64,000 bases of DNA from Desulfovibrio sp. GTDB lineage: Bacteria; Desulfobacterota; Desulfovibrionia; Desulfovibrionales; Desulfovibrionaceae. The position numbers and the translations under genes are program-made. Below the pieces are notes generated by a model that was not told the DNA's origin, ran no database searches, and saw nothing but the letters and a program-made list of their open reading frames with translations. Below are positions 1 to 64,000 of the stretch, piece by piece (positions within the stretch are counted from its first letter, which is position 1; each line of letters begins with the position of its first letter). The stretch lies in NCBI GenBank assembly GCA_016208105.1, contig JACQYS010000019.1, forward strand, positions 76,494 through 140,493, written 5' to 3'.

Positions 1-323
1 AAGTCGAGTATTTCCGACTCTGTAATCTCCGCCTTCTTGTAGAGAGCCTCCTGATAGTACTTCACCTGCTGCTTCAAGATGAGGTGTTGCTGGCTATGCT
101 CGTGCAACTTTGGATACTTGATCCGCCGCATGTATTCTTCTTCGTCGTTGAAGTGGTATACTGTGTATTCCCGGAGAGAATGGAAAGCTTCTGTTATGTT
201 CTTGGAAGCCCCATGCTTGGCGGCGTCCATCAATTTGTTTGAGAGATCGATGAGGTTCTTATGCTGGTCGTCAATCTTCTCGATGCCCAAGGACAAACCC
301 GAATGCCATTCGATATGCGACAT
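1..323 (-). CDS. hemerythrin-like metal-binding protein (N-terminal 107 codons; C-terminus runs off the left edge)
   Basis: Not in the ORF track because it is truncated by the window edge. My translation from ATG (complement of cat 321-323) is MSHIEWHSGLSLGIEKIDDQHKNLIDLSNKLMDAAKHG...YTVYHFNDEEEYMRRIKYPKLHEHSQQH. This has the H / IDxQH / HFxxEE / HxxxH pattern of bacteriohemerythrin-like domains. The frame stays open to position 1. Confidence 0.8.
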   Translation of the reverse strand, partial: MSHIEWHSGLSLGIEKIDDQHKNLIDLSNKLMDAAKHGASKNITEAFHSLREYTVYHFNDEEEYMRRIKYPKLHEHSQQHLILKQQVKYYQEALYKKAEITESEILD

Positions 324-656
324 GACGCCCCCGAGGTTCGAATTGGATAAGGCGCTCTCCAGCCAAAACGCTCTGCGACAGGACAATGTGAAGCATTATC
401 CAGTATTTTCTGAGGAGGTCAACAACGAGAGGAAGAAGAAATACTCTTTGGATCAACCAGGGAGTTAATGGGCGGCGGGGCAAGGTTGGCAATGGCGAGA
501 TCCCCGCCGCCCTGGGCAGTGATTAAGGCACCCGGCTTTTACAAGAATTCGTACGCGGTGGGAATAAAAACATTGCGCTGAAGAGACGATCCTCGGCAGC
601 AGAATGTTCCAGACGTCTCAACTATCGCATGAAGCCAGCGTGAAGCCTCAAAAGAG

Positions 657-899
657 TTACTTCTTTTGATCTCCCAGATCGCACGCAACAACCTCGCACG
701 GATCATCAATGAGCGTAATCTGCTGGCAGTCCGCCCTGAACGCACATCCCAATTGCCCGCACGTGTCGAAGCAGCCGCATCCGAAGCACGGATCATAGCC
801 CTCGGCTCGCTGGATGGCCCTAATGGACTCAATCTTGTCCAAACCTTCTACGTCAGTTCCGGCCGTCCAAGCCCGGGCAACAATTTCCAGTCTGTCCAC
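657..899 (-). CDS. small Cys-rich hypothetical protein (80 aa, 9 Cys)
   Basis: The ORF has a GTG start preceded by caggaggg 7 nt upstream (reverse complement of 900-915). Codon usage looks coding. It contains a CFGCGCFDTCGQLGC...C...C..C cluster. I recognise no family. Confidence 0.45.
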   Translation of the reverse strand: MDRLEIVARAWTAGTDVEGLDKIESIRAIQRAEGYDPCFGCGCFDTCGQLGCAFRADCQQITLIDDPCEVVACDLGDQKK

Positions 900-1015
900 C
901 GTGCAGCCCTCCTGTGACGAGAGGCGAACCCAAACTCACAGCCATGCTGGGAAAAAAAGTCGTCCAGCCACGCTTTGGTTATTCTCTCATCCGGGAGGGT
1001 GGGGCGTGTCAAACT

Positions 1016-1047
1016 GAAAAATGCCGGACAGCGGACTGCCCGGCATT
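1016..1047 (-). terminator. rho-independent terminator downstream of the lipoprotein gene
   Basis: Perfect 8-bp stem aatgccgg (1020-1027) / ccggcatt (1040-1047) with a 12-nt loop. On the minus strand it is followed by a TTTTT run. It lies 33 nt after the stop at 1080. Confidence 0.55.
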
Positions 1048-1079
1048 GGAAATGATACTCGCCCAGTGGCCGAGCTACG

Positions 1080-1409
1080 TCACTTTGAATAGTTAGTCCG
1101 GCAAAACCTTTGGCACCAATCACGGGCTGAGTCGTTGGGGCCGGCGCAATCGGTGAGTATGTAGGTCCAGACCTGGGAACCATGAACGGCCTCGCATTCT
1201 TGCAGACATTTACTCAAGGACGGCTGCTGCATGTTCATGGCCACAGTATATGGATCGCATACCGATATGGTGTCGCACGAACCGAAACGGCCGTCGCCGG
1301 ACTGGTAACAGAACCCCTTGAATTCGGATTCGGTCATCGGCTTGATTGGTCCACACCCGCCCAAGAAGAGGAGCACGGCAGAGAGAATGGTCAATGGAAG
1401 CAGTTTCAT
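1080..1409 (-). CDS. small secreted lipoprotein, Cys-rich (109 aa)
   Basis: Internal start MKLLPLTILSAVLLFLGGCGP has a signal peptide plus an L-G-G-C lipobox. A strong RBS aggaggttct sits directly upstream of ATG (cat 1407-1409). The longer 136-aa version in the track lacks an RBS. Confidence 0.7.
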   Translation of the reverse strand: MKLLPLTILSAVLLFLGGCGPIKPMTESEFKGFCYQSGDGRFGSCDTISVCDPYTVAMNMQQPSLSKCLQECEAVHGSQVWTYILTDCAGPNDSARDWCQRFCRTNYSK

Positions 1410-1589
1410 AAGAACCTCCTGTGGGACACTCAATACGGGCAGCTCCGGCCCGTATCGCATAGAATCCTGTTCACTAGGAGTTGAATACATGCTCCCTAAC
1501 AGAAATCAACCTCACGGAATGAGAGGAACGCGGCGGATGGAAAAGAAAAATCCCGGACAGATGCCTGGCCGGGATTTCCACTTTTACGA

Positions 1590-1666
1590 TGGGGTGACTG
1601 ATGGGGCTTGAACCCACGACCCCCAGGGCCACAACCTGGTGCTCTACCAACTGAGCTACAGCCACC
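1590..1666 (-). tRNA. tRNA-His (anticodon GTG)
   Basis: The reverse complement reads GGTGGCTGTAGCTCAGTTGGTAGAGCACCAGGTTGTGGCCCTGGGGGTCGTGGGTTCAAGCCCCATCAGTCACCCCA. It has a 7-bp acceptor stem, the extra G-1 paired to C73 that is typical of tRNA-His, anticodon stem CCAGG/CCTGG with loop TTGTGGC, a GGTTCAAGCC T-arm and an encoded CCA. Confidence 0.93.
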
Positions 1667-1786
1667 GTCGGACGGGAAGCAATACATGAGGCCAGCCATG
1701 GGGTCAAGACCATTTCACAGCCCTTGAGCCCCGGCCCGCTTCGGGCTAGAGAGAGTCCACGCCATCCGTAACATCGCGAGGAATCC

Positions 1787-3040
1787 ATGGACAAACTGAT
1801 CATCGAGGGCGGCCTGCCCCTGCGCGGACGCGTACGGGTTTCCGGCTCCAAGAACGCGGCCCTGCCCATACTCATGGCCGCCATCCTGCTGGATAGCCCC
1901 GTCACCTACCGCAATGTCCCGAACCTTCGCGACATCCACACCACCCTCAAACTTTTGAACATCCTTGGTCTTCAGGCCGAATTCGAGGCGGGTTCGGCCT
2001 GCGTGCACCCGGCTCAGACGCTGAATCCCGAGGCTCCCTACGATCTTGTGAAAACCATGCGCGCCTCGGTGCTCTGCCTGGGGCCGCTCCTGGCCCGCCT
2101 GGGCGAAGCCAGGGTCGCCCTGCCAGGCGGTTGCGCCATCGGGGCCAGGCCTGTGAACCTGCACCTGACCGCCCTGGAGCAAATGGGAGCCCGGTTCGAT
2201 CTTGATTCCGGATACATCGAAGGTAAGACCAGCGGCCTTCATGGAGCCAAGATCGTCTTCGACCAGGTCACTGTGGGCGGCACCGAGAACCTGCTCATGG
2301 CCGCCAGCCTGGCCGAGGGTGAAACCATCCTGGAGAACGCCGCCCGGGAGCCCGAGGTGGTGGACCTGGCCAATTTCCTCATCGCCTGTGGAGCCAAGAT
2401 AACCGGCCACGGCACGCCCGTTATCAAGATTCAGGGTGTAACATCTCTGTCCGGCTGCGAATACTCCATCATGCCCGACCGCATCGAGGCAGGCACCTAC
2501 CTGGTGGCCGCTGCCATGACCGGCGGCGAGCTCATCCTGGACAACTGCCCCTGCGACGCCATGGACGCCGTGTTCAGCAAACTTCGGGAAATGGGCGTGG
2601 TCATGAACGAAGGCCCGGACGGTCTGGTTGTCCGCAGGGGAGGCGAGTTGACCTGCATGGACGTGACCACCATTCCCTACCCCGGATTCCCAACCGACAT
2701 GCAGGCCCAGATCATGGCCCTCATGTGCGTCTCCTCCGGAGCGGGGACCATCCGCGAAACCATCTTCGAAAACCGCTTCATGCACGTTCAGGAGTTGGTC
2801 CGGCTGGGGGCCAAGATCAAGGTGAGTTCGCAGAGCGCCTTTGTGCGCGGCGTGCCAAGACTCACAGGCGCTCCGGTAATGGCGTCGGACCTGCGGGCCA
2901 GCGCGTCCCTGGTGGTGGCTGGCCTTGCCGCCTATGGCTCCACAGAAGTGCAACGCATCTACCACCTCGACCGCGGCTACGAGGCCATGGAAGTGAAGCT
3001 TCAGACCCTGGGTGCCCGCATCAAGCGAGCCAAGGAGTAG
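1787..3040 (+). CDS. murA: UDP-N-acetylglucosamine 1-carboxyvinyltransferase
   Basis: 417 aa. [34 protein letters not shown]... is a full-length MurA/EPSP-synthase-fold match, including the KNAALP motif. Confidence 0.97.
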
Positions 3041-3085
3041 CCTCGGCGTGCCCGCCGTGGCAGCCTGTCGGCTGGAACCGGGCGC

Positions 3086-5467
3086 GTGATAGCCGCACCT
3101 GGGCTCTTACCCTGGCAGATTTTATTTTTGGCCGGCGTTTGCGGGGCCTGGGCCGTTCACGATCCGGCCGCAGGACTTCTGGCCGTTTTTCTGACCATTG
3201 CCGGCAACCGCATTGCGGGGCGTTCGTCGCCCCGCTTTTTCTTTTTCCTCCTGGCCGCCCTGGCCGGGTTTGCATTCACCTGGCTTAGGCTCCCATCGGT
3301 CCCGGCCATCCCTGATTGGATTGACCAGCGTCCGAAGGGGGTTCTGGCCGGGAAAGTAATCAGCATGGAAGAGAAACCGGGCAATCGTCTGGAGATTCTC
3401 CTTGAGCAGGTGCAGTTCCGTTTTTCTGATGGGAAAACCGCACCCTTGCCTGGGCGTTTGGTCTGGACCTGGCAGGACCCCGCGTTCAGACCCACCCCCG
3501 ATAGCAGTGTGATCCTGCACGCTCAGCCGCACCCCACGGGCGGGTTCGTCAATCCCGGAACCACGGACTGGTCCTGGCGCTGGAGATTGAAAGGCGTGTT
3601 TCTCAGAGCCTACACGTTGGGAGGCAAGGGTGTGTCGGTGGAAACAGATGCCCCGACATCAGCCTTGGAGAATTGGCGAGCCGAGCTGCGAAACGCCATT
3701 CTGCGGGGAGCTGGCCCAGGATCTTCCGGCGGGATGGTCCTAGGGCTTGTCACGGGAGAACGCTTCGCGATCGCCCGCGACGACCTGGACCGGGTTCGCC
3801 GGGCCTCCTTGTCGCACCTGCTTGCTGTATCCGGCATGAACCTGGCCGCAGTGGCCGCCTTGGGGTGGGCTGTGTCCTGGTTGCTCGGGCTTATTTGGTC
3901 TGGAATCTATCTGCGCCTGCCAAGGCCAAAGCTGGCCGTGGCCATCGGATTTCCCCTGGTCGGCTGCTATTTGTGGCTTGGCCGTTTCGAACCTTCCCTC
4001 ACTCGGGCGGCGCTCATGTTCGCGGCCTGGGGGGTGCTGCTTTTGCTCGGCAGACCCCGGGTGCTGCTGGACGGATTGTTCTTCGCTCTGGCCGCCATGT
4101 TTCTGTGGGATCCGCTCTGCGTCTTCGATGTTGGGTTGCAACTTTCAGCCATGGCCGTGGCCGGTCTCATCCTGCTTTTGCCTCTGGCCAAGCCGATCTT
4201 CACCCATCTGCGCGGAAAAGGACCGTGGAGATGGATTCCGGCGCTTCTCCTGGGCTGGGTGTTGGTCACCCTGGCCGCGCAGCTCGCAGTGCTCCCCATC
4301 CAGTTTGCAGTGTTCGGCGAGGCCAGCCCGCACCTGTACCTCAACCTTCTTTGGGTGCCCGTGGTGGAATGGATCGCCCAGCCCCTGGCCTATCTGGGAG
4401 CGCTCACCGTCATCTGGCTGCCCACCGTGGGCGACCCGCTCCTGGCAGCCTCCGCCCAGGTGTGTTCACTCATGCTGGGCAGCCTCAAGGCCATGGACGC
4501 GCGCGGATGGCTGACCGTGTATCCCGTTCAGCGTCCCTGGCAACCCGAGGTTCTTGGTTACATGTTGCTCCTCGGCGGCTCTGCCTGGGCCTGGAAATTG
4601 CCGCGCGCAACGATGCTTTCCTGGTTGGGACTTTGCTTGCTCCTGTTGGCCACTCCTTCGCTTTACCGGGTCTGGGACCAAAGCCGCGAACGGGTCCGAC
4701 TGACCATGCTGGACGTGGGCCAGGGTCAATCCCTGCTTGTGGAAGCTCCTGGCGGCAGGCGCTACCTGGTGGACGGAGGAGGCACTTTATCCAGCACCTT
4801 CGACCTGGGCCGGGCGGTCCTGGCCCCGGTCCTCACCTGGGGACGGCCCCCTGTCTTGGACGGGATGGTGATGTCTCATCCGGACCGGGACCACACCGGC
4901 GGGATGGTCTCTCTGCTAAGCAGCTTCCGGGTGGGTTTCCTGGCCGGAAACGGAGAACTCCCGGCACCTGAGGATTTTCGCAATGCCCTGGCTGTAAGCG
5001 GCCTCAGGCCGCTTATCTGGCGTGCCGGGGACAGCATAGCGCTCCAAGAGGATCTGTCCCTTGAGGTGCTGCACCCGCCGGACGGATTCGCGAAACGGGG
5101 TAACGCGGCTTCGTTGGTGCTGCGGCTTGTCTGGCGCGGGAGGGGCTTGGCTCTTCTTCCCGGAGATGCTGGCAGTGATGTTCTCGCGGCTCTGGCCGAT
5201 TCGGGGATAGATCTTTCAGCGGACGTGCTGGCTATCCCCCACCATGGCAGCCGGACCGCTCTTGCGCCGAGACTCTATGAGAGGGTTCAGGCCAAATGGG
5301 CTTTCATAAGCTGCGGACGGGGCAACAGTTTCGGGTTCCCATCGCCCGAGGTTGTTCGCGCTCTTGAAAATGCGGGAGCACAGGTTTTCAGCACCGCCTA
5401 CAACGGAGCGATCAGCGCCACATGGGATTCGCCGGGCGCCTCCCATTCCATCATGCACATGCGCTGA
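3086..5467 (+). CDS. comEC: ComEC/Rec2 family DNA internalization protein (competence domain plus metallo-beta-lactamase domain)
   Basis: 793 aa with a GTG start. It has a polytopic membrane core (LSHLLAVSGMNL motif) and a C-terminal MBL domain (LTMLDVGQGQS, SHPDRDHTGG, IPHHGS). Confidence 0.9.
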   Translation: MIAAPGLLPWQILFLAGVCGAWAVHDPAAGLLAVFLTIAGNRIAGRSSPRFFFFLLAALAGFAFTWLRLPSVPAIPDWIDQRPKGVLAGKVISMEEKPGNRLEILLEQVQFRFSDGKTAPLPGRLVWTWQDPAFRPTPDSSVILHAQPHPTGGFVNPGTTDWSWRWRLKGVFLRAYTLGGKGVSVETDAPTSALENWRAELRNAILRGAGPGSSGGMVLGLVTGERFAIARDDLDRVRRASLSHLLAVSGMNLAAVAALGWAVSWLLGLIWSGIYLRLPRPKLAVAIGFPLVGCYLWLGRFEPSLTRAALMFAAWGVLLLLGRPRVLLDGLFFALAAMFLWDPLCVFDVGLQLSAMAVAGLILLLPLAKPIFTHLRGKGPWRWIPALLLGWVLVTLAAQLAVLPIQFAVFGEASPHLYLNLLWVPVVEWIAQPLAYLGALTVIWLPTVGDPLLAASAQVCSLMLGSLKAMDARGWLTVYPVQRPWQPEVLGYMLLLGGSAWAWKLPRATMLSWLGLCLLLLATPSLYRVWDQSRERVRLTMLDVGQGQSLLVEAPGGRRYLVDGGGTLSSTFDLGRAVLAPVLTWGRPPVLDGMVMSHPDRDHTGGMVSLLSSFRVGFLAGNGELPAPEDFRNALAVSGLRPLIWRAGDSIALQEDLSLEVLHPPDGFAKRGNAASLVLRLVWRGRGLALLPGDAGSDVLAALADSGIDLSADVLAIPHHGSRTALAPRLYERVQAKWAFISCGRGNSFGFPSPEVVRALENAGAQVFSTAYNGAISATWDSPGASHSIMHMR

Positions 5468-5476
5468 CGCAACCCT

Positions 5477-6934
5477 CTACGGACCTTCGGTCGGGTACCC
5501 TTTGACGAAACTGCCGGTCTCCGGCTCCACATGGATCACCACCCGCCCGACATTCTCTATGGCGGCCCGGACTACATTCTCGAGTTTGGCCGTCATTTCG
5601 TGGGCCTGACCGATGGAGACGGTAGGGGCCATGCGGCAGTGGAAGCTCACCGAATACTTGTCTCCCAGGCGGTGCACTGCCACCCCGTGGCAGTCGGACA
5701 CCGAGCCGGCCCCGTTCACAAGCTTCTCCACCTCCTGGCGGATGGATTCGGATTGGTCCGTTTGGCTGTCCCTTGCCAAATCCTTCTCACCCACGGGCTC
5801 AATATGGCTGGCAATGGTAACCGGCTCCTTGAGCCCGCCCCGGACCGAATTCTCAAAGGCCGTCACCAGCTCGTGAGCTCGGGCCAGGGTCTGGCCGTCG
5901 GGCACCTCCACATGCATCTCCAGGTGCAGGCCTTTGGGCGTCTGGTGGGCATGCAGCCCGTGAACGCCCAGGGCATGGCGCGCTGCCAAGCCGCGAACCA
6001 GCTCGAAAAGATCGCGCTCCTGCGCTGCCACAGGTTTCAGGTGCACCACCACGTCAGCACCCGGAAGCACCTGTTTCACCGCGTCTTCGGCCCTGGCCCC
6101 TATCTTATGTGCGTCCTCAAAACTGGCCTGCCGGGCGATGTCCAGAGTCAGGTCCACGAACGAGGTCGGGCCGGAAAGTCTGGCCCGCACCTGACCCACC
6201 CCGCGCACCCCTGGGATATCCTCAACTGCCTCCCGGAGTTCCTGGGCCATGTCCTGCGAGCCACCGTCCAGCAGTACATCCACAGCTTCGCGCCCGAGCC
6301 GGATGCTCACCCAGACGACAATCGCGCTTACGCCGAGAGCGGCCACTGCGTCCGCACGCTCCAGTACTCCCCGCCAGGGCGAGCCCTCGGGCATGATCCC
6401 GGCCAGCCACACGCAACCAAGGCCCAATATGACCACGGCCGAGGACCAGATGTCGGTTGAGAAATGCAAGGCATCCGCTTCCAGGGCCTGGCTGTTGTGT
6501 TTCTCAGCCATACGCTTAAGCATCCGCGAACGGGAAATATCTATGACAATGGAAACAGCCATGACCCCGAAGCTCCACCAGGTGACCTCAACGGCTTCCG
6601 GGGCGTAGAAGAGCCTGTCCACGGCCTCGCGCACGATGTAGACGCAGGTCAGCAGAAGAAGAAGCGTTTCCACCAGGGCGGACAGGTTTTCCATCTTGCC
6701 GTGTCCGTAGGGGTGGCGTGAATCCGCCGGAAGCGACGAATAGCGGACAGCGAAATAGGTGACGGCAGCGGCCAGAAGGTCGAGGCCCGAATGCGCCGCC
6801 TCGGACAGGATGCCCAGGGAGTTTGTAGATAACCCCACCGCCAGTTTCATTCCGGTGAGAAACACCGCCGCCACCAATGAAGACATGGCAGCCCCGCGTT
6901 TCTCCAATCCGGCCTCATGGCTGTCGATGTGCAT
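5477..6934 (-). CDS. cation diffusion facilitator (CDF) family metal efflux transporter with three tandem C-terminal cytoplasmic domains
   Basis: The true start is taken at MHIDSHEAGLEKRGAAMSSLV (cat 6932-6934). The TM core has AHSGLDLL...HPYGHGK...HFSTD CDF motifs. The track ORF extends to 7768 but that part overlaps the AraC gene in antisense. Confidence 0.88.
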   Translation of the reverse strand: MHIDSHEAGLEKRGAAMSSLVAAVFLTGMKLAVGLSTNSLGILSEAAHSGLDLLAAAVTYFAVRYSSLPADSRHPYGHGKMENLSALVETLLLLLTCVYIVREAVDRLFYAPEAVEVTWWSFGVMAVSIVIDISRSRMLKRMAEKHNSQALEADALHFSTDIWSSAVVILGLGCVWLAGIMPEGSPWRGVLERADAVAALGVSAIVVWVSIRLGREAVDVLLDGGSQDMAQELREAVEDIPGVRGVGQVRARLSGPTSFVDLTLDIARQASFEDAHKIGARAEDAVKQVLPGADVVVHLKPVAAQERDLFELVRGLAARHALGVHGLHAHQTPKGLHLEMHVEVPDGQTLARAHELVTAFENSVRGGLKEPVTIASHIEPVGEKDLARDSQTDQSESIRQEVEKLVNGAGSVSDCHGVAVHRLGDKYSVSFHCRMAPTVSIGQAHEMTAKLENVVRAAIENVGRVVIHVEPETGSFVKGYPTEGP

Positions 6935-7054
6935 GATCAATCTTTTATCCCACTTCCCGCTGCCATGGAAACCCGTGATGGTGATTTTCAGAATTGCTCT
7001 GGATTCGGCAAAAAATGTCAAGCAGACATGGACAACATTTGTTAGAAACTCTCC

Positions 7055-7945
7055 ATGACTGAGACGGAAAAGAGCTATCGTCGGCGCATGCTCACTGTGT
7101 TGGCCCACATACAGGACAACCTGGACACCGAGCTGGGACTCGAAAACCTGGCCCGCATCGCCGGGTTCTCGCCCTTCCACTTCCACCGCATCTTCCTGGG
7201 CATGGCCGGAGAGACCGTAGGGGCTCATGTGCGCCGCCTCCGCCTGACCAGGGCCGCGTACCGCCTTGAATTCTCCGACATGAGCGTCACGGACGCGGGG
7301 CTGGAAGCAGGGTACGAAGCCCCCGAAGCCTTCAGCCGGGCCTTCAAGACGCAGTTTGCCGAATCTCCCAGCACATTCAGAGAGCTTTCGCGCAAGCGGC
7401 GCAAGGAGCTTGTCGCAACGCTTTTCCCTTTCCCCGAAGACTTTCTGAACCACAACCTGAGCGGAGCAATAGCCGTGGATGTTACCATCAAAAAAAAGGA
7501 CCCCGTTCGAGTCGCCTTCACCCGGGCCACCGGCCCCTACATGCAGTCCTCCATGGAAGCTTGGCGGAAGATGATGGCCTGGGCTGGCCCCAAGGGGCTT
7601 TTCACACCCAAGACGATGTTCATTGGCGTTGGGCATGACGACCCCACCACCACGCAGCCTGAACGCATCCGCTACGACGCCTGCATCAGCGTGGGAGAAG
7701 AGGTTCAGGGGGATGGGGAAGCCGGAGTGACAATGCTGCCTGGCGGCGAATACGCCACCGTGATCCACAAGGGCCCTTACGACCAGCTTATAAAGACGTA
7801 CATGTGGTTCTACGGGGTTTGGCTGCCCAAGTCCGGACGCGAGGTCTCGGCGCAGCCGGGGTACGAGGTGTACCTGAACGATCCGGAAACAACGCCTCCC
7901 GAGGACCTTCTGACCGAGATCAACATGCCGTTGGAAGAGAAATAG
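7055..7945 (+). CDS. AraC family transcriptional regulator with GyrI-like effector-binding domain
   Basis: N-terminal HTH_18 (LENLARIAGFSPFHFHRIF...GYEAPEAFSRAFK). The C-terminal ~150 aa is GyrI/SOUL-like (GGEYATVIHKGPYDQL). It is divergent from the CDF gene. Confidence 0.88.
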   Translation: MTETEKSYRRRMLTVLAHIQDNLDTELGLENLARIAGFSPFHFHRIFLGMAGETVGAHVRRLRLTRAAYRLEFSDMSVTDAGLEAGYEAPEAFSRAFKTQFAESPSTFRELSRKRRKELVATLFPFPEDFLNHNLSGAIAVDVTIKKKDPVRVAFTRATGPYMQSSMEAWRKMMAWAGPKGLFTPKTMFIGVGHDDPTTTQPERIRYDACISVGEEVQGDGEAGVTMLPGGEYATVIHKGPYDQLIKTYMWFYGVWLPKSGREVSAQPGYEVYLNDPETTPPEDLLTEINMPLEEK

Positions 7946-8032
7946 CTGGACAGTGGGCGCTCATCATTTCCCATAGCCCAGACCAGACGGCGATTGGGCT
8001 CAACATTCTGACTTGTGCTAGGAGAACCAAAG

Positions 8033-8239
8033 ATGCCCTTCGTGAACATCAAGATCACCCGCGAAGCCACGCCCGTAACCCCGGAACAAAAGGCCAAGGT
8101 CATCGAGGGGGTCACGGACGTCATCGCCACGGTGCTTGGCCGCAACCGGGCCACCACCATCGTGATCATCGAGGAAGTGGAGATGGACAACTACGGAATC
8201 GGCGGCACTACGGTCACCGAGATACGTAAAAAAAAGTAA
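8033..8239 (+). CDS. 4-oxalocrotonate tautomerase family enzyme
   Basis: MPFVNIKITREATPVTPEQKAKVIEGVTDVIATVLG has Pro-1 right after the initiator Met, as in tautomerase-superfamily members. An RBS aggag lies 8 nt upstream of ATG 8033. Confidence 0.85.
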   Translation: MPFVNIKITREATPVTPEQKAKVIEGVTDVIATVLGRNRATTIVIIEEVEMDNYGIGGTTVTEIRKKK

Positions 8240-8416
8240 CCTTTTCAGAGCCGGAAGTACGGCTCACTCACTCAATCACCCAGCTTTCTTGAAGGTTGCA
8301 CTCGAGTATCGCCCCAAATAAGTGGGGCGCTTTGCCATCCAATTGTCATCGGCCTGCCTCTGGATAGTTGCTTTATTGGGGGACATTCCTTCTCGAAAAA
8401 TCGAGGAGGCATGCCC

Positions 8417-9229
8417 ATGCTCCATCTTGAGGGATTGGCCAAAAGCTTCAATGGCCGTAATGCCCTGCACCCAACAACCCTTACCTTCCACGCCGGGCAG
8501 TTCAGCGTTCTTCTGGGCCCATCCGGCGCCGGGAAATCGACTCTGCTGCGCTGCCTGAACCAGCTCAACGAGCCAAGCAGCGGCAGCATCTTCTGCGACA
8601 GCATCGGTCGGGTGGACACGCGGGATAAGCGACGCGCCTTGCGCCTCATGACCGGTTTCGTATTCCAACAGCATCAGCTCATTCTCAGGCAGACCGCCCT
8701 TGGCAACGTGCTCAACGGACGACTCGGCTACCGCCCCCTCTGGCGCAGCCTGTTTCCGTGGAGAAGAGAGGAAACCGAACAAGGGCTGCACTGCCTTGAG
8801 CGCGTCGGACTTTTGGAGTTCGCCCTGACCAGGGCCGGGTCGCTCTCCGGCGGCCAACAACAGCGTGTTGGCATTGCCCGCGCGCTGGCCCAGCGTCCTC
8901 GTATTCTCCTGGCCGATGAGCCCGTGGCCAGCCTAGACCCTACCAAGTCAACGGAAATTCTCGAATTGCTGCATCGCATCTGCAGGGAAGACGGGATTTG
9001 CGCCGTGGTGAGCCTGCATCAGGTCGATCTGGCTATCCGTTTTGCCGACCGGATTGTTGCCCTGAAAGAGGGGCAAGTGGTTTTTGATGACACTCCGGAC
9101 GCGCTCGACGACAGGGCTCTCGAATCCATCTATTCTTCGCAACCTCGCGGACAGGATTCCCCTGTACCGCAGCTCTCCATCCCCGGCTACCTCACGCCTA
9201 TCGAAACCGAAGCCGCTCTCACGGGATGA
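8417..9229 (+). CDS. ptxA: phosphite/phosphonate ABC transporter ATP-binding protein (PhnC family)
   Basis: Walker [10 protein letters not shown], signature LSGGQQQR and Walker B ILLADEP are present. The second ATG (8417) is chosen because gaggagg is 7 nt upstream of it. The ptx assignment comes from the linked ptxD. Confidence 0.9.
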
Positions 9230-9240
9230 AGCGATAATAA

Positions 9241-10119
<879 letters not shown>

Positions 10120-10121
10120 CC

Positions 10122-10919
10122 ATGTCCGTGACCTTCGACTCCATTATCGGCGAACGGCAGAACGCCTACCGCCGGAATCTCACTCGAGGCGGTGTCATCC
10201 TCCTGGCTGTGGGGATGTGCCTGGCCCACTCCGGGCTTTTCGACGTGAACCGGCTGACCGAAGGCGGACCTGCCCTGCTCCGGCTGCTGGGCGAGATGCT
10301 GCCGCCTGATTTCAGCAATATTGGGACCTGGGGGAAACCCCTCCTGGACACCTTGGCTATGAGCGTTGCCGGCACTTTCCTGGCTGTCTGCTTGTCCATC
10401 CCAATCGGTTTTCTTGCAGCGACAAATTCATCACCAAATCCCGCCGTACGGCGAATGGCCCGGGGAGTTCTCAACTTCCTGCGCTCTGTACCCGAACTCA
10501 TCATGGGCATCGTGTTCGTGGCCGCAGTCGGGTTCGGGGCTCTGCCAGGCGTGCTGGCCCTAGGGCTTCACTCCGTGGGGATGGTGGGAAAATTCTTTGC
10601 CGAATCCGTGGAGCACTGCGACGTCCGGCCGGTTGAAGCCGTGCGAGCGGCCGGGGCCTCCCGGCTGCAGGTGATACTGCATGGCATGCTCCCCCAGGTT
10701 ATTCCTCAGATGGCGGATATTACGGTCTACAGGTGGGAGTACAACTTCAGAGCTTCCACAGTCATGGGCATGGTGGGCGCGGGCGGCATCGGTTTCGAGC
10801 TGATGGCCTCGCTACGGTTGATGCAATACCAGGAAGTGGCGGCCATCCTCCTGGTGATACTCGCGATGGTCACTGTGGTGGACGCGCTGGGATCATGGCT
10901 CAGGAGGAAATTCGTATGA
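10122..10919 (+). CDS. ptxC: phosphite/phosphonate ABC transporter permease (PhnE family)
   Basis: 265 aa polytopic protein with PhnE-type motifs (NFLRSVPELIMGIVFV, GAGGIGFEL). Its stop overlaps the ptxD start in an ATGA overlap. Confidence 0.9.
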   Translation: MSVTFDSIIGERQNAYRRNLTRGGVILLAVGMCLAHSGLFDVNRLTEGGPALLRLLGEMLPPDFSNIGTWGKPLLDTLAMSVAGTFLAVCLSIPIGFLAATNSSPNPAVRRMARGVLNFLRSVPELIMGIVFVAAVGFGALPGVLALGLHSVGMVGKFFAESVEHCDVRPVEAVRAAGASRLQVILHGMLPQVIPQMADITVYRWEYNFRASTVMGMVGAGGIGFELMASLRLMQYQEVAAILLVILAMVTVVDALGSWLRRKFV

Positions 10920-11920
10920 AAAAGAAGCCTCTGGTTGTGATCACTCATTGGGTACATCCTCAAGTTTTGTCATACCTTGAGCGACACTGCCGGGTTCTGC
11001 CCAATGAGTCCCGGGAGAGTCTGCCCAGGGAAGAACTCTTCTCCAGACTAACCCACGCGGATGCGGTCATGATGTTCATGCCGGACTGGGTGGATCAGGA
11101 ACTGCTTGACCATGCCCCCAAGCTCAAGGTCATCGGAGCGGCGCTTAAGGGTTTCGACAATTTCGACGTCAAGAGCATCACTGCTCGCGGCATATGGCTG
11201 ACCAACGTGCCTGACCTTTTAACCGTACCTACCGCAGAATTGGCCATTGGCCTCATGCTGGCACTAAGCCGCAATGTGCTTGCAGGGGACCGCCGTGTCC
11301 GATCAGGGAACTTCCAGGGATGGCGGCCGAGCTTATACGGCACTGGAATACAGGGGCGGACTGTCGGCATCATCGGGCTGGGCAAATTGGGTCAGGCTGT
11401 TGCGCAACGTCTGATAGGATGGGAAGCCAGGGTCCTGGGGTACGATCCCGTCCCCTTGCCGGACGACAAGGCGCGCGAGTTGCGCCTGGAACAGTTGGAA
11501 CTGGACGAGTTGCTAGGCCTCGCCGACCATGTTCTACTGCTTTCTCCCTTGACTGAGAGTTCGCACCATCTTCTGAATGCAAAGCGACTGGCTACAATGA
11601 AATCTGGCAGCTTTTTGATAAACGCCGGGCGTGGTTCGTGCGTAGACGAAGCTGCAGTGGCGAAGGCTTTGGAAAATGGGCGACTGAATGGTTATTCTGC
11701 GGATGTGTTTGAATTCGAAGACTGGATTCTACCCGGCCGTCCCGCCACTCTTTCCGGTGAACTCCTCTCCAAGCTGGATCAAACGCTTTTCACTCCCCAC
11801 CTGGGGTCCGCAGTCGAAGAGGTGCGTTTGGCAATCGCCATGGAAGCAGCGGAAAACATCGTCGACGCTCTTCAGCAGCAACAGCCCAGGTGCGCCGTCA
11901 ATTCGCCAGGCACCATTTAG
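10916..11920 (+). CDS. ptxD: NAD-dependent phosphite dehydrogenase (D-2-hydroxyacid dehydrogenase family)
   Basis: Start MKKKPLVVITHWVHPQV (ATG 10916, RBS caggagga). It has GIIGLGKLG NAD-binding motif, NAGRGS / ADVFEFED / TPHLGSA catalytic R-E-H positions, and an RRVRSGNFQGWRP segment like the one I recall in Pseudomonas stutzeri PtxD. It is linked to PhnCDE-type genes. Confidence 0.88.
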   Translation: MKKKPLVVITHWVHPQVLSYLERHCRVLPNESRESLPREELFSRLTHADAVMMFMPDWVDQELLDHAPKLKVIGAALKGFDNFDVKSITARGIWLTNVPDLLTVPTAELAIGLMLALSRNVLAGDRRVRSGNFQGWRPSLYGTGIQGRTVGIIGLGKLGQAVAQRLIGWEARVLGYDPVPLPDDKARELRLEQLELDELLGLADHVLLLSPLTESSHHLLNAKRLATMKSGSFLINAGRGSCVDEAAVAKALENGRLNGYSADVFEFEDWILPGRPATLSGELLSKLDQTLFTPHLGSAVEEVRLAIAMEAAENIVDALQQQQPRCAVNSPGTI

Positions 11921-11941
11921 GGGGGCCCAACCAAAGTTCTG

Positions 11942-12541
11942 TCAGCCTAGAAACGGCAGGTCCACGAAAAGCAGGAAGCCGTTGGCGCCAAGAAATACGC
12001 CCATCCCGGCCGACACCAAAGAAAGCCACAGGGTCTTGCGCGAGCCGGAGATGATGGACACCGAGGCCAGGATGATGGCCAGCTGGAGGAGCACCTCGGA
12101 ATAATCGAAGTAGGGATCCTTCTTCATGCTCCGGTCCCGCTCTTCCTCATGGTGCGCGGCCTTCCGGGCGATCTCGGTTTTATCCTGGGCGAAGCGGGTC
12201 TCTTCAGCGGCCAGTTGTTCCAGAAGTTTCTCGAAGCGCTCACGGGCCGCCGGACTCTGACTCTCGCGAGAAGCCAACTCCACTTCCAGGATGGAACGCT
12301 CCAGTTTATAGAAATGCTCGCGTTGGGCCTTGGCCTGGTAGTGGGCCCACTGGTTGGTGACTTTCTGCTGCTCCATCATCATTTCCTTGGCCGCATTGCT
12401 GCCGCCAAGGGCGCAAATGGACAACACCACAGCGTATATGGCCGTGAGCAGGGCCACCCGTTTTGAAAAGCGCTTGTCCGCGCTCTCCTCGGCCTTCTCT
12501 GCAATCTCCCCTATCTGTTCGACTTCAGGACATTCCGCCAT
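11942..12541 (-). CDS. DUF4337-like membrane protein
   Basis: Start MAECPEVEQ (cat 12539-12541). It has a charged coiled region between an N-terminal TM (RVALLTAIYAVVLSICALGG) and a C-terminal TM pair, the architecture I associate with DUF4337. The start is uncertain; an alternative is 12604. Confidence 0.65.
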   Translation of the reverse strand: MAECPEVEQIGEIAEKAEESADKRFSKRVALLTAIYAVVLSICALGGSNAAKEMMMEQQKVTNQWAHYQAKAQREHFYKLERSILEVELASRESQSPAARERFEKLLEQLAAEETRFAQDKTEIARKAAHHEEERDRSMKKDPYFDYSEVLLQLAIILASVSIISGSRKTLWLSLVSAGMGVFLGANGFLLFVDLPFLG

Positions 12542-12606
12542 GGCATCTCTCTCTTCGTCATCCCAAGGTGCGGGTCCGGTGGGATCGCACCGCACCCCAT
12601 CCATGA

Positions 12607-13602
12607 CTAGAAATTGAAATTCAGCCTTTCGCGCAGCTCCTCGATAGTGGTCCTAGCGGCCTGACGAGCCCGTTCGTTGCCGTCGCGCAGAATATCCCAG
12701 GCCAGGTCCGGGTTCTTGTCCAGCTCGGCCCGGCGCTCCTGGAAGGGGCCCAGGAACTCGCACAGGTTGGCGGTCATTATCTTCTTGCACTCGCCGCATC
12801 CCATGGCTGCGGTGCGGCAGTCCCTGGCGATGCGCTGGCACTCCTCCACCGGGGTGAACAGCTCGTGGTAGGGATAGAGGTTGCACTCGTCGGGTTCGCC
12901 AGGGTCCTTTAAGCGGGCACGCTTCACGCAGGTGAGCATGGTGGAGACCTTCTTGCGCACCTCGTCCAGATTCTCGCCCAGTGAAATCGAGTTGCCGTAG
13001 CTCTTGGACATTTTGCGACCGTCAAGGCCGGGAAGCTTGGGTGATTTGGTCAGCTTGGCCTCGGGTTCGGGGAATATGTTCCCCCAGAAGTGGTTGGCCC
13101 GGCGGGCGATCTCGCGGGTGAGCTCCAGATGCGGCAGCTGGTCCTGGCCCACAGGCACCCACTTGGGCTTGTAGATAAGGATGTCCGAGGCCATGAGCAC
13201 GGGATACCCCAGAAATCCGTAAGTGGAGAGGTCCTTGGTGCCATCAAGCTGGTCTCGCACGTCCTTGTAGGTGGGACAGCGCTCCAGCCAGCTCACCGGG
13301 GTGATCATGGACATGAGCAGGTGCAACTCGGCATGCTCCTTCACCTGGGACTGCTGGAACATGACGCACCGAGCCGGATCGAGCCCGGAAGCGACCCAGT
13401 CGGTGACCAGGCCGGGTACGAAGCCCTTCACTCTCGCGGGATCGGCGTACTCCGTGGTCAGGGCGTGCCAGTCAGCCACGAAGAAGAAACACTGGTGGTC
13501 CTTGTGCAGTTCCACCCAGCTGTCCAGAACGCCGAAATAGTGTCCGAGGTGCAGGGGGCCGGTAGGGCGCATGCCCGATACGATTCGGTTATTGGCGGTC
13601 AT
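12607..13602 (-). CDS. trpS: tryptophan--tRNA ligase (with C-terminal Cys cluster)
   Basis: Class I signatures PTGPLHLGHY (HIGH) and KMSKS are present. 331 aa. Confidence 0.95.
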   Translation of the reverse strand: MTANNRIVSGMRPTGPLHLGHYFGVLDSWVELHKDHQCFFFVADWHALTTEYADPARVKGFVPGLVTDWVASGLDPARCVMFQQSQVKEHAELHLLMSMITPVSWLERCPTYKDVRDQLDGTKDLSTYGFLGYPVLMASDILIYKPKWVPVGQDQLPHLELTREIARRANHFWGNIFPEPEAKLTKSPKLPGLDGRKMSKSYGNSISLGENLDEVRKKVSTMLTCVKRARLKDPGEPDECNLYPYHELFTPVEECQRIARDCRTAAMGCGECKKIMTANLCEFLGPFQERRAELDKNPDLAWDILRDGNERARQAARTTIEELRERLNFNF

Positions 13603-13611
13603 GTCGGCTCG

Positions 13612-14259
13612 CTAGATCAGAAGGTTGTAAAGATATGACACCACGGGCCCGAGGACGCGCCCCAGGATGCCGCTGATGGCAAGAAGAATCACGATGACGA
13701 ATCCCCAGCGTTCCTTGAGCGACAATTCATAGGCCCACCGCGCTGGCAAAAGCCCCATAAGCAAATGCCCGCCATCCAGGGGAGGGATGGGGAGCAGATT
13801 GAACACCCCCAGAGCAAGGTTCACCTGCACGCTGGCGACAGTCATGTAGAGAAGCGGGAGCAGGAAGTAGGCCCTGACAGCGGGGTCGCTTATCAGGTGC
13901 GCCGTGTTTTGGATGCCATCGAGAGCAAGGGCCGACAACACGGCAAGCACGAAATTCGACGCCGGACCGGCCGCCGAGACCAGCACCATGCCCATGCGGG
14001 GATTCTTGAAATAACGTCCGTCCACGGGCACGGGCTTGGCCCAGCCGATCATCTGGGTAAGCACGAAGGCCAGAAGGCCCAAGGGATCCAGATGCTTCAG
14101 CGGGTTGAGCGTCAGACGCCCCGCCAGCCTCGCGGTGGGGTCGCCCAGGAGAGCGGCCACCGCGCCGTGGGAAACCTCGTGGAAGGTGACTGCCATGAGC
14201 ATGGGCGGGGCAAAGATGGCCAGTTTCAACAGAAACTGGCTCATGTCCTCAAAAAGCAT
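13612..14259 (-). CDS. site-2 protease family (peptidase M50) membrane metalloprotease
   Basis: HEVSHG (HExxH) lies in the first TM region and LLPIPPLDGG is a downstream motif. 215 aa, polytopic. Confidence 0.85.
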   Translation of the reverse strand: MLFEDMSQFLLKLAIFAPPMLMAVTFHEVSHGAVAALLGDPTARLAGRLTLNPLKHLDPLGLLAFVLTQMIGWAKPVPVDGRYFKNPRMGMVLVSAAGPASNFVLAVLSALALDGIQNTAHLISDPAVRAYFLLPLLYMTVASVQVNLALGVFNLLPIPPLDGGHLLMGLLPARWAYELSLKERWGFVIVILLAISGILGRVLGPVVSYLYNLLI

Positions 14260-14342
14260 GGGCAGGGGCTAGCATGAACCCCACGGGAGGGCAAGGGGAC
14301 GCGGCCGGGGAGCCCCGGCCGCGTAGGGTTTTGAGAGAATGA

Positions 14343-14720
14343 TTACGCGCTGGCCGTGGCCTTGTCCAAGGCCAGTGTCACCTTGGACTTGAGCTCGGTC
14401 AAGTCCACCGATTTCACCACGTAGTAATCCGCGGCAATGGATTTGAGGTCATGTTGAAATGAATCATACGCGGTGGAGAGGATCACGGGAATGGCCTGGT
14501 CCTTACCCCGGATCTCCTGCAGAAGGTCCAGGCCGGAACGGTTAGGCCCGAGCTTGATGTCCAAAACCACCACCGCCGGTTTCTCCCTGTCGAGCACGGC
14601 AAGGATGGGTTCCTCCCCGTCGGAGGTGGCCACTTCATATCCTTCACCTTCAAGCTCCTCTTGGTAGAGCATGCGGATGTGCTTCTCGTCGTCCACCACT
14701 AGGACCTTTTTCGAACTCAT
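14343..14720 (-). CDS. single-domain response regulator (CheY-like receiver)
   Basis: VLVVDDE...VVVLDIKLGP...ILSTAY...K are receiver motifs. An RBS ggagg lies upstream of ATG 14720. Confidence 0.9.
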   Translation of the reverse strand: MSSKKVLVVDDEKHIRMLYQEELEGEGYEVATSDGEEPILAVLDREKPAVVVLDIKLGPNRSGLDLLQEIRGKDQAIPVILSTAYDSFQHDLKSIAADYYVVKSVDLTELKSKVTLALDKATASA

Positions 14721-14854
14721 GGAGACCTCCGGAGCTTGGCGCGTCTCGCGCTTTCACACCAACACCATATGCTCAAAAACAAGGGTCGGGTCAACACGTT
14801 TCGCTGCCGCGCCAGCGCTTGCCCAAAGCGGACTCTCGCGGTAGGACCTCCCCC

Positions 14855-15052
14855 ATGATAACCGTTGTCCTTGAATCCACGGGGGAGCGGATTGAGTTCC
14901 GCCGCCTCAATACAGTCACCCAGCTTCTTGGAAAGCTCAAGCTCAAACCGAGCGAAGTTCTGGTCATCCGTGGCCGAGAGCTGCTCACCCCCGACCGTAA
15001 AGTTGGCCATGAAGGCGAAATCCGCGTACGCCACGTGGTCTCCAGGGGATAG
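14855..15052 (+). CDS. ThiS/MoaD-like ubiquitin-fold sulfur-carrier candidate (65 aa)
   Basis: MITVVLESTGERIEFRRLNTVTQLLGKLKLKPSEVLVIRGRELLTPDRKVGHEGEIRVRHVVSRG follows the beta-grasp pattern of ThiS/MoaD/TtuB. It sits 6 nt upstream of a TtuA-like gene. It competes with an antisense 159-aa ORF, which I rejected. Confidence 0.6.
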   Translation: MITVVLESTGERIEFRRLNTVTQLLGKLKLKPSEVLVIRGRELLTPDRKVGHEGEIRVRHVVSRG

Positions 15053-15058
15053 GCGAAC

Positions 15059-15955
15059 ATGAAGTGCCGTCGCTGCGGGGAACTTGCCCAAGTGGCCCTC
15101 CCCAGTCATCATACCGGATTTTGCGCGCCCTGCTTCGAGACCTATTTCCTCCGCCAGGTTGAAAGAGGCATCCACGAGCATAAACAGTTCAGCCACGAGG
15201 ATCGCGTGGTCCTGGCGGTGTCCGGCGGCAAAGATTCACTGGGTCTGCTGCTCGCACTCACTGAATTGGGCTACACCATTACAGCGCTGCACATCGACCT
15301 GGGAATTCCTGTTTCCTCGGAAAACGCCAGGAGTACTGTCGAAAGCTTTTGCGCCGAGCACGGCATCGCCTGTCACATCCTGGAGATGGCCCAGAAGGGG
15401 CTGCCCATTCCCGAGGTGAAGAAAATCATAAGGCGCCCCATCTGTTCGATGTGCGGCAAAATAAAGCGCCACTGGTTCAACAGATTCGCATTCGAAAACG
15501 GATTCGACGTCCTGGCGACCGGGCACAACCTGGACGACGAGGCCGCCCGGCTCTTCGCCAACACCATTCGCTGGGACCAAGCCTACCTGGCCGGGCAAGG
15601 GCCGGTAAAACCAGGGGAAGGCCGCTTCGTGAAAAAGGTCAAGCCCCTGTGCCGGGTGACCGAGTACGAGACAGCTGTATGGTGCTTTCTCAAGGGCATC
15701 GAGCATGTGCTGGCCGCCTGTCCGTATTCCGGTGGGGCGAGTTTCACCGGGCACAAGAAATTATTGGCCGACCTCGAGGAGAGAAGCCCGGGCATGAAGA
15801 TGCAATTCTACGAACATTTCCTGCGAAACGGCAAACCGGCCTTCGAGGCCATGACGCTCTCCGCTCCTGCGCTCAGAGAGTGCGCTGAATGCGGGTTCCC
15901 GTCTTCCCTTGAGCTGTGCGGGGTGTGCCGGATCAAGGCGCAGTTGGAGACGTAG
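15059..15955 (+). CDS. TtuA/Ncs6-like tRNA 2-thiolation PP-loop ATPase
   Basis: N-terminal CxxC...CxxC zinc finger (CRRCG...CAPC), PP-loop SGGKDS, central CSMCG (Fe-S ligand region) and a C-terminal CAECG...CGVC finger. Confidence 0.85.
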   Translation: MKCRRCGELAQVALPSHHTGFCAPCFETYFLRQVERGIHEHKQFSHEDRVVLAVSGGKDSLGLLLALTELGYTITALHIDLGIPVSSENARSTVESFCAEHGIACHILEMAQKGLPIPEVKKIIRRPICSMCGKIKRHWFNRFAFENGFDVLATGHNLDDEAARLFANTIRWDQAYLAGQGPVKPGEGRFVKKVKPLCRVTEYETAVWCFLKGIEHVLAACPYSGGASFTGHKKLLADLEERSPGMKMQFYEHFLRNGKPAFEAMTLSAPALRECAECGFPSSLELCGVCRIKAQLET

Positions 15956-15958
15956 CTG

Positions 15959-16579
15959 ATGGAACTCTCCGCATGGGTTGCCAGCCGGGAGCGTGGTGCG
16001 CTGAAACGCGTCAGAACTGTTGGCCTGGGGCTGGCTGGAATTTTGTTCATCCTGACGGTTTGGCTCGGCTGGCGCGAAGCCAGGCTGACATCGTTATCCC
16101 AACACGTTGAAGGGGCCTTACAGGCTGAGAACAGACACACTACGCGTCTTCGCCTCAAGGCGCTGTCCCAAGTCATCTACCTGGCCAAAGTCCGTGCAAA
16201 CAGCCTCCTCGCAGACATGACTGACAAGTCTGACCTATCTGCCCCATGTCTCCAACTTAATTGTATGCGAAGCCTGGACGCTTCCTCGGCATGTGTTGTT
16301 GCTTGGGAGACTAACCTGACGAGGATATGGAAGGCAGCGTTCTCTCTCGACGCCCCTCCCACTGGGGCAGAGATGCAAAGGGACGTTTGGGGGGCGCCCT
16401 ATCTTCTCGACCAATCTGAAGCCTCATGCGGAAACTACGGAGCGTGGTGCCCACACGATGTGGTCAGCAGCGCCGGCCCTGACAGTAAGCCCAACACGGA
16501 TGATGACATCCACGAGACAATCCCCCAGCACTTGGGACCTTCACGCGTCAAACTGAACGGTTCGTCACCCTCCCAATAA
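15959..16579 (+). CDS. membrane-anchored hypothetical protein with pseudopilin(GspG)-like C-terminal motif
   Basis: One N-terminal TM (VGLGLAGILFILTVWLGW). The C-terminal DVWGAPYLLD...SSAGPDSKPNTDDDI resembles the DPWGxPY...GxDGxxGTxDDI core of type II secretion pseudopilins. The start lies 3 nt after the upstream stop. Confidence 0.5.
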   Translation: MELSAWVASRERGALKRVRTVGLGLAGILFILTVWLGWREARLTSLSQHVEGALQAENRHTTRLRLKALSQVIYLAKVRANSLLADMTDKSDLSAPCLQLNCMRSLDASSACVVAWETNLTRIWKAAFSLDAPPTGAEMQRDVWGAPYLLDQSEASCGNYGAWCPHDVVSSAGPDSKPNTDDDIHETIPQHLGPSRVKLNGSSPSQ

Positions 16580-17350
16580 CCACACCAGATTTCCACCCGG
16601 CCGCACTCTCCCCGCTGGGCATCCCCCGCAATGTCCAGATGCCGCGTTCTCGGCCAGTTTGGTTTTGTCCGGTCCCGACACGAGGAAGAAAACGTTTCTG
16701 GCAGCATTGATGACAGGCAAGGTGAGGGTCAGACGAGATACCAGCGGGGTCGCTCCAGCATAGGTGACGGGAAGAACCCAGCGCACGCGCTCATCCAGGG
16801 CTGGCTGGCCAGGAAAGAGGGACGCCGTATGGCCGTCGCCCCCAAGACCAAGATGAATCACATCGAACTCGGGGATCGCCCCATCCCCGAAGAAACGCCG
16901 GAGCATGTTTTCATAGGTCCACGCAGCCTTTTCAGGATCGACCATTCCAACCGGCACTTTCTGGACTGCCCCTGAACCTACGCTCTCAGTCTGATTTGTG
17001 TTTTCGTTGGGCACCTGCTCCACCCACATGGGGTGGATGTTGCTCGTTGGAAGAGACACACGGGAGAGCAGACGCTCCCAGGCCAGACGGTAATTGCTTT
17101 CCGGTGCATCCAGCGGGACCAGGCGTTCATCCACCCAGAATATGTGCACCTTGTCCCAGGGCAATCCCTGCTCTGCAAGAAGTTCGAAATACCGACCCGG
17201 AGTGGACCCGCCAGACAATGCCAATGCGGCCCTTCCACGTTCCGCAACTGCCTCGCGAACAGCCTCCGCTGTCAGGAGCGCCGCCCTGAAGCTTGCGGCC
17301 TCTTGGTCCGCGAAGCGCTCAAGACTACCGGCGCTCATTGCCAACAACAT
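16565..17350 (-). CDS. pgl: 6-phosphogluconolactonase
   Basis: ALSGGSTP...FWVDER...GLGGDGHTASLFP are SolA/DevB-type motifs. It overlaps the zwf stop. Confidence 0.88.
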   Translation of the reverse strand: MLLAMSAGSLERFADQEAASFRAALLTAEAVREAVAERGRAALALSGGSTPGRYFELLAEQGLPWDKVHIFWVDERLVPLDAPESNYRLAWERLLSRVSLPTSNIHPMWVEQVPNENTNQTESVGSGAVQKVPVGMVDPEKAAWTYENMLRRFFGDGAIPEFDVIHLGLGGDGHTASLFPGQPALDERVRWVLPVTYAGATPLVSRLTLTLPVINAARNVFFLVSGPDKTKLAENAASGHCGGCPAGRVRPGGNLVWLLGG

Positions 17351-18869
17351 CCCTAAAATAGTTCAAGTGGACCATGTTCGAATCCCTTGGCCCCCAGCTG
17401 CCGGCGGGATAGAACTTGAGATATTTCTCCATTTCGTCGCACTGGTCGCACATTTCCAGAATGGGAGTCAGATATCCCCAGGACAGTTCCACCCCGTCCT
17501 GGCGCCAGAAGAGCATGTGGTCGCCCAGCATGCAGTCCAGAATCACCTTTTCATAGGAATCCAGGGCCGGCCCTGTGAAGCCCTCCTTGAAATCGAAGCT
17601 CATGGACGCTGAGCGCAGGCAGAAGCCCTCGCCGGACTTTTTGGCCTGAAGTGTCAGGTTTATTCCTTCATTGGGATAGATTTCCATGATGAGCCGGTTG
17701 GCCAAGACGCGCTCCCCAACAATATCACGGTAGATGGAATGCGGCACTTCCTTGAACTGCACCACGACACGCGTGATTTTCTCGGCCAGGCGCTTTCCGG
17801 AGCAGATATAGAAGGGCACGCCCTGCCAGCGCCAGTTATCTATATAAGCCTTAAGCATAGCGAAAGTCGGCGTGATGGAACCGGGCGCCACATTCGGCTC
17901 TTCCCGGTAGCCGGGCATGGAGCCATCCGCACTGGCCGAGTACTGGCCCAGCACCAGCTGCCCAAAACCCTTTTCCGGGTCGAACGGCCGCAGGCTGCGA
18001 TAAACCTTGGTTTTCTCGTCCAGCACCTCGCGAGCACGAAACACCGAGGGGGGTTCCATGGCGGCCAGGGCCAGAAGCTGCATCATGTGATTCTGGAACA
18101 TGTCACGCAAGACCCCGGACTGCTCATAATAGCCGGCCCGGTGCTCAACTCCCAATTCTTCCGCAGCCACGATGGACACGTAGTCAACATAGTTGCGGTT
18201 CCACACAGGTTCGAACACGGCGTTGGCGAAGCGAAACAACAGGACGTTCTGAACTGTTTCCTTGGCCAGGTAATGGTCGATCCGAAATATCTGCTCTTCG
18301 GCGAAGTGCTGGTGCATGGCCGCATCCAGAGTGCGGGACGAGGACAGGTCGCGCCCGAAGGGTTTTTCCACCACTATCCTGGTCCACGCGCCCTTGGCCT
18401 TATTCCTGGACAGTCCCGCTTCCCCGAGCATCCCGGACACCGGTTCGTAGAGCGTGGGAGGGATTGCCAGGTAGAACATCCGGTTTCCCGGCAAGCTTTG
18501 GCTCTCCTCGACTCCGGCCATAAACCGGGCCAGCTCCTGATATCCTTTGAGTGCGTCATACTCCATGGGAAGGTAGTAGATCCTGGACTGAAAAATCTTC
18601 CAGTCGATTCCCGCCAGGTTGCCGGAAGACTCCAGCCATTCCCGGACCTTTTCCCGAAATTCGTCCGAGTTCATGGCTGTTCTGGCAGCGCCCACTATGG
18701 CGAAGTTGTCCGGCAGGTCACCCACCTCGAAGAGCCTGGCCAGGGCGGGAAAGAGCTTTCGCGAGGACAAGTCTCCAGATGCGCCAAAAATAACAATGGT
18801 GCAATCCAGCGGGCGCTCCGTCAGCCTGCACTGCTCGGACTCGACGGATTTGGTCCGGACCGTATCCAC
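17325..18869 (-). CDS. zwf: glucose-6-phosphate 1-dehydrogenase
   Basis: IVIFGASGDLSSRKLFPAL (NADP site) and RIDHYLAKE (active-site signature). 514 aa. Confidence 0.95.
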   Translation of the reverse strand: MDTVRTKSVESEQCRLTERPLDCTIVIFGASGDLSSRKLFPALARLFEVGDLPDNFAIVGAARTAMNSDEFREKVREWLESSGNLAGIDWKIFQSRIYYLPMEYDALKGYQELARFMAGVEESQSLPGNRMFYLAIPPTLYEPVSGMLGEAGLSRNKAKGAWTRIVVEKPFGRDLSSSRTLDAAMHQHFAEEQIFRIDHYLAKETVQNVLLFRFANAVFEPVWNRNYVDYVSIVAAEELGVEHRAGYYEQSGVLRDMFQNHMMQLLALAAMEPPSVFRAREVLDEKTKVYRSLRPFDPEKGFGQLVLGQYSASADGSMPGYREEPNVAPGSITPTFAMLKAYIDNWRWQGVPFYICSGKRLAEKITRVVVQFKEVPHSIYRDIVGERVLANRLIMEIYPNEGINLTLQAKKSGEGFCLRSASMSFDFKEGFTGPALDSYEKVILDCMLGDHMLFWRQDGVELSWGYLTPILEMCDQCDEMEKYLKFYPAGSWGPRDSNMVHLNYFRDVVGNERR

Positions 18870-18871
18870 GG

Positions 18872-19780
18872 CTACTTCTCCTTTTTGACCACGGCATGGC
18901 CGCCGAATTCATTGCGCAGCCCGGCCAGGACGCGATCCCCGAAGTCGTTATCCTTGCGGGAACGGAAACGTTCCATGAGCGAAAGCGTAAGCACGGGCGC
19001 CGGCACGGCATTGTCCACCGCCTCCTGCACGCTCCAGCGGCCCTCGCCGGAATCCTCCACGAAAGCGGCCAGATCGTTAAGCCTTGGGTCCTTGGCGAAC
19101 ATATCCTCGCAGAGTTCGAGCAGCCAGGAGCGCACCACGCTGCCCTGGTTCCACAGGTGCGAAAGCTTCGCGAAATCGAGCCCCTGGGAATAACGCGAGG
19201 CGTCCAGGAGGGCGAACCCCTCGGCGTAGGCCTGCATCATGCCGTACTCGATGGCATTGTGAATCATCTTCACGTAATGGCCCGAGCCCGTTTCGCCGCA
19301 GTGCATGTAGCCATCGGGCGGGGCCAGGGTCTTAAGGATCGGTTCGATATGCTCAAAGGCCTGGCGCGGACCGCCCACCATGGTGCAGTAGCCTACCTTG
19401 AGCCCCCAGATGCCTCCGGACACGCCCGCATCCACGTAGGTGACGCCAAGCTTGGCGAGCTCCGGAGCACGGCGGATGTCATCCGAGAAGCGGGAGTTGC
19501 CACCCTCCACCAGGATATCTCCCGGGGCAAGCAGGGGCTTTAGCTCCTCGATATGCTCCTCGGTCACGTTCCCGGCGGGAAGCATGAGCCAGACTACCCG
19601 GGGTTTTTCGAGCTTGGAGACGAGTTCCTCCATGGAGTAGGAGGCGATGGCCCCCTCGGCTGCGATCTCGTCGACTTTCGCGGGAGTGCGGTTGTAGGCC
19701 ACCACTTCGTGTCCGCCCTTCAAGAGGCGGCGGACCATGTTCATACCCATCCGGCCAAGGCCTGCCAGACCGATTCGCAT
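18872..19780 (-). CDS. gnd: 6-phosphogluconate dehydrogenase, decarboxylating (short GntZ/YqeC-like form)
   Basis: Start MRIGLAGLGRMGMNMVRRL (cat 19778-19780, RBS aggaga). 302 aa. The track ORF is extended 49 codons upstream with no RBS. Confidence 0.92.
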   Translation of the reverse strand: MRIGLAGLGRMGMNMVRRLLKGGHEVVAYNRTPAKVDEIAAEGAIASYSMEELVSKLEKPRVVWLMLPAGNVTEEHIEELKPLLAPGDILVEGGNSRFSDDIRRAPELAKLGVTYVDAGVSGGIWGLKVGYCTMVGGPRQAFEHIEPILKTLAPPDGYMHCGETGSGHYVKMIHNAIEYGMMQAYAEGFALLDASRYSQGLDFAKLSHLWNQGSVVRSWLLELCEDMFAKDPRLNDLAAFVEDSGEGRWSVQEAVDNAVPAPVLTLSLMERFRSRKDNDFGDRVLAGLRNEFGGHAVVKKEK

Positions 19781-19936
19781 AGGGATCTCCTTTAGGGGAT
19801 TCTGGGTAGTGCTTACGGGATTTCGGGCGGCGTTGCCAGAGGGAAAAGAATAAAGAAGAACTCGCAGGCAAGACGGGAGGTCAGAGGAGAGATGAGTACC
19901 GGCAACCGCCCGGGGACCGGCTATCAATCACCAGGC

Positions 19937-20959
19937 TTAGCGCCCCTTCCGCATCTGATACTTCACCACGGCACCGTTATGCTCCTCCAGGGACTTGGAG
20001 AAGTAGTGCGTTCCGTCGTTTTTCGAAACGAAATACAAATAGTCGTGGGATTCGGGATTTGCCGCGGCCTTGAGCGCTTCCAGGCCGGGGTTGCAGATGG
20101 GGCCGGGCGGAAGGCCCGGATGCTGGTAGGTGTTGTAGGGGTTTTTCGGGTCGTCCAGATGCGCCCGTTTCAAATTGCCGTCGAACTTCTCCCCCAGGCC
20201 GTAAATAATGGTGGGGTCGGTCTGCAAGAGCATCTTCTTGCCGAGCCGGTTGGCGAACACCCCTGCGATCTTGCCCCGTTCACCGGACTGGCCCGTTTCC
20301 TTCTCCACTATGGATGCCAGAACCACCGCGTTAAAGAGTTCCTTGCCGGTGGGCGCGCCCTGGGGCCAGGCTTTGGCCACCGCCTTCTGAAACTGCCCGA
20401 ACATGGCCTCCACCACCTGCTTGGCATCAACGCCGGGCTTCTTGGTGAACAAGTAGGTTTCGGGAAACAGAAATCCCTCGGGATTCTCCGAAGGGATGCC
20501 GAACTTGGCCTGCAGTTCCTTGTCCCGGGCGGCCCTATCGAAACTTTCAACGCTCCCAAGCCCGGCCTGATCAACCAATCTGGCGATCTGGCGCATGGTC
20601 AGCCCTTCGGGCACTGATACCTTGTAGAGAATGGCCTGGCCGCTCACCAGGAGATCGAGAACTTTCTGTGGAGTGTAGCCTGTGCTCAGCAGGTACTCTC
20701 CGGCCTTGAGCCGGACGTCCTGCTTGGAATAGCGGGCCAGCAGCTTGAAGGCCAGAGGATCGGTGATGACGCCTTCCTTATGGAGAAGGCCGGTGATGGC
20801 ATCGAAGCTCATGCCCTGATCCACGCGAACGGTGGTCTCCCGGCCGGGAGTCTCCGGGGGAACGGTCAGAAAGCGGTAGGCGTGCCATGCCACAAAGGCT
20901 GCCCCGGCCAGCACGACGAGCACCAGGAGCGAAACAAGGCGCTTAAACATCACTCTCAT
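19937..20959 (-). CDS. mltG: endolytic murein transglycosylase MltG (YceG family)
   Basis: N-terminal TM anchor and a YceG domain (LKAGEYLL..., ASIVEKET, TYQHPGLPPGPICNPG). Confidence 0.92.
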   Translation of the reverse strand: MRVMFKRLVSLLVLVVLAGAAFVAWHAYRFLTVPPETPGRETTVRVDQGMSFDAITGLLHKEGVITDPLAFKLLARYSKQDVRLKAGEYLLSTGYTPQKVLDLLVSGQAILYKVSVPEGLTMRQIARLVDQAGLGSVESFDRAARDKELQAKFGIPSENPEGFLFPETYLFTKKPGVDAKQVVEAMFGQFQKAVAKAWPQGAPTGKELFNAVVLASIVEKETGQSGERGKIAGVFANRLGKKMLLQTDPTIIYGLGEKFDGNLKRAHLDDPKNPYNTYQHPGLPPGPICNPGLEALKAAANPESHDYLYFVSKNDGTHYFSKSLEEHNGAVVKYQMRKGR

Positions 20960-21467
20960 CCTCGAACGAATTACTACCCGCTGGCTTCGTATCGGCCGGA
21001 GTGCAAGGCTCCTGGCTCAGCCACGGTTTGCCAACCACTTCGCGAGCGGCGCCGGGTGCGGCCAGATAGCTTTTCAAAATGAGCACCGCGGCCTGCTGGT
21101 CCAGCGCGGCTTTTCTCCGCGAGGCCTTTACCCCACAGGCGCGCAGGGCGTCCAAAGCCTCTTCGCTGGACAGGGTCTCGTCCATGAGCTTGACCGGAAC
21201 ATCCACCCGCCTGGCCAGGCTCGCGGCGAAGTTGGCGGCCTGACGGGCCGTCAGGCTGTCCCTGCCCTCGGCAGGCGCGGGCCAGCCCACAACCACGATC
21301 TCGACACCTTCGTTCTTCACCACTTCCAGTAGTTCGGCGAACAGGGCGTCCCGTCCGCCTTTTTCCGTGCGTTCCACGGTCTTAAGCGGAAAGGCCATGC
21401 TCCCACCCGGGTCGGAGAGAGCGAGCCCCACGCGTTTCAAGCCAAAGTCGATGCCGAGAACCCGCAT
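20943..21467 (-). CDS. ruvX: Holliday junction resolvase-like RuvX (YqgF)
   Basis: MRVLGIDFGLKRVGLALSD is the YqgF N-terminus. There is a ~35-aa C-terminal extension. It overlaps the mltG start by 17 nt. Confidence 0.9.
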   Translation of the reverse strand: MRVLGIDFGLKRVGLALSDPGGSMAFPLKTVERTEKGGRDALFAELLEVVKNEGVEIVVVGWPAPAEGRDSLTARQAANFAASLARRVDVPVKLMDETLSSEEALDALRACGVKASRRKAALDQQAAVLILKSYLAAPGAAREVVGKPWLSQEPCTPADTKPAGSNSFEDESDV

Positions 21468-24400
21468 CAGCCCGCGGTCACCTTCTCAGCGAAAACCACC
21501 ACCCGTTTGCGTCCCTCCTGGCGGGCATGAGCCAGAGCCTTGCGGAAGGTACGCTTCCACTTGGGCCCTTCCCATACGGCAGCCAGATACTCCAGGGTGT
21601 GGTACACGCTCTGCTTGCGCCCCATGCGCAACAGGCAGCGCTTGATGCCTATCTTGCACGAGGGGCATCCCACCAGAATGGGCTGGGTCTCGCTTGCTGC
21701 GTCGCCAAGGTCCTTGTGCAGCTGTTCCTGCTTGCGCAGGCGGATGCTATTGAAAAGGTCCGGGCTGGTGATGGCTCCCATGCCGGACTCGCCGCAGCAG
21801 CCGGGGGAGATGTCCACCTTGGAGTGGGTGAGGTCCGCCATGGCCTGACGATACATTTCCGAGGCCTTGGCCAGGGGCACCCCCTCCCACTCGGCGTGGC
21901 AGGCAGCGTGGTACACCAGTCTCTCGGCCGGAACCATACCGTCCGCAGCCCGTTCGGGCAGACGCGAGAGCAGGTACTGGGTCACGTCGAAATGGGGAAT
22001 CTTGCCCCCCGCGATGACCTCGGTTTCGTAGCCTGAGAGCGACTCGCGACAGGTGCCGCAAGCGGTGAGCACGGCCTGGGGTTTCACTCCCTCGTTGGCG
22101 GCCTTGACGAATATCTCGCCCAGGGCCTCGATGTTGCGTGCCCGGTTCTTGCGGTATGCGTCCTGATAGCCCGCGGACAGAAGCGGATACCCGCAACACA
22201 TGTGCCTCTCCGGGATCACCACGGCCACGCCCGCGCGCAAGAGCAGGTGGATGGCGCTCAGGCCTATGGTGCGCCAGAACAGGGCCGCGCCGCAGCCCGG
22301 GAAGTAGAACACGGCCTCGCCAGTTGGCCGCTCGGGCATGAAAATGCCGCCCTTGTCCAGCTGGAGGGCGTCTGCAAGGTTCTTGAACCCGGTGATGGGA
22401 CCAGACCCCTGCAGCATGGGATTGGAGAAGCGCGAACGCCAAGGCCCCGGGATGAGCCCCACCAGATGGTTGCCCACCGCCTGGCCCCAGGCGGCCATCT
22501 TGGCCATGCTCGGGGCCCGCTCCTCGGGCTTTTCCGCGATGTGGTGCAATATCTTGGACTTGAGGCCGTGCCCGCCCGCACCCTTTTCTTCTATGAAGGC
22601 CCGCATATCCAGGATGGCGCCGGCAGTCTGGATCTTCACCGGGCAGGCTGCCGTGCACTTGCCGCACGTGGTGCAGCGCTCGGTCATCTTGCGCAGGCTG
22701 TCCAGGAGCTCCGGGGACGGCCTGCCGTGGTGAACCTGGGAATAGTAGATGGCCTCGATGATGGCACCCAGGCTGATGTTCTTGTTGCGCGGATGGTAAA
22801 TAAGCCCGCGCTCGGGATAATACATGGGGCAGACCTGCTTGCACTTGCCGCAGCGGGTGCAGACCTGGATGTTGGTCAGCAGGTTGATGAGCTTGTCCTT
22901 GTCCGGCAGAGCGGTTTTTCTGATGTCGCGGATGAGACGGTTAAACGAGAACGTGTAGGGCTCGCAGTCCAGGTCGCGGCTGACCAGCTTGCCCGGGTTC
23001 AGAATGTTCTTGGGATCCACCGTCTGCTTGTAGGCTCTTAGGGCGGTGATCTTGTCCTCGGGCAGGAACGCGATTTTGGTTATGCCTATTCCGTGCTCGC
23101 CCGACACCGCGCCCCCAAGTTCCATCACCTTCTCGAACACCCTGTCCGCGGCCTCGTGGGCCTGGGCCAGCATTTCGGGATCATTGGAGTTCACGGGCAG
23201 GTTCACGTGGCAGTTGCCGTCGCCCGCGTGCATGTGGTTGGCCACGATGATGCGTCTGGCCAGCATATCCTGATGGATGGCCTCGATGTCGTTGTAGAGC
23301 TTCGGGTAACGGGTTCTTAAATCCGTAAAGAAGTAATAGGCCTGAACCTCGAGCTCCTGGTCGTTTAATTCCGCAGTGGTACGGATGCCGCGCAGGATTT
23401 CGGCCGCGAACTGCATTTCCATGGACACGAATGAGTCGGAATCCGGAAAGCCGGGCAGCCGGGTTACTTCCTGCAGGGCCTTGCGGTAAGCCTTGGCCAG
23501 GTAGTTTAGGTTAAGTTCCTCAAGAAAGTCGGAGAACTGGGGGATGACCCCCAGGGGGATGACCACGTCCTCGTTTATCTTAAAACCCGAGGTGCGCTTG
23601 GCAATGGCCGAGAGCTTGTGGCGATCCTCCCAGAAGACTTCCGCCTCCTTCTCGTCCCGGGCAACGAAGGCGTCCACTCCCTCGTGTTTTTCGGCAATGG
23701 CCACGATATCGGCCACGGCCTTTTCCAGCGCCGGGAGGTCGTTGCCGTCGAGCTGGATGGTCAGCACGCTTATCGGGTCGCCCTCGTATTTGGCGGACTT
23801 CTTCTGGTACTCGATGGCCTTCACGTACTTGGAGTTGAATTCCTCCAGGGCGGAGATCTTCACCAGATCGCCCTCGAGGCGGATCTTGTCGCGCATGGCC
23901 ACCACGCCCTGGATGGTGAGCATGGCGTTGTGCATGGACCGGCCGAAGAACTCCAGGACCAGCACCTTGGAGTGGGCGAGCTTCTCGTAGCAGATGAAGC
24001 AGGCCTCGGTGATCACGCCGTCCACGCCTTCCTTCTGCATGCCCGGCAAGCCGCCCAGATACTTGTTGGACACGTCCTTGCCCAGACCCGCGCCTCGGAT
24101 CTCGCTGCCGGGAAGCTCGACGCGGTCTCTCACCACGCCGTCCTCGCCCACGACCTCGAAAACCGCGGTCTCGTTTTCCAGGATCTTGTGCCTGGGATGG
24201 TCCACGCGCCTGATTTCTACAACCTGTGCATCCGGAGTGACCATCTTGTAAGAAAGCAGGTTGTCGAGCGTGGTGCCGTATTCGAAGGCGTAAGGCCCTC
24301 CGGCGTTTTCAGAGATGTTGCCCCCTATGGAGCTCGAGGCCTTGGAGGCCGGGTCCACGGTGAGCACCAGACCCTTTTCGGCAGCTGCCTTGATGGCCTG

Positions 24401-25042
24401 CAAGGTGATGACCCCGGACTGCACGCAGATGGTGCGGTCCTCCGGGTTCACAGAGAGAACCTGCTTGAGCCTGGTGACGGAGAGCACCACTGTGCGGCGC
24501 CTGGCGGGCACGGCGCCGCCGGTGCAGCCCGAGCCCCCGCCTCGCGGGATGACGGAAAAGCCCATCTCGTCCGCCAGCTTCATAATGCGCTGGACGTGCT
24601 CGGTCCTGTCCGGGGCCAGGACCATGAGCGGAAGTTCCATGCGCAGGTCCGTGGCGTCCGTGGAGCACTCCACCAGATTGTGGGGCCCATCCATGATGGC
24701 CTTGTCGTCCAAAAACTGGGTGAGCCTGTTTTTTAAGTCCTCCCGAAAGGCCGTGTCCTTGTCGAACCCGGTCCAGAAGTCCTTCACGGCCGTGGAAATC
24801 GCCCGGAAATACTCCGGGGTGAGCATGGTGGTGGACTGGGTCAGACGCTGCTCGACGGACTCACGCACGTCCGAGGCATCGATGAAGGGGTTGTAGCGAA
24901 CCAAAAACAGCTCGCTGGCCAGGGATACGGCCAGCTCCTGTATGTCCTCGGGCCACGTTTCCAGCTCGCGCTCTTTAAAGCCCAACACTCGGGGAACCAA
25001 ACGCTTAAGCGGGATCGATATATGCGGATTCTTTTCTGGCAT
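21467..25042 (-). CDS. large FAD-binding oxidase fused to 4Fe-4S ferredoxin and CCG (heterodisulfide-reductase-like) domains (GlcD/GlcF- or D-lactate dehydrogenase-like fusion)
   Basis: FAD_binding_4 region (VIPRGGGSGCTGGAVP), FAD-oxidase C-terminal part (GEHGIGITK), two CxxCxxCxxxCP motifs (CTRCGKCKQVCP, CTTCGKCTAACP), then Cys-rich CCG-type repeats. The start is set at MPEKNPH (25042). The RBS is poor, so the alternative start at 25189 remains possible. Confidence 0.88.
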   Translation of the reverse strand: MPEKNPHISIPLKRLVPRVLGFKERELETWPEDIQELAVSLASELFLVRYNPFIDASDVRESVEQRLTQSTTMLTPEYFRAISTAVKDFWTGFDKDTAFREDLKNRLTQFLDDKAIMDGPHNLVECSTDATDLRMELPLMVLAPDRTEHVQRIMKLADEMGFSVIPRGGGSGCTGGAVPARRRTVVLSVTRLKQVLSVNPEDRTICVQSGVITLQAIKAAAEKGLVLTVDPASKASSSIGGNISENAGGPYAFEYGTTLDNLLSYKMVTPDAQVVEIRRVDHPRHKILENETAVFEVVGEDGVVRDRVELPGSEIRGAGLGKDVSNKYLGGLPGMQKEGVDGVITEACFICYEKLAHSKVLVLEFFGRSMHNAMLTIQGVVAMRDKIRLEGDLVKISALEEFNSKYVKAIEYQKKSAKYEGDPISVLTIQLDGNDLPALEKAVADIVAIAEKHEGVDAFVARDEKEAEVFWEDRHKLSAIAKRTSGFKINEDVVIPLGVIPQFSDFLEELNLNYLAKAYRKALQEVTRLPGFPDSDSFVSMEMQFAAEILRGIRTTAELNDQELEVQAYYFFTDLRTRYPKLYNDIEAIHQDMLARRIIVANHMHAGDGNCHVNLPVNSNDPEMLAQAHEAADRVFEKVMELGGAVSGEHGIGITKIAFLPEDKITALRAYKQTVDPKNILNPGKLVSRDLDCEPYTFSFNRLIRDIRKTALPDKDKLINLLTNIQVCTRCGKCKQVCPMYYPERGLIYHPRNKNISLGAIIEAIYYSQVHHGRPSPELLDSLRKMTERCTTCGKCTAACPVKIQTAGAILDMRAFIEEKGAGGHGLKSKILHHIAEKPEERAPSMAKMAAWGQAVGNHLVGLIPGPWRSRFSNPMLQGSGPITGFKNLADALQLDKGGIFMPERPTGEAVFYFPGCGAALFWRTIGLSAIHLLLRAGVAVVIPERHMCCGYPLLSAGYQDAYRKNRARNIEALGEIFVKAANEGVKPQAVLTACGTCRESLSGYETEVIAGGKIPHFDVTQYLLSRLPERAADGMVPAERLVYHAACHAEWEGVPLAKASEMYRQAMADLTHSKVDISPGCCGESGMGAITSPDLFNSIRLRKQEQLHKDLGDAASETQPILVGCPSCKIGIKRCLLRMGRKQSVYHTLEYLAAVWEGPKWKRTFRKALAHARQEGRKRVVVFAEKVTAG

Positions 25043-25363
25043 GGGGGGAATACCTGTAGTCAGTGATGAGAAGGCATTTACACTTAGTACCGGCCGGGAC
25101 GCTTGGCAAGGCGTTTCCTTGAGGCAAACCTCAAAACCCTCACCCCACCCTCCGGAAGGGCAAACCGGGAGAATCCCCCAAGAATCCATTCCTTTGACCT
25201 ATGGACATCCTCACCCTTCTTCTGTGTTATCTTCCTGGGTGTCCTTGGATGCTTCGCGGGACACCCAGATGGACCATTCCCCCAGAACCACGCGTTTTCG
25301 TCTGAGGCGCAGCCGACGGCAACTTCTCGAAAACGCGGTCAGCGCACTCTACCCGGAGGGGTC

Positions 25364-25543
25364 ATGTCGCACGACGCCGAGTACGAACAGATGCAGATGA
25401 TCGAGGAAAAGCGCGGCAGTTGGGAGGCTGGACGGATAAACGAGAAAGTGGCGAGGCTTGCCACCCGTATGGACGACATCCAGCAGGCGATCGATGGCAT
25501 CCGCACAGATATCCAAGAGATCAAGGAGCGATTGCGCGTGTAG
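25364..25543 (+). CDS. small coiled-coil protein, paralog A (59 aa)
   Basis: ATG 25364 is preceded by ggagggg. MSHDAEYEQMQMIEEKRGSWEAGRINEKVARLATRMDDIQQAIDGIRTDIQEIKERLRV is 26/59 identical (ungapped, hand-aligned) to the ORF at 29527-29709. Confidence 0.65.
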   Translation: MSHDAEYEQMQMIEEKRGSWEAGRINEKVARLATRMDDIQQAIDGIRTDIQEIKERLRV

Positions 25544-25584
25544 CCGCGAACGCTTCCAATCACTACACCGGTCCAGGAGGAGAG

Positions 25585-27219
25585 ATGCTTAGTCTGTCAA
25601 AATCGAATGACGTGTTGGGAACGGTCAACAGGGGAAACATCGCTGAATCCGGGTTATGCACGCTCTGCCGGGCCGATTGCGCGGGCAAGTGCGAAACCTG
25701 GGTGTCCAGCCTCAACGGGAGGGCGACGCTCTACCCCCGGGATTTCGGCCTTGTGACGGCGGGCAGCGGCAACACCACGCACGTCGGTGTGAACTACAAT
25801 GCCCTGCGCATTCAGGGGTACAATTACGGCGCCAAAGGTGTCCCCACTGGCAAATCCAACAGCCCCGACGACTGTCTCTTCACCAACGTGAGCCTTGAAA
25901 CAACGTTCGGCAAGGGCATCAAATGCCGTTTGCCGCTCATGACCGGCGCCCTCGGATCCACCTTCATCGCCGCAAAATACTGGGACTCCTTTGCACTTGG
26001 CTGCGCCCTGTCGGGCATACCCATCGTGGTGGGAGAAAACGTGGTCGGCGTTGACCGCAAGTCCATCCTCAGCAAGGGCAAGATCAAAGAGGCCCCTGAA
26101 CTCGACCGCCGCATCAACGGGTATATGCGTTACTTCGACGGTTACGGTGCCATCATCGTCCAGTTGAACGTCGAGGACACCCGCAACGGCGTAGCCGAAT
26201 ACGTCATCGACAAGTACGGCGACAAGGTCGTCATCGAGCTCAAGTGGGGACAGGGAGCAAAGAACATCGGCGGCGAGATAGAGGTGACGAGTCTCGATTA
26301 CGCCCTGTTCCTGAAAAAACGCGGCTACCTGGTTGACCCCGACCCTGAGTTGAAAGAGGTCCAGGACGCTTTCAAAGCCGGGGCCATCCACGGATTCGCC
26401 CGTCACTCCAGGCTGGGATACACGGACCTGGATTCCGAGGATGCCGTTCGCGACAATTTCATGACCAGCGTGGCTTACCTGCGCAAGCTCGGCTACAAGA
26501 GCATCTCCCTTAAGACCGGTTCCTACGGCATGGAAGCGCTGGCCATGGCCATCCGCTACGCCTCGGACACCGAACTCGAACTGCTCACCATCGACGGTTC
26601 CGGAGGAGGCACCGGCATGAGCCCCTGGAACATGATGGAGACCTGGGGCGTCCCCTCCATCCTGCTTCATTCCAAGGCATATGAATACGCATCCCTTCTC
26701 GCTTCGCGCGGCAAGAAGGTGGTGGACCTCTCCTTCGCGGGCGGATTCGCTCGCGAAGACCACATCTTCAAGGCGCTGGCCTTGGGCGCGCCGTTCACCA
26801 AGCTCATCTGCATGGGCCGCGCCATCATGATTCCCGGTTTCCTGGGCTCGAACATAGAGGGAGCGCTGCATCCCGAACGCCGCGCAGCGGTGAGCGGCAA
26901 TTGGGAAACCCTGCCCAAAACGGTCAAGGACATCGGCGAAACCCCGGAAAAGCTGTTCGCCGGTTACGCTTCGGTGAAGAAACGGGTCGGCGCCAAGGAA
27001 ATGAAGAACATCCCATATGGTGCCATCGCCATATGCACGCTCACAGACAAACTCGGAGCCGGACTGCAGCAACTCCTGGCAGGAGCGAGACGATTCTCGG
27101 TCTCCCAGATCACCCGGGAGGACGTCGCTTCCGCCAACCGGGAAACCGAGAGGGAAACGGGCATCCCCTTCATTACCGGCATCCAGGATGAATCGGCTCG
27201 GAAGATTCTGCTCGCTTAG
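25585..27219 (+). CDS. FMN-binding glutamate synthase family protein (GltB domain-2-like) with N-terminal Cys cluster
   Basis: Start MLSLSKSND (ATG 25585, RBS aggaggag). It has CTLCRADCAGKC near the N-terminus, a TIM-barrel glutamate-synthase central-domain pattern (PLMTGALG...GENVVG...WGQGAKNIGGE...IDGSGGGTGMSP...) and 544 aa. Confidence 0.88.
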   Translation: MLSLSKSNDVLGTVNRGNIAESGLCTLCRADCAGKCETWVSSLNGRATLYPRDFGLVTAGSGNTTHVGVNYNALRIQGYNYGAKGVPTGKSNSPDDCLFTNVSLETTFGKGIKCRLPLMTGALGSTFIAAKYWDSFALGCALSGIPIVVGENVVGVDRKSILSKGKIKEAPELDRRINGYMRYFDGYGAIIVQLNVEDTRNGVAEYVIDKYGDKVVIELKWGQGAKNIGGEIEVTSLDYALFLKKRGYLVDPDPELKEVQDAFKAGAIHGFARHSRLGYTDLDSEDAVRDNFMTSVAYLRKLGYKSISLKTGSYGMEALAMAIRYASDTELELLTIDGSGGGTGMSPWNMMETWGVPSILLHSKAYEYASLLASRGKKVVDLSFAGGFAREDHIFKALALGAPFTKLICMGRAIMIPGFLGSNIEGALHPERRAAVSGNWETLPKTVKDIGETPEKLFAGYASVKKRVGAKEMKNIPYGAIAICTLTDKLGAGLQQLLAGARRFSVSQITREDVASANRETERETGIPFITGIQDESARKILLA

Positions 27220-27232
27220 CGACTTAAGAAAT

Positions 27233-27262
27233 GGCAGCGGCGGCCCATGCCGCCGCTGCCTT
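27233..27262 (+). terminator. GC-rich hairpin terminator candidate after the GltS-like gene
   Basis: Perfect 12-bp stem ggcagcggcggc / gccgccgctgcc with a 4-nt loop (ccat), 14 nt after the stop. The U-tract is weak (ttgtg). Confidence 0.5.
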
Positions 27263-27471
27263 GTGCATCCCCCCTGTGGCGAGGCGCTCCGTTCTCTGCT
27301 ATCTTTGTTCATGGGCCATAACGGCTTAAGAGAGTGCAGGCAAAGAGGCCCTCATCATATGACATCCGGCCAGAAATCCCTTTTGAGCATCCGCCTAGTC
27401 CTCGGTCAGTCCAGACCGCCGGTTTGGATTAGCGGTACTGTTTTGCCATCGCAGACGCAGTCAACTTCTAC

Positions 27472-28632
27472 ATGACACATGACAACACCCCGATGCGCAA
27501 TACGCGAACAGATGCCCCTTCCCCTATGCCGGGCGAAGATCCCCACGAACTTCTGACTCTGCACCGCAAAACCGTTCGCGCGCTTCGGGAAAGAGTCAAG
27601 GAGCTGAACTGCCTCTATTCAATCACACGCTTCTCCCAGCGCGAGGACCTCTCCACGACCGCCCTCATCAAGGGCATCGCTGAACTGGTGCGGGAATCCT
27701 GGCAATACCCCGAGGTAGCCTGCTCCCGTGTTCTTGTGGAGGGAGAGGAATACCGAACGGCAGGGTACGAGCCATCGCCCTGGGTACAGTCCTCCATCGT
27801 GTCAATGCGGGGTGAAGAGATAGGTTTGGTGGAAGTCCGTTATCTCGAGCCCTGCCCCCCAAGCGATGAAGGCCCTTTTCTGAACGAGGAAAGGCATCTT
27901 ATCGACGCCGTGGCCGACCTTTTGAGCCAGATCATGGAGGCTCGGAAAATCAAGGCCCAGGTGCAGCGGCTCTCCCGGGAACTCATCAAAGCCCAGGAGA
28001 GCGAACGCCAGCGCATTGCCCGTGAATTGCACGACAAGGCAGCCCAGGACCTCTCCCTTCTCAAAATCGAGCTGGAAGCGCTCAACTCCAGCCATGGCCC
28101 CCTGCCACCCGAAGCCAGAACCCATGTGAGCCGGCTCTTAAGTCAGACCAGCGGCATCATTAACGAAATCAGGGATATATCCTACGCATTGCTCCCGCCC
28201 GATTTGGAACAGCTTGGCCTGGCCTCCGCCGCCTTCAGACTCTGTGAGGAATTCACAAGCCGTCACGGCGTGGTGATCGAATTTTCAGCAGATGGCATGC
28301 ACTCTCTCTGCCTCGGCTTTGAAACCCAAATAAACCTCTACCGGATCATTCAGGAAGCCTTGACGAACATTCGCAAGCATTCAGGGGCAAAACGCGCCCG
28401 GGTTCTTCTGGTCGCCTCCCACCCCTTTATCATCCTGCGCATCGAAGACGACGGCGTGGGGTTCGATCCGGGGACGGAATTCTCCGGCCAGTCTGGAGGA
28501 AGACACATGGGGCTTTTAAGCATGCGGGAACGCGCCCGCCTGATCGGCGGCAGATTTGTAATACGGTCCGCTCACGGCAAGGGCACGCGCATCGTCTTGG
28601 AAGTCCCAGCCGGAGGGGTTGAATCCTCATGA
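27472..28632 (+). CDS. sensor histidine kinase, NarL/DegS-type (HisKA_3) with N-terminal GAF-like sensor, cytoplasmic
   Basis: H-box ERQRIARELHDKAAQDL and HATPase_c (EALTNIRKHSGA...DDGVGF...GLLSMRERARLIGG). I saw no TM segment. Confidence 0.9.
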   Translation: MTHDNTPMRNTRTDAPSPMPGEDPHELLTLHRKTVRALRERVKELNCLYSITRFSQREDLSTTALIKGIAELVRESWQYPEVACSRVLVEGEEYRTAGYEPSPWVQSSIVSMRGEEIGLVEVRYLEPCPPSDEGPFLNEERHLIDAVADLLSQIMEARKIKAQVQRLSRELIKAQESERQRIARELHDKAAQDLSLLKIELEALNSSHGPLPPEARTHVSRLLSQTSGIINEIRDISYALLPPDLEQLGLASAAFRLCEEFTSRHGVVIEFSADGMHSLCLGFETQINLYRIIQEALTNIRKHSGAKRARVLLVASHPFIILRIEDDGVGFDPGTEFSGQSGGRHMGLLSMRERARLIGGRFVIRSAHGKGTRIVLEVPAGGVESS

Positions 28633-29312
28633 CCCGCCAACTCTCCATCTTGATCGTCGACGACCACCCGCTCTTTCGGGATGGGGTCAAATCCCTGATC
28701 GACAGAGCGCCCGGCTTCATTGTGGCCGGCGAGGTCGGGACAGCCGGAGAGGCACTCCGTGTGGCTCTTGAGCTTCGCCCGGACCTCATCCTCCTGGACT
28801 TGAGTCTCCCGGATTCCAACGGGCTGAACCTCCTGGGGGAACTACGGTCGCAACTGCCTGATACGGCCGTCATCGTTCTCAGCATGCATTCCAGAATCGA
28901 GATGGTGGCAGAGAGCTTCCGCTGCGGAGCCAGGGGATACATCGTCAAGGAATCCGCCAGTGAGCGCCTGGTCCAAGCTTTGGACTGCGTGGCGCGGGGC
29001 GAACAGTACCTGGACAGCACCATTTCCCCGCAGGTCATCCGGCGGCTCACGGACTTCGCGGTCAAGAAGGCCAAGAGAACCGAGTCTTCCTACGATGCGC
29101 TGACGCGTCGCGAGCAGCAAATACTGCGGCTTTTAGCCGAGGGGCAGTATCCCAAAACCATTGCCCAGTCGCTTTTCATCACCAGAAAGACGGTGGAAAA
29201 CCACCGGGCGAATATCATGACAAAGCTCGGTTTGAAAACACCTCTCGAACTGATGCGCTACGCCATGCGCAAAGGGCTTGTCGAGGTTGATGATCCCTTC
29301 AGGGATTCTTGA
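28629..29312 (+). CDS. NarL/LuxR family response regulator (REC plus HTH_LuxR)
   Basis: ILIVDDHPLFRDG...DLILLDLSLPD receiver and C-terminal LTRREQQILRLLAEGQYPKTIAQSLFITRKTVENHRANIMTKLG. There is a 4-nt overlap with the kinase gene. Confidence 0.93.
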   Translation: MTRQLSILIVDDHPLFRDGVKSLIDRAPGFIVAGEVGTAGEALRVALELRPDLILLDLSLPDSNGLNLLGELRSQLPDTAVIVLSMHSRIEMVAESFRCGARGYIVKESASERLVQALDCVARGEQYLDSTISPQVIRRLTDFAVKKAKRTESSYDALTRREQQILRLLAEGQYPKTIAQSLFITRKTVENHRANIMTKLGLKTPLELMRYAMRKGLVEVDDPFRDS

Positions 29313-29526
29313 GCTTCTCTGCGCGGGTTCCGCCTCGCGCAAGCCTTCCGGAAATCGTATTCCCATTTCTCAAGGGGCTTGACAGGACCCCGTTTTTTCA
29401 TGGATTTTTCCCAGTGAATTTGCCGTCATTCCATTGTAATTTGAGGAAATACGGTACCACACGGTTTTCCCCGAGGCCGGACTACGCTGAATTATGCCGC
29501 TTAAGCGGTGAGCAACAGGAGGTTCC

Positions 29527-29709
29527 ATGTCCCACGATGCAGACATAGCCCAGAAGAACCTGATCAAGGAAACTCGCGGAAGCTACGAAGCGGATAAAAT
29601 CTTCAGACAACTGGAAAAGCTGGTAAGCCGGATGGAATCCATGCAGCAGGCCACGGCCGAGATGCAGAAGGACATCCAGGCCATCAAGGGGCATCTCGGC
29701 ATCGGCTAA
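29527..29709 (+). CDS. small coiled-coil protein, paralog B (60 aa)
   Basis: ATG 29527 is preceded by aggagg. MSHDADIAQKNLIKETRGSYEADKIFRQLEKLVSRMESMQQATAEMQKDIQAIKGHLGIG is a paralog of 25364-25543. Confidence 0.65.
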   Translation: MSHDADIAQKNLIKETRGSYEADKIFRQLEKLVSRMESMQQATAEMQKDIQAIKGHLGIG

Positions 29710-30035
29710 CCCGCCCACTTATCCGCCTTCCGAGAACAAGCGCCCTGAGGCCGCACTGATTCCGATGCGGCTACCGCTGGCGTAACGCTCCTGTGCATTA
29801 TTCCTCTCCTTCATCCCCCCGGAGAGAACCATTCAACCTTGCAGGCCGGGCCGGCGTGACATTTTGCGCCCCCAATTCCAGCAAACGCATCGCCCCCAAA
29901 ACAACAAAACGGACCAGCCCGACTCATCGGACTGGCCCGCGAAACGATATGCGCTGAGGCGGGTGACCATCTTGCCCGCACAAGAGCGTGCCTATGGGCA
30001 AGGCATGTGCAATTGCAAAGGTTTACACCCGCAGG

Positions 30036-30665
30036 TTATCCTTTCAGCTTGGCCTCGATCTCCGAGATAAGGCCGGGATGCACCTCGTAGTTGCATTCCT
30101 TGGCCTGTTTCACGCAGCTCATGGCCTGGGCGGCGTCGCCCTTCTCAAGATAGGCCAGGGCCAGATTGTTCCAGGCCGGACCGAACTTGGGGTGCAACTC
30201 GATGGCGCGCTTGCTCATCTCGATGGACTCGTCCGTTTCGCCCGCCATGTACAGGGCGCTGCCCAAGGTTCCGTAAGCCTGGACGAACTGGGAATCGAGC
30301 TTGATGGCCTTGCGCAAAGCCTTTAACGCCTCGTCCACCTGCCCCATCTGCAGCAGGCAGAAGCCGATGTTGGAATGAGGAACCGCAAACCGGGCCCTGG
30401 CCTTCAAGGCAGCCTGGTTCATGCTCAGGCAGCCCTCGATGTCCCCCTCGTTCATGGCTAGGCCGCCCAACTGCACGTAGGCTTCGGCCATTGTCGGGGA
30501 GCGCTCGGCCGCCCTCAAAAAGCAGGTCTTGGCCGCGTCATAGCGGCGCTTGGAGAGATAGGCTATTCCCAGGTTGTAATGGGAGGAAGCGCACTGGTCG
30601 TTCTTCTGTAGCCTGGACTCAAGTTCGGCAATATAATCGTCGATACTTTCAAAATCCTTGGTCAT
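30036..30665 (-). CDS. tetratricopeptide (TPR) repeat protein
   Basis: 209 aa with about 5 TPR units (AHYNLGIAYL..., AEAYVQLGGLAM..., PHSNIGFCLLQMG..., AYGTLGSALY..., AWNNLALAYLEKGD). Confidence 0.85.
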   Translation of the reverse strand: MTKDFESIDDYIAELESRLQKNDQCASSHYNLGIAYLSKRRYDAAKTCFLRAAERSPTMAEAYVQLGGLAMNEGDIEGCLSMNQAALKARARFAVPHSNIGFCLLQMGQVDEALKALRKAIKLDSQFVQAYGTLGSALYMAGETDESIEMSKRAIELHPKFGPAWNNLALAYLEKGDAAQAMSCVKQAKECNYEVHPGLISEIEAKLKG

Positions 30666-30671
30666 TATTTC

Positions 30672-31055
30672 CTACCCCGCTCGTTTATTCTGCTTGTATT
30701 CTTCCAGCCGCCCCTCGGATTCGAGAAGGTTCGCGTACCACAAGACAAAGTCGAACATGCCTCTGAATCGCTCCGATCCATTCACCACATCGACGCACAA
30801 GGTCCATACACCCTGGGCATAGTCCGTCCCGACAGGCTCACCCTCCGGCAAGGATTTCATGAACTCCCTCATGAGATCTTGCGACGTCCTTTTGGACGTG
30901 TCGATGCGGATGTCGATGGGATCGAAAGGTTTCTGGAAAGGATCCCAGTTGTCGTATCCCAGCTTGTCGATGAACTTGCGCCTGCGCGGCGCGATCTTCT
31001 CGTAAATGGCGCGCTTATGGGCCTCTTCTTCGGGAGTGAGCTGTTTGGGAAGCAC
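30672..31055 (-). CDS. hypothetical protein (127 aa)
   Basis: ORF packed between the YkgJ-like gene (2-nt gap) and the TPR gene (6-nt gap). The composition looks coding. I recognise no domain. Confidence 0.6.
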   Translation of the reverse strand: MLPKQLTPEEEAHKRAIYEKIAPRRRKFIDKLGYDNWDPFQKPFDPIDIRIDTSKRTSQDLMREFMKSLPEGEPVGTDYAQGVWTLCVDVVNGSERFRGMFDFVLWYANLLESEGRLEEYKQNKRAG

Positions 31056-31057
31056 GC

Positions 31058-31726
31058 CTAGTCCTCCTTGGACTCCTTGAGACCGAAAAACTCTTCGTCG
31101 TAGTTGGTGAGCATGGCCATGGACACCGGCACGAGCATCTCGGCCAAATAGTCGTACTTGGCCCCCACCCGCTCAACGATCTGTTGCGAAAGCGCGAAAA
31201 GGCGCTCTTGAAGTTTGGCGACGTTGACCGCAGGGTATTTTCCCCCGGCCTCGAACCCGGACTTGCCGCAGACGCGCATCTGTCCGCCGATATTGAGCGG
31301 GGCGCCGTAAAGCCGACAGGTGATGGGACGATAGTCGTACATTTCGCAGCGATTCTCGTCGGAAAGAAGGGCACAGCGGATTCGCTCCCGGGCAAAGTCC
31401 TCGACGATGGTTTCGTCGGGCACGCCAGCCTTGTGTGCCTTCCAGGCCTTGTGTTTGAGGCGATAGTGTTCGCGGTCGGAGCGGTTGGCGGCCTCCGTAA
31501 GGCGGTAGCGCTCGTCGCCCTTGGGGTGGAGTTCGTTGAAGCGTTTGTTGATGTAAAGCGCCTCCACCAGGGTGACATCGAACGGCGCATGGCAACAGTC
31601 CGCGCAGGCCACTTCACAGCGGACCTCAACAGGGCAGACGTCCTTGACCTTTTCAAAGACAGCGTCCACCTCGGCGGAAAGAGCCTCGTACTGGGAAAAA
31701 ATATCGGAAAAATCGGCGTCGATCAC
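31058..31726 (-). CDS. YkgJ family (UPF0153) cysteine-cluster protein
   Basis: CEVACADCCHAPF plus a later C...C motif are typical of the YkgJ Zn/Fe-chelating domain. The start is moved to GTG 31726 (RBS gggag 6 nt upstream) because the track start at 31798 would overlap the ferredoxin terminator hairpin. Confidence 0.72.
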   Translation of the reverse strand: MIDADFSDIFSQYEALSAEVDAVFEKVKDVCPVEVRCEVACADCCHAPFDVTLVEALYINKRFNELHPKGDERYRLTEAANRSDREHYRLKHKAWKAHKAGVPDETIVEDFARERIRCALLSDENRCEMYDYRPITCRLYGAPLNIGGQMRVCGKSGFEAGGKYPAVNVAKLQERLFALSQQIVERVGAKYDYLAEMLVPVSMAMLTNYDEEFFGLKESKED

Positions 31727-31790
31727 GGTAGCTCCCGGCCGCGGGTTGCGGCAGCCAGCGATATAAGCACTCTTCGGCCCAGGGCAAGGG

Positions 31791-31831
31791 CAAAACACAG
31801 GCGGGAGCGGACCCGCTGGACCGCTCCCGCC
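31791..31831 (-). terminator. rho-independent terminator after the ferredoxin gene
   Basis: 11-bp perfect stem ggcgggagcgg (31800-31810) / ccgctcccgcc (31821-31831). On the minus strand it is followed by tgtgttttg. Confidence 0.6.
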
Positions 31832-31856
31832 TATTTAATTCAATCGGGGAAGAGGA

Positions 31857-32045
31857 TTATTCTTCCTCGACGGTAATGGCGTCCTGATCGCAAACTTCGA
31901 CGCAGGACTCGCAGCCCAGGCATTCTTCTTCATTGATAACAACAGCCTTGCCGTCCTGCAGCTCGTAGACCTCAACAGGGCAGACGTCTACGCATTCGCC
32001 GTCGCCGACGCACTTTTCCTCATCAACGGTGACCTTGTAGCCCAT
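31857..32045 (-). CDS. ferredoxin (small, Desulfovibrio type)
   Basis: Start MGYKVTVDEEKCVGDGECVDVCPVEVY...CLGCESCVEVCDQDAI (62 aa) with an RBS ggagg upstream. It has one CxxxxCxxxCP and one CxxCxxCxxxC motif. Confidence 0.9.
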   Translation of the reverse strand: MGYKVTVDEEKCVGDGECVDVCPVEVYELQDGKAVVINEEECLGCESCVEVCDQDAITVEEE

Positions 32046-32360
32046 GGTCCTAACCTCCACTCTCACGTTTGGTTTGTTGCGTTCTATTGTCGAGGATGCG
32101 CCAGCCGAATGGTTTGACCCATCCTAAAAACCCAATTATTTTGATGGATTGGAAGGAGCCGCACTGCAACCCGGTCCAGATGAGCAAAGCCTTAGCCTCG
32201 GCAGCGTTGCCCTGTCAAGACGCGTGAGCTCGCTTCGCCCAAAGGTTTTCTTCTCGAGTGGAAAAATATTTCATGCCGCCCCTAAAGTCTCCCCCTGTTG
32301 ATCCGATAAGAACAGCGGAGTCAGCTGGATTGCAACTTACGGCCAAGGATAGGCTGAAAC

Positions 32361-33308
32361 ATGAACAAGATAATACCACTGCGGCCAAACCGCGACCATA
32401 TTCGCCCGGTCCTGTTGCTGCTTACCTCGCACCGGCTCGACTGCATCCTCCTCTGCCTGCGCAGTCTGGACCGCTTCACCACACTGGGACGATTCAAGAA
32501 AATCTACATCATAGCCAACGCCGTAAGCCCCGACCACGCCGCGATTTTACACCGGTTCATGCACACCCATGAAAACGTGGAGGTAATACATTGCTCCCCC
32601 AGGGGGCTCGTTCCCGCGGTAAACGCCGTTCAGAACGAGATTCTCATCCGCCATATGGACGACGTTATCATCAAGCTGGATGAAGATGTGTTCGTTACGC
32701 CACTGTGGCTGGAGCATCTGCTGGAGGCCTACAGGGTCCACCGGGTGCGCGAAGACATCCCCATCGTCAGCGCGCTTAGTCCGGTAAGTCCTCCGGGACG
32801 CTTTGCCCTGAACCGTTTCCTCAAGGCCAACCATGCCGCGGAAAGGGTTATGTTCGAGGGCGACGTGGTCGAGGAAAACTGGGTCTACCACCGCTGGATG
32901 TGGGAGAAGGTAGTGGGGGAAGGTTTCGTGGAGGCCTGGCTGCGCAGCGGTCCGGCTCCCTATTTCTATCCGGGCTTCTCCAGCACCAACTGTGTCGTCT
33001 ACGACCGTAGGCTCATGGAGTCCATGCTGCCCCTACCGACGGATAAAACGATCGCAGCGACCGGTTCGTACGAAGTGACCCTGAACTCGCTGATGAGCGC
33101 CAGAAACTGGAAGAACGCCGTGGTGAGCGGAGCGATCGCCCATCACTACAGCTTCTCCAAGTGCGAGGAATACCTTCGTTCGCACATGCCCCTGGACATG
33201 GTATGGAGCTACCTGCAGGAATTGTGGCGTCAGGAGCAGATCAGGATCAAGAGCACTGGTTTGCGCAGGGTGAAGCAGGTTGTCAGCATGGCTGGCGCAG
33301 GGGGATAA
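32361..33308 (+). CDS. glycosyltransferase-like protein (GT-A fold, DxD candidate)
   Basis: 315 aa. VLLLLTSHRLDCILLCLRSL...IIKLDEDVFV resembles the GT2 N-terminal Rossmann region plus a DxD motif. This is a weak family call. Confidence 0.55.
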   Translation: MNKIIPLRPNRDHIRPVLLLLTSHRLDCILLCLRSLDRFTTLGRFKKIYIIANAVSPDHAAILHRFMHTHENVEVIHCSPRGLVPAVNAVQNEILIRHMDDVIIKLDEDVFVTPLWLEHLLEAYRVHRVREDIPIVSALSPVSPPGRFALNRFLKANHAAERVMFEGDVVEENWVYHRWMWEKVVGEGFVEAWLRSGPAPYFYPGFSSTNCVVYDRRLMESMLPLPTDKTIAATGSYEVTLNSLMSARNWKNAVVSGAIAHHYSFSKCEEYLRSHMPLDMVWSYLQELWRQEQIRIKSTGLRRVKQVVSMAGAGG

Positions 33309-33331
33309 CCCTCACTCACCACACTCTCTCA

Positions 33332-33369
33332 ATGTCGGCAACTCCCAAGGGAGTTGCCGACATTTTTTT
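33332..33369 (+). terminator. rho-independent terminator
   Basis: 15-bp perfect stem atgtcggcaactccc / gggagttgccgacat with a 2-nt loop, followed by TTTTTTT. It lies 24 nt after the stop of the GT-like gene. Confidence 0.85.
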
Positions 33370-33444
33370 CCTCGCCCCTGGTTGTTGCCGGGCTGTTCCT
33401 GTCGTATAGTTCCCAAAACATTCGAGCCCAACCGGAGGTATGCG

Positions 33445-33642
33445 ATGTCGAGCGAGAGCAAGGAATGGACCTGCCCCAAGTGCAACGCTTCCAACGACCC
33501 GGACTTCACCCACTGCCGCATGTGCGGCGAGCATAATCCCGCGTTGCCGAAGCCTGAAAAGAAATGTTCCTCTTGCGGATTTCTGGCTAGCAAGGAGACA
33601 TGCTGCCCCGTCTGCGGCAGCGATTATTTCCTGAATCTCTGA
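33445..33642 (+). CDS. double zinc-ribbon small protein (65 aa)
   Basis: MSSESKEWTCPKCNASNDPDFTHCRMCGEHNP...KKCSSCGFLASKETCCPVCGSDYF has four CxxC pairs. An RBS ggagg lies 6-7 nt upstream of ATG 33445. Confidence 0.65.
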   Translation: MSSESKEWTCPKCNASNDPDFTHCRMCGEHNPALPKPEKKCSSCGFLASKETCCPVCGSDYFLNL

Positions 33643-33662
33643 TCCCCGCCGGCCATTCCAAC

Positions 33663-33693
33663 AAAAAGGCGGCCCAAATGGGCCGCCTTTTTT
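33663..33693. terminator. bidirectional rho-independent terminator between convergent genes
   Basis: aaaaaggcggccc-aaat-gggccgccttttt forms a stem flanked by an A-run and a T-run, so it can function on both strands (zinc-ribbon gene on plus, htpX on minus). A second hairpin ccaggggcg-atcat-cgcccctgg lies at about 33703-33727. Confidence 0.75.
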
Positions 33694-33771
33694 ATCGCGG
33701 GGTCCAGGGGCGATCATCGCCCCTGGCGGGTGCAGGGCGGAGCCCTGTCTGGTTCTTCATTCTTGCTGAAA

Positions 33772-34629
33772 CTATCTCCCAGCCATGGCCCTCAGTCTGC
33801 GTATCCTCTCCTCAGTAGGGGGATGGGTGGAGAACAGGCTGGTCACGCCACCGCCGCTCAAGGGGCTAATGATGAACATGTTTTCCGTGGCCGGATTCGC
33901 ACCCTGCATGGGCACGTTGTGGGCGTAGTCGTCGAGCTTTTTCAGCGCCCCGGCCAGAGGAAGCGGGTTACCCGCCAGCCTGGCTCCGGTTTCGTCGGCC
34001 AGGTACTCGCGTGAGCGCGAAATGGCCATCTGGATGAGCATGGCCGCGATGGGGGCCACAATGGCCATGAGGATGGCTCCAAAGGCGCCACCCCCGCCGC
34101 CTTCCTCACTGTCGCCGCGGCCCATGCCGAAGATGGCGCCCCACTGGAGCATATTGGCGATACCGGTGATGGCCCCGCCCACCACTGCGGCGATGGTCTG
34201 CACCAGAATGTCCCGGTTTTTTATATGGGCCATCTCATGGGCCAGCACTCCGGCCAATTCGTCGGGCGAGACCAAGCGCAAGAGCCCTTCGGTCACCGCC
34301 ACGGCCGCATTGGCCGGGTTGCGCCCCGTAGCGAAGGCGTTGGGCTGCTCCTGGGGAATCAGGTAAATCTTGGGCATGGGCAGTCCGGCATTGCGGGACA
34401 GCTGCCCCACCAGGTCGAACAGGCCCGGAGCGTCCTCTTCGGAGAGCTGTTGAGCCCGGTACATGGAGAGCACGATTCTGTCGGAAAACCAGTAGCTGCC
34501 GACATTCATGACCACGGCGAACACCAGGGCGATCACCAGGCCGGACTTGCCGCCCATGGCCTGGCCTAAAAGTATGAGCAAAGCGGTTAGAAGGCCAAGT
34601 AGAAGGCCTGTCTTGATCTGACTGGTCAT
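33772..34629 (-). CDS. htpX: zinc metalloprotease HtpX (peptidase M48)
   Basis: [10 protein letters not shown] (HExxH), four TM segments and a C-terminal [11 protein letters not shown] motif. Confidence 0.93.
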
Positions 34630-34668
34630 CAGAATACCTCCGTAGGGAAGTGTGAATTCAATGGGGTG

Positions 34669-35121
34669 TTAGAGAATCTGGATGCGCCGGCAGCGCGTTT
34701 CGTGGTGTTCCTTGGGCATGGTGATCTCCAGCAGGCCGTTCTTGAACACAGCGCTCACACCTGACCTGTCCACGCCCTTGGGCAAGGTGAAGCGACGGGC
34801 AAATGGACCGTAGGAGCGCTCCAGGGAGTGGTACACGCCCTCTCCGTCGCAAACCTTCACGAAGCGCCTTTCGCCGTAGACCCACAGGGCCCTGGCCTTC
34901 ACCTCGACAGCGACCTCGTCGCGTTCGACGCCCGGAAGTTCCACGGTGATAACGAACGCATCAGAGGTTTCCAGCACATCCGCCGAAGGAGCCCAGAAAT
35001 ATGCCTTCTCGGACACGGCGCTCGGAGCGCGGCCACGCCGGGCCGCCTGCGACATGACCCGTTCCAACTCGGCCTTCATGTCAGCCAGCCCCATCCACGG
35101 GTTCCAATTGAGTTTGGCCAT
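34669..35121 (-). CDS. Hsp20/alpha-crystallin family small heat-shock protein
   Basis: Start MAKLNWNPWMGL (cat 35119-35121). The alpha-crystallin domain reads PSADVLETSDAFVITVELPGVERDEVAVEV...FTLPKGVDRSGVSAVFKNGLLEITMPK. The 523-aa track ORF is an artefactual upstream extension. Confidence 0.9.
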   Translation of the reverse strand: MAKLNWNPWMGLADMKAELERVMSQAARRGRAPSAVSEKAYFWAPSADVLETSDAFVITVELPGVERDEVAVEVKARALWVYGERRFVKVCDGEGVYHSLERSYGPFARRFTLPKGVDRSGVSAVFKNGLLEITMPKEHHETRCRRIQIL

Positions 35122-35195
35122 CCGGTAACACCTCTTCGCACGCCTTATCACACGGCGTTCAGGGTACGTAACCATTGAGAGGCCCGTGTCAAGGC

Positions 35196-35399
35196 TTACG
35201 GCTTGGCCTGGCGTTCCCCTTTTTCCCAGCGGGCGAGTTCCACCGCTTCCTCGATGAGCATTATGGGTATATCCTCCCGGATAGGATAGACCACCGCGCA
35301 TTTGGCGCAGGTGAGACCGTCTGCCTGGGGGGTTAAGGATATGTCGCCCTTGCACTTGGGGCAGGCTAGAATTTCCAGAAGTTCCGAAGCAATGGGCAT
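35196..35399 (-). CDS. Trm112/YcaR (UPF0434) family small zinc-ribbon protein
   Basis: LLEILACPKCKGDISL...LTCAKCAVVYPIREDIPIML is the canonical Trm112p-like pattern. Confidence 0.85.
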   Translation of the reverse strand: MPIASELLEILACPKCKGDISLTPQADGLTCAKCAVVYPIREDIPIMLIEEAVELARWEKGERQAKP

Positions 35400-35496
35400 A
35401 TGGCCTCCGATTTGTTCGCCCGTCTATACTCGAGCTTTCCCCCACTCTCAAGGCTTGCGTTGACGCTTGGGCCAATAGCCCATACCGTGTAAGAAC

Positions 35497-36354
35497 ATGC
35501 CCAGCGTGGACCTCCATACCCATTCCAACGCCTCGGACGGACAGCTCTCTCCGGCCGAGGTGGTTCGCCTGGCCGCCCAGGCCGGACTCGCCGCCGTGGC
35601 CCTTACCGACCATGACACGCTGGACGGACTGGAGGAGGCCACACAGACCGGGCTGGAACTCGGCATAGAGGTGATCCCCGGATGCGAGTTGTCCGTGGTG
35701 GACAGCGGCCGGGAGCTGCACATCCTGGGGCTGTGGGTCCGCCCGGGCGCAAAGGAACTTGAGACTGCTCTGGCCTCGCTTCGGGAGAGCCGCGACGACC
35801 GCAACAAGCTCATCGTGGAAAAGCTCACCCATCTGGGCATTCCCATCGAATACGATGAGGTGCTGGAGCTGGCCCAAGGGACCGTGGGCAGGCCCCATAT
35901 CGCGCAGATACTTGTGGAGCGCGGCATCGTGCGCGATTTCGACGCGGCCTTCAAACAATACCTGGGGCGCCACGGCCGGGCCTTCGCTCCCAAACGCGAG
36001 CTGTCTCTGGCCACGGCGGTGGACGTGCTCAAGGCCGAAGGAGCAACGGTGGCTCTGGCCCACCCCTATCTGCTTGGAGAAAACGGCCGGTCCATGGAGA
36101 ACCTGTTGCAGCGTTACGCCGGGCTCGGAGTGAACGCCATCGAGGCCTACTACACCGACCACTCCCAGATAAAAACCCGTGAGTACCTTGAATTGGCCCG
36201 GCGACTTGATCTCGGAGTGTGCGGCGGGTCGGATTTCCACGGGGCCATCAAGCCGGGAATCCGGATTGGCGTGGGCAAGGGCAAGCTGGCCGTGCCCGAG
36301 GCGGTTTTAGACGACCTGAAGGAGCGCCGTCGCAATCGTGGACTCTGGGTCTAG
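35497..36354 (+). CDS. PHP-domain phosphoesterase (TrpH/YciV family)
   Basis: VDLHTHSNASDG...ALTDHDT...CGGSDFHG are PHP metal-binding motifs. 285 aa. Confidence 0.88.
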   Translation: MPSVDLHTHSNASDGQLSPAEVVRLAAQAGLAAVALTDHDTLDGLEEATQTGLELGIEVIPGCELSVVDSGRELHILGLWVRPGAKELETALASLRESRDDRNKLIVEKLTHLGIPIEYDEVLELAQGTVGRPHIAQILVERGIVRDFDAAFKQYLGRHGRAFAPKRELSLATAVDVLKAEGATVALAHPYLLGENGRSMENLLQRYAGLGVNAIEAYYTDHSQIKTREYLELARRLDLGVCGGSDFHGAIKPGIRIGVGKGKLAVPEAVLDDLKERRRNRGLWV

Positions 36355-37097
36355 CTTTCCTCGGCCGGATCATCAGGGCTCGGTTCTCCCGCAGCCTGGG
36401 GTCTGAAATCTTCCCTGGCGCTCAGCACCGACACCTTCACCCCGCTCTCCCGGCTCGCAGCGAGCTGGAACACCCTGCCCGCGTGGCCGTAGAAGGCGTC
36501 CACGGGATGGTGGCTTATGTAGAGCACCTGAAGGCCAAGCTTGTCCCCTATGCTGGCGATGAGCCTAGCGAATGTGGGAACCAGTTCAGGGCGGAGCCAG
36601 CAGTCCTGCTCGTCGAGCACCAAAAAACGCCGGTGCTCGTTCGGGTCCAACTGGGCAAGGCCAATGAGCCGAAGTCCCACCGAGAGGATGTTGCACACGG
36701 AGCCCCCCTGCCCATGCAGGATGTCCTCGGTCTGACCCTGATGCTCTATCTCCAGGGTGATATGGAACTTGCCCTGTTTTATTTCCCTGCGGCTGACCAC
36801 CGTGCGGTCCTGCCCCAGGATTTCTCGCACGGCATGGGTGAGATTCGACTCCACTTCTTCCATCAGTTCGCCGAACAACTCCCTGGAGAGCTCTTCCAGC
36901 CGGGCCTGGGCCCTAGGCGCCATGTCCAGAAAATCCTTGACCGACAACAGCTCCTGCCGGACCCGCTGATGCTCCTTGACCAGCGCTTCGGCCAGTCCTT
37001 CCAGGCGGCCGGCCCGTCGCTCCAGGCCGTCGACCTCGGCCAGTAGTTCATCAAGGGTGGCCGAGAGAGGGGAATCGTCTGGTTCAAGAACGTTCAT
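36351..37097 (-). CDS. C-terminal ABC-ATPase lobe of a split Rad50/SbcC-like protein (coiled-coil segment, signature-like motif, Walker B, H-loop)
   Basis: The N-terminal ~90 aa are heptad-rich (LDELLAEVDGLERRAGRLEGLAEALVKEHQRVRQELL...). This is followed by HGQGGSVCNILSVGLRL (degenerate signature), RRFLVLDEQD (Walker B/D-loop) and VLYISHHP (H-loop). There is no Walker A. Confidence 0.7.
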   Translation of the reverse strand: MNVLEPDDSPLSATLDELLAEVDGLERRAGRLEGLAEALVKEHQRVRQELLSVKDFLDMAPRAQARLEELSRELFGELMEEVESNLTHAVREILGQDRTVVSRREIKQGKFHITLEIEHQGQTEDILHGQGGSVCNILSVGLRLIGLAQLDPNEHRRFLVLDEQDCWLRPELVPTFARLIASIGDKLGLQVLYISHHPVDAFYGHAGRVFQLAASRESGVKVSVLSAREDFRPQAAGEPSPDDPAEES

Positions 37098-37191
37098 TTC
37101 GCCCCGGATGGCGCACAGGCCTGACAGCGTAGACGGGCGCAGGGCTTGTACCCAGCATGCGTCTTAATCGGCTAAAGCAGAGGCACATGGG

Positions 37192-37509
37192 CTACCCGGC
37201 GTCCTCAGCCGAATCCTGCTCAAGGGACTTAAGCCCCTGGCGGACAGAGGCTATGTGTTCACGGTATCCGCTCACAAGCCGCTCGTTCTCGGCGCGCATG
37301 GTCTGGAGCTTGGCGCGCAGTTCAGCCGGGTCGGACGTGCCATACTCGGCCAGCGCCTTTTCCTCCAGGGCCTTCATCTCCGCCTGCAGGTGGGCCAGGG
37401 TCTGTTCCGCGCGCACCTGCTCCTCGCGCAGTTTCTCGTATTCACCCTTGAGCTGGCCGAGTTCGCGCTCCAGAGCCCCGTCAGGGCCTTCAGATGTGGT
37501 TCTTGCCAC
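37192..37509 (-). CDS. coiled-coil protein (105 aa), candidate descending coiled-coil arm of the split Rad50-like ATPase
   Basis: ELGQLKGEYEKLREEQVRAEQTLAHLQAEMKALEEKALAEYG...LRAKLQTMRAENERLVSGY is heptad-rich with no other domain. Its start overlaps the nuclease gene end by 20 nt. Confidence 0.55.
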   Translation of the reverse strand: MARTTSEGPDGALERELGQLKGEYEKLREEQVRAEQTLAHLQAEMKALEEKALAEYGTSDPAELRAKLQTMRAENERLVSGYREHIASVRQGLKSLEQDSAEDAG

Positions 37510-38473
37510 CGGCCACCTCCTTGTAAAGTTCCCATATCAGCCCGGCTTCGGGGTGTTCCGGGTTCAGATTGGCCGAAAGAAAATCCTTGAGCCCGAGGGC
37601 CTCTTGCGTGCGCCGCCAGGCAAGCCGTTCCAATCCCTTCAAAAAAAGGGACTTCTTTTCGCCTGCAACGGTTTCAGGCGGAAAGGGCTGGTCCGGGAAG
37701 ACCATTTCAAATGCCAACGCGGGAACAGGCCAACACTCCAGTTCCAGCGCGCCTGGACGCCATACTGACGCGGCCGGGACACGCTCCTTGCTGCGCTTGG
37801 AAAAAGTGAGTCTGGTGATGTTTCCGGGATTGCACCAGCGCGTAGCGCCCGTGACCACCATGGGCTGCGGACGATGGATGTGGCCGTTGATTACCCAATC
37901 CAGACCTGGGATTTCCCGCGGGGAAACCACACGATCCTGAAAATCCGGAAATGTTATGGAGTGGTGGGTGAACCACACGGTGGCCACTGCGCCGTCGCGA
38001 TCCACCTGGCGAGGAAGAGGGGTCCCGTCCGGTGAACCGCCCACCAGAACGGCTCCGGCCGGAGTGTCCAGCCAGAAGGAAGGGCACGGTTCCGCCATGA
38101 GGCGGATCGCACCGGCGGCGTCCAGCACGGCCATGGACACGTCCCGGGTGAACCGGGCCAGGTACTTGTCGTGGTTGCCCACCAACACGGAAGGCCTATG
38201 CGGCCTGAGCAGCTCGATGAGCTCGACCACCAGACCGTTGGGATTCTCCCTGGGCCAGTGGAATAGATCGCCCGCGATGACGGGATGGCACTCAAGTTCA
38301 CGCGCTCTATTCAAGCACGCAGAGAGTTTGCCAAGTATCTGTTCACGATAGCCTTCCAGGCGCTGTCCCGGAGGCGTGGCCGCCACATGCGGGTCCGCAA
38401 TGACGAAAAGGCCCTTGCCAGCGAGCCTAGGGAGTTCCACGGTTCCCAGCCTTTTTGAGGAATCGTTCGGCAT
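37490..38473 (-). CDS. Mre11/SbcD-like calcineurin-fold metallophosphoesterase (nuclease candidate)
   Basis: The motifs appear in canonical order: IADPH (I), IAGDLFH (II, identical to the Mre11-type GDLFH), VGNHD (III), FTHH (IV), INGHIH (V). The start is ATG 38473 or GTG 38440, and both overlap the upstream ATPase ORF. Confidence 0.8.
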   Translation of the reverse strand: MPNDSSKRLGTVELPRLAGKGLFVIADPHVAATPPGQRLEGYREQILGKLSACLNRARELECHPVIAGDLFHWPRENPNGLVVELIELLRPHRPSVLVGNHDKYLARFTRDVSMAVLDAAGAIRLMAEPCPSFWLDTPAGAVLVGGSPDGTPLPRQVDRDGAVATVWFTHHSITFPDFQDRVVSPREIPGLDWVINGHIHRPQPMVVTGATRWCNPGNITRLTFSKRSKERVPAASVWRPGALELECWPVPALAFEMVFPDQPFPPETVAGEKKSLFLKGLERLAWRRTQEALGLKDFLSANLNPEHPEAGLIWELYKEVAGGKNHI

Positions 38474-39659
38474 CGAGCCCGGCCCCGCATAGTGGGCATT
38501 CCTCAGCCTCTTTTAGTCGGATGGAAATGGTCTCGGCCAGAAGCGCGAGGTCCTGCTCCCGCTTATTGAGCCACTCTTTCCCGTTGGCCACACGCGCGCG
38601 GACAGACTCAAGGGATCCAAGCAGCTCCGCCAACGGAGCAGGATCGGCAGTTATAGGAGCCGGGCTTAATGAGGCGAATGCCTCAAGCCTAGCCTTGGCC
38701 TTGGCTGTGCGTGAGCGCAACTCCCCTGTCAGCACAACTGTTGCGGCAAGATCAATCGTTGAAACGACATCAGGAGGCGGGGCAAGAGGGGCCAGAAGTT
38801 CCAGCCCGGCCTGTACGGCATCACGCTTTCGCCCAAGAACGTCCATGGAACGAAGGGTCTCGGCCAGTTCCGCAGCAGGCGCGGGGACAGGCGGTGGCGT
38901 CAGCTTACGCAATCGGCCTGTGCGCGCCTCAAGCGAAGCGGTTTTGGACACAACCGTTTGCATCCGCTCCATGGTGTTTTCGAGTGCAGGGACTCTCGCA
39001 ATGGTCTCACGAATTGCCCGTCCATCTGTCCTCAACCTATCCAAAGAGAGCGATACATCCGGTAGCCCCACCAGTCGGTCAAGGCCAGCCCGTACACGGG
39101 CCGTCTCGTCTTCGAGCTTGCGCGCATCAATCTTGGCCCGGCGTGACCGTTCCCGCAAAAGGTCCTGCATGGCCATAAGGTGGGCGCTCTCCGTGGACGA
39201 GGCCAAGAAGTCCGCCAACAGGGAACCGGGTTTGTCCAAAAGAAAAATCGGGTGACGCTGGTCGCCCAGGTGCACGTCCACCTCGTCGCCTTTGTCGGCC
39301 CCAACAGGACCAAGCTTTAAAAGGCTGGCGACCTCATCAGGAACGGTTCCTCGGCCAAGCTTGGCGTACACTGTGGGTTCTTTGGCTCCGGGGGGGTACA
39401 CCTCGTAGAGGGCGTAAGCCTTGCGGCGCACCCATACGACCCTCCATCCGTCGTCCAGCAGTGCCTCAACCCGGGCCTCGACGGCTCCATGGCGGATGTA
39501 ATGACGCGGAGTGGGATTATTGGCCAGGCAACGAAGGGCTTCCACCACAGCGGACTTTCCCGTGTTGTTGGGCCCGCACAGCACATTGAGGCCCGGCGCC
39601 AGTTCCAGCGTGGTTGCGGCATGGGCCATGAAATCGGTCAGGGTCAGGCGGCGGATCAC
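38427..39659 (-). CDS. N-terminal ABC-ATPase lobe plus ascending coiled coil plus CxxC zinc-hook of a split Rad50/SbcC-like protein
   Basis: GTG start. MIRRLTLTDFMAHAATTLELAPGLNVLCGPNNTGKS (SMC/RecF-type N-terminus and Walker A), a Q-loop-like HLGDQRHPIFLL, about 200 aa of Ala/Leu/Arg/Glu-rich helical region, then EAEECPLCGAGLD 20 residues before the stop. Confidence 0.8.
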   Translation of the reverse strand: MIRRLTLTDFMAHAATTLELAPGLNVLCGPNNTGKSAVVEALRCLANNPTPRHYIRHGAVEARVEALLDDGWRVVWVRRKAYALYEVYPPGAKEPTVYAKLGRGTVPDEVASLLKLGPVGADKGDEVDVHLGDQRHPIFLLDKPGSLLADFLASSTESAHLMAMQDLLRERSRRAKIDARKLEDETARVRAGLDRLVGLPDVSLSLDRLRTDGRAIRETIARVPALENTMERMQTVVSKTASLEARTGRLRKLTPPPVPAPAAELAETLRSMDVLGRKRDAVQAGLELLAPLAPPPDVVSTIDLAATVVLTGELRSRTAKAKARLEAFASLSPAPITADPAPLAELLGSLESVRARVANGKEWLNKREQDLALLAETISIRLKEAEECPLCGAGLDAERFLKKAGNRGTP

Positions 39660-39664
39660 GGGTG

Positions 39665-40834
39665 CTATGGAGCTCCCAGCCCAGAGGAGTCAGCCCGTCC
39701 CGGAAGGAGTGGCAGGCGCAGAGTAAAGACCGTTCCCTCGGGCTGGCGTGTTGTGAAGCTCACTTCGCCTTCGAGGTAGCGCTCGCTTAAAAGCTTCATC
39801 CCGTAAGTGCCCAGGCCCCGGCCGGAGCCTTTGGTGGAGAAGTTCCGCTTGAAGATCCGCAAGCGTACGTCATCCTCCATCACGGCAGAATTTCGTACCT
39901 GAAAGACCACCTCGGTTCCATCCGGGCTGCACGACAACTGCACCCCTTCGCCGGAGTTCGAGGCCTCCAGGGCATTTTTGACCATGTTTACGAGAACCCG
40001 CTTGACCAGAGCGTAGTCGCTTACGAACTCAACATCCCGGCTGTGCGGCAGGACACTTACGCTCTTGCTCTCGGACTGTGCCAGACTGGCACCCATTCTG
40101 GCCACCACGCCGAGAACTTCGAGGCTTTGCAGTGGGACGAACACCGGGGTGAGCTCATTGTTTTCGGCGGCAAGCAGGTCCCTCTGCCCCTGCAACTCGT
40201 CCACCAGGTGAGCCAAGGTGGAGTTTATGAATTCCGCGTCCGGTTTGAGCTTGTCGGGCACCTCCAGGCACAAAATGCCAGAGAGCCCGCGCAGCCCCCC
40301 CACCGTATTGAGAATATCGTGGAAGAAAAGACGCTCCAAGGTCCGGCGGCGTTTCATGTCGCTCTGATCCTGAATGCAAAAAAGCGTGTACTGGTGCCCC
40401 TCCACCTCGATTGGGGAAGAGCTTACCTGCAGGTCCAACGCTTCGATCCCCTTCATTCCCCGGCGCAGCAGGTTGCACTCTTGGACGTTTTTAACTCCCT
40501 CCAGTCCCATGATGATGGAACGGATGGCGCCGCATTTGGAACAGAACTCGGTGGAACCGCATCCCCCCGGCTCCTGGCCGGCGTGGACGCAGCCGAAGGC
40601 TTCACCGGGACGTTTGCCGAGAATATGATCCATGTCCCGCCGGGTGGCCGCCAAGGCTTGCGCATTGGCCAGAACAATCTGCCGGCGACGGTTCAAAACC
40701 ACAAGCACCACCGGTATGGCATCCAAGGCTTGGGAAATAAAATGGCGGCAGAGAAGAGAATGTTGCATCTGAATCTGCTCAAAAGTATCCCTTTCGAGCG
40801 GAGCCAGGCATGCTGAAACAGCTTGAACTTCCAT
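39665..40834 (-). CDS. cytoplasmic PAS-like sensor histidine kinase with Cys cluster
   Basis: The sensor region has FGCVHAGQEPGGCGSTEFCSKCGAI (4 Cys). It also has an H-box LFFHDILN, an N-box VLVNMVKNALEA and G-box TKGSGRGLGTYG. There is no TM segment and no adjacent response regulator. Confidence 0.85.
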   Translation of the reverse strand: MEVQAVSACLAPLERDTFEQIQMQHSLLCRHFISQALDAIPVVLVVLNRRRQIVLANAQALAATRRDMDHILGKRPGEAFGCVHAGQEPGGCGSTEFCSKCGAIRSIIMGLEGVKNVQECNLLRRGMKGIEALDLQVSSSPIEVEGHQYTLFCIQDQSDMKRRRTLERLFFHDILNTVGGLRGLSGILCLEVPDKLKPDAEFINSTLAHLVDELQGQRDLLAAENNELTPVFVPLQSLEVLGVVARMGASLAQSESKSVSVLPHSRDVEFVSDYALVKRVLVNMVKNALEASNSGEGVQLSCSPDGTEVVFQVRNSAVMEDDVRLRIFKRNFSTKGSGRGLGTYGMKLLSERYLEGEVSFTTRQPEGTVFTLRLPLLPGRADSSGLGAP

Positions 40835-40914
40835 GATGAACTTAAAAGATACCCTTTTTTCCGTCCTTCTTCAACTATCCGTCAGTTGCGTAAGGATTGG
40901 ATGCGGGGTAACTT

Positions 40915-41964
40915 ATGGACATGTTCAGTACTCCAGGCAAGGCGCTCTCTCTTTTGTGTGTCGCCGCGGCTCTCTTCTCAGCCGGGCTGCAAGAACTCTT
41001 CAGCTTGGCCACCGATGGTTCCATGCCCCTGGTCTCACTGGTTGTCGCCTCAGTACTCGCAGGCGTGCTTGGCTGGCTCCTGGCACCTCTGCTGCCTGCT
41101 CGTGAGGAGCACAGGAGCGAGCAAAAGTCCGCGGACGCCCCATCCTTGCCCCGGCAGGAGCCCCCCAGGACACATGGCGATGACTTCGTGGCCATGACCG
41201 ATACCTTGTCGGACACGGCCCGCCGGTCAGCTGACACCGCTTACGAGATGGGGGCATTTCTCATGGCTGCCACGGCCAAGGCGGAGAGCACCATACGGGG
41301 CACGCGCGATGCAGCCGACCCCGTGGATCATGCTCGCGCGATACTTCTTTCCTGCGGGGAATCCCTGCAGAGCCTGGCCAGTGCCATGGAAAGGATTCTT
41401 GCGGGCTCTGCCAGCGCATCGGCCAAGCTCGCCGTCATCTCCGGAACAGCCGAACAGGCCCAGACCCTGGTGGCGGGCATGTCGGCCATCGCGGAGCAGA
41501 CCAACCTGCTCTCGCTCAACGCCTCGATAGAAGCTGAAAAGGCCGGAGAGCACGGCCGCGGTTTCTCTGTGGTGGCCCGTGAGGTCCGCCGTCTGGCGGA
41601 TACGGCCGCCATCGGTGCGGAGGACATCGAGCGTCTGGTGGCGCGCATGAGTCAAGCCGTGGCCGCGGAAGTCATGGAGATGGAGAGCTTCTCCAGGGAG
41701 ACAGGAAACGGGGAACGCAAACTCCTTGAAGCCAAAGCCTCCCTGGGAGAGGCCGGCAAGGCTCTCAACCTTATCTCCGCACGAATTGCTGAAGCCGATT
41801 CCCACGCCAAAGGCGTTCCCCCCGATTTGGAGAAAGCCCAGGTTCTGGCCTCGTCCATCAGCTCCACACTCGCGGAGCTTTCCTCCCTGGCAACACAGAT
41901 CAGCCAGGCAGCAAGCACAACGCACGCCCGCAATGAACCACAAACAAAGGACGGCGACTCATGA
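40915..41964 (+). CDS. short methyl-accepting chemotaxis protein (two N-terminal TM helices, no sensor or HAMP domain recognised)
   Basis: MCP signalling hairpin [37 protein letters not shown]. 349 aa. Confidence 0.85.
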
Positions 41965-44054
41965 TCGCCTGGTGGCGCGACCTCAAGCTGATTTCCAAGC
42001 TCGCCTTCTGCGGCATGACCTTCCTTGTTCCCATAGGCCTGCTGTTGTTTCTGCTGCTGGGGCAGATGTCCAAGGACATCAAGCTCACCATGATTGAGAT
42101 CAAGGGCATTGCGGCCGTTGATCCGCTGGAGGACGTGACCGAATCCGTGGCTGAACATCTTCGCCTGGTTCTGGCGCGAATGTCCGGTCAGAATGTCGAC
42201 CAGCAGCTTTCCCAACTCGAGGCATCCACCAGGGAGCGCTGGACCCTCCTGTTCAACCGGCTCATAGGCGATGCGGTGGTTTTGGGCCTTACCCCGGACA
42301 AATTGGACCGCCAGGGCCTCGCCTATTTGGAACCCCATGTTTTCCTCAAAACCCTCCAGGACATGTCTGAGCAAAAGCCGACCACGCCGGAAGCGGCCGT
42401 TGCCCTGCATTTGAAATTTCAGAATCTGCTCGGCGAGCTGCGCGACTATATTGCGGATTCCGCCCAACTTGTTCTCGACCCCGAACTGGCCACCTATTAC
42501 CTGATGTACCTTCTGGTTTTCGATATCCCCCGGGCCCAAGAACGGCTGGGCATGCTCTACACCTCGGGGTTCATGGCCCTTTCCAAACTGCCCGGGGGAG
42601 AAGTCGAACGGGTCAAGATGGAACAGATCGGGGCGGCCTGGGAACAGTCCGTGGTGGACCGCATCCTCGACAAGCTCGGCAAAGCGCAGCGAGCCATCGG
42701 AGGCGACCGTCTGGCCATGCTCCCCAAGGCCGTACAGGCCTACGCGGAGGCTTCCCGGACCTTCCTCAGGATGGCCAAGGCCGTAAGTCACAAAGACTCA
42801 ACCGTCACCTTGGAGTCTTTTCTCAAAGCCGGACAGGAGGCGCGGGACACCGGGGCTTCCCTCTGGGACCAGAGTTATCCTCTCTTCGTCGACCTGCTCA
42901 AGGAGAGGGGCTCCGCACTCAAAACACGAATGGCCTGTATTCTTGCAATAAGCTTGGCTTCGGTCATCGGCTCCGCATTCCTGGCCTGGACCATCGCCAC
43001 CTCCATAACCAGGCCCTTGAGCCGGGTTGCCCGCATAGCCACCACCATTGCCGAAGGCAAGGTGGGAGAAGCCTCGAAACTTCTGGAACAGGCCTGCCCA
43101 TCGGGCAGTTGCACCCGTGAGAGGCTTCAGGCCCACAGCCGCTCGCGCTCCGAGACCAACCAGCTCTTCTCCGCCGTGGCCGTCATGATCCATGGCCTGG
43201 AGGAATTGCTCACGGCGGTACACTCCACCGGCACGCAGTTGCAGTCCTCGGCTGGACGCATCGCGTCCACGGCCCGCCAGATCGAAGCCTCCGCCACCCA
43301 GCAGGCCGCTTCCACCGTGGAAGTCGGTGCCACCAGCAAGGAAATCTCGGCCACGGCGGGCGGACTGGCCGACACCATGGCCGAAGTGCTCGGCGTGGCC
43401 AACAGATCTTCAACCCTGGCTGTGGAAGGGCGCGAAAGTTTGGCCAGAATGGGCCAGGCCATGGACGACCTCTCTGATTCCAGCCGCGAGATGACCGCCA
43501 AGCTGACGCTCATCCGCGAAAAGGCCTCCGGAATCGGCCAGCTTCTCTCCACCATCACCAAGGTGGCCGCACAGACCAACCTGCTCTCCTTAAATGCCGC
43601 CATAGAGGCCGAAAAGGCAGGGGAATTCGGTCCCGGCTTCGCCGTTGTCGCTCGCGAAATCCGCCGTCTGGCCGACCAGACAGCATCCGCGGCCCTGGAT
43701 ATCGAACGCACCATCCGCGATATGCAAACCTCGGTTCAGGCAGGGACCTCGGCCATGGAAGGCTTCAAATCCCTGGCCGACCAGACCTCCGACACGTCGC
43801 GGACCGTCAACGCCAAACTCGGGCGCATCATCGAAGCGGGCGAAGAGCTTACCCCCCGGTTCTCAACCGTCAGCGAAGGCATGAGACTTCAGGCGGAAGG
43901 GGCGGACCAGATCAGCGTGGTCATCTCCCAGCTGGCTGACAGCGCCGGCCAAACGCGAGACTCCCTGGCGGAATTCAGGCATGCGGCCGAGGAATTGACC
44001 CAGACAGCCGCGGGGCTCAAGGAAATTCTCGTCCGTTTCGATCTGGGGGCATAA
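41961..44054 (+). CDS. methyl-accepting chemotaxis protein with large periplasmic domain and HAMP (WspA-like)
   Basis: TM1, a ~290-aa periplasmic region, TM2, HAMP, then [40 protein letters not shown]. There is an ATGA overlap with the upstream MCP. Confidence 0.9.
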
Positions 44055-44498
44055 GTGCTCTTCGTGACATTCAAGGCCTCAGGGACCCGCTTCGCCCTGC
44101 CCGCGCGTTCCGTGGACGAAATTACTCCCCTTGTGGCCTTGAACCTGTTGCCCGGTGCGCCCGACTACCTGGCTGGGCTCATGAATCACAGGGGAAAAAG
44201 CCTCCCAGTGGCGGACATGTCCCTTCTTTTTACCGGAAAAGCTTCCAGACCGTGGACCTCCACCCGCATCATGATTGTTCAGGCCGCACCGGGCCTCATG
44301 CTGGGGCTGATGGCCGAACGGGTCCTCAAGGCCATGGAGCTTGATCCCGACTCCATCACCCCGCCAGGAGCCCCCTCAGCGCCGTATGTCCTCGGGGTGG
44401 CCACCGCCGGTGATGAGTTGGTGCAAGTAATCGAAATCGAAAAAATTATTCCTTCTGACCTGATTGAGAGCTTGAAAGCAGCGCTGGAGGCCGCATGA
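44055..44498 (+). CDS. cheW: CheW-like coupling protein (WspB-like)
   Basis: 147 aa with a GTG start immediately after the upstream stop. FALPARSVDEITPLV...GLMNHRGKSLPVADM is the CheW fold pattern. Confidence 0.85.
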   Translation: MLFVTFKASGTRFALPARSVDEITPLVALNLLPGAPDYLAGLMNHRGKSLPVADMSLLFTGKASRPWTSTRIMIVQAAPGLMLGLMAERVLKAMELDPDSITPPGAPSAPYVLGVATAGDELVQVIEIEKIIPSDLIESLKAALEAA

Positions 44499-45640
44499 AC
44501 GCCCTCGAGCGCGCCGCCGGCCTGGCCGGGCTCGACCTCAAGGCTGTGGGAGCGGACAACCTTGGCCGCGCCATGGACCGGGCTTTAGGCAGGCTCTCTC
44601 TGGAGGCGCCGGAGCCCTACCTGGATATTCTGGCCGCCTCCCCGAAGGAGCGCCGTCTTTTGGCCGGAGACGCCATCGTCCAGGAGAGCTGGCTCTTCCG
44701 CGACCCTGAAGCCTTTGCCGGGTTGACCCGCATAGCCTTGTCGCTCAAGCTCCCGTTGCGGGTTTTGTGTGTTCCCTGCGCGGCAGGGGAAGAACCCGCG
44801 TCCATCGCGCTCAGTCTTGTTACCGCAGGACTCGCCCCTGAACAGTTTGTTATCGACGCGGTGGACGCAAACCCCACCGCCCTGGCAAGGGCGCGCGCCG
44901 GACGATTCGGACCGGCCAGTGTCCGTAACGGTCATTCTCCATTCGGTCCCTACTTGAAATCCCACGGGCAGGACGCCGTTTTGGCGCCGGAGATTCTTTC
45001 CCGCATCCGCTTTCTCGAGGCCGACGTGCTGGATGACACCTTCCTGGCTGACGAGCCTCCCTATCCTGTGATCTTCTGCCGCCATCTGCTCATTTATCTG
45101 GCGTCCGCAGCCCGGGTCCGTCTGGCCAGAACCCTGACCAGACTCCTCGAACCGAGCGGGGCGTTTTTCACCACTCCCGCCGAGGCCTGCCCATTCATGG
45201 ACCTGGGGCTGGTTCCCTATCCCCGAACCGTGTCCTGTTCCGCCGCGCCGCCGCCACCTTCAGCCCGTGATATCGTTCCGGCCGCAAGACCCCGGACGCC
45301 ATCCCCTTCCCCGAGCGTGTTTGAAGCAGCTCCCGGTTCGCTGCAGAAAGCCAGGGAGCTGGCCGACGCAGGCTGCCGGGAGGAAGCATTGGCCGTGATC
45401 GACAGCGCTCTTTCCCAGACAGGGCCCGATGCCGCGCTCTACCACCTCAAAGGCGCGGTGCTTCTGTCGTTGGGCAACGACGAGGAAGCCGAAGGGGCGT
45501 TGCGCCGGGCCATCTATCTCGATCCCGGCCATCATGAATCGCTCACTCATCTCGAGCTGTTGAGCCATGCCAAGGGTCACACCCGCGAGGCCGCGCTTCT
45601 GGCGGACAGGGCCAAGCGCGCCAAGGAGCCTTTATTATGA
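44495..45640 (+). CDS. cheR: CheR-type MCP methyltransferase with C-terminal TPR region (WspC-like)
   Basis: SAM-MTase core (VLCVPCAAGEEPASIAL...IFCRHLLIYL) plus C-terminal TPR-like repeats (ALYHLKGAVLLSLGNDEEAEGALRRAIYLDPGHHESL). Confidence 0.88.
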   Translation: MNALERAAGLAGLDLKAVGADNLGRAMDRALGRLSLEAPEPYLDILAASPKERRLLAGDAIVQESWLFRDPEAFAGLTRIALSLKLPLRVLCVPCAAGEEPASIALSLVTAGLAPEQFVIDAVDANPTALARARAGRFGPASVRNGHSPFGPYLKSHGQDAVLAPEILSRIRFLEADVLDDTFLADEPPYPVIFCRHLLIYLASAARVRLARTLTRLLEPSGAFFTTPAEACPFMDLGLVPYPRTVSCSAAPPPPSARDIVPAARPRTPSPSPSVFEAAPGSLQKARELADAGCREEALAVIDSALSQTGPDAALYHLKGAVLLSLGNDEEAEGALRRAIYLDPGHHESLTHLELLSHAKGHTREAALLADRAKRAKEPLL

Positions 45641-46194
45641 GTGGCGAAGACACTTTGGCTGCCCGCCTTGTCTTCGACCGCGAAGTCGAGCCGGAAACCC
45701 TCTTGGAGTGGACTGAACAAACCGCCACCCCGAAACCGGCCCGCGAGGTTCGCCTGGCAGGAGCGCTGCTGGTAAGGACCGGCAAGGAATGGCTCGGATT
45801 GCCAGCACCCATCGTCGAGTCAGCCATGCCTTTGGGTCCCGTCCATTCCGTTCCGTATCTCTCTTCCCGTGCTTTTCTGGGTCTTATCAACGTTGACGGC
45901 GAACTCCTGCCTTGCGTCTCTCTCGCCGTGCTTGCCGGCGCCGAGCCTGACCCCGCCCCTGCCCGGCCCCGCATCATCACGGTGACCGTGGCCGAAGGGC
46001 GTTTTTCCCTTTTGACGGATGAAGCTGAAGGCACCTGCGGCTATGACCCTGATACCGCGACCCTTCCTCCGGACACGGTGTCCAACTCCCCGTATCGCCT
46101 CGTAAAACATATGGCCGTTCTGGAGGGACGGACCGCCGGCATCATGGACGAAACTCTTCTTGGCCGGGCGCTTTTGAGGAGTCTTAGACCGTGA
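45637..46194 (+). CDS. cheW: second CheW-like coupling protein (WspD-like)
   Basis: 185 aa with the CheW-domain pattern (GKEWLGLPAPIVESAMPL...FLGLINVDGELLPCVSLA). It has 4-nt overlaps on both sides. Confidence 0.8.
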   Translation: MSGEDTLAARLVFDREVEPETLLEWTEQTATPKPAREVRLAGALLVRTGKEWLGLPAPIVESAMPLGPVHSVPYLSSRAFLGLINVDGELLPCVSLAVLAGAEPDPAPARPRIITVTVAEGRFSLLTDEAEGTCGYDPDTATLPPDTVSNSPYRLVKHMAVLEGRTAGIMDETLLGRALLRSLRP

Positions 46195-48404
46195 GCCCCG
46201 AGCTGGCCGACCTCTCCCTGCTGGAACTCTTCGCCATGGAGCTCCAAACCCACCACCAGGCCATGGAAGACGGTCTGGTGGGTCTGGAAACCGACGCCCG
46301 TCCGGAACTTCTGGAATCACTCATGCGCGCCGCCCATTCCATCAAAGGCGCGGCCCGCATCGTGAACCTGGACCAGGCAGTGGGTCTGGCCCACGCCATG
46401 GAAGACATGTTTCAGGCTGTCCAGAAAGGGCAGTTCCAGTTGGGGTCAGCCCATGTCGATTCCCTGCTCAAGGCCAACGATTTTTTCGGCCGGCTTGGTT
46501 CCGCCCCTCCTACCGAGATGCCCGCCCTGCTCGAATCTTCGATCGCGGAAGCGGACATGCTCTCCCAGGAGCTCACACGCCTCATGGACGCTCCTCCCCA
46601 GGGACAGGGCCAGACCTCGCCCGTACCGCACCCCCACGCGGGCACTCCGGCTCAGTCACCCCAGGAGAACGCTCAGGAAGCCGTGGTCAGACTCTCCGCG
46701 GACCTGCTGGGAAGGCTCATGGGGCTTGCCGGACAGTGCCTGGTGGAAGCCGGGGCCCTGGGCCGCCTATTCTCCAGGATGCGGGGCGGCAGACGGGATT
46801 TCCATGATCTTGCGGACATCCTGGCCTGGCTGCGCTCCAACCTGTCCGAATCCGAAGCCAAGGCTCATGTGGATCGCGCTTTGGAGCTTATCAAGGGTAT
46901 GACCGGCTCTTACTCGCATGTGCTCGGCACCATGGATGGCCTCACCCGGCGCATGGAAATACTCTCGGACCGGCTGTACACCCAGGTTCTGGGCAGCCGC
47001 ATGCGCCCCTTTGGCGAAGGTGCCAAACCATTGCCCCGCATGGTCCGCGACATCGCCAAGCAACTGGGCAAGGATGCCCGCCTCGTCCTGGAGGGGGCCA
47101 AAACCCACGTGGACCGCGACATCATGGAGCTGCTGGAAGCCCCGCTCATGCATCTGGCCCGCAACGCCGTGGACCATGGTTTGGAAGTCCCGGAAGAACG
47201 GACCAGGCTCGGCAAACCAGGGCAGGGAACCTTAACCCTTGGCGCTCGCCATGTGGCCGGAACTTTGGAAATCCGCCTGGGTGACGACGGCCGCGGCATC
47301 GACCTGGAGAAACTGCGCGAGACCGTGGTGCAAAAGGGCCTGGCCACCCCGGACATGGCCTTGCGCATGAGCGACGCGGAACTCTTCGACTTTCTCTTCC
47401 TGCCGGGATTCACCACCGCTGAAACCATTACCCATGTATCCGGCCGGGGAGTGGGGCTGGATTCGGTAAAAACCATGGTTCAGGGAGTGGGGGGACATGT
47501 CCGGGTCGAATCCTCCCTTGGCAAGGGCACGGTCTTCATCCTGCGCCTGCCGGTGAGCTGCTCCGTTATTCGGGCTCTCGTGGTCCAGGTGGCTGGCGAA
47601 CCCTATGCCCTGCCCCTGGCGCGCATTGGGAGAGTTGTGTCAGCAGGGCCGGATGAAGTCCTCTCCATCGAAGGCAGACAGTATCTGACCCTGGACGGTG
47701 CCAACATCGGCTTGGCGCCGGCATCGCAGATTCTCGGCAAGCCCCCCGCCCCGACCATTGGCGAGGAGTTGCCCGTGGTCGTCCTCCAGGGTGAATCCAG
47801 CCGTTTCGGCCTGGCCGTTGACGCTTTTCTCGGAGAACGCGATCTGGTGGTGCATCCGCTGGATCTTCGCCTTGGCAAAGTCCCGAACGTGGCCGCCGCA
47901 TCCATTCTGGACGATGGAGCGCCGGTGCTCATCCTGGACGAGGCGGACCTGGCCCGGTCGCTGGAAAGCCTGCTGACCGAAGGCCGCCTGGCCAAGGTCG
48001 GATCGGTCGCACCCACAGGACCGGCACGTGGCCCCAAAAAAGTGCTCGTTGTGGACGACTCCCTCACTGTGCGGGAAGTGGAACGCCAGCTCCTGGCCGG
48101 GCGCGGCTACCAGGCCGTGACCGCCGTGGACGGGATGGAAGGCCTCGCCCTGGCAAGCATCGGCGAGTTCGACCTCATCATCACGGATGTCGACATGCCG
48201 CGCATGACCGGGATCGAGCTCACCCGGAGAATAAAGGCCGATCCGGCCCTAACCCGTACGCCAGTCATGATCGTTTCTTACAAGGACCGCCCGGAAGACC
48301 GCATGGCCGGCCTTGAGGCCGGAGCGGACTATTACCTGGCGAAATCCGGATTTCGCGACGACGCCTTGTTGGACGCCGTTTTCGACCTCATCGGGGGACC
48401 TTGA
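46191..48404 (+). CDS. cheA: hybrid CheA histidine kinase with C-terminal receiver (WspE-like)
   Basis: Hpt (RAAHSIKGAARIV), HATPase (HLARNAVDHG...DDGRGID...GRGVGLD), CheW-like P5 and a C-terminal REC (VLVVDDSLTVRE...DLIITDVDMPRMTG). Confidence 0.93.
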   Translation: MSPELADLSLLELFAMELQTHHQAMEDGLVGLETDARPELLESLMRAAHSIKGAARIVNLDQAVGLAHAMEDMFQAVQKGQFQLGSAHVDSLLKANDFFGRLGSAPPTEMPALLESSIAEADMLSQELTRLMDAPPQGQGQTSPVPHPHAGTPAQSPQENAQEAVVRLSADLLGRLMGLAGQCLVEAGALGRLFSRMRGGRRDFHDLADILAWLRSNLSESEAKAHVDRALELIKGMTGSYSHVLGTMDGLTRRMEILSDRLYTQVLGSRMRPFGEGAKPLPRMVRDIAKQLGKDARLVLEGAKTHVDRDIMELLEAPLMHLARNAVDHGLEVPEERTRLGKPGQGTLTLGARHVAGTLEIRLGDDGRGIDLEKLRETVVQKGLATPDMALRMSDAELFDFLFLPGFTTAETITHVSGRGVGLDSVKTMVQGVGGHVRVESSLGKGTVFILRLPVSCSVIRALVVQVAGEPYALPLARIGRVVSAGPDEVLSIEGRQYLTLDGANIGLAPASQILGKPPAPTIGEELPVVVLQGESSRFGLAVDAFLGERDLVVHPLDLRLGKVPNVAAASILDDGAPVLILDEADLARSLESLLTEGRLAKVGSVAPTGPARGPKKVLVVDDSLTVREVERQLLAGRGYQAVTAVDGMEGLALASIGEFDLIITDVDMPRMTGIELTRRIKADPALTRTPVMIVSYKDRPEDRMAGLEAGADYYLAKSGFRDDALLDAVFDLIGGP

Positions 48405-48994
48405 TGCCTTCACCTTTTCGTTCCGATACTCCGGTGCTGGCCATCGGCGCGTCCACAGGAGGTCCCACGGCCGTGGCCGAACTCCTGGCCGCCTTGCCGG
48501 ACACCCTCTCCGCGGCTGTGCTCGTGGTCCAGCACCTTGATCTGAGCTTCAGCAAGAACTTGGCCGACATGCTCGGTTCCCAGGCTTCCTTGCCCGTGTC
48601 CCTGGCCGAATCAGGCGACCGCCTGAAGCCCGGAAAAGTCTTTGTCGCCAAGGGGGGAGACCACATGGTCTTGTCTTCAGTGAACACGCTCGAATACCGG
48701 CGGGAACCGGCGGACAATCCTTACCGGCCCTCCATCGACGCCCTTTTCGAAAGTCTGGCCAAAGCAGGACTTCCACCTGGTGTGGCCGTCCTGCTCACCG
48801 GCATGGGCAACGACGGAGCTCACGGACTGCTCACCCTCAAGAAGGCGGGGTGGTTCACCATTGCTCAAGATCAAAGCACAAGCGCCGTCTACGGCATGCC
48901 GAAGGCCGCCCGTGAACTTGGAGCTGCGGACCTGATCCTCCCGCTCTCGGCCATCGCCTCCCAGGCCGCCAAACACCTGCCCCGCCATGACTGA
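48401..48994 (+). CDS. cheB: CheB-type MCP methylesterase, catalytic domain only (no receiver)
   Basis: 197 aa with GASTGGP (Ser), VVQHL (His) and TGMGNDG (Asp) catalytic-triad contexts. There is no N-terminal REC domain. Confidence 0.9.
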   Translation: MMPSPFRSDTPVLAIGASTGGPTAVAELLAALPDTLSAAVLVVQHLDLSFSKNLADMLGSQASLPVSLAESGDRLKPGKVFVAKGGDHMVLSSVNTLEYRREPADNPYRPSIDALFESLAKAGLPPGVAVLLTGMGNDGAHGLLTLKKAGWFTIAQDQSTSAVYGMPKAARELGAADLILPLSAIASQAAKHLPRHD

Positions 48995-50147
48995 TCCTTC
49001 CGCTGGCCCCGAACCATCGGTCACGGTGCTTTTGGTTGATGATCAGCCCATGGTGGCCGAGGCTGTGCGCCGCATGCTCGCCCCGGAAACCGACATCGCC
49101 TTCCACAGCGTTCAGGACCCGGCCAAAGCGCTGCCCGCCGCACTTGAAGCGCACCCCACAGTGGTGCTTTTGGATCTGGTCATGCCGGACATCGATGGGC
49201 TGACCCTGGTGAAATATTTCCGGGCGCATCCCAAGCTCAAAGACCTGCCCCTGGTTGTGCTTTCAACCAAGGAAGAGGCCGAAACCAAGGCCCAGGCCTT
49301 TGGCCTTGGAGCCAACGATTACCTGGTGAAACTGCCGGACCGCATAGAGCTGGTGGCCAGAATCCGACACCACTCCCAAGGCTACACGCGCCTGTTGGAA
49401 AGAAACCGGGCATACCAGGAGCTGGCGCGCCAGCTGGACCAGGCGGCGCAATATGTCCGGAACCTTCTGCCCAAACCGATTGAGGACGGGCCTATACGTA
49501 CGCAGTGGCTTTTCGAGCCGTCGGCCCAGCTTGGAGGCGACGCCCTCGGGTATCATTTTATCGATGAATATCGCTTCGCCTTTTATCTCTTGGACGTGTG
49601 CGACCACGGCGTTGGCCCTGCCCTTCTCTCGGTCTCGGCGCTCAACGTGCTCAGGTCGCAGACGCTCCCCGGCGTGGATTTCGGCTCTCCAAGCCAGGTC
49701 ATGGCCGGACTGAACATGGTATTTCCCATGTCCAAGCAGAACGACCTGTACTTCACCATATTCTATGGCGTGTACGATTCACGGACAAAGTCCATCCGCT
49801 TCGCAAGCGCGGGCCACCCTCCTCCCTTGCTGTTCCAGGCATCCGGCGAGGTGGAGGAACTGCGCTGCCAGAGCATCTTCATCGGAGCCATGCCCGGCGT
49901 GGACTTCAAGGAAGCTGAGATATCCGTGCACGCACCAGCTCGTCTGCTAGTTTTCTCCGACGGCGCGTACGAAATTCGACGCAAGAGCGCCGGAATGTGG
50001 AGCTACGAGGAATTCAAGGACTACGCAGCCTCCCAGGCCAACTCGTCCGGGCTTGAACTGGGAAGCGTGTTGTCCCACGTCCGGTCACTCTTGGAGCGTG
50101 AGGTCCTAGACGACGACCTGTCGATGTTAAAGATACTGTTCGAATAG
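48987..50147 (+). CDS. response regulator with PP2C (SpoIIE/RsbU-type) phosphatase output
   Basis: REC (VLLVDDQPMVAE...VVLLDLVMPDIDG...K) followed by PP2C/SpoIIE motifs (GGDALGYHFIDE...FYLLDVCDHGVGPAL...SAGHPPPLL...VFSDGAYE). It overlaps cheB by 8 nt. Confidence 0.9.
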   Translation: MTDPSAGPEPSVTVLLVDDQPMVAEAVRRMLAPETDIAFHSVQDPAKALPAALEAHPTVVLLDLVMPDIDGLTLVKYFRAHPKLKDLPLVVLSTKEEAETKAQAFGLGANDYLVKLPDRIELVARIRHHSQGYTRLLERNRAYQELARQLDQAAQYVRNLLPKPIEDGPIRTQWLFEPSAQLGGDALGYHFIDEYRFAFYLLDVCDHGVGPALLSVSALNVLRSQTLPGVDFGSPSQVMAGLNMVFPMSKQNDLYFTIFYGVYDSRTKSIRFASAGHPPPLLFQASGEVEELRCQSIFIGAMPGVDFKEAEISVHAPARLLVFSDGAYEIRRKSAGMWSYEEFKDYAASQANSSGLELGSVLSHVRSLLEREVLDDDLSMLKILFE

Positions 50148-50284
50148 ACCGCTACTAGCGTTCGTTTTTTCACAATCAAAGTAGCACGTCTTTTATTTTC
50201 ATAGCACTATCTGCGGTTTTCCCTCGCAAAACGGACTTTTCACCCTGTTTTTCTCACAAAATGACGAGTTGAACGTCCGTACTC

Positions 50285-50340
50285 CACAAGTTCCACTGGG
50301 TCCAAATACGACTTGTGCGCCAAGTCACAATTTCCACTAG
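50285..50340 (+). repeat. two 15-nt direct repeats (13/15 identical, 41-nt offset) flanking a 6-bp palindrome in the hynB upstream region
   Basis: cacaagttccactgg (50285-50299) and cacaatttccactag (50326-50340). Palindrome gacttg-tgcgc-caagtc at 50310-50326. These lie about 170-220 nt upstream of the hynB ATG, in an AT-richer leader. Confidence 0.45.
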
Positions 50341-50506
50341 AAAAGGACTTCAGGTTATGCTATGGAACTGTCCAGCCTAAGAAAGTCAGGTTTTATGCCT
50401 TTGGATTCACACCGGGGCGGCCTCTGTGGGGGAAGCCGCACGTGGTTTGCAATGAGGCTTTATCAACAACCAACCCAGCCAACCTGTAACGATTTGGGAG
50501 GTCCGT

Positions 50507-51454
50507 ATGCGCGTATCCATTGGTCTTGCCAAGGACGACGCCGAAAAACGCTTGGAAGAAAAGGGCGTCTCCCGCCGCGACTTCATGAAGTTTTGCGCGG
50601 CGGTGGCAACAGCTCTCGGTATGGGGCCCGGCGCAGCCGCTGAAGTGGCCGCCGCCCTGACCGCGAAGAAACGCCCCAGCGTCATCTACTTGCACGGCGC
50701 AGAATGCACCGGCTGCTCCGAGGCCGTGCTGCGCACCTATGAACCCTTCATCGACGCCCTTATCCTCGACACCATAAGCCTCGACTACCATGAAACCATC
50801 ATGGCCGCCGCTGGCGAAGCTGCCGAGAAGGCTTTGAACGACGCCATCAATTCCCCTGACGGTTTCGTCCTCGTGCATGAAGGCGCCATCCCCACCATCG
50901 GAAACGGTACCTGGGGCATGGTTGGCGGACATACCATGGCCGACAACCTGAAGAAATGCGCCGCCAAGGCCAAGGCCATCATCGCCATGGGCACCTGCGC
51001 CACCTTCGGCGGCGTCCAGGCCGCCAAGCCCAATCCCACCCAGGCCGTGTCCGTAAGCGAGTTCCTGGGCCGCAAGGACGTGATCAACATCGCCGGTTGC
51101 CCGCCCAACCCCATCAACTTCGTGGGCGCGGTTGTGGCTTTCCTGAAGGGCGACAAGATCGAGCTCGACTCTCTGCAGCGTCCCAAAGTGTTCTTCGGCA
51201 AGCTGGTGCACGACCTGTGCGAGCGTCTGCCCCACTTCGACAAGGGCGAATTCGCCAAGAGCTTCGACTCACCGGAAGCCAAGAAGGGCTGGTGCCTCTA
51301 TGAGCTCGGTTGCCGCGGACCTGAGACCTACAATAACTGTCCCAAGGTTCTCTTCAACTCGACCAACTGGCCAGTGAAGGCTGGACACCCCTGCATCGGG
51401 TGCTCCGAGCCGAAGTTCTGGGACTCCATGTCCCCGTTCTATTCCGCCCGTTAG
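50507..51454 (+). CDS. hynB: periplasmic [NiFe] hydrogenase small subunit (Tat-exported)
   Basis: Twin-arginine signal [13 protein letters not shown]...AAALTA, then [23 protein letters not shown] and distal Fe-S ligands ([33 protein letters not shown]). It is very close to the Desulfovibrio gigas/fructosovorans small subunit as I recall it. Confidence 0.95.
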
Positions 51455-51503
51455 TCTGGTCCGCACGTAGCACGAACCGCAGCACACCTCACGGAGGAAA
51501 GAC

Positions 51504-53195
51504 ATGGCTGACAGCAAGCCTCAGATAATGAAAACGCCCCAGAGCTCCTTCACCGGCCCGGTAGTGGTCGACCCCGTCACCCGCATCGAGGGTCACCTGC
51601 GCATGGTGGTCGAGGTCGAAGGCGGCAAGATCAAAAATGCCTGGAGCTCCTCGCAGCTCTTCCGCGGCCTGGAAATCATCCTCAAAGGACGCGATCCCCG
51701 CGACGCCCAACACTTCACCCAGCGCTCCTGCGGCGTGTGCACCTACGTGCACGCCCTGGCCTCCACCCGCGCGGTGGACAACGCCGTTGGCGTGAACGTG
51801 CCTGAGAACGCCACCATCATGCGCAATCTGGTGATGGCTTCCCAGTACCTGCACGACCACATCGTGCACTTCTATCATCTGCACGCCCTTGACTGGGTGG
51901 ATGTGACCAGCGCTCTGAAGGCCGACCCGGTCGCCGCCGCCAAGATCGCCAACTCCATCTCCAAGCGCAAGACCAAGCCCGAAGACCTGAAGGCCGTTCA
52001 GGACAGGGTGAAGGCCCTGGTCGATTCCGGCCAGCTGGGCATCTTCACCAACGCTTACTTCCTCGGCGGCCACCAGGCCTACTATCTGCCCCCCGAGGTG
52101 AACCTGATCGCCACGGCCCACTACCTGGAAGCCCTGCACCTGCAGGTGAAGGCCGCCAGGGCCATGGCCATCTTCGGCGCCAAGAACCCCCACACCCAGT
52201 TCACCGTGGTGGGCGGCTGCACCAACTACGACGCTCTGCGCCCCGAGCGCATCGCCGAGTTCATGACCCTGTTCAAGGAAGTGAACGCGTTCATCAACGA
52301 ATGCTACATCCCCGACCTGCTGGCCGTGGCTTCCTACTACAAGGACTGGGGCGGCATCGGCGGCACCACCAACTTCATCTGCTTCGGCGAGTTCCCGCAG
52401 AAGGGCGAGCACGGCATGGCCGACCGCTTCCTGCCTGCCGGCTACATCATGAAGCGCGACCTGGCTGGTGTGAAGGACGTGGACCAGAAGCAGATCATGG
52501 AACACGTGGCCCACTCCTGGTACAAGGGCAACGAAGCCAAGCACCCCTACGAGGGCGTCACCGATCCCCAGTACACCAACCTGGAGGACAAGGACCGTTA
52601 CTCCTGGATGAAGGCCCCCCGCTACATGGGTGAGCCCATGGAAACCGGCCCGCTGGCCAAAGTCCTGGTGGCTTACGCCAAGGGGCACAAAGCCACGGTG
52701 AAGACCGTGGACATGGTTCTGAAGAACCTGGGCGTTGGCAAGGAAGCCCTGTTCTCCACCCTGGGCCGCACCGCTGCCCGCGGCATCGAGACCGCGGTCA
52801 TCGCCGGCGAGATAGAAGGCTGGATCAAGAAGCTGGCCGCCAACGTAAAGAAAGGCGACACCAAGCTGTACCAGGACTGGAAGATGCCCGACTCCGCTCA
52901 GGGCGTGGGCTTTGTCGACGCTCCCCGCGGCGCCCTGTCCCACTGGATCGACATCAAGGGCGGCAAGATCAACAACTTCCAGTTGGTCGTGCCCTCCACC
53001 TGGAGCCTTGGGCCCCGCTGCGCGGCCGGCAAGCTCTCCCCGGTGGAAGAAGCCCTGGTCGGCACCCCGATCGCCGATCCCAAGCGCCCGGTTGAAATCC
53101 TGCGCACCATCCACTCCTTCGACCCCTGCATCGCCTGCGGCGTGCACGTGATCGAGCCGGAGTCCAACGAGGTGCTCAGCTTCAAGGTGCTGTAA
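51504..53195 (+). CDS. hynA: periplasmic [NiFe] hydrogenase large subunit
   Basis: N-terminal RIEGH...RSCGVCTYVH (L1/L2 Ni-Fe ligands) and C-terminal DPCIACGVH followed by a 15-aa extension (VIEPESNEVLSFKVL) for endoprotease processing. The ligand is Cys, not Sec, so this is [NiFe] and not [NiFeSe]. Confidence 0.96.
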   Translation: MADSKPQIMKTPQSSFTGPVVVDPVTRIEGHLRMVVEVEGGKIKNAWSSSQLFRGLEIILKGRDPRDAQHFTQRSCGVCTYVHALASTRAVDNAVGVNVPENATIMRNLVMASQYLHDHIVHFYHLHALDWVDVTSALKADPVAAAKIANSISKRKTKPEDLKAVQDRVKALVDSGQLGIFTNAYFLGGHQAYYLPPEVNLIATAHYLEALHLQVKAARAMAIFGAKNPHTQFTVVGGCTNYDALRPERIAEFMTLFKEVNAFINECYIPDLLAVASYYKDWGGIGGTTNFICFGEFPQKGEHGMADRFLPAGYIMKRDLAGVKDVDQKQIMEHVAHSWYKGNEAKHPYEGVTDPQYTNLEDKDRYSWMKAPRYMGEPMETGPLAKVLVAYAKGHKATVKTVDMVLKNLGVGKEALFSTLGRTAARGIETAVIAGEIEGWIKKLAANVKKGDTKLYQDWKMPDSAQGVGFVDAPRGALSHWIDIKGGKINNFQLVVPSTWSLGPRCAAGKLSPVEEALVGTPIADPKRPVEILRTIHSFDPCIACGVHVIEPESNEVLSFKVL

Positions 53196-53217
53196 GCCTT
53201 GGATTGATTCGCATTGA

Positions 53218-53250
53218 AGAGGGGCCGCGAGAGCGGCCCCTTTATTATTT
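53218..53250. terminator. rho-independent terminator after hynA
   Basis: ggggccgc-gaga-gcggcccc stem-loop (53221-53240) followed by tttattattt. An A/G-rich left flank allows weaker function for the convergent minus-strand gene. Confidence 0.75.
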
Positions 53251-53264
53251 CCAGAATACGATTC

Positions 53265-53531
53265 TTACTTGCCACACAGCAATAAGATTTCCCTTCCAGC
53301 AGGCGTGAGCTTCACCTTGGCATGCTGCAATAGTCCCACTGATTTTCCTGATTCCACCACTGTGACTAAAGTATCGCTCAAGCGCAAAAGCGGTTCTTCC
53401 CCTTCGTCACATGCAACAAGAAGCGTGGATTCGTTCATCCACTGTTGCTTGTCTGTAGGAGCCTTCCAGTCCAGGTAGTCGCCGGCGTCTGAAATCCTTT
53501 TGAGCATGTCGAGAAGAATGTTGTCACTCAT
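53265..53531 (-). CDS. hypothetical small protein (88 aa) in low-GC insertion
   Basis: Start MSDNILLDMLKRISD (cat 53529-53531, RBS ggaggcg). It lies downstream of the beta-helix gene (46-nt gap). I recognise no domain. Confidence 0.5.
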   Translation of the reverse strand: MSDNILLDMLKRISDAGDYLDWKAPTDKQQWMNESTLLVACDEGEEPLLRLSDTLVTVVESGKSVGLLQHAKVKLTPAGREILLLCGK

Positions 53532-53577
53532 TACGCCTCCACACCATGACGATAAATACAGGCCACCAAAGACTACC

Positions 53578-55521
53578 TCAATCCTCCGCTCCACAGTCGC
53601 AGAAGCAGACTGGCCGTGATGGAGCAATGCGGGACACCGGGCCGGTCTTATAGAATTTGAGCCCTGAGTACACACTGGACCACAGGGTAACGTATTCGCC
53701 ATTCGCCCCTCTCAGGTCGTCAGGGAGCCAAACCCTTTTGATGCGATGTCCAACCATCTCTTCCGGCAGCTTCGCCCGGAGAACCCGTCCCGAAAGTGCG
53801 GCCTCTACCCATTCTTTTCCCTTCCCCGCCTTCACGCGAATCCGCACCGTTTGTCTGCTTTCCAGGGGTGCGGAAAAGGTCAACACAAGGTCGGATTTGT
53901 CTTCTTCAAAGCGGACCAGCCTTGGCATCTCAGTATAGCTGTCATCACTCTCTTCCGGTTGCAGGAACACGAAAGCCGGACCCACTATCGGCTTCCCGTC
54001 TGATCCGTATGCCCCCATGGGCGTTTCAAGCCCGGACGTCCAGTTTTCGGCTCCTGGCCAATCAACACCTCGGGTAAAGTCCACCGGGCAGCCCCTCGGC
54101 GTTTCTCCTGTCAGACGCATGTCGCCCCTGTTTGGATCCACGAATTCAGCCCCAGGATCGAACACCCCCCTGGCTTCCTGATGGTTGTCCACGATTTTAG
54201 GCGGCCAAGGGATGTTGGTCAGGTCACAGTCGAAGCTGACCCTTGGGTTCCACCCTCCAGGCATGAAGCCGTTTCCCAGGAAACGTTCGTCCCCGGTGTT
54301 GCCATCAGTGAAAGGCCGGAGCACAGCTGGTGGCAGGGGGCACCCAGCCTCCCTGTCCTGCGAAGCCGAGGCTGGCAGCGAATTTCTGAACAGCACCGCG
54401 TTGTTGCGGTGGGTGAGAAACGTTGTCGCCCCGTCCTTTATGAGCGAATTATAGAGAGAATAGCTGTTGTTGAAGGCGAACACCGGACGAGAGGGCATCA
54501 CTCCATCCGAGTCGTATTTGTAAACCTTACCTCCACGGTTCGGGTCCAGTTGGGAGCCTGGCTTGTCCGTTACCCATCCGGTATTGGCGAAATAGTACCA
54601 GAACCCTCCGGCCACCTCGTCCAGGGAGAACCAGGCATGGGCATTGTGGATTGCGTTGTGATGCAGCCACCAATTGGTGGCCGAGCGTTCTGGTTCAACA
54701 GGATTGTCGCGTATACGCAGCATGCGGTTCCCATAAATTTCCACGTTGTGGTTTTGTGATTTCTCCTTCTTCTTGTCGGCCTTCAGGCGTACAGCATTGA
54801 AAGCATCGCAGATGGTATTGTTGCGGAGCACCACGCTGCCCGATATCCCAACACTGCCGAAGATTCCGCCATTGTAGTAGAAGTAGCGCTTACGCTTTGA
54901 ATCAAGCCAAAGCAGATCACGCCACATGGACCCAGTGGGGTCCTGGCGCCAGTGGATGCTCTCCAGCAGGATATGGTGGGTGGCCTGCCCCCGGGCATAC
55001 ACCAAATAGCGGCTGTCCACGGCAGCCACATTGCGAACGGTGATGTAGGATGAGTTCTCGATATAGAGGAAGGTGGGCCAGCAGCTCTCTACCGAGAAAT
55101 TCTCGAATTCGATCCAGGCGCAGTCCGAGAGTTTGAAAAAAGCGAAGTGTTTCATCTCAGGGAGCATGGAGTCGTGCGGCACGCCGCCCAGGCCACCGTT
55201 CAGCACCGTTGCGGTTCCGAGGCCCCGGATGGTGATGGGCACTTCTGGGACCCCCTTGAGCTCGTTTATTTTCACCGGCCGGCAGGTTGGAGGGTTGCCG
55301 GATTCTTCATCGAACAGGATCGGCGGCCAGTATTTTCCAGGCAGAAGCTGGAGGATGTCTCCGGGCCGCACACAGGAGAGCGCATCGCTTATCGTGTGAG
55401 TGGTGAAAAGCAGATCCTTGCCACTGACATGAACCATGCGGCAATCGCCCTTGTAGGTTATGTACAGGATTCGGCGCCCGTTCTCGACCCAATACGGAAG
55501 GGGGAAGATGTCGTCTCGCAT
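53578..55521 (-). CDS. right-handed parallel beta-helix repeat protein (pectate-lyase/NosD-like fold candidate), no signal peptide seen
   Basis: Start MRDDIFPLPYW (cat 55519-55521, RBS aggagcc). It has repeated short hydrophobic/Asn-rich beta-helix-like segments (ITVRNVAAVD, VVLRNNTICDAFNAV, VEIYGNRMLRIRDN, HHNAIHNAHAW, THRNNAVLF). 647 aa with lower GC than its flanks. Confidence 0.65.
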   Translation of the reverse strand: MRDDIFPLPYWVENGRRILYITYKGDCRMVHVSGKDLLFTTHTISDALSCVRPGDILQLLPGKYWPPILFDEESGNPPTCRPVKINELKGVPEVPITIRGLGTATVLNGGLGGVPHDSMLPEMKHFAFFKLSDCAWIEFENFSVESCWPTFLYIENSSYITVRNVAAVDSRYLVYARGQATHHILLESIHWRQDPTGSMWRDLLWLDSKRKRYFYYNGGIFGSVGISGSVVLRNNTICDAFNAVRLKADKKKEKSQNHNVEIYGNRMLRIRDNPVEPERSATNWWLHHNAIHNAHAWFSLDEVAGGFWYYFANTGWVTDKPGSQLDPNRGGKVYKYDSDGVMPSRPVFAFNNSYSLYNSLIKDGATTFLTHRNNAVLFRNSLPASASQDREAGCPLPPAVLRPFTDGNTGDERFLGNGFMPGGWNPRVSFDCDLTNIPWPPKIVDNHQEARGVFDPGAEFVDPNRGDMRLTGETPRGCPVDFTRGVDWPGAENWTSGLETPMGAYGSDGKPIVGPAFVFLQPEESDDSYTEMPRLVRFEEDKSDLVLTFSAPLESRQTVRIRVKAGKGKEWVEAALSGRVLRAKLPEEMVGHRIKRVWLPDDLRGANGEYVTLWSSVYSGLKFYKTGPVSRIAPSRPVCFCDCGAED

Positions 55522-55698
55522 CCTGGCTCCTGTTTTCACTATAGATCGATTAATAGATATAGTAACACAACTAATTATACGTTCTATCAAATAAAGCACG
55601 GACGTCATGTTGAGTCAATCTCTTTGAAACCTCCGCCAGGCTTGCCCCCGGGAGATTTGCCGGGCATGATGTTTTGCATCTTTCATCTGGGAGCGGAC

Positions 55699-56193
55699 AT
55701 GGACGAAAAGCGCAGGATTCTGGTGCTCGGCGTGGGCAACATTCTCTACACCGACGAAGGCGTGGGCGTGCGTTGCATGGAAAAGCTGGAGAGTGAATAC
55801 GAGTTCTCGGACAACGTGACTCTGATGGACGGAGGGACGCTCGGCATGCGCCTGATGGATGCCCTTCTCAACTGCGATACGGCAATCGTGCTGGACGCGG
55901 TCCTGGGCGGACAGGAACCGGGCACCATCTACCGCTGCACCGGGGATGAGCTTCGCAAGTCCTTGGCGTTCAAGGATTCCATGCACCAGTCCGACCTGGT
56001 GGACACCCTTATCTATTGCGACCTGATCGGCAAACGTCCGGATGCTGTGGTCATAGGCATCGAACCGCACGACTACCAGACCATGTGCGTGGAGGTGTCC
56101 GAGGTGCTGGCAGGCAGGTTAGACGACATGGCCGCGTTCGCGCTCAAGGAAGTGGAGGCGGCGGGGGGCACGTACTCAGCCCGCGCCAAGTAG
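55699..56193 (+). CDS. hynC: [NiFe] hydrogenase maturation endopeptidase (HyaD/HybD/HynC family)
   Basis: Start MDEKRRILVLGVGNILYTDEGVGVRCME...MDGGTLG...LDAV...HQSD are typical peptidase A31 motifs. 164 aa. The track ORF is over-extended upstream into the antisense of the beta-helix gene. Confidence 0.88.
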   Translation: MDEKRRILVLGVGNILYTDEGVGVRCMEKLESEYEFSDNVTLMDGGTLGMRLMDALLNCDTAIVLDAVLGGQEPGTIYRCTGDELRKSLAFKDSMHQSDLVDTLIYCDLIGKRPDAVVIGIEPHDYQTMCVEVSEVLAGRLDDMAAFALKEVEAAGGTYSARAK

Positions 56194-56252
56194 TCGCCTG
56201 AACCTGTGCACCAGCACCGCCCGCTTTAAACAGTATCCGCTCTGGAGGCCAC

Positions 56253-57884
56253 ATGCCATTCGTCCGCATGCTTGCGGTGTTCGCCGCAGCCACTCTTCTC
56301 ACGACCCACGTCTGGGCCGCCGAGGCCAAGCCTTACCGCCTGACCATCCTGCACACCAACGACATCCACGCCCGCATCGCCGAGTTCAATAGCTTCGGCC
56401 AGACCTGCACCCCCGACGAATCCGCCAAGGGAGAGTGCTTCGGCGGCTACCCGCGCATCGCCGCCACGGTGGAAGCGGCCCGCAAGCAAGGCGGCAACCT
56501 GCTCCTGCTCGACGCGGGCGACCAGTTCCAGGGGACACTCTTCTACACCGCGCTCAAGGGCAAGCCCAGCCGGGACGCCATGAACACCCTGCGCTATTCG
56601 GCCATGACCTTGGGCAACCACGAGTTCGACGACGGCCCAAAGATGCTGGCGGACACTTTCCTTACGGGCCTTTCCGTCCCTGTCCTGGCCGCCAACGTAG
56701 ACGCCACGGCCGAGGCGTCCCTCAAGGGGAAATTCAAGCCCTGGTCCATCTTCACCATGGGGGGCAGAAAGATCGCGGTCATCGGTATCGCCAACGAGGA
56801 CATCGCCAAGCTCTCCAACCCTGGCCCGGACATGACTTTCACGAAAGCGGACGAACCGCTGCGCCAGGCTGTGAAAGACGTTGCCGCCCAGGGAGCGGAC
56901 ATCGTGGTGGCACTCACTCACGTGGGTTTGCAGCGTGACAGGGAACTGGCTGCCAATGTTGAAGGCATCGACGTCATCGTTGGCGGGCACAGCCACAGCC
57001 TGCTCTCCAACACCGACCCAAAAGCGGCCGGGCCGTATCCCGTGGTGGCGTCCTCTCCTTCCGGCAGGCCCGTGCTCATCGTTCAGGCGGAAGCCTGGGG
57101 GAAGTACCTGGGCGACCTGACCGTGGATTTCGATTCGAAAGGAATTCCCGTGGCCTGGGCCGGTGCGCCGATCACCCTCAACGCCACGAAACCGCAGGAC
57201 CAGGCCATGCTGGCCAAAGTATCGGCCTGGCAGGAAGAGCTGAAGCCTCTCCTGGGCCAGCCCGTGGGCAAGCTCACCGAACCTCTTCTGGCGGATTGCA
57301 GGCATGGAGAGTGCGGCCTTGGTGACGTCATGGCCGACGCGGTCCGCCTTTCGGCAAAGAGCCAGGGCGTTCGGGCCGCGTTCATCAACAGCGGGGCCGT
57401 GAGAGCCGGGCTTAAGGCCGGGGATGTGAGCCTGGGCGACCTGCTCACGGTCTATCCCTTCACGGACAACGTGGCCACCTTCGAGCTCTCCGGCAAGGAC
57501 CTCCTGGAGGTGCTGGAATACAGCGTGGGCCTGGCCACCCAATCCGGGGCCTCGGGCTCCGGGCGGTTCCTGCAGTTGTCGGGACTTAAAATTTCCTTCG
57601 ACCCGCGCAAGCCAGTGGGACAACGGATCGTCACCGCGGAGATATTGGACCCGGATGGGGGCTACTCGCCGGTGGGCCCGGAAAAGTCCTATCCTCTGGC
57701 TTCAAGCGGCTATTTGCTCAAGGGCGGCGATGGATACGCCATGCTCAAAGAGAAGGCTAAACGGGTTTACGCCTTCGGTATGCCCATAAGCGACGCCCTG
57801 GCCGACTACTTCTCCAGCCACTCCCCCCTTTCTCCGAGGCTGGAGGGACGCATCGTCAACCTGGGGAATGCGTTGACGAAATAA
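56253..57884 (+). CDS. periplasmic bifunctional metallophosphatase/5'-nucleotidase (UshA-like)
   Basis: Signal peptide MPFVRMLAVFAAATLLTTHVWA, then ILHTNDIHAR, DAGDQFQGT, GNHEFD and GGHSH metallophosphatase motifs. A C-terminal 5'-nucleotidase substrate-binding domain follows. Confidence 0.9.
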   Translation: MPFVRMLAVFAAATLLTTHVWAAEAKPYRLTILHTNDIHARIAEFNSFGQTCTPDESAKGECFGGYPRIAATVEAARKQGGNLLLLDAGDQFQGTLFYTALKGKPSRDAMNTLRYSAMTLGNHEFDDGPKMLADTFLTGLSVPVLAANVDATAEASLKGKFKPWSIFTMGGRKIAVIGIANEDIAKLSNPGPDMTFTKADEPLRQAVKDVAAQGADIVVALTHVGLQRDRELAANVEGIDVIVGGHSHSLLSNTDPKAAGPYPVVASSPSGRPVLIVQAEAWGKYLGDLTVDFDSKGIPVAWAGAPITLNATKPQDQAMLAKVSAWQEELKPLLGQPVGKLTEPLLADCRHGECGLGDVMADAVRLSAKSQGVRAAFINSGAVRAGLKAGDVSLGDLLTVYPFTDNVATFELSGKDLLEVLEYSVGLATQSGASGSGRFLQLSGLKISFDPRKPVGQRIVTAEILDPDGGYSPVGPEKSYPLASSGYLLKGGDGYAMLKEKAKRVYAFGMPISDALADYFSSHSPLSPRLEGRIVNLGNALTK

Positions 57885-57935
57885 CTGAACTCGAGCGAGT
57901 TACTCCGCCTCTCTACTATTTGGGGGATCATTCAT

Positions 57936-60332
57936 TTGAAAGCTAAAAGCATATTTATCCCGGCCGAGGAGAACGCCTCACCCGTGCCAGGAGAATCAGT
58001 AATCCTAATGATCATAGTTGTCATAGGCTTTATACTGCGTTTCGCCTGGCTGGATTCCCCAACCCTTATGCGTGACGAGGCTCTCGTGCTGTTGGCAGCG
58101 GAGCAAAGCCCGCTCTTCATCCTCATTCGCGCCCTTGCCACTGATGCGCACCCCCCATACTTCTATTACCTATCCAAGTTACTCCTGCTTTTCGGCCATT
58201 CCGATTTCGCAACCCGTTTCTTTCCAGCCCTGGCCGGAACTGCAGCAGTCTTTTTTCTGCATCGCTTTGCGGCACGCCTGATCTCACGTGAATCCGCACT
58301 TATTGCGGCAGCATTGCTGGCCGGGTATTTTCTGCACATCCAAATTTCGCGTACAGTGAGACCCCATCCTTACATCGTCTGCCTCACCATCGTTTCCCTT
58401 TCCTGGCTCCTGGATTTTTTGCGCGCCCCTTGCCGCAAAAATCTGATAAAGCTTACCTGTCTCAATCTGGCACTTTTACTCTTCCACTTCAACGCGCTGC
58501 TTGTTGTGGGCTCACAGATGTTCCTCGTAGGATGTCTACTTCCCGGATCGTGGCGGTCGCAAATCCGATCTAACCTCATACAATTTCTAATGATAAGTTG
58601 CGTGTCTATGGCTGTAAATCTTCCCATGTTCATCTACAGACTGGGAAAATTCCCTGGATTTGACCTGAACATCTCCATGCTGTGGACCCTGGAACGAAGT
58701 ATCACCAATTTGAACAAATTGATGGCAATCTTCCCCTCCGAGACTTCAAATATAGCCGGGTGGCTATTGTTCGGTTTGGGCATGGGGCTTCTTTTTTCTA
58801 AGAATTGTTTTGCGTTCTTTTTTCTTGCTTCTAGCATCTTTCTTCCGATTATTGCTCTTATTCTCGCCAAGTACGGATTATTCTATGAACCTTGGCATCT
58901 ATCTTTCATCATTCCATGCTTGTTGACGGTTTGTGCACACTCTCTTGTATGGCTCTTACGCATTCAATTTCTTGTCAAGGCAGCGGCTCTCGCCATCCCA
59001 ATTTGCGCTGCTGTGACCATCTTTCTGTCACGCTACGATGCACTCTATTCTATACAAGCTTCAATCTTCGGATATGAGGAATGCAACAAGAAGATCGCCT
59101 TAGAGTTGCCACGCGGGTTGGGAAATCCACATTCTGTTTTGTTCAACCAAATTTTTGAGCTCAACTTTGTCAATTGGTACACTCGCCAGTTCTCATCACT
59201 TAATCTTAACCACAATTCCCTCACGCCAAAAGATTCCAATGTAAACCTTGCCCTGGTGGCCAGTGGCCCCATCTATTCTGACGCGGACAACCCAGTTGAG
59301 GTTGCCCGGAGGGCCCAACAACTTCTGACTGACTTCGGCAAGGAATACAGCATTGACACACTCTCTTGTTCAACAATCCACCGTTGGAATTACGCCAGAT
59401 CTCCAGGCATCCGCTTGAACTCATATCCAGCAAAAACGAGTTTTACGGCCTATGCACCCGAGTTTCTGAAGAAGGTCTGGCAGGCCCAGGACGTGCAAAT
59501 ATACTTATCTCCCTTGGCGCATGTGATTTTCCCTTCCGCCTTTGACACCCCAGGAAGCTTCACTGTCCGATATCAGAACGACACACCTGTTCCAACCACA
59601 GATATAACCCTTGATCTGCACTACGCATTGGAAGGAAGTGGCAACAGTATGGTTGTGACTTGTTCCTTTGATGACGCTCTAGCACAGGAAGTGTTCTCCT
59701 CTTCGGCCCAGGCCGGAACACATCCTAAACGAATTATTCTACGCGCACCCAACCCATATCGAACCGTGGATGTGACTTGCACCATGACCTCCTCTAGTCT
59801 CACTCCTAGTTTCTACACCATGAGCAACGCAGTGAGTTTCAGCAAGATGGAACTGACCATCTTGCCTACTCCGCCAGAGGAGTTCCTCCTTGACCTACCA
59901 GTTGCCATACGTGACCTATCTCAGGTTGAAAGCACACCCGAGGGCTCCTATCGTTGGGGAAGCGGGCCAGAAACAACACTTCGTTTTAACGTGCCAAAAT
60001 CTGGACGCATACGTTTAGAAATGGGACTAAACAACCCAATCCCTGGGCAAGGATTCACGGTGCTTATCAACGATTCCATTGTAAAGCGCCTGGAGAACTT
60101 ACCCGCAGCCCCTTGGCTCCAGAACGCTAAAAGCGTACTTCTCGATGTCGACGTTAAGGCAGGAGATAATACGTTGGTTCTGCGCTATGACCTCTGGAAC
60201 GGTAAACCCCAAGCTTCACCTGCTGTCAACTTCGCACCAGGAGACGGTCGGGCTTTGGCCATGGCCTTCACCAGCTTGCGCTTACTTGCCCCAGAATTTG
60301 CAGGGACATCCCTGTCTGTTGAAGACTATTAG
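57936..60332 (+). CDS. PMT/ArnT-like (GT39/GT-C) polytopic glycosyltransferase with ~380-aa extracytoplasmic C-terminal domain
   Basis: About 12 TM segments. The first loop (RFAWLDSPTLMRDEALVLL...DAHPPYFYYL) resembles the GT-C/PMT_2 DE-containing loop. A TTG start at 57936 has gggggа-like purine run ggggga 8 nt upstream; an alternative ATG is at 58008. GC is low. Confidence 0.7.
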   Translation: MKAKSIFIPAEENASPVPGESVILMIIVVIGFILRFAWLDSPTLMRDEALVLLAAEQSPLFILIRALATDAHPPYFYYLSKLLLLFGHSDFATRFFPALAGTAAVFFLHRFAARLISRESALIAAALLAGYFLHIQISRTVRPHPYIVCLTIVSLSWLLDFLRAPCRKNLIKLTCLNLALLLFHFNALLVVGSQMFLVGCLLPGSWRSQIRSNLIQFLMISCVSMAVNLPMFIYRLGKFPGFDLNISMLWTLERSITNLNKLMAIFPSETSNIAGWLLFGLGMGLLFSKNCFAFFFLASSIFLPIIALILAKYGLFYEPWHLSFIIPCLLTVCAHSLVWLLRIQFLVKAAALAIPICAAVTIFLSRYDALYSIQASIFGYEECNKKIALELPRGLGNPHSVLFNQIFELNFVNWYTRQFSSLNLNHNSLTPKDSNVNLALVASGPIYSDADNPVEVARRAQQLLTDFGKEYSIDTLSCSTIHRWNYARSPGIRLNSYPAKTSFTAYAPEFLKKVWQAQDVQIYLSPLAHVIFPSAFDTPGSFTVRYQNDTPVPTTDITLDLHYALEGSGNSMVVTCSFDDALAQEVFSSSAQAGTHPKRIILRAPNPYRTVDVTCTMTSSSLTPSFYTMSNAVSFSKMELTILPTPPEEFLLDLPVAIRDLSQVESTPEGSYRWGSGPETTLRFNVPKSGRIRLEMGLNNPIPGQGFTVLINDSIVKRLENLPAAPWLQNAKSVLLDVDVKAGDNTLVLRYDLWNGKPQASPAVNFAPGDGRALAMAFTSLRLLAPEFAGTSLSVEDY

Positions 60333-60376
60333 TCCAAAGAGTATCCAATTGTGTCGACGCTTGACGCCCCACCGTC

Positions 60377-61600
60377 ATGCTCCTAGCATCCGCCGCCGTG
60401 AGTAAATCCCCTCTTTTCAGGTCCCTGCGGCACCCCAACTACAAGCTCTACTTCTGCGGCCAGCTCGTCTCTTTAACCGGCACCTGGATGCAGTCCACTG
60501 CGCAAGGATGGCTTGTCTACAGGATTACCGGGTCGAGCCTGGCTCTTGGAGTGGTTGGGTTCGCGGCCATGATCCCGATTCTTCTCTTCGGGCTGTTCGG
60601 CGGGGTGCTGGCCGACCGTTTTCCCAAACGCAGCCTCCTGGTCTGGGCTCAGGCCCTGGCATTGGTCCAGGCCACCGCCCTCTGCCTGCTCACGCTGTCT
60701 GGCCATATCGAAGTGTGGCATATCGTGCTGTGCGCCGCATTCTTGGGCCTGGTGAACGCATTGGAAATCCCCACGCGCCATTCCTTCGTGGTGGAGATGG
60801 TCGGCAAGGAGGACCTGCATAACGCCATCGCGCTCAATTCCTCGATCTTCCATCTGGCCCGGGTGGTCGGCCCGACCTTGGCCGGATTACTCGTGGGCTG
60901 GGTGGGTGAAGGCTGGTGCTTCGGCTTAAATGCCGTAAGCTTTCTCGCTGTGATAGCGAGCCTTCTGGCCATGCGCCTTGAACTAGCCACAGTTGCACGA
61001 CGTGAGGCCGGGGTGCGCGAGCACCTGATGGAAGGAATCCGCTACGCCTGGAGTACCCCCCTGGTGAGGTCCATCCTGCTGCTCATATCCATGGCCAGCC
61101 TGTTGGGAGCATCAGGCATTGTCCTCTTGCCCGCATTCGCCGGAGACGTGTTCAAGGCCGGTCCCCAGGGGCTGGGCTACCTGACCGCATCCTCGGGTGC
61201 TGGCAGCATCGCGGGTGCGCTGTACATGGCCAGCCGGGGAGAAGCCAAAGGGCTGCGCAGCCTGGCCATGTGGGGCTGCGCCGGGCTTGGCGCGGCTCTG
61301 GTCCTGTTCGCCCAGGCGCCGCACTACTGGATTGCCGTGGCGCTTATCGCCCCTTCGGGCTTTTGCCTTATGGTGCTCATGCCCAGCTGCAACACCATGC
61401 TCCAACTGGCTGCTCCGGACGGGATGCGCGGACGGGTGATGTCCCTCTACACCATGCTCTACATGGGGGTTGCGCCGTTCGGCGCGCTCCTGGCCGGAAG
61501 CCTGGCCCAGTGGCTGGGCGCTCCCCTGGCCGTGACCATACTCGGAGCTGGATGCCTGATCGGAGCCCTGGGACCGGGACGGTCAATCCACAAGGCTTGA
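60377..61600 (+). CDS. MFS transporter (EntS/MFS_3-like)
   Basis: 407 aa with 12 TM. The N-terminus NYKLYFCGQLVSLTGTWMQSTAQGWLVY and GVLADRFPKR are typical of this MFS subfamily. GC is high, unlike both neighbours. Confidence 0.88.
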   Translation: MLLASAAVSKSPLFRSLRHPNYKLYFCGQLVSLTGTWMQSTAQGWLVYRITGSSLALGVVGFAAMIPILLFGLFGGVLADRFPKRSLLVWAQALALVQATALCLLTLSGHIEVWHIVLCAAFLGLVNALEIPTRHSFVVEMVGKEDLHNAIALNSSIFHLARVVGPTLAGLLVGWVGEGWCFGLNAVSFLAVIASLLAMRLELATVARREAGVREHLMEGIRYAWSTPLVRSILLLISMASLLGASGIVLLPAFAGDVFKAGPQGLGYLTASSGAGSIAGALYMASRGEAKGLRSLAMWGCAGLGAALVLFAQAPHYWIAVALIAPSGFCLMVLMPSCNTMLQLAAPDGMRGRVMSLYTMLYMGVAPFGALLAGSLAQWLGAPLAVTILGAGCLIGALGPGRSIHKA

Positions 61601-61887
61601 CATCTTTGTACCGTAGTGTGCGTTTGTGTGGTGGTAGAGCAGACACAACATATCGTTACCCTGTTTATCCTGGAACCTTCGCATCAGCAGATTCAAGTAG
61701 AGAGACCTATTACTCATTCTTTCAATTGATCGAAGAGAATAATCACGCTTGAATGCTTATTCTTGAACATATAACTATCATTTCTCCAGACGCCCCCCCC
61801 ACAACAACACCAACTTCTTACGTCTCAGAAGAGTTCCTGCATACCTTGTTAAATCGTGAGATATTTACACTTGTAAACATCTAGAAC

Positions 61888-63474
61888 TCAACGTGGTTGT
61901 TTAAAAAAGATGCTCCCGTCCTTTTGGAAGAGTTGGGCGCCGCTACCTATAAGTCTGACTCTTACGGTTGTATCGTTGGGGTTAAGTTTGTCAGCAGAGA
62001 AGCCGTAGCGAGCCCCGACAGGCGACCATTGTCCATCGTCTTGATACTTCACCATATTTGCAAGGGGAACCCAGGCCCCCTCCAAAAATGCCTCCACCGT
62101 GACCCACCCTCTGTTGGAGAAGATTCTGGGGAAACATGCCAGCACCCCGTTTGTGTTCTCCAGAACTAGGCGCAAAGTGACCACCCCTTCTTCATCAGAA
62201 TTGTGGGGAGTTAATTCGCACCAACCATCCTCATCCGTGTGACCAATGACAATATTTTGCGTCTCAATGTCTCGCGCGAGGACGGGCTTATCCGTACTTC
62301 GTGGGCGTCCGTAGCCAACGAAGTGCTCTCCCCAGGCAAAACGAAAGGCAAAGTGGGCGTCCACTTGGTCGGATGCGGGCAGGGTGCAGTCGTTCAGAAA
62401 CTCAGCTAGAAATTTGTTTGTCTGCAATTCAGCGAATATATGTCTGGCAACAAAGAAGTCAGAATATGGAGTATAATGCATTTCATCAGTGAAGACCCTA
62501 TAGAGTAGAGGAGAGCGATCACTAAGAGCATCAATGAGAATTTGAAGGTCGACCAGGGGCGCGTCGAGCTTACGGGAAATCTCATTGTTTATTCTGCTCA
62601 CGTAGCTTCGTCCAAACTGGTAAAGTTGAATATTAAAATCATAAGGGATACGCGCCGCTTCCGACTGCGAGGAAGCTTTGTCGCGCGTAATCCAACCATA
62701 ATTAACCAGTGTAACCCCGATGCCCTTAGCTTGGCGCTCTCTGATGAAAGATTCTATGTTACCTCGGAACCCAAAGGCCTCCATTTTTTTTTCCATGATG
62801 TCATTCAATATCAGGGTGCTAACTGCCTGCTTGGCAAGACGATAGAATGCTAGGCGCTCGAAGGTGTGAAGCACCTGGGCCAGGATGGACGTTTGCCTTG
62901 GGGTGGTGTTAATAAGTTTTGTGAAGATTTCGCGTTGCTTTATGGCCTCATTGATATCTTCAATAGCGGCGGCAGCAACTACGTCATTGAGCCCATCCAT
63001 AAGTAAGTACATGTCCGGAGACAAAGAATCCAATTCTGTTTCAGCTCGCAGACGTGTATGCCAACTATGATATCCCATCATACCGGCGTTAATGATCTCA
63101 ACCTTCTTATTGCAATTAGCAAGCGCATAATCGAACAAGGATTGAAGAACGGGAGGATAGGAATCTAGCTTTGAGTTGTAGACGCCCAAGGTAGTGGATC
63201 CACCGATGCAGATGATCCGAAAGGTACCCGGAGGTTTGGCAATAGACACCACGTGCCCGGCAAATAATCTGCTCTGCTGGTCGATGTTGGACAGCTGAGA
63301 GACGAGCCTATAGCCTAGTTCGTCGTCCAGTACAGCGATGTCCTTAAAGGCATCAGGCAATTTGGCTTTGAACGTGGCGGGGAGAGGTGAAAGAAAACGT
63401 ACGCACAATTCAAGGCCACCGAAAAAAAGTACTAGCGAAAGGACCGCAAGAGCAACATTGGAAAGTATTTTCAT
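61888..63474 (-). CDS. membrane-anchored SGNH/GDSL-type hydrolase with extra C-terminal domain
   Basis: N-terminal TM, then SGNH blocks: ICIGGSTTLG (I, Ser), NAGMMGY (II), LMDGLNDV (III, GxND) and TDEMHYT (V, DxxH). There is a ~170-aa C-terminal domain of unknown fold. GC is low. Confidence 0.7.
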   Translation of the reverse strand: MKILSNVALAVLSLVLFFGGLELCVRFLSPLPATFKAKLPDAFKDIAVLDDELGYRLVSQLSNIDQQSRLFAGHVVSIAKPPGTFRIICIGGSTTLGVYNSKLDSYPPVLQSLFDYALANCNKKVEIINAGMMGYHSWHTRLRAETELDSLSPDMYLLMDGLNDVVAAAAIEDINEAIKQREIFTKLINTTPRQTSILAQVLHTFERLAFYRLAKQAVSTLILNDIMEKKMEAFGFRGNIESFIRERQAKGIGVTLVNYGWITRDKASSQSEAARIPYDFNIQLYQFGRSYVSRINNEISRKLDAPLVDLQILIDALSDRSPLLYRVFTDEMHYTPYSDFFVARHIFAELQTNKFLAEFLNDCTLPASDQVDAHFAFRFAWGEHFVGYGRPRSTDKPVLARDIETQNIVIGHTDEDGWCELTPHNSDEEGVVTLRLVLENTNGVLACFPRIFSNRGWVTVEAFLEGAWVPLANMVKYQDDGQWSPVGARYGFSADKLNPNDTTVRVRLIGSGAQLFQKDGSIFFKQPR

Positions 63475-63749
63475 CTGATAATCATTCGAACGTGGGAATG
63501 AAAACTGTCATCATCGGTCGTCTATTGAACCAAATAACCAAGGCCGTCAAACGGGAAGAATGACTGTCATTCTCCATCGAGACCATATCAAGGAATACAT
63601 TCAACCCTCGATTGTCAAAGGCCGGAACATTATCCGTTTTGAAAACCTATACATAGTCACTCCCCTTACGGCCTGCAGATTATGTTCTCATTGAGATTTT
63701 CCGATAGTACTTACCACATCATCTATGCTGATTTCTTTGGCCCCTCTCC

Positions 63750-64000
63750 TCACAAAAATCCTTCAAACTCGGACGAATCCATCACTTCCGTCTTCAACAA
63801 TTTTTGGGCCACAGCGTCGAGCTTGTCCTTGTGCTCCTCAAGGATGCCCCGCACCCTGCCGCGGGCGGACTCCAGGATTTCCTTCACCTCGGCATCGAGC
63901 TTGGCCGCTGTCGATTCGCTGTATTCCTTGCCCACCAGGGGCGCCTGTTCGGGGTTCAGGAACATGGGCCTGGCCTGCCGCGGGTAGGTGGAAAGCCCCA
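63750..64000 (-). CDS. ftsH: ATP-dependent zinc metalloprotease FtsH, C-terminal end only (N-terminus off the right edge)
   Basis: ...PMFLNPEQAPLVGKEYSESTAAKLDAEVKEILESARGRVRGILEEHKDKLDAVAQKLLKTEVMDSSEFEGFL matches the FtsH C-terminal helical region. The frame is open to position 64000. Confidence 0.85.
   Translation of the reverse strand, partial: GLSTYPRQARPMFLNPEQAPLVGKEYSESTAAKLDAEVKEILESARGRVRGILEEHKDKLDAVAQKLLKTEVMDSSEFEGFL

What the first reader, a model, noticed from the sequence alone, without database searches (positions are those of the whole stretch)
36351..39659. Mre11/SbcD-like nuclease gene nested inside a Rad50/SbcC-like ATPase that is split into three ORFs
Four co-directional, overlapping or tightly spaced minus-strand genes together look like one Rad50-Mre11 machine in pieces.
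- ORF A (38427-39659) has the SMC/RecF-type N-terminus, Walker A (GPNNTGKS), a Q-loop-like motif, about 200 aa of helical Ala/Leu/Arg/Glu-rich sequence and a CPLCG motif near its end.
- The next gene (37490-38473) has all five calcineurin-fold nuclease motifs in Mre11 style (DPH, IAGDLFH, GNHD, THH, GHIH).
- A 105-aa pure coiled-coil ORF follows (37192-37509).
- The last ORF (36351-37097) begins as coiled coil and ends with a degenerate signature motif, Walker B (FLVLDEQD) and an H-loop (ISHH), but has no Walker A.

In canonical SbcCD/Mre11-Rad50 systems the ATPase is one polypeptide and the nuclease gene lies beside it. I do not know of a described family with this nested, three-piece arrangement. 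ABC/SMC ATPase plus nuclease pairs are also a recurrent theme in anti-phage systems such as Lamassu, Gabija, PARIS and Septu, so a defence or DNA-end-surveillance role is conceivable. The local GC looks native, not island-like.
Basis: partly seen in the sequence, partly recalled or inferred. Interest (0 to 1): 0.8.

Follow-up and report, generated by a model that had tools for sequence, protein, structure and literature searches.

The report
Split Rad50-like ATPase with Mre11-like nuclease
Four adjacent genes in a Desulfovibrio-type bacterium encode a conserved relative of the Mre11-Rad50/SbcCD DNA-end nuclease whose ATPase motor is built from two separate proteins, and its nearest relatives carry the same motor as one chain with the two halves in swapped order.

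Summary
All four minus-strand ORFs and every quoted motif are at the stated coordinates.

- **Not a decayed gene.** 68 of 80 related genome loci hold all four genes in the same order (Desulfovibrionaceae, Desulfacinum, Chlamydiae and Planctomycetota MAGs). The other 12 are partial, mostly cut by contig ends. The frame of the last gene relative to the coiled-coil gene is not fixed.
- **Two-chain ATPase head.** The model of ORF A best matches the N-terminal half of the P. furiosus Rad50 head. The model of the last ORF (C) best matches C-terminal halves of SMC and Rad50 heads.
- **Nuclease.** It keeps all metallophosphoesterase motifs. Its best solved-structure matches are Mre11/SbcD, but weakly.
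- **The "three pieces, nuclease nested" reading is only partly right.** The 105-aa coiled-coil protein is also a separate subunit where the ATPase is one chain. Those relatives, on megaplasmids and mobile-element-like contigs, are circularly permuted (C lobe, then A) in the order CC | C~A | nuclease, a cyclic rotation of this operon. Bacillus phage 0305phi8-36 has a third layout.
- **New detail.** A's arm holds an exact 39-residue repeat of variable copy number and ends in a terminal CxxC.

Most likely function: ATP-dependent DNA-end or hairpin processing, inferred only. I judge it a new variant of a known kind.

The parts
38427..39659 (-). Gene A (410 aa): N-terminal half of a Rad50/SMC-like ABC ATPase head, followed by a helical arm and a terminal CxxC
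   Evidence: Pfam AAA_15, AAA_23 and AAA_27 on residues 1-50/81. NCBIfam Rad50, ASRP, RecN and RecF N-termini. AF2 model with pLDDT 74.7. Best Foldseek match is the P. furiosus Rad50 N-terminal segment 1f2u_C, E=1e-5. 100% identical to P0241, 'AAA family ATPase', MAG Desulfovibrio sp..
39552..39575 (-). Walker A / P-loop GPNNTGKS (A residues 29-36)
   Evidence: Translation. G29, N31, N32, G34, K35 and S36 are invariant in 40 orthologues.
39240..39272 (-). Q-loop region HLGDQRHPIFL (A residues 130-140)
   Evidence: Translation. H130, Q134 and P137 are invariant.
38907..39194 (-). Long helix of A (residues 156-251, 96 aa): proposed ascending strand of the head-proximal coiled coil
   Evidence: AF2 secondary structure H156-251. 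Its pairing with the C helix is inferred, not shown.
38556..38906 (-). Three copies of a 39-residue helix-plus-proline-turn repeat (A residues 252-290, 291-329, 330-368)
   Evidence: Autocorrelation peak exactly at 39 residues over 63 orthologues. Lengths of A step by about 39 aa, from 394/410 to 754 aa. Helices 262-288, 302-329 and 341-385 are separated by Pro-rich loops.
38484..38498 (-). CPLCG: zinc-hook-like CxxC about 20 residues from the C-terminus of A
   Evidence: C388, P389, C391 and G392 are invariant. Present in 62 of 63 orthologues at 16-41 residues from the end. Weak Pfam Rad50_zn_hook E=0.016 and NCBIfam arcadin-4 hook region E=1.3e-4.
37490..38440 (-). Gene N (316 aa from GTG 38440; the longest ORF starts at ATG 38473): Mre11/SbcD-like binuclear metallophosphoesterase
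   Evidence: Pfam Metallophos E=1.2e-5. D27, H29, D69, N100, H101, H170, H171, H198 and H200 are invariant. Best PDB profile hits are T. maritima SbcD/Mre11 at E=1e-3 and archaeal Mre11 at E=0.01-0.02. Start codon.
37192..37509 (-). Gene CC (105 aa): two helices around a conserved EYGTSDP turn; a separate conserved subunit
   Evidence: Only generic coiled-coil matches. Found next to C, or to the C~A fusion, in all three gene arrangements: hmmsearch E=1e-5 to 8e-23. Start overlaps the end of N by 20 nt.
36351..37097 (-). Gene C (248 aa): one long helix followed by the C-terminal half of the ABC ATPase head
   Evidence: No Pfam or NCBIfam model. AF2 pLDDT 78.9, helix H10-93 then an alpha/beta domain. 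Foldseek: B. subtilis SMC head C-half 5h66_B E=4.6e-7; P. furiosus Rad50 C-halves 9a9j_B, 1ii8_B and 1f2u_B around 1e-5. Profile vs PDB: cohesin Smc head E=1.3e-3.
36819..37070 (-). Long helix of C (residues 10-93, 84 aa): proposed descending strand of the head-proximal coiled coil
   Evidence: AF2 secondary structure, pLDDT 84-97. Its length is close to A helix 156-251. The pairing is inferred.
36669..36719 (-). Signature-motif region LHGQGGSVCNILSVGLR (C residues 127-143)
   Evidence: Translation. G129, G131, G132, S133, V134, N136, S139, L142 and R143 are invariant across phyla.
36594..36635 (-). Walker B and D-loop HRRFLVLDEQDCWL (C residues 155-168)
   Evidence: Translation. D162, E163, Q164, D165, C166 and W167 are invariant. 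Aligned to the Walker B/D-loop of cohesin Smc and ABC transporter NBDs.
36504..36530 (-). H-loop QVLYISHHP (C residues 190-198)
   Evidence: Translation. Q190, H196 and H197 are invariant.

Best explanation
The locus encodes a conserved four-subunit relative of the Mre11-Rad50/SbcCD nuclease.

**The parts**
- The ABC ATPase head is assembled from two polypeptides.
  - A supplies the N lobe: Walker A and Q-loop.
  - C supplies the C lobe: signature motif, Walker B, D-loop and H-loop.
- N is an Mre11-style Mn-dependent phosphodiesterase with all metal ligands intact.
- CC is a two-helix accessory subunit. It is always encoded next to C, apart from one intervening gene in the phage.

**Inferred architecture**
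- The 96-residue helix after A's lobe pairs antiparallel with the 84-residue helix that opens C. This would make the head-proximal coiled coil, as in Rad50/SMC.
- Beyond that, A continues alone through 39-residue helix-proline modules (3 here, up to about 12 elsewhere).
- A ends in a CxxC that probably joins two A chains through a shared zinc, as a Rad50 hook does.

**Inferred mechanism**
- ATP binding engages two A.C heads on DNA.
- This positions the N dimer to cut DNA ends, hairpins or blocked termini, for repair or recombination.

**Origin**
The gene order A|N|CC|C is a cyclic rotation of the order CC|C~A|N seen in relatives whose ATPase is one circularly permuted chain. The split is therefore an operon-level circular permutation of one ancestral module set, not gene decay.

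Shown: the homology of each part, the conservation of the order, and the existence of the permuted and phage arrangements. Inferred: complex formation, arm geometry, zinc dimerisation, substrate and cellular role.
For: **Two halves of one head**
- A's N-terminus hits AAA_15, AAA_23, AAA_27 and SMC_N, and the Rad50, RecN and RecF N-termini.
- The model of A best matches the separately expressed N-terminal segment of P. furiosus Rad50 (1f2u_C, E=1e-5).
- The model of C best matches C-terminal segments of two-chain SMC and Rad50 head constructs (5h66_B 4.6e-7; 9a9j_B, 1ii8_B and 1f2u_B around 1e-5).
- The C profile hits the cohesin Smc head and ABC NBD Walker B/D-loop/H-loop region.
- The motif sets are complementary and invariant.

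**Nuclease**
- Pfam Metallophos hit and invariant ligands.
- Best solved-structure relatives are SbcD/Mre11.

**Conservation**
- 68 of 80 loci hold all four genes, all in the order A, N, CC, C, with abutting or overlapping ends.
- The frame of C relative to CC is spread 35/17/16 over the three offsets.

**Relatives**
- The C profile matches the first ~200 residues of many 570-780 aa proteins whose remainder is A, including the terminal CPxC.
- Their operons read CC | C~A | N. This holds on three metagenome contigs and on the Bosea megaplasmid.
- Phage 0305phi8-36 has gp8 = N~A, gp7 = CC and gp5 = C.
- Standalone C-like proteins of about 200 aa also occur in phages.

**Arm**
- A 39-residue period and quantised lengths of A.
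- CC and C have constant length.

**Context**
- Native GC and housekeeping neighbours.

**Precedent (own knowledge)**
- The P. furiosus Rad50 catalytic domain in 1F2T/1F2U was reconstituted from two co-expressed chains.
Against: - Nothing here shows that the four proteins bind one another.
- The single-chain models are only moderate (pLDDT 75-79, pTM 0.35-0.43).
- Sequence-level matches of C and N to solved Rad50/SMC and Mre11 structures are weak (E about 1e-3). All curated Rad50/SbcC models score far below their cut-offs.
- The terminal CxxC has coiled coil on one side only and scores below the Pfam hook threshold.
- The copy number of the 39-residue repeat varies while CC and C do not, so what the distal arm pairs with is unexplained.
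- Two loci (L005, L040) have no C within about 5.7 kb downstream of CC.
- The DNA-end-processing role rests on homology alone. I could not check whether these genomes also carry a canonical sbcCD.
Confidence: 0.7

Rival explanations
1. Colinear three-piece Rad50. A, CC and C are consecutive fragments of one ancestral Rad50. CC plus the C helix would together form the descending coiled-coil strand that pairs with the whole helical arm of A, and the CxxC would sit at a true apex.
For: - The order A ... CC, C is colinear with Rad50.
- CC lies directly upstream of C or of C~A in the chromosomal and permuted arrangements. In the phage, gp6 lies between them.
- In the window protein, A's helical length after residue 156 is about 196 aa. 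That is not far from CC (about 81 aa helical, read from the sequence and its conserved turn) plus the C helix (84 aa).
- A weak hook-like match lies at the end of A.
Against: - CC stays a separate gene even where the ATPase is a single chain, and no CC~C fusion was found.
- A varies from 394 to 754 aa in 39-residue steps, while CC (94-121 aa in clean calls) and C (213-260 aa) do not co-vary.
- CC has a conserved G-x-x-D-P helix break that suggests a hairpin.
- The single-chain relatives join the end of C to the start of A, not CC to C.
Confidence: 0.25
2. An anti-phage or anti-plasmid defence system. An SMC/Rad50-like sensor would be coupled to a nuclease effector, by analogy with Lamassu, Wadjet, Gabija or PARIS.
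For: - The ATPase-plus-nuclease pairing is a common defence theme.
- A's P-loop region hits LmuB and GajA models.
- The permuted relatives sit on megaplasmids and mobile-element-like contigs, next to a Lar-type restriction-alleviation gene, a DNA methylase and a polyvalent ART-PolyVal protein.
Against: - No PADLOC model covers N, CC or C. The A hits are confined to the first ~50 residues, except one weak LmuB alignment.
- The chromosomal four-gene form has native GC and housekeeping neighbours in several genera and phyla.
- Identity falls off roughly with taxonomic distance within Desulfovibrionaceae.
- Carriage by phages and plasmids fits element-encoded recombination or repair functions as well as it fits defence.
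Confidence: 0.15
3. A decayed or rearranged sbcCD pseudogene, or chance ORFs in GC-rich DNA.
For: GC-rich DNA produces many long spurious ORFs here, for example the overlapping antisense ORFs. The ATPase is in pieces.
Against: - The same four genes occur in the same order in 68 loci across several phyla, with invariant catalytic residues.
- The frame relation between CC and C is variable, so there is no shared frameshift.
- The separate C family has 1641 homologues.
Confidence: 0.01

Closest known systems
SbcCD / Mre11-Rad50 (E. coli SbcCD, T. maritima and P. furiosus MR)
   Same: - An ABC ATPase head with Walker A, Q-loop, signature motif, Walker B, D-loop and H-loop.
- A helical arm leaving the head and a CxxC motif.
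- An adjacent, translationally coupled metallophosphoesterase with the GDLFH/GNHD motif style.
- The best structural matches for both head halves and for the nuclease.
   Different: - The head is encoded by two genes at opposite ends of the operon.
- The CxxC is at a chain terminus, not at the apex of a hairpin.
- The arm carries an exact 39-residue repeat of variable copy number.
- There is a fourth, conserved ~100-aa two-helix subunit.
- The nearest single-chain relatives are circularly permuted.
- Curated Rad50/SbcC models score far below their cut-offs.
Bacillus phage 0305phi8-36 gp8, listed as an Mre11/Rad50 fusion lacking one P-loop NTPase segment (Yoshida et al. 2011, PMC3175470)
   Same: The same four modules by profile search: gp8 contains N (E=9e-20) and A (E=5e-42), gp7 is CC (E=1.3e-5) and gp5 is C (E=2e-7). 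The ATPase head is likewise split.
   Different: N is fused to the front of A, and an extra gene (gp6) lies between CC and C. The published description did not link gp5 or gp7 to gp8. The host is a jumbo phage, not a chromosome.
Circularly permuted single-chain relatives (e.g. Bosea sp. ANAM02 megaplasmid WP_173049974.1 'AAA family ATPase' with WP_173049976.1 and metallophosphoesterase WP_173049972.1)
   Same: Homologous C lobe, A lobe, arm and terminal CPxC. The same CC and N partners, in the same cyclic gene order.
   Different: C and A are one polypeptide, with the C lobe first. They sit mostly on megaplasmids and mobile-element-like contigs. In databases they are annotated only generically.
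Lamassu LmuB (Rad50/SMC-like defence ATPase)
   Same: A Rad50-like head with a coiled coil and no hinge. One LmuB model aligns weakly along A (PDLC03859, E=4e-8, residues 3-396).
   Different: No LmuA effector or LmuC partner. LmuB is a single chain. N, CC and C have no Lamassu hits.
Engineered two-chain Rad50 and SMC head constructs (PDB 1F2T/1F2U, 1II8, 5H66)
   Same: A and C match the N- and C-terminal chains of these constructs respectively. This shows that a head made of two polypeptides can fold.
   Different: Those are laboratory truncations. Here the split is natural and conserved.

Membership tests
Rad50/SbcC ATPase | ABC-type head with Walker A, Q-loop, signature motif, Walker B, D-loop and H-loop | tested here: met
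   All motifs are present and invariant, but they are divided between A and C. The folds match Rad50 and SMC head halves.
Rad50/SbcC ATPase | One polypeptide whose N- and C-terminal head halves are joined by a long intramolecular antiparallel coiled coil | tested here: not met
   Two genes in 68 of 68 complete loci. The single-chain relatives are permuted, C lobe then A lobe, joined by a short linker.
Rad50/SbcC ATPase | Zinc hook: CxxC at the coiled-coil apex, flanked by helix on both sides | tested here: inconclusive
   The CPxC is conserved but lies 16-41 residues from the C-terminus. Pfam Rad50_zn_hook gives E=0.016, 15.5 bits against a cut-off of 24.3. NCBIfam arcadin-4 hook region gives E=1.3e-4. 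Zinc binding is not testable here.
Rad50/SbcC ATPase | Passes the curated family models (NCBIfam Rad50 equivalogs) | tested here: not met
   Best Rad50 model scores 38.9 bits against a cut-off of 700, on residues 2-42 only.
Mre11/SbcD nuclease | Binuclear metallophosphoesterase with the motifs DxH, GDxxH, GNH[DE], H and GHxH | tested here: met
   IADPHV, IAGDLFH, GNHD, FTHH and NGHIH. The ligands are invariant in 16 orthologues. Pfam Metallophos scores above its cut-off.
Mre11/SbcD nuclease | Closer to Mre11/SbcD than to other metallophosphoesterases; capping domain and Rad50-binding helices | tested here: inconclusive
   The top PDB profile hits are SbcD/Mre11, but only at E=1e-3 to 0.02 and mainly over motifs I-III. 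LpxH follows at E=0.1. There is no NCBIfam hit. The conserved C-terminal ~90 residues were not modelled.
SMC-kleisin complexes (Smc-ScpAB, MukBEF, Wadjet) | Hinge dimerisation domain plus kleisin and KITE partners | tested here: not met
   No hinge lies between the head halves. The CC hits to JetC models are generic coiled-coil matches at E>=1e-3. No kleisin or KITE hit.
Lamassu | LmuB with an LmuA effector (and LmuC) | tested here: not met
   Only A hits LmuB, mostly on the P-loop. N, CC and C have no Lamassu hit.
Other PADLOC defence systems (Gabija, Septu, PARIS, Dnd/Pbe, MADS) | Full-length match of the components to the system models | tested here: not met
   The GajA, PtuA and AriA hits cover only residues 1-50 of A. 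The best hits for C are mad8 at E=1.7e-3 and DndD at E=2.1e-3. N has none.

The most novel reading that the evidence does not exclude
This is one face of an unnamed, widespread clade of Rad50-like machines found on chromosomes, megaplasmids and phages. In this clade the arm is not a closed hairpin: polypeptide termini lie at the far end of the arm, and the arm is built from a tunable number of 39-residue modules. A dedicated two-helix subunit is obligatory. The clade tolerates three gene and chain topologies: a split head, a circularly permuted single chain, and a nuclease-ATPase fusion with a separate C lobe. If arm continuity is truly dispensable, the complex may load on or release DNA differently from SbcCD/MR, and it would be a natural test of what Rad50/SMC arms are for.
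Probability: 0.35. Interest if true: 0.75.

Novelty: new variant of a known kind. Interest (0 to 1): 0.6.

Why it matters
Rad50 and the SMC proteins are defined by a head made from the two ends of one chain, joined by a long folded-back coiled coil. How the arm and its apex transmit ATP-driven changes is still debated.

Here nature has produced the same head as two proteins, as a circularly permuted single chain, and as a nuclease fusion with a detached C lobe. All three come with the same small partner and the same nuclease. This offers ready-made variants for testing whether arm continuity, arm length (set in 39-residue quanta) and a closed hook are needed for DNA-end recognition and cutting.

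It also has three practical consequences:
- It gives a family assignment to two proteins that have no Pfam model (C and CC).
- It explains the "missing" ATPase segment of the phage 0305phi8-36 Mre11/Rad50 fusion.
- It flags an overlooked SbcCD-like activity in many sulfate reducers, megaplasmids and phages.

Tried and rejected
- **Multimer-style prediction.** I built a glycine-linked, orthologue-paired A+CC+C alignment to fold the assembly as one chain. Complex formation therefore remains inferred.
- **Two artefacts of my own ORF-extension script, now retracted.**
  - An apparent CC~C fusion in L019 was caused by a tblastn alignment running across a stop codon. Stop-to-stop segments show two ORFs.
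  - An apparent 509-aa C in L011 is in fact 258 aa.
- **Defence libraries.** PADLOC gave no system-level hit.
- **Direct sequence search of C against PDB.** It gave only an OLD-family Walker B match at E=0.08. The profile and fold searches were needed.
- **CC against PDB.** Nothing meaningful.
- **Promoter and terminator scan.** No signal above the shuffled expectation inside the operon.
- **Link to the upstream histidine kinase.** It is adjacent in the closest relatives and some Solidesulfovibrio loci, but it is inverted in others and absent elsewhere. I rejected it as part of the system.
- **Genes inserted between CC and C.** In the two of six such loci that I inspected they are unrelated cargo: a membrane-protein ORF in L015 and a 541-aa ORF in L038.
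- **Literature.** Searches found no description of a split or permuted Rad50-like system with these partners. The most relevant survey, Krishnan et al. 2020 (NAR, classification of ABC ATPases), is not held. Prior description there cannot be excluded.
- **Direction of evolution.** A neighbour-joining tree of C domains groups the split forms into one clade. Midpoint rooting on a top-150 sample cannot settle whether split or fused came first.

Full report
**1.

One search lists four co-directional minus-strand ORFs at the stated coordinates:
- A: 38427-39659, 410 aa
- Nuclease N: 37490-38473, 327 aa
- Coiled-coil protein CC: 37192-37509, 105 aa
- C: 36351-37097, 248 aa

- In A: GPNNTGKS, a Q-loop (HLGDQRHPIFL) and CPLCG.
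- In N: IADPHV, IAGDLFH, GNHD, FTHH and NGHIH.
- In C: GQGGSVCNILSVGLR, HRRFLVLDEQDCWL and QVLYISHHP, with no P-loop.

GC content (0.617) matches the surrounding sequence.

One refinement concerns the start of N. Orthologues of N begin at the residues equivalent to VELPRL (P0001 and P0003, 316 aa), and a GTG lies at 38440. N therefore probably starts there and overlaps the stop codon of A by 14 nt. The start of CC overlaps the end of N by 20 nt. A 94-nt gap separates CC from C.

**2. These are working genes, and the arrangement is conserved**

A is 100% identical to a protein of a Desulfovibrio sp. MAG. The closest named relatives are Fundidesulfovibrio species.

I scanned one genome per species with a nuclease profile. 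This returned 80 loci. Searching them with the four window proteins gave these results:
- 68 loci hold all four genes, and all 68 have the order A, N, CC, C on one strand.
- Of the 12 partial loci, nine are cut by contig ends and one (L038) holds an A that tblastn missed but the profile finds.
- L005 and L040 lack C within about 5.7 kb downstream of CC.

The set spans many Desulfovibrionaceae genera, Desulfacinum, three Chlamydiae-type MAGs, a Planctomycetota MAG and a marine TARA contig.

Gene ends abut or overlap by a few bases. The reading frame of C relative to CC is spread 35/17/16 over the three possible offsets, so no shared frameshift is being read as a split. Catalytic residues are invariant in all the alignments. 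The pseudogene and chance-ORF readings are excluded.

**3. What each part is**

*A.* Residues 1-50/81 match the N-terminal P-loop region of AAA_15, AAA_23, AAA_27 and SMC_N, and of Rad50, RecN, RecF and archaeal SMC-related proteins. An AlphaFold2 model (pLDDT 74.7) has these elements:
- a beta-rich lobe;
- a 96-residue helix (156-251);
- three further helices separated by proline-rich loops;
- the CxxC near the C-terminus.

Its best structural matches are the separately expressed N-terminal segment of P. furiosus Rad50 (1f2u_C, E=1e-5), followed by Smc5/6, RecN and RecF heads.

*C.* It has no Pfam or NCBIfam model. Its orthologue profile hits a cohesin Smc head and ABC-transporter NBDs over the Walker B, D-loop and H-loop (E=1.3e-3). 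Its model (pLDDT 78.9) is an 84-residue helix followed by an alpha/beta domain. The best matches are C-terminal chains of two-chain head constructs:
- B. subtilis SMC 5h66_B at 4.6e-7;
- P. furiosus Rad50 9a9j_B, 1ii8_B and 1f2u_B at around 1e-5.

A and C therefore carry complementary halves of one Rad50/SMC-type head.

*N.* It passes the Pfam Metallophos threshold. Its best solved-structure relatives are T. maritima SbcD/Mre11 and archaeal Mre11, but weakly (E=1e-3 to 0.02).

*CC.* It gives only generic coiled-coil matches. It consists of two helical stretches around a conserved EYGTSDP turn, visible in the consensus.

**4. The surprise: the closest relatives are circularly permuted**

I searched 1.84 billion representative proteins with the C profile. 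It found standalone C proteins of about 220-290 aa. It also found many 570-780 aa proteins that match C in their first ~200 residues.

Pfam and BLAST show that the remainder of these long proteins is A. For example, in P0408 (623 aa):
- residues 5-192 match C at 38% identity;
- residues 221-608 match A over its full length at 28% identity, including a terminal FCPLCG.

So the nearest single-chain relatives have the C lobe first and the N lobe second.

Their operons read CC | C~A | N. This holds on three independent metagenome contigs and on a RefSeq megaplasmid of Bosea. Profile searches confirm the CC and N partners at E=7e-12 to 2e-16 and E=1e-54 to 1e-59. That order is a cyclic rotation of A | N | CC | C.

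A third layout occurs in Bacillus phage 0305phi8-36:
- gp8 = N fused to A;
- gp7 = CC;
- gp6 = unknown;
- gp5 ("chromosome segregation ATPase", 236 aa) = C.

Yoshida et al. 2011 had listed gp8 as an Mre11/Rad50 fusion in which one P-loop NTPase segment "was not observed" (PMC3175470). My results suggest gp5 is that segment.

PHROGs has separate phage families for an A-like "exonuclease" and a C-like "ATPase". Standalone C-like folds of about 200 aa are the top viral structural hits.

Across all three layouts A stays next to N. CC lies directly upstream of C or C~A in the split and permuted layouts, and is separated from C only by gp6 in the phage.

A neighbour-joining tree of C domains puts all but two short outliers of the split forms (25 of 27 standalone, 5 of 7 intermediate-length) into one clade of 30, among 91 fused forms. 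This suggests a single fission or fusion event. The root, and hence the direction, is not settled.

**5. The arm**

Lengths of A fall into classes about 39 residues apart: 394/410, 446-452, 486-490, 526-533, 681 and 754 aa. Averaged over 63 orthologues, the self-similarity of the region after residue 200 has a single sharp peak at exactly 39 residues (0.33 against a background near -0.7).

The window protein has three such units (252-290, 291-329, 330-368). Each unit is a helix plus a Pro-rich turn.

CC and C do not change in length. The repeat region as a whole therefore cannot be matched one-to-one by a fixed-length partner. Helix A156-251 (96 aa) and helix C10-93 (84 aa) are of matching length, and they are the natural candidates for the head-proximal antiparallel coiled coil. 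This pairing is an inference.

The CPxC lies 16-41 residues from the end of A in 62 of 63 orthologues. It matches hook models only weakly. I read it as a half-hook that could share a zinc between two A chains. This is untested.

**6. What it most likely does**

All ATPase and nuclease catalytic residues are conserved, and the closest folds are Rad50/SMC and Mre11/SbcD. The best-supported mechanism is therefore an ATP-gated DNA-end or hairpin nuclease of the SbcCD/MR kind.

The context of the four-gene form favours a cellular repair or recombination role over defence:
- It has native GC.
- Its neighbours are ordinary genes in several genera and phyla: a symporter, glutamine synthetase, MoeA, MurJ, NrfD and PAS kinases.
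- Identity falls off roughly with taxonomic distance.
- No PADLOC system matches.

The permuted and phage forms travel on megaplasmids, mobile-element-like contigs and a jumbo phage. Some sit beside LigD, RecQ, a polyvalent ART protein or restriction-alleviation genes. That fits element-encoded recombination or end-processing functions, and it leaves a minority possibility of a role in conflict between genetic elements.

**7. Comparison with known systems, and verdict**

It works like Mre11-Rad50/SbcCD, but it fails two defining features of the Rad50 family:
- a single chain with an intramolecular coiled coil;
- the curated family models.

It meets the hook criterion only ambiguously. SMC-kleisin, Lamassu and the other defence families are not met (see the membership table).

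In the literature I could search, I found no description of this split or permuted family or of its CC subunit.

I rate it a new variant of a known kind. It needs correcting on the "third piece", on what the intact relatives look like, and on defence.

Interest is moderate to high (0.6). The biochemistry is probably familiar, but the natural split, permuted and fused series, together with the modular open-ended arm, is unusual and experimentally useful.

Noticed in passing
window 39665-40834 (minus strand): A 389-aa histidine kinase with a Cys-rich sensor stretch (CVHAGQEPGGCGSTEFCSKCG) ends 5 nt upstream of gene A on the same strand, so it may be co-transcribed. It is adjacent in the closest relatives (L001-L004, L037), inverted in L011 and L021, and absent elsewhere. 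It is probably not part of the system.
   Followed up: partly
window 58001-60000 and 62001-64000: GC drops to 0.486-0.492 against about 0.60 for the rest of the window, with strong negative GC skew at 58-60 kb. This may be foreign or RNA-gene DNA.
   Followed up: no
window 33280-33642 (plus strand): A 120-aa ORF with several CxxC pairs (CPKCN...CRMCG...CSSCG...CPVCG), which looks like a double zinc-ribbon protein.
   Followed up: no
L012, L015, L026, L038, L053, L058 (between CC and C): Six loci carry 0.9-2.2 kb of extra DNA between CC and C. In L015 it is a 303-aa multi-pass membrane ORF that looks CPBP-protease-like by eye. In L038 it is a 541-aa ORF. The split apparently tolerates unrelated cargo inside the operon.
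   Followed up: partly
L005 (1518 onward) and L040 (7249 onward): No C gene lies within about 5.7 kb downstream of CC, although A, N and CC are intact. In L005 the next gene looks like a glutamyl-tRNA synthetase. C may be unlinked or lost in these genomes.
   Followed up: partly
L087 3201-9353 and L088 (TARA marine contigs): A variant of the split operon in which C (521 aa) carries a ~300-aa C-terminal extension with no Pfam match and is followed by a further 528-596 aa gene of unknown function. Five such extended C proteins cluster together in the C-domain tree.
   Followed up: partly
L081 184-810: In this permuted-type locus the protein upstream of C~A is 208 aa long and contains two tandem CC domains (hmmsearch, residues 35-97 and 135-205). 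No nuclease gene follows. The neighbours are PilM/N/O, a topoisomerase and a primase-helicase, which looks like a conjugative element.
   Followed up: partly
L077 3670-5940: The Planctomycetota orthologue of A (754 aa, about 12 repeat units) is the only one of 63 in which my pattern C[PA].C found no match near the C-terminus.
   Followed up: no
L090 6597-7313 (phage 0305phi8-36 gp6): A 238-aa protein of unknown function sits between the CC homologue gp7 and the C homologue gp5. It has no counterpart in the bacterial operons.
   Followed up: no
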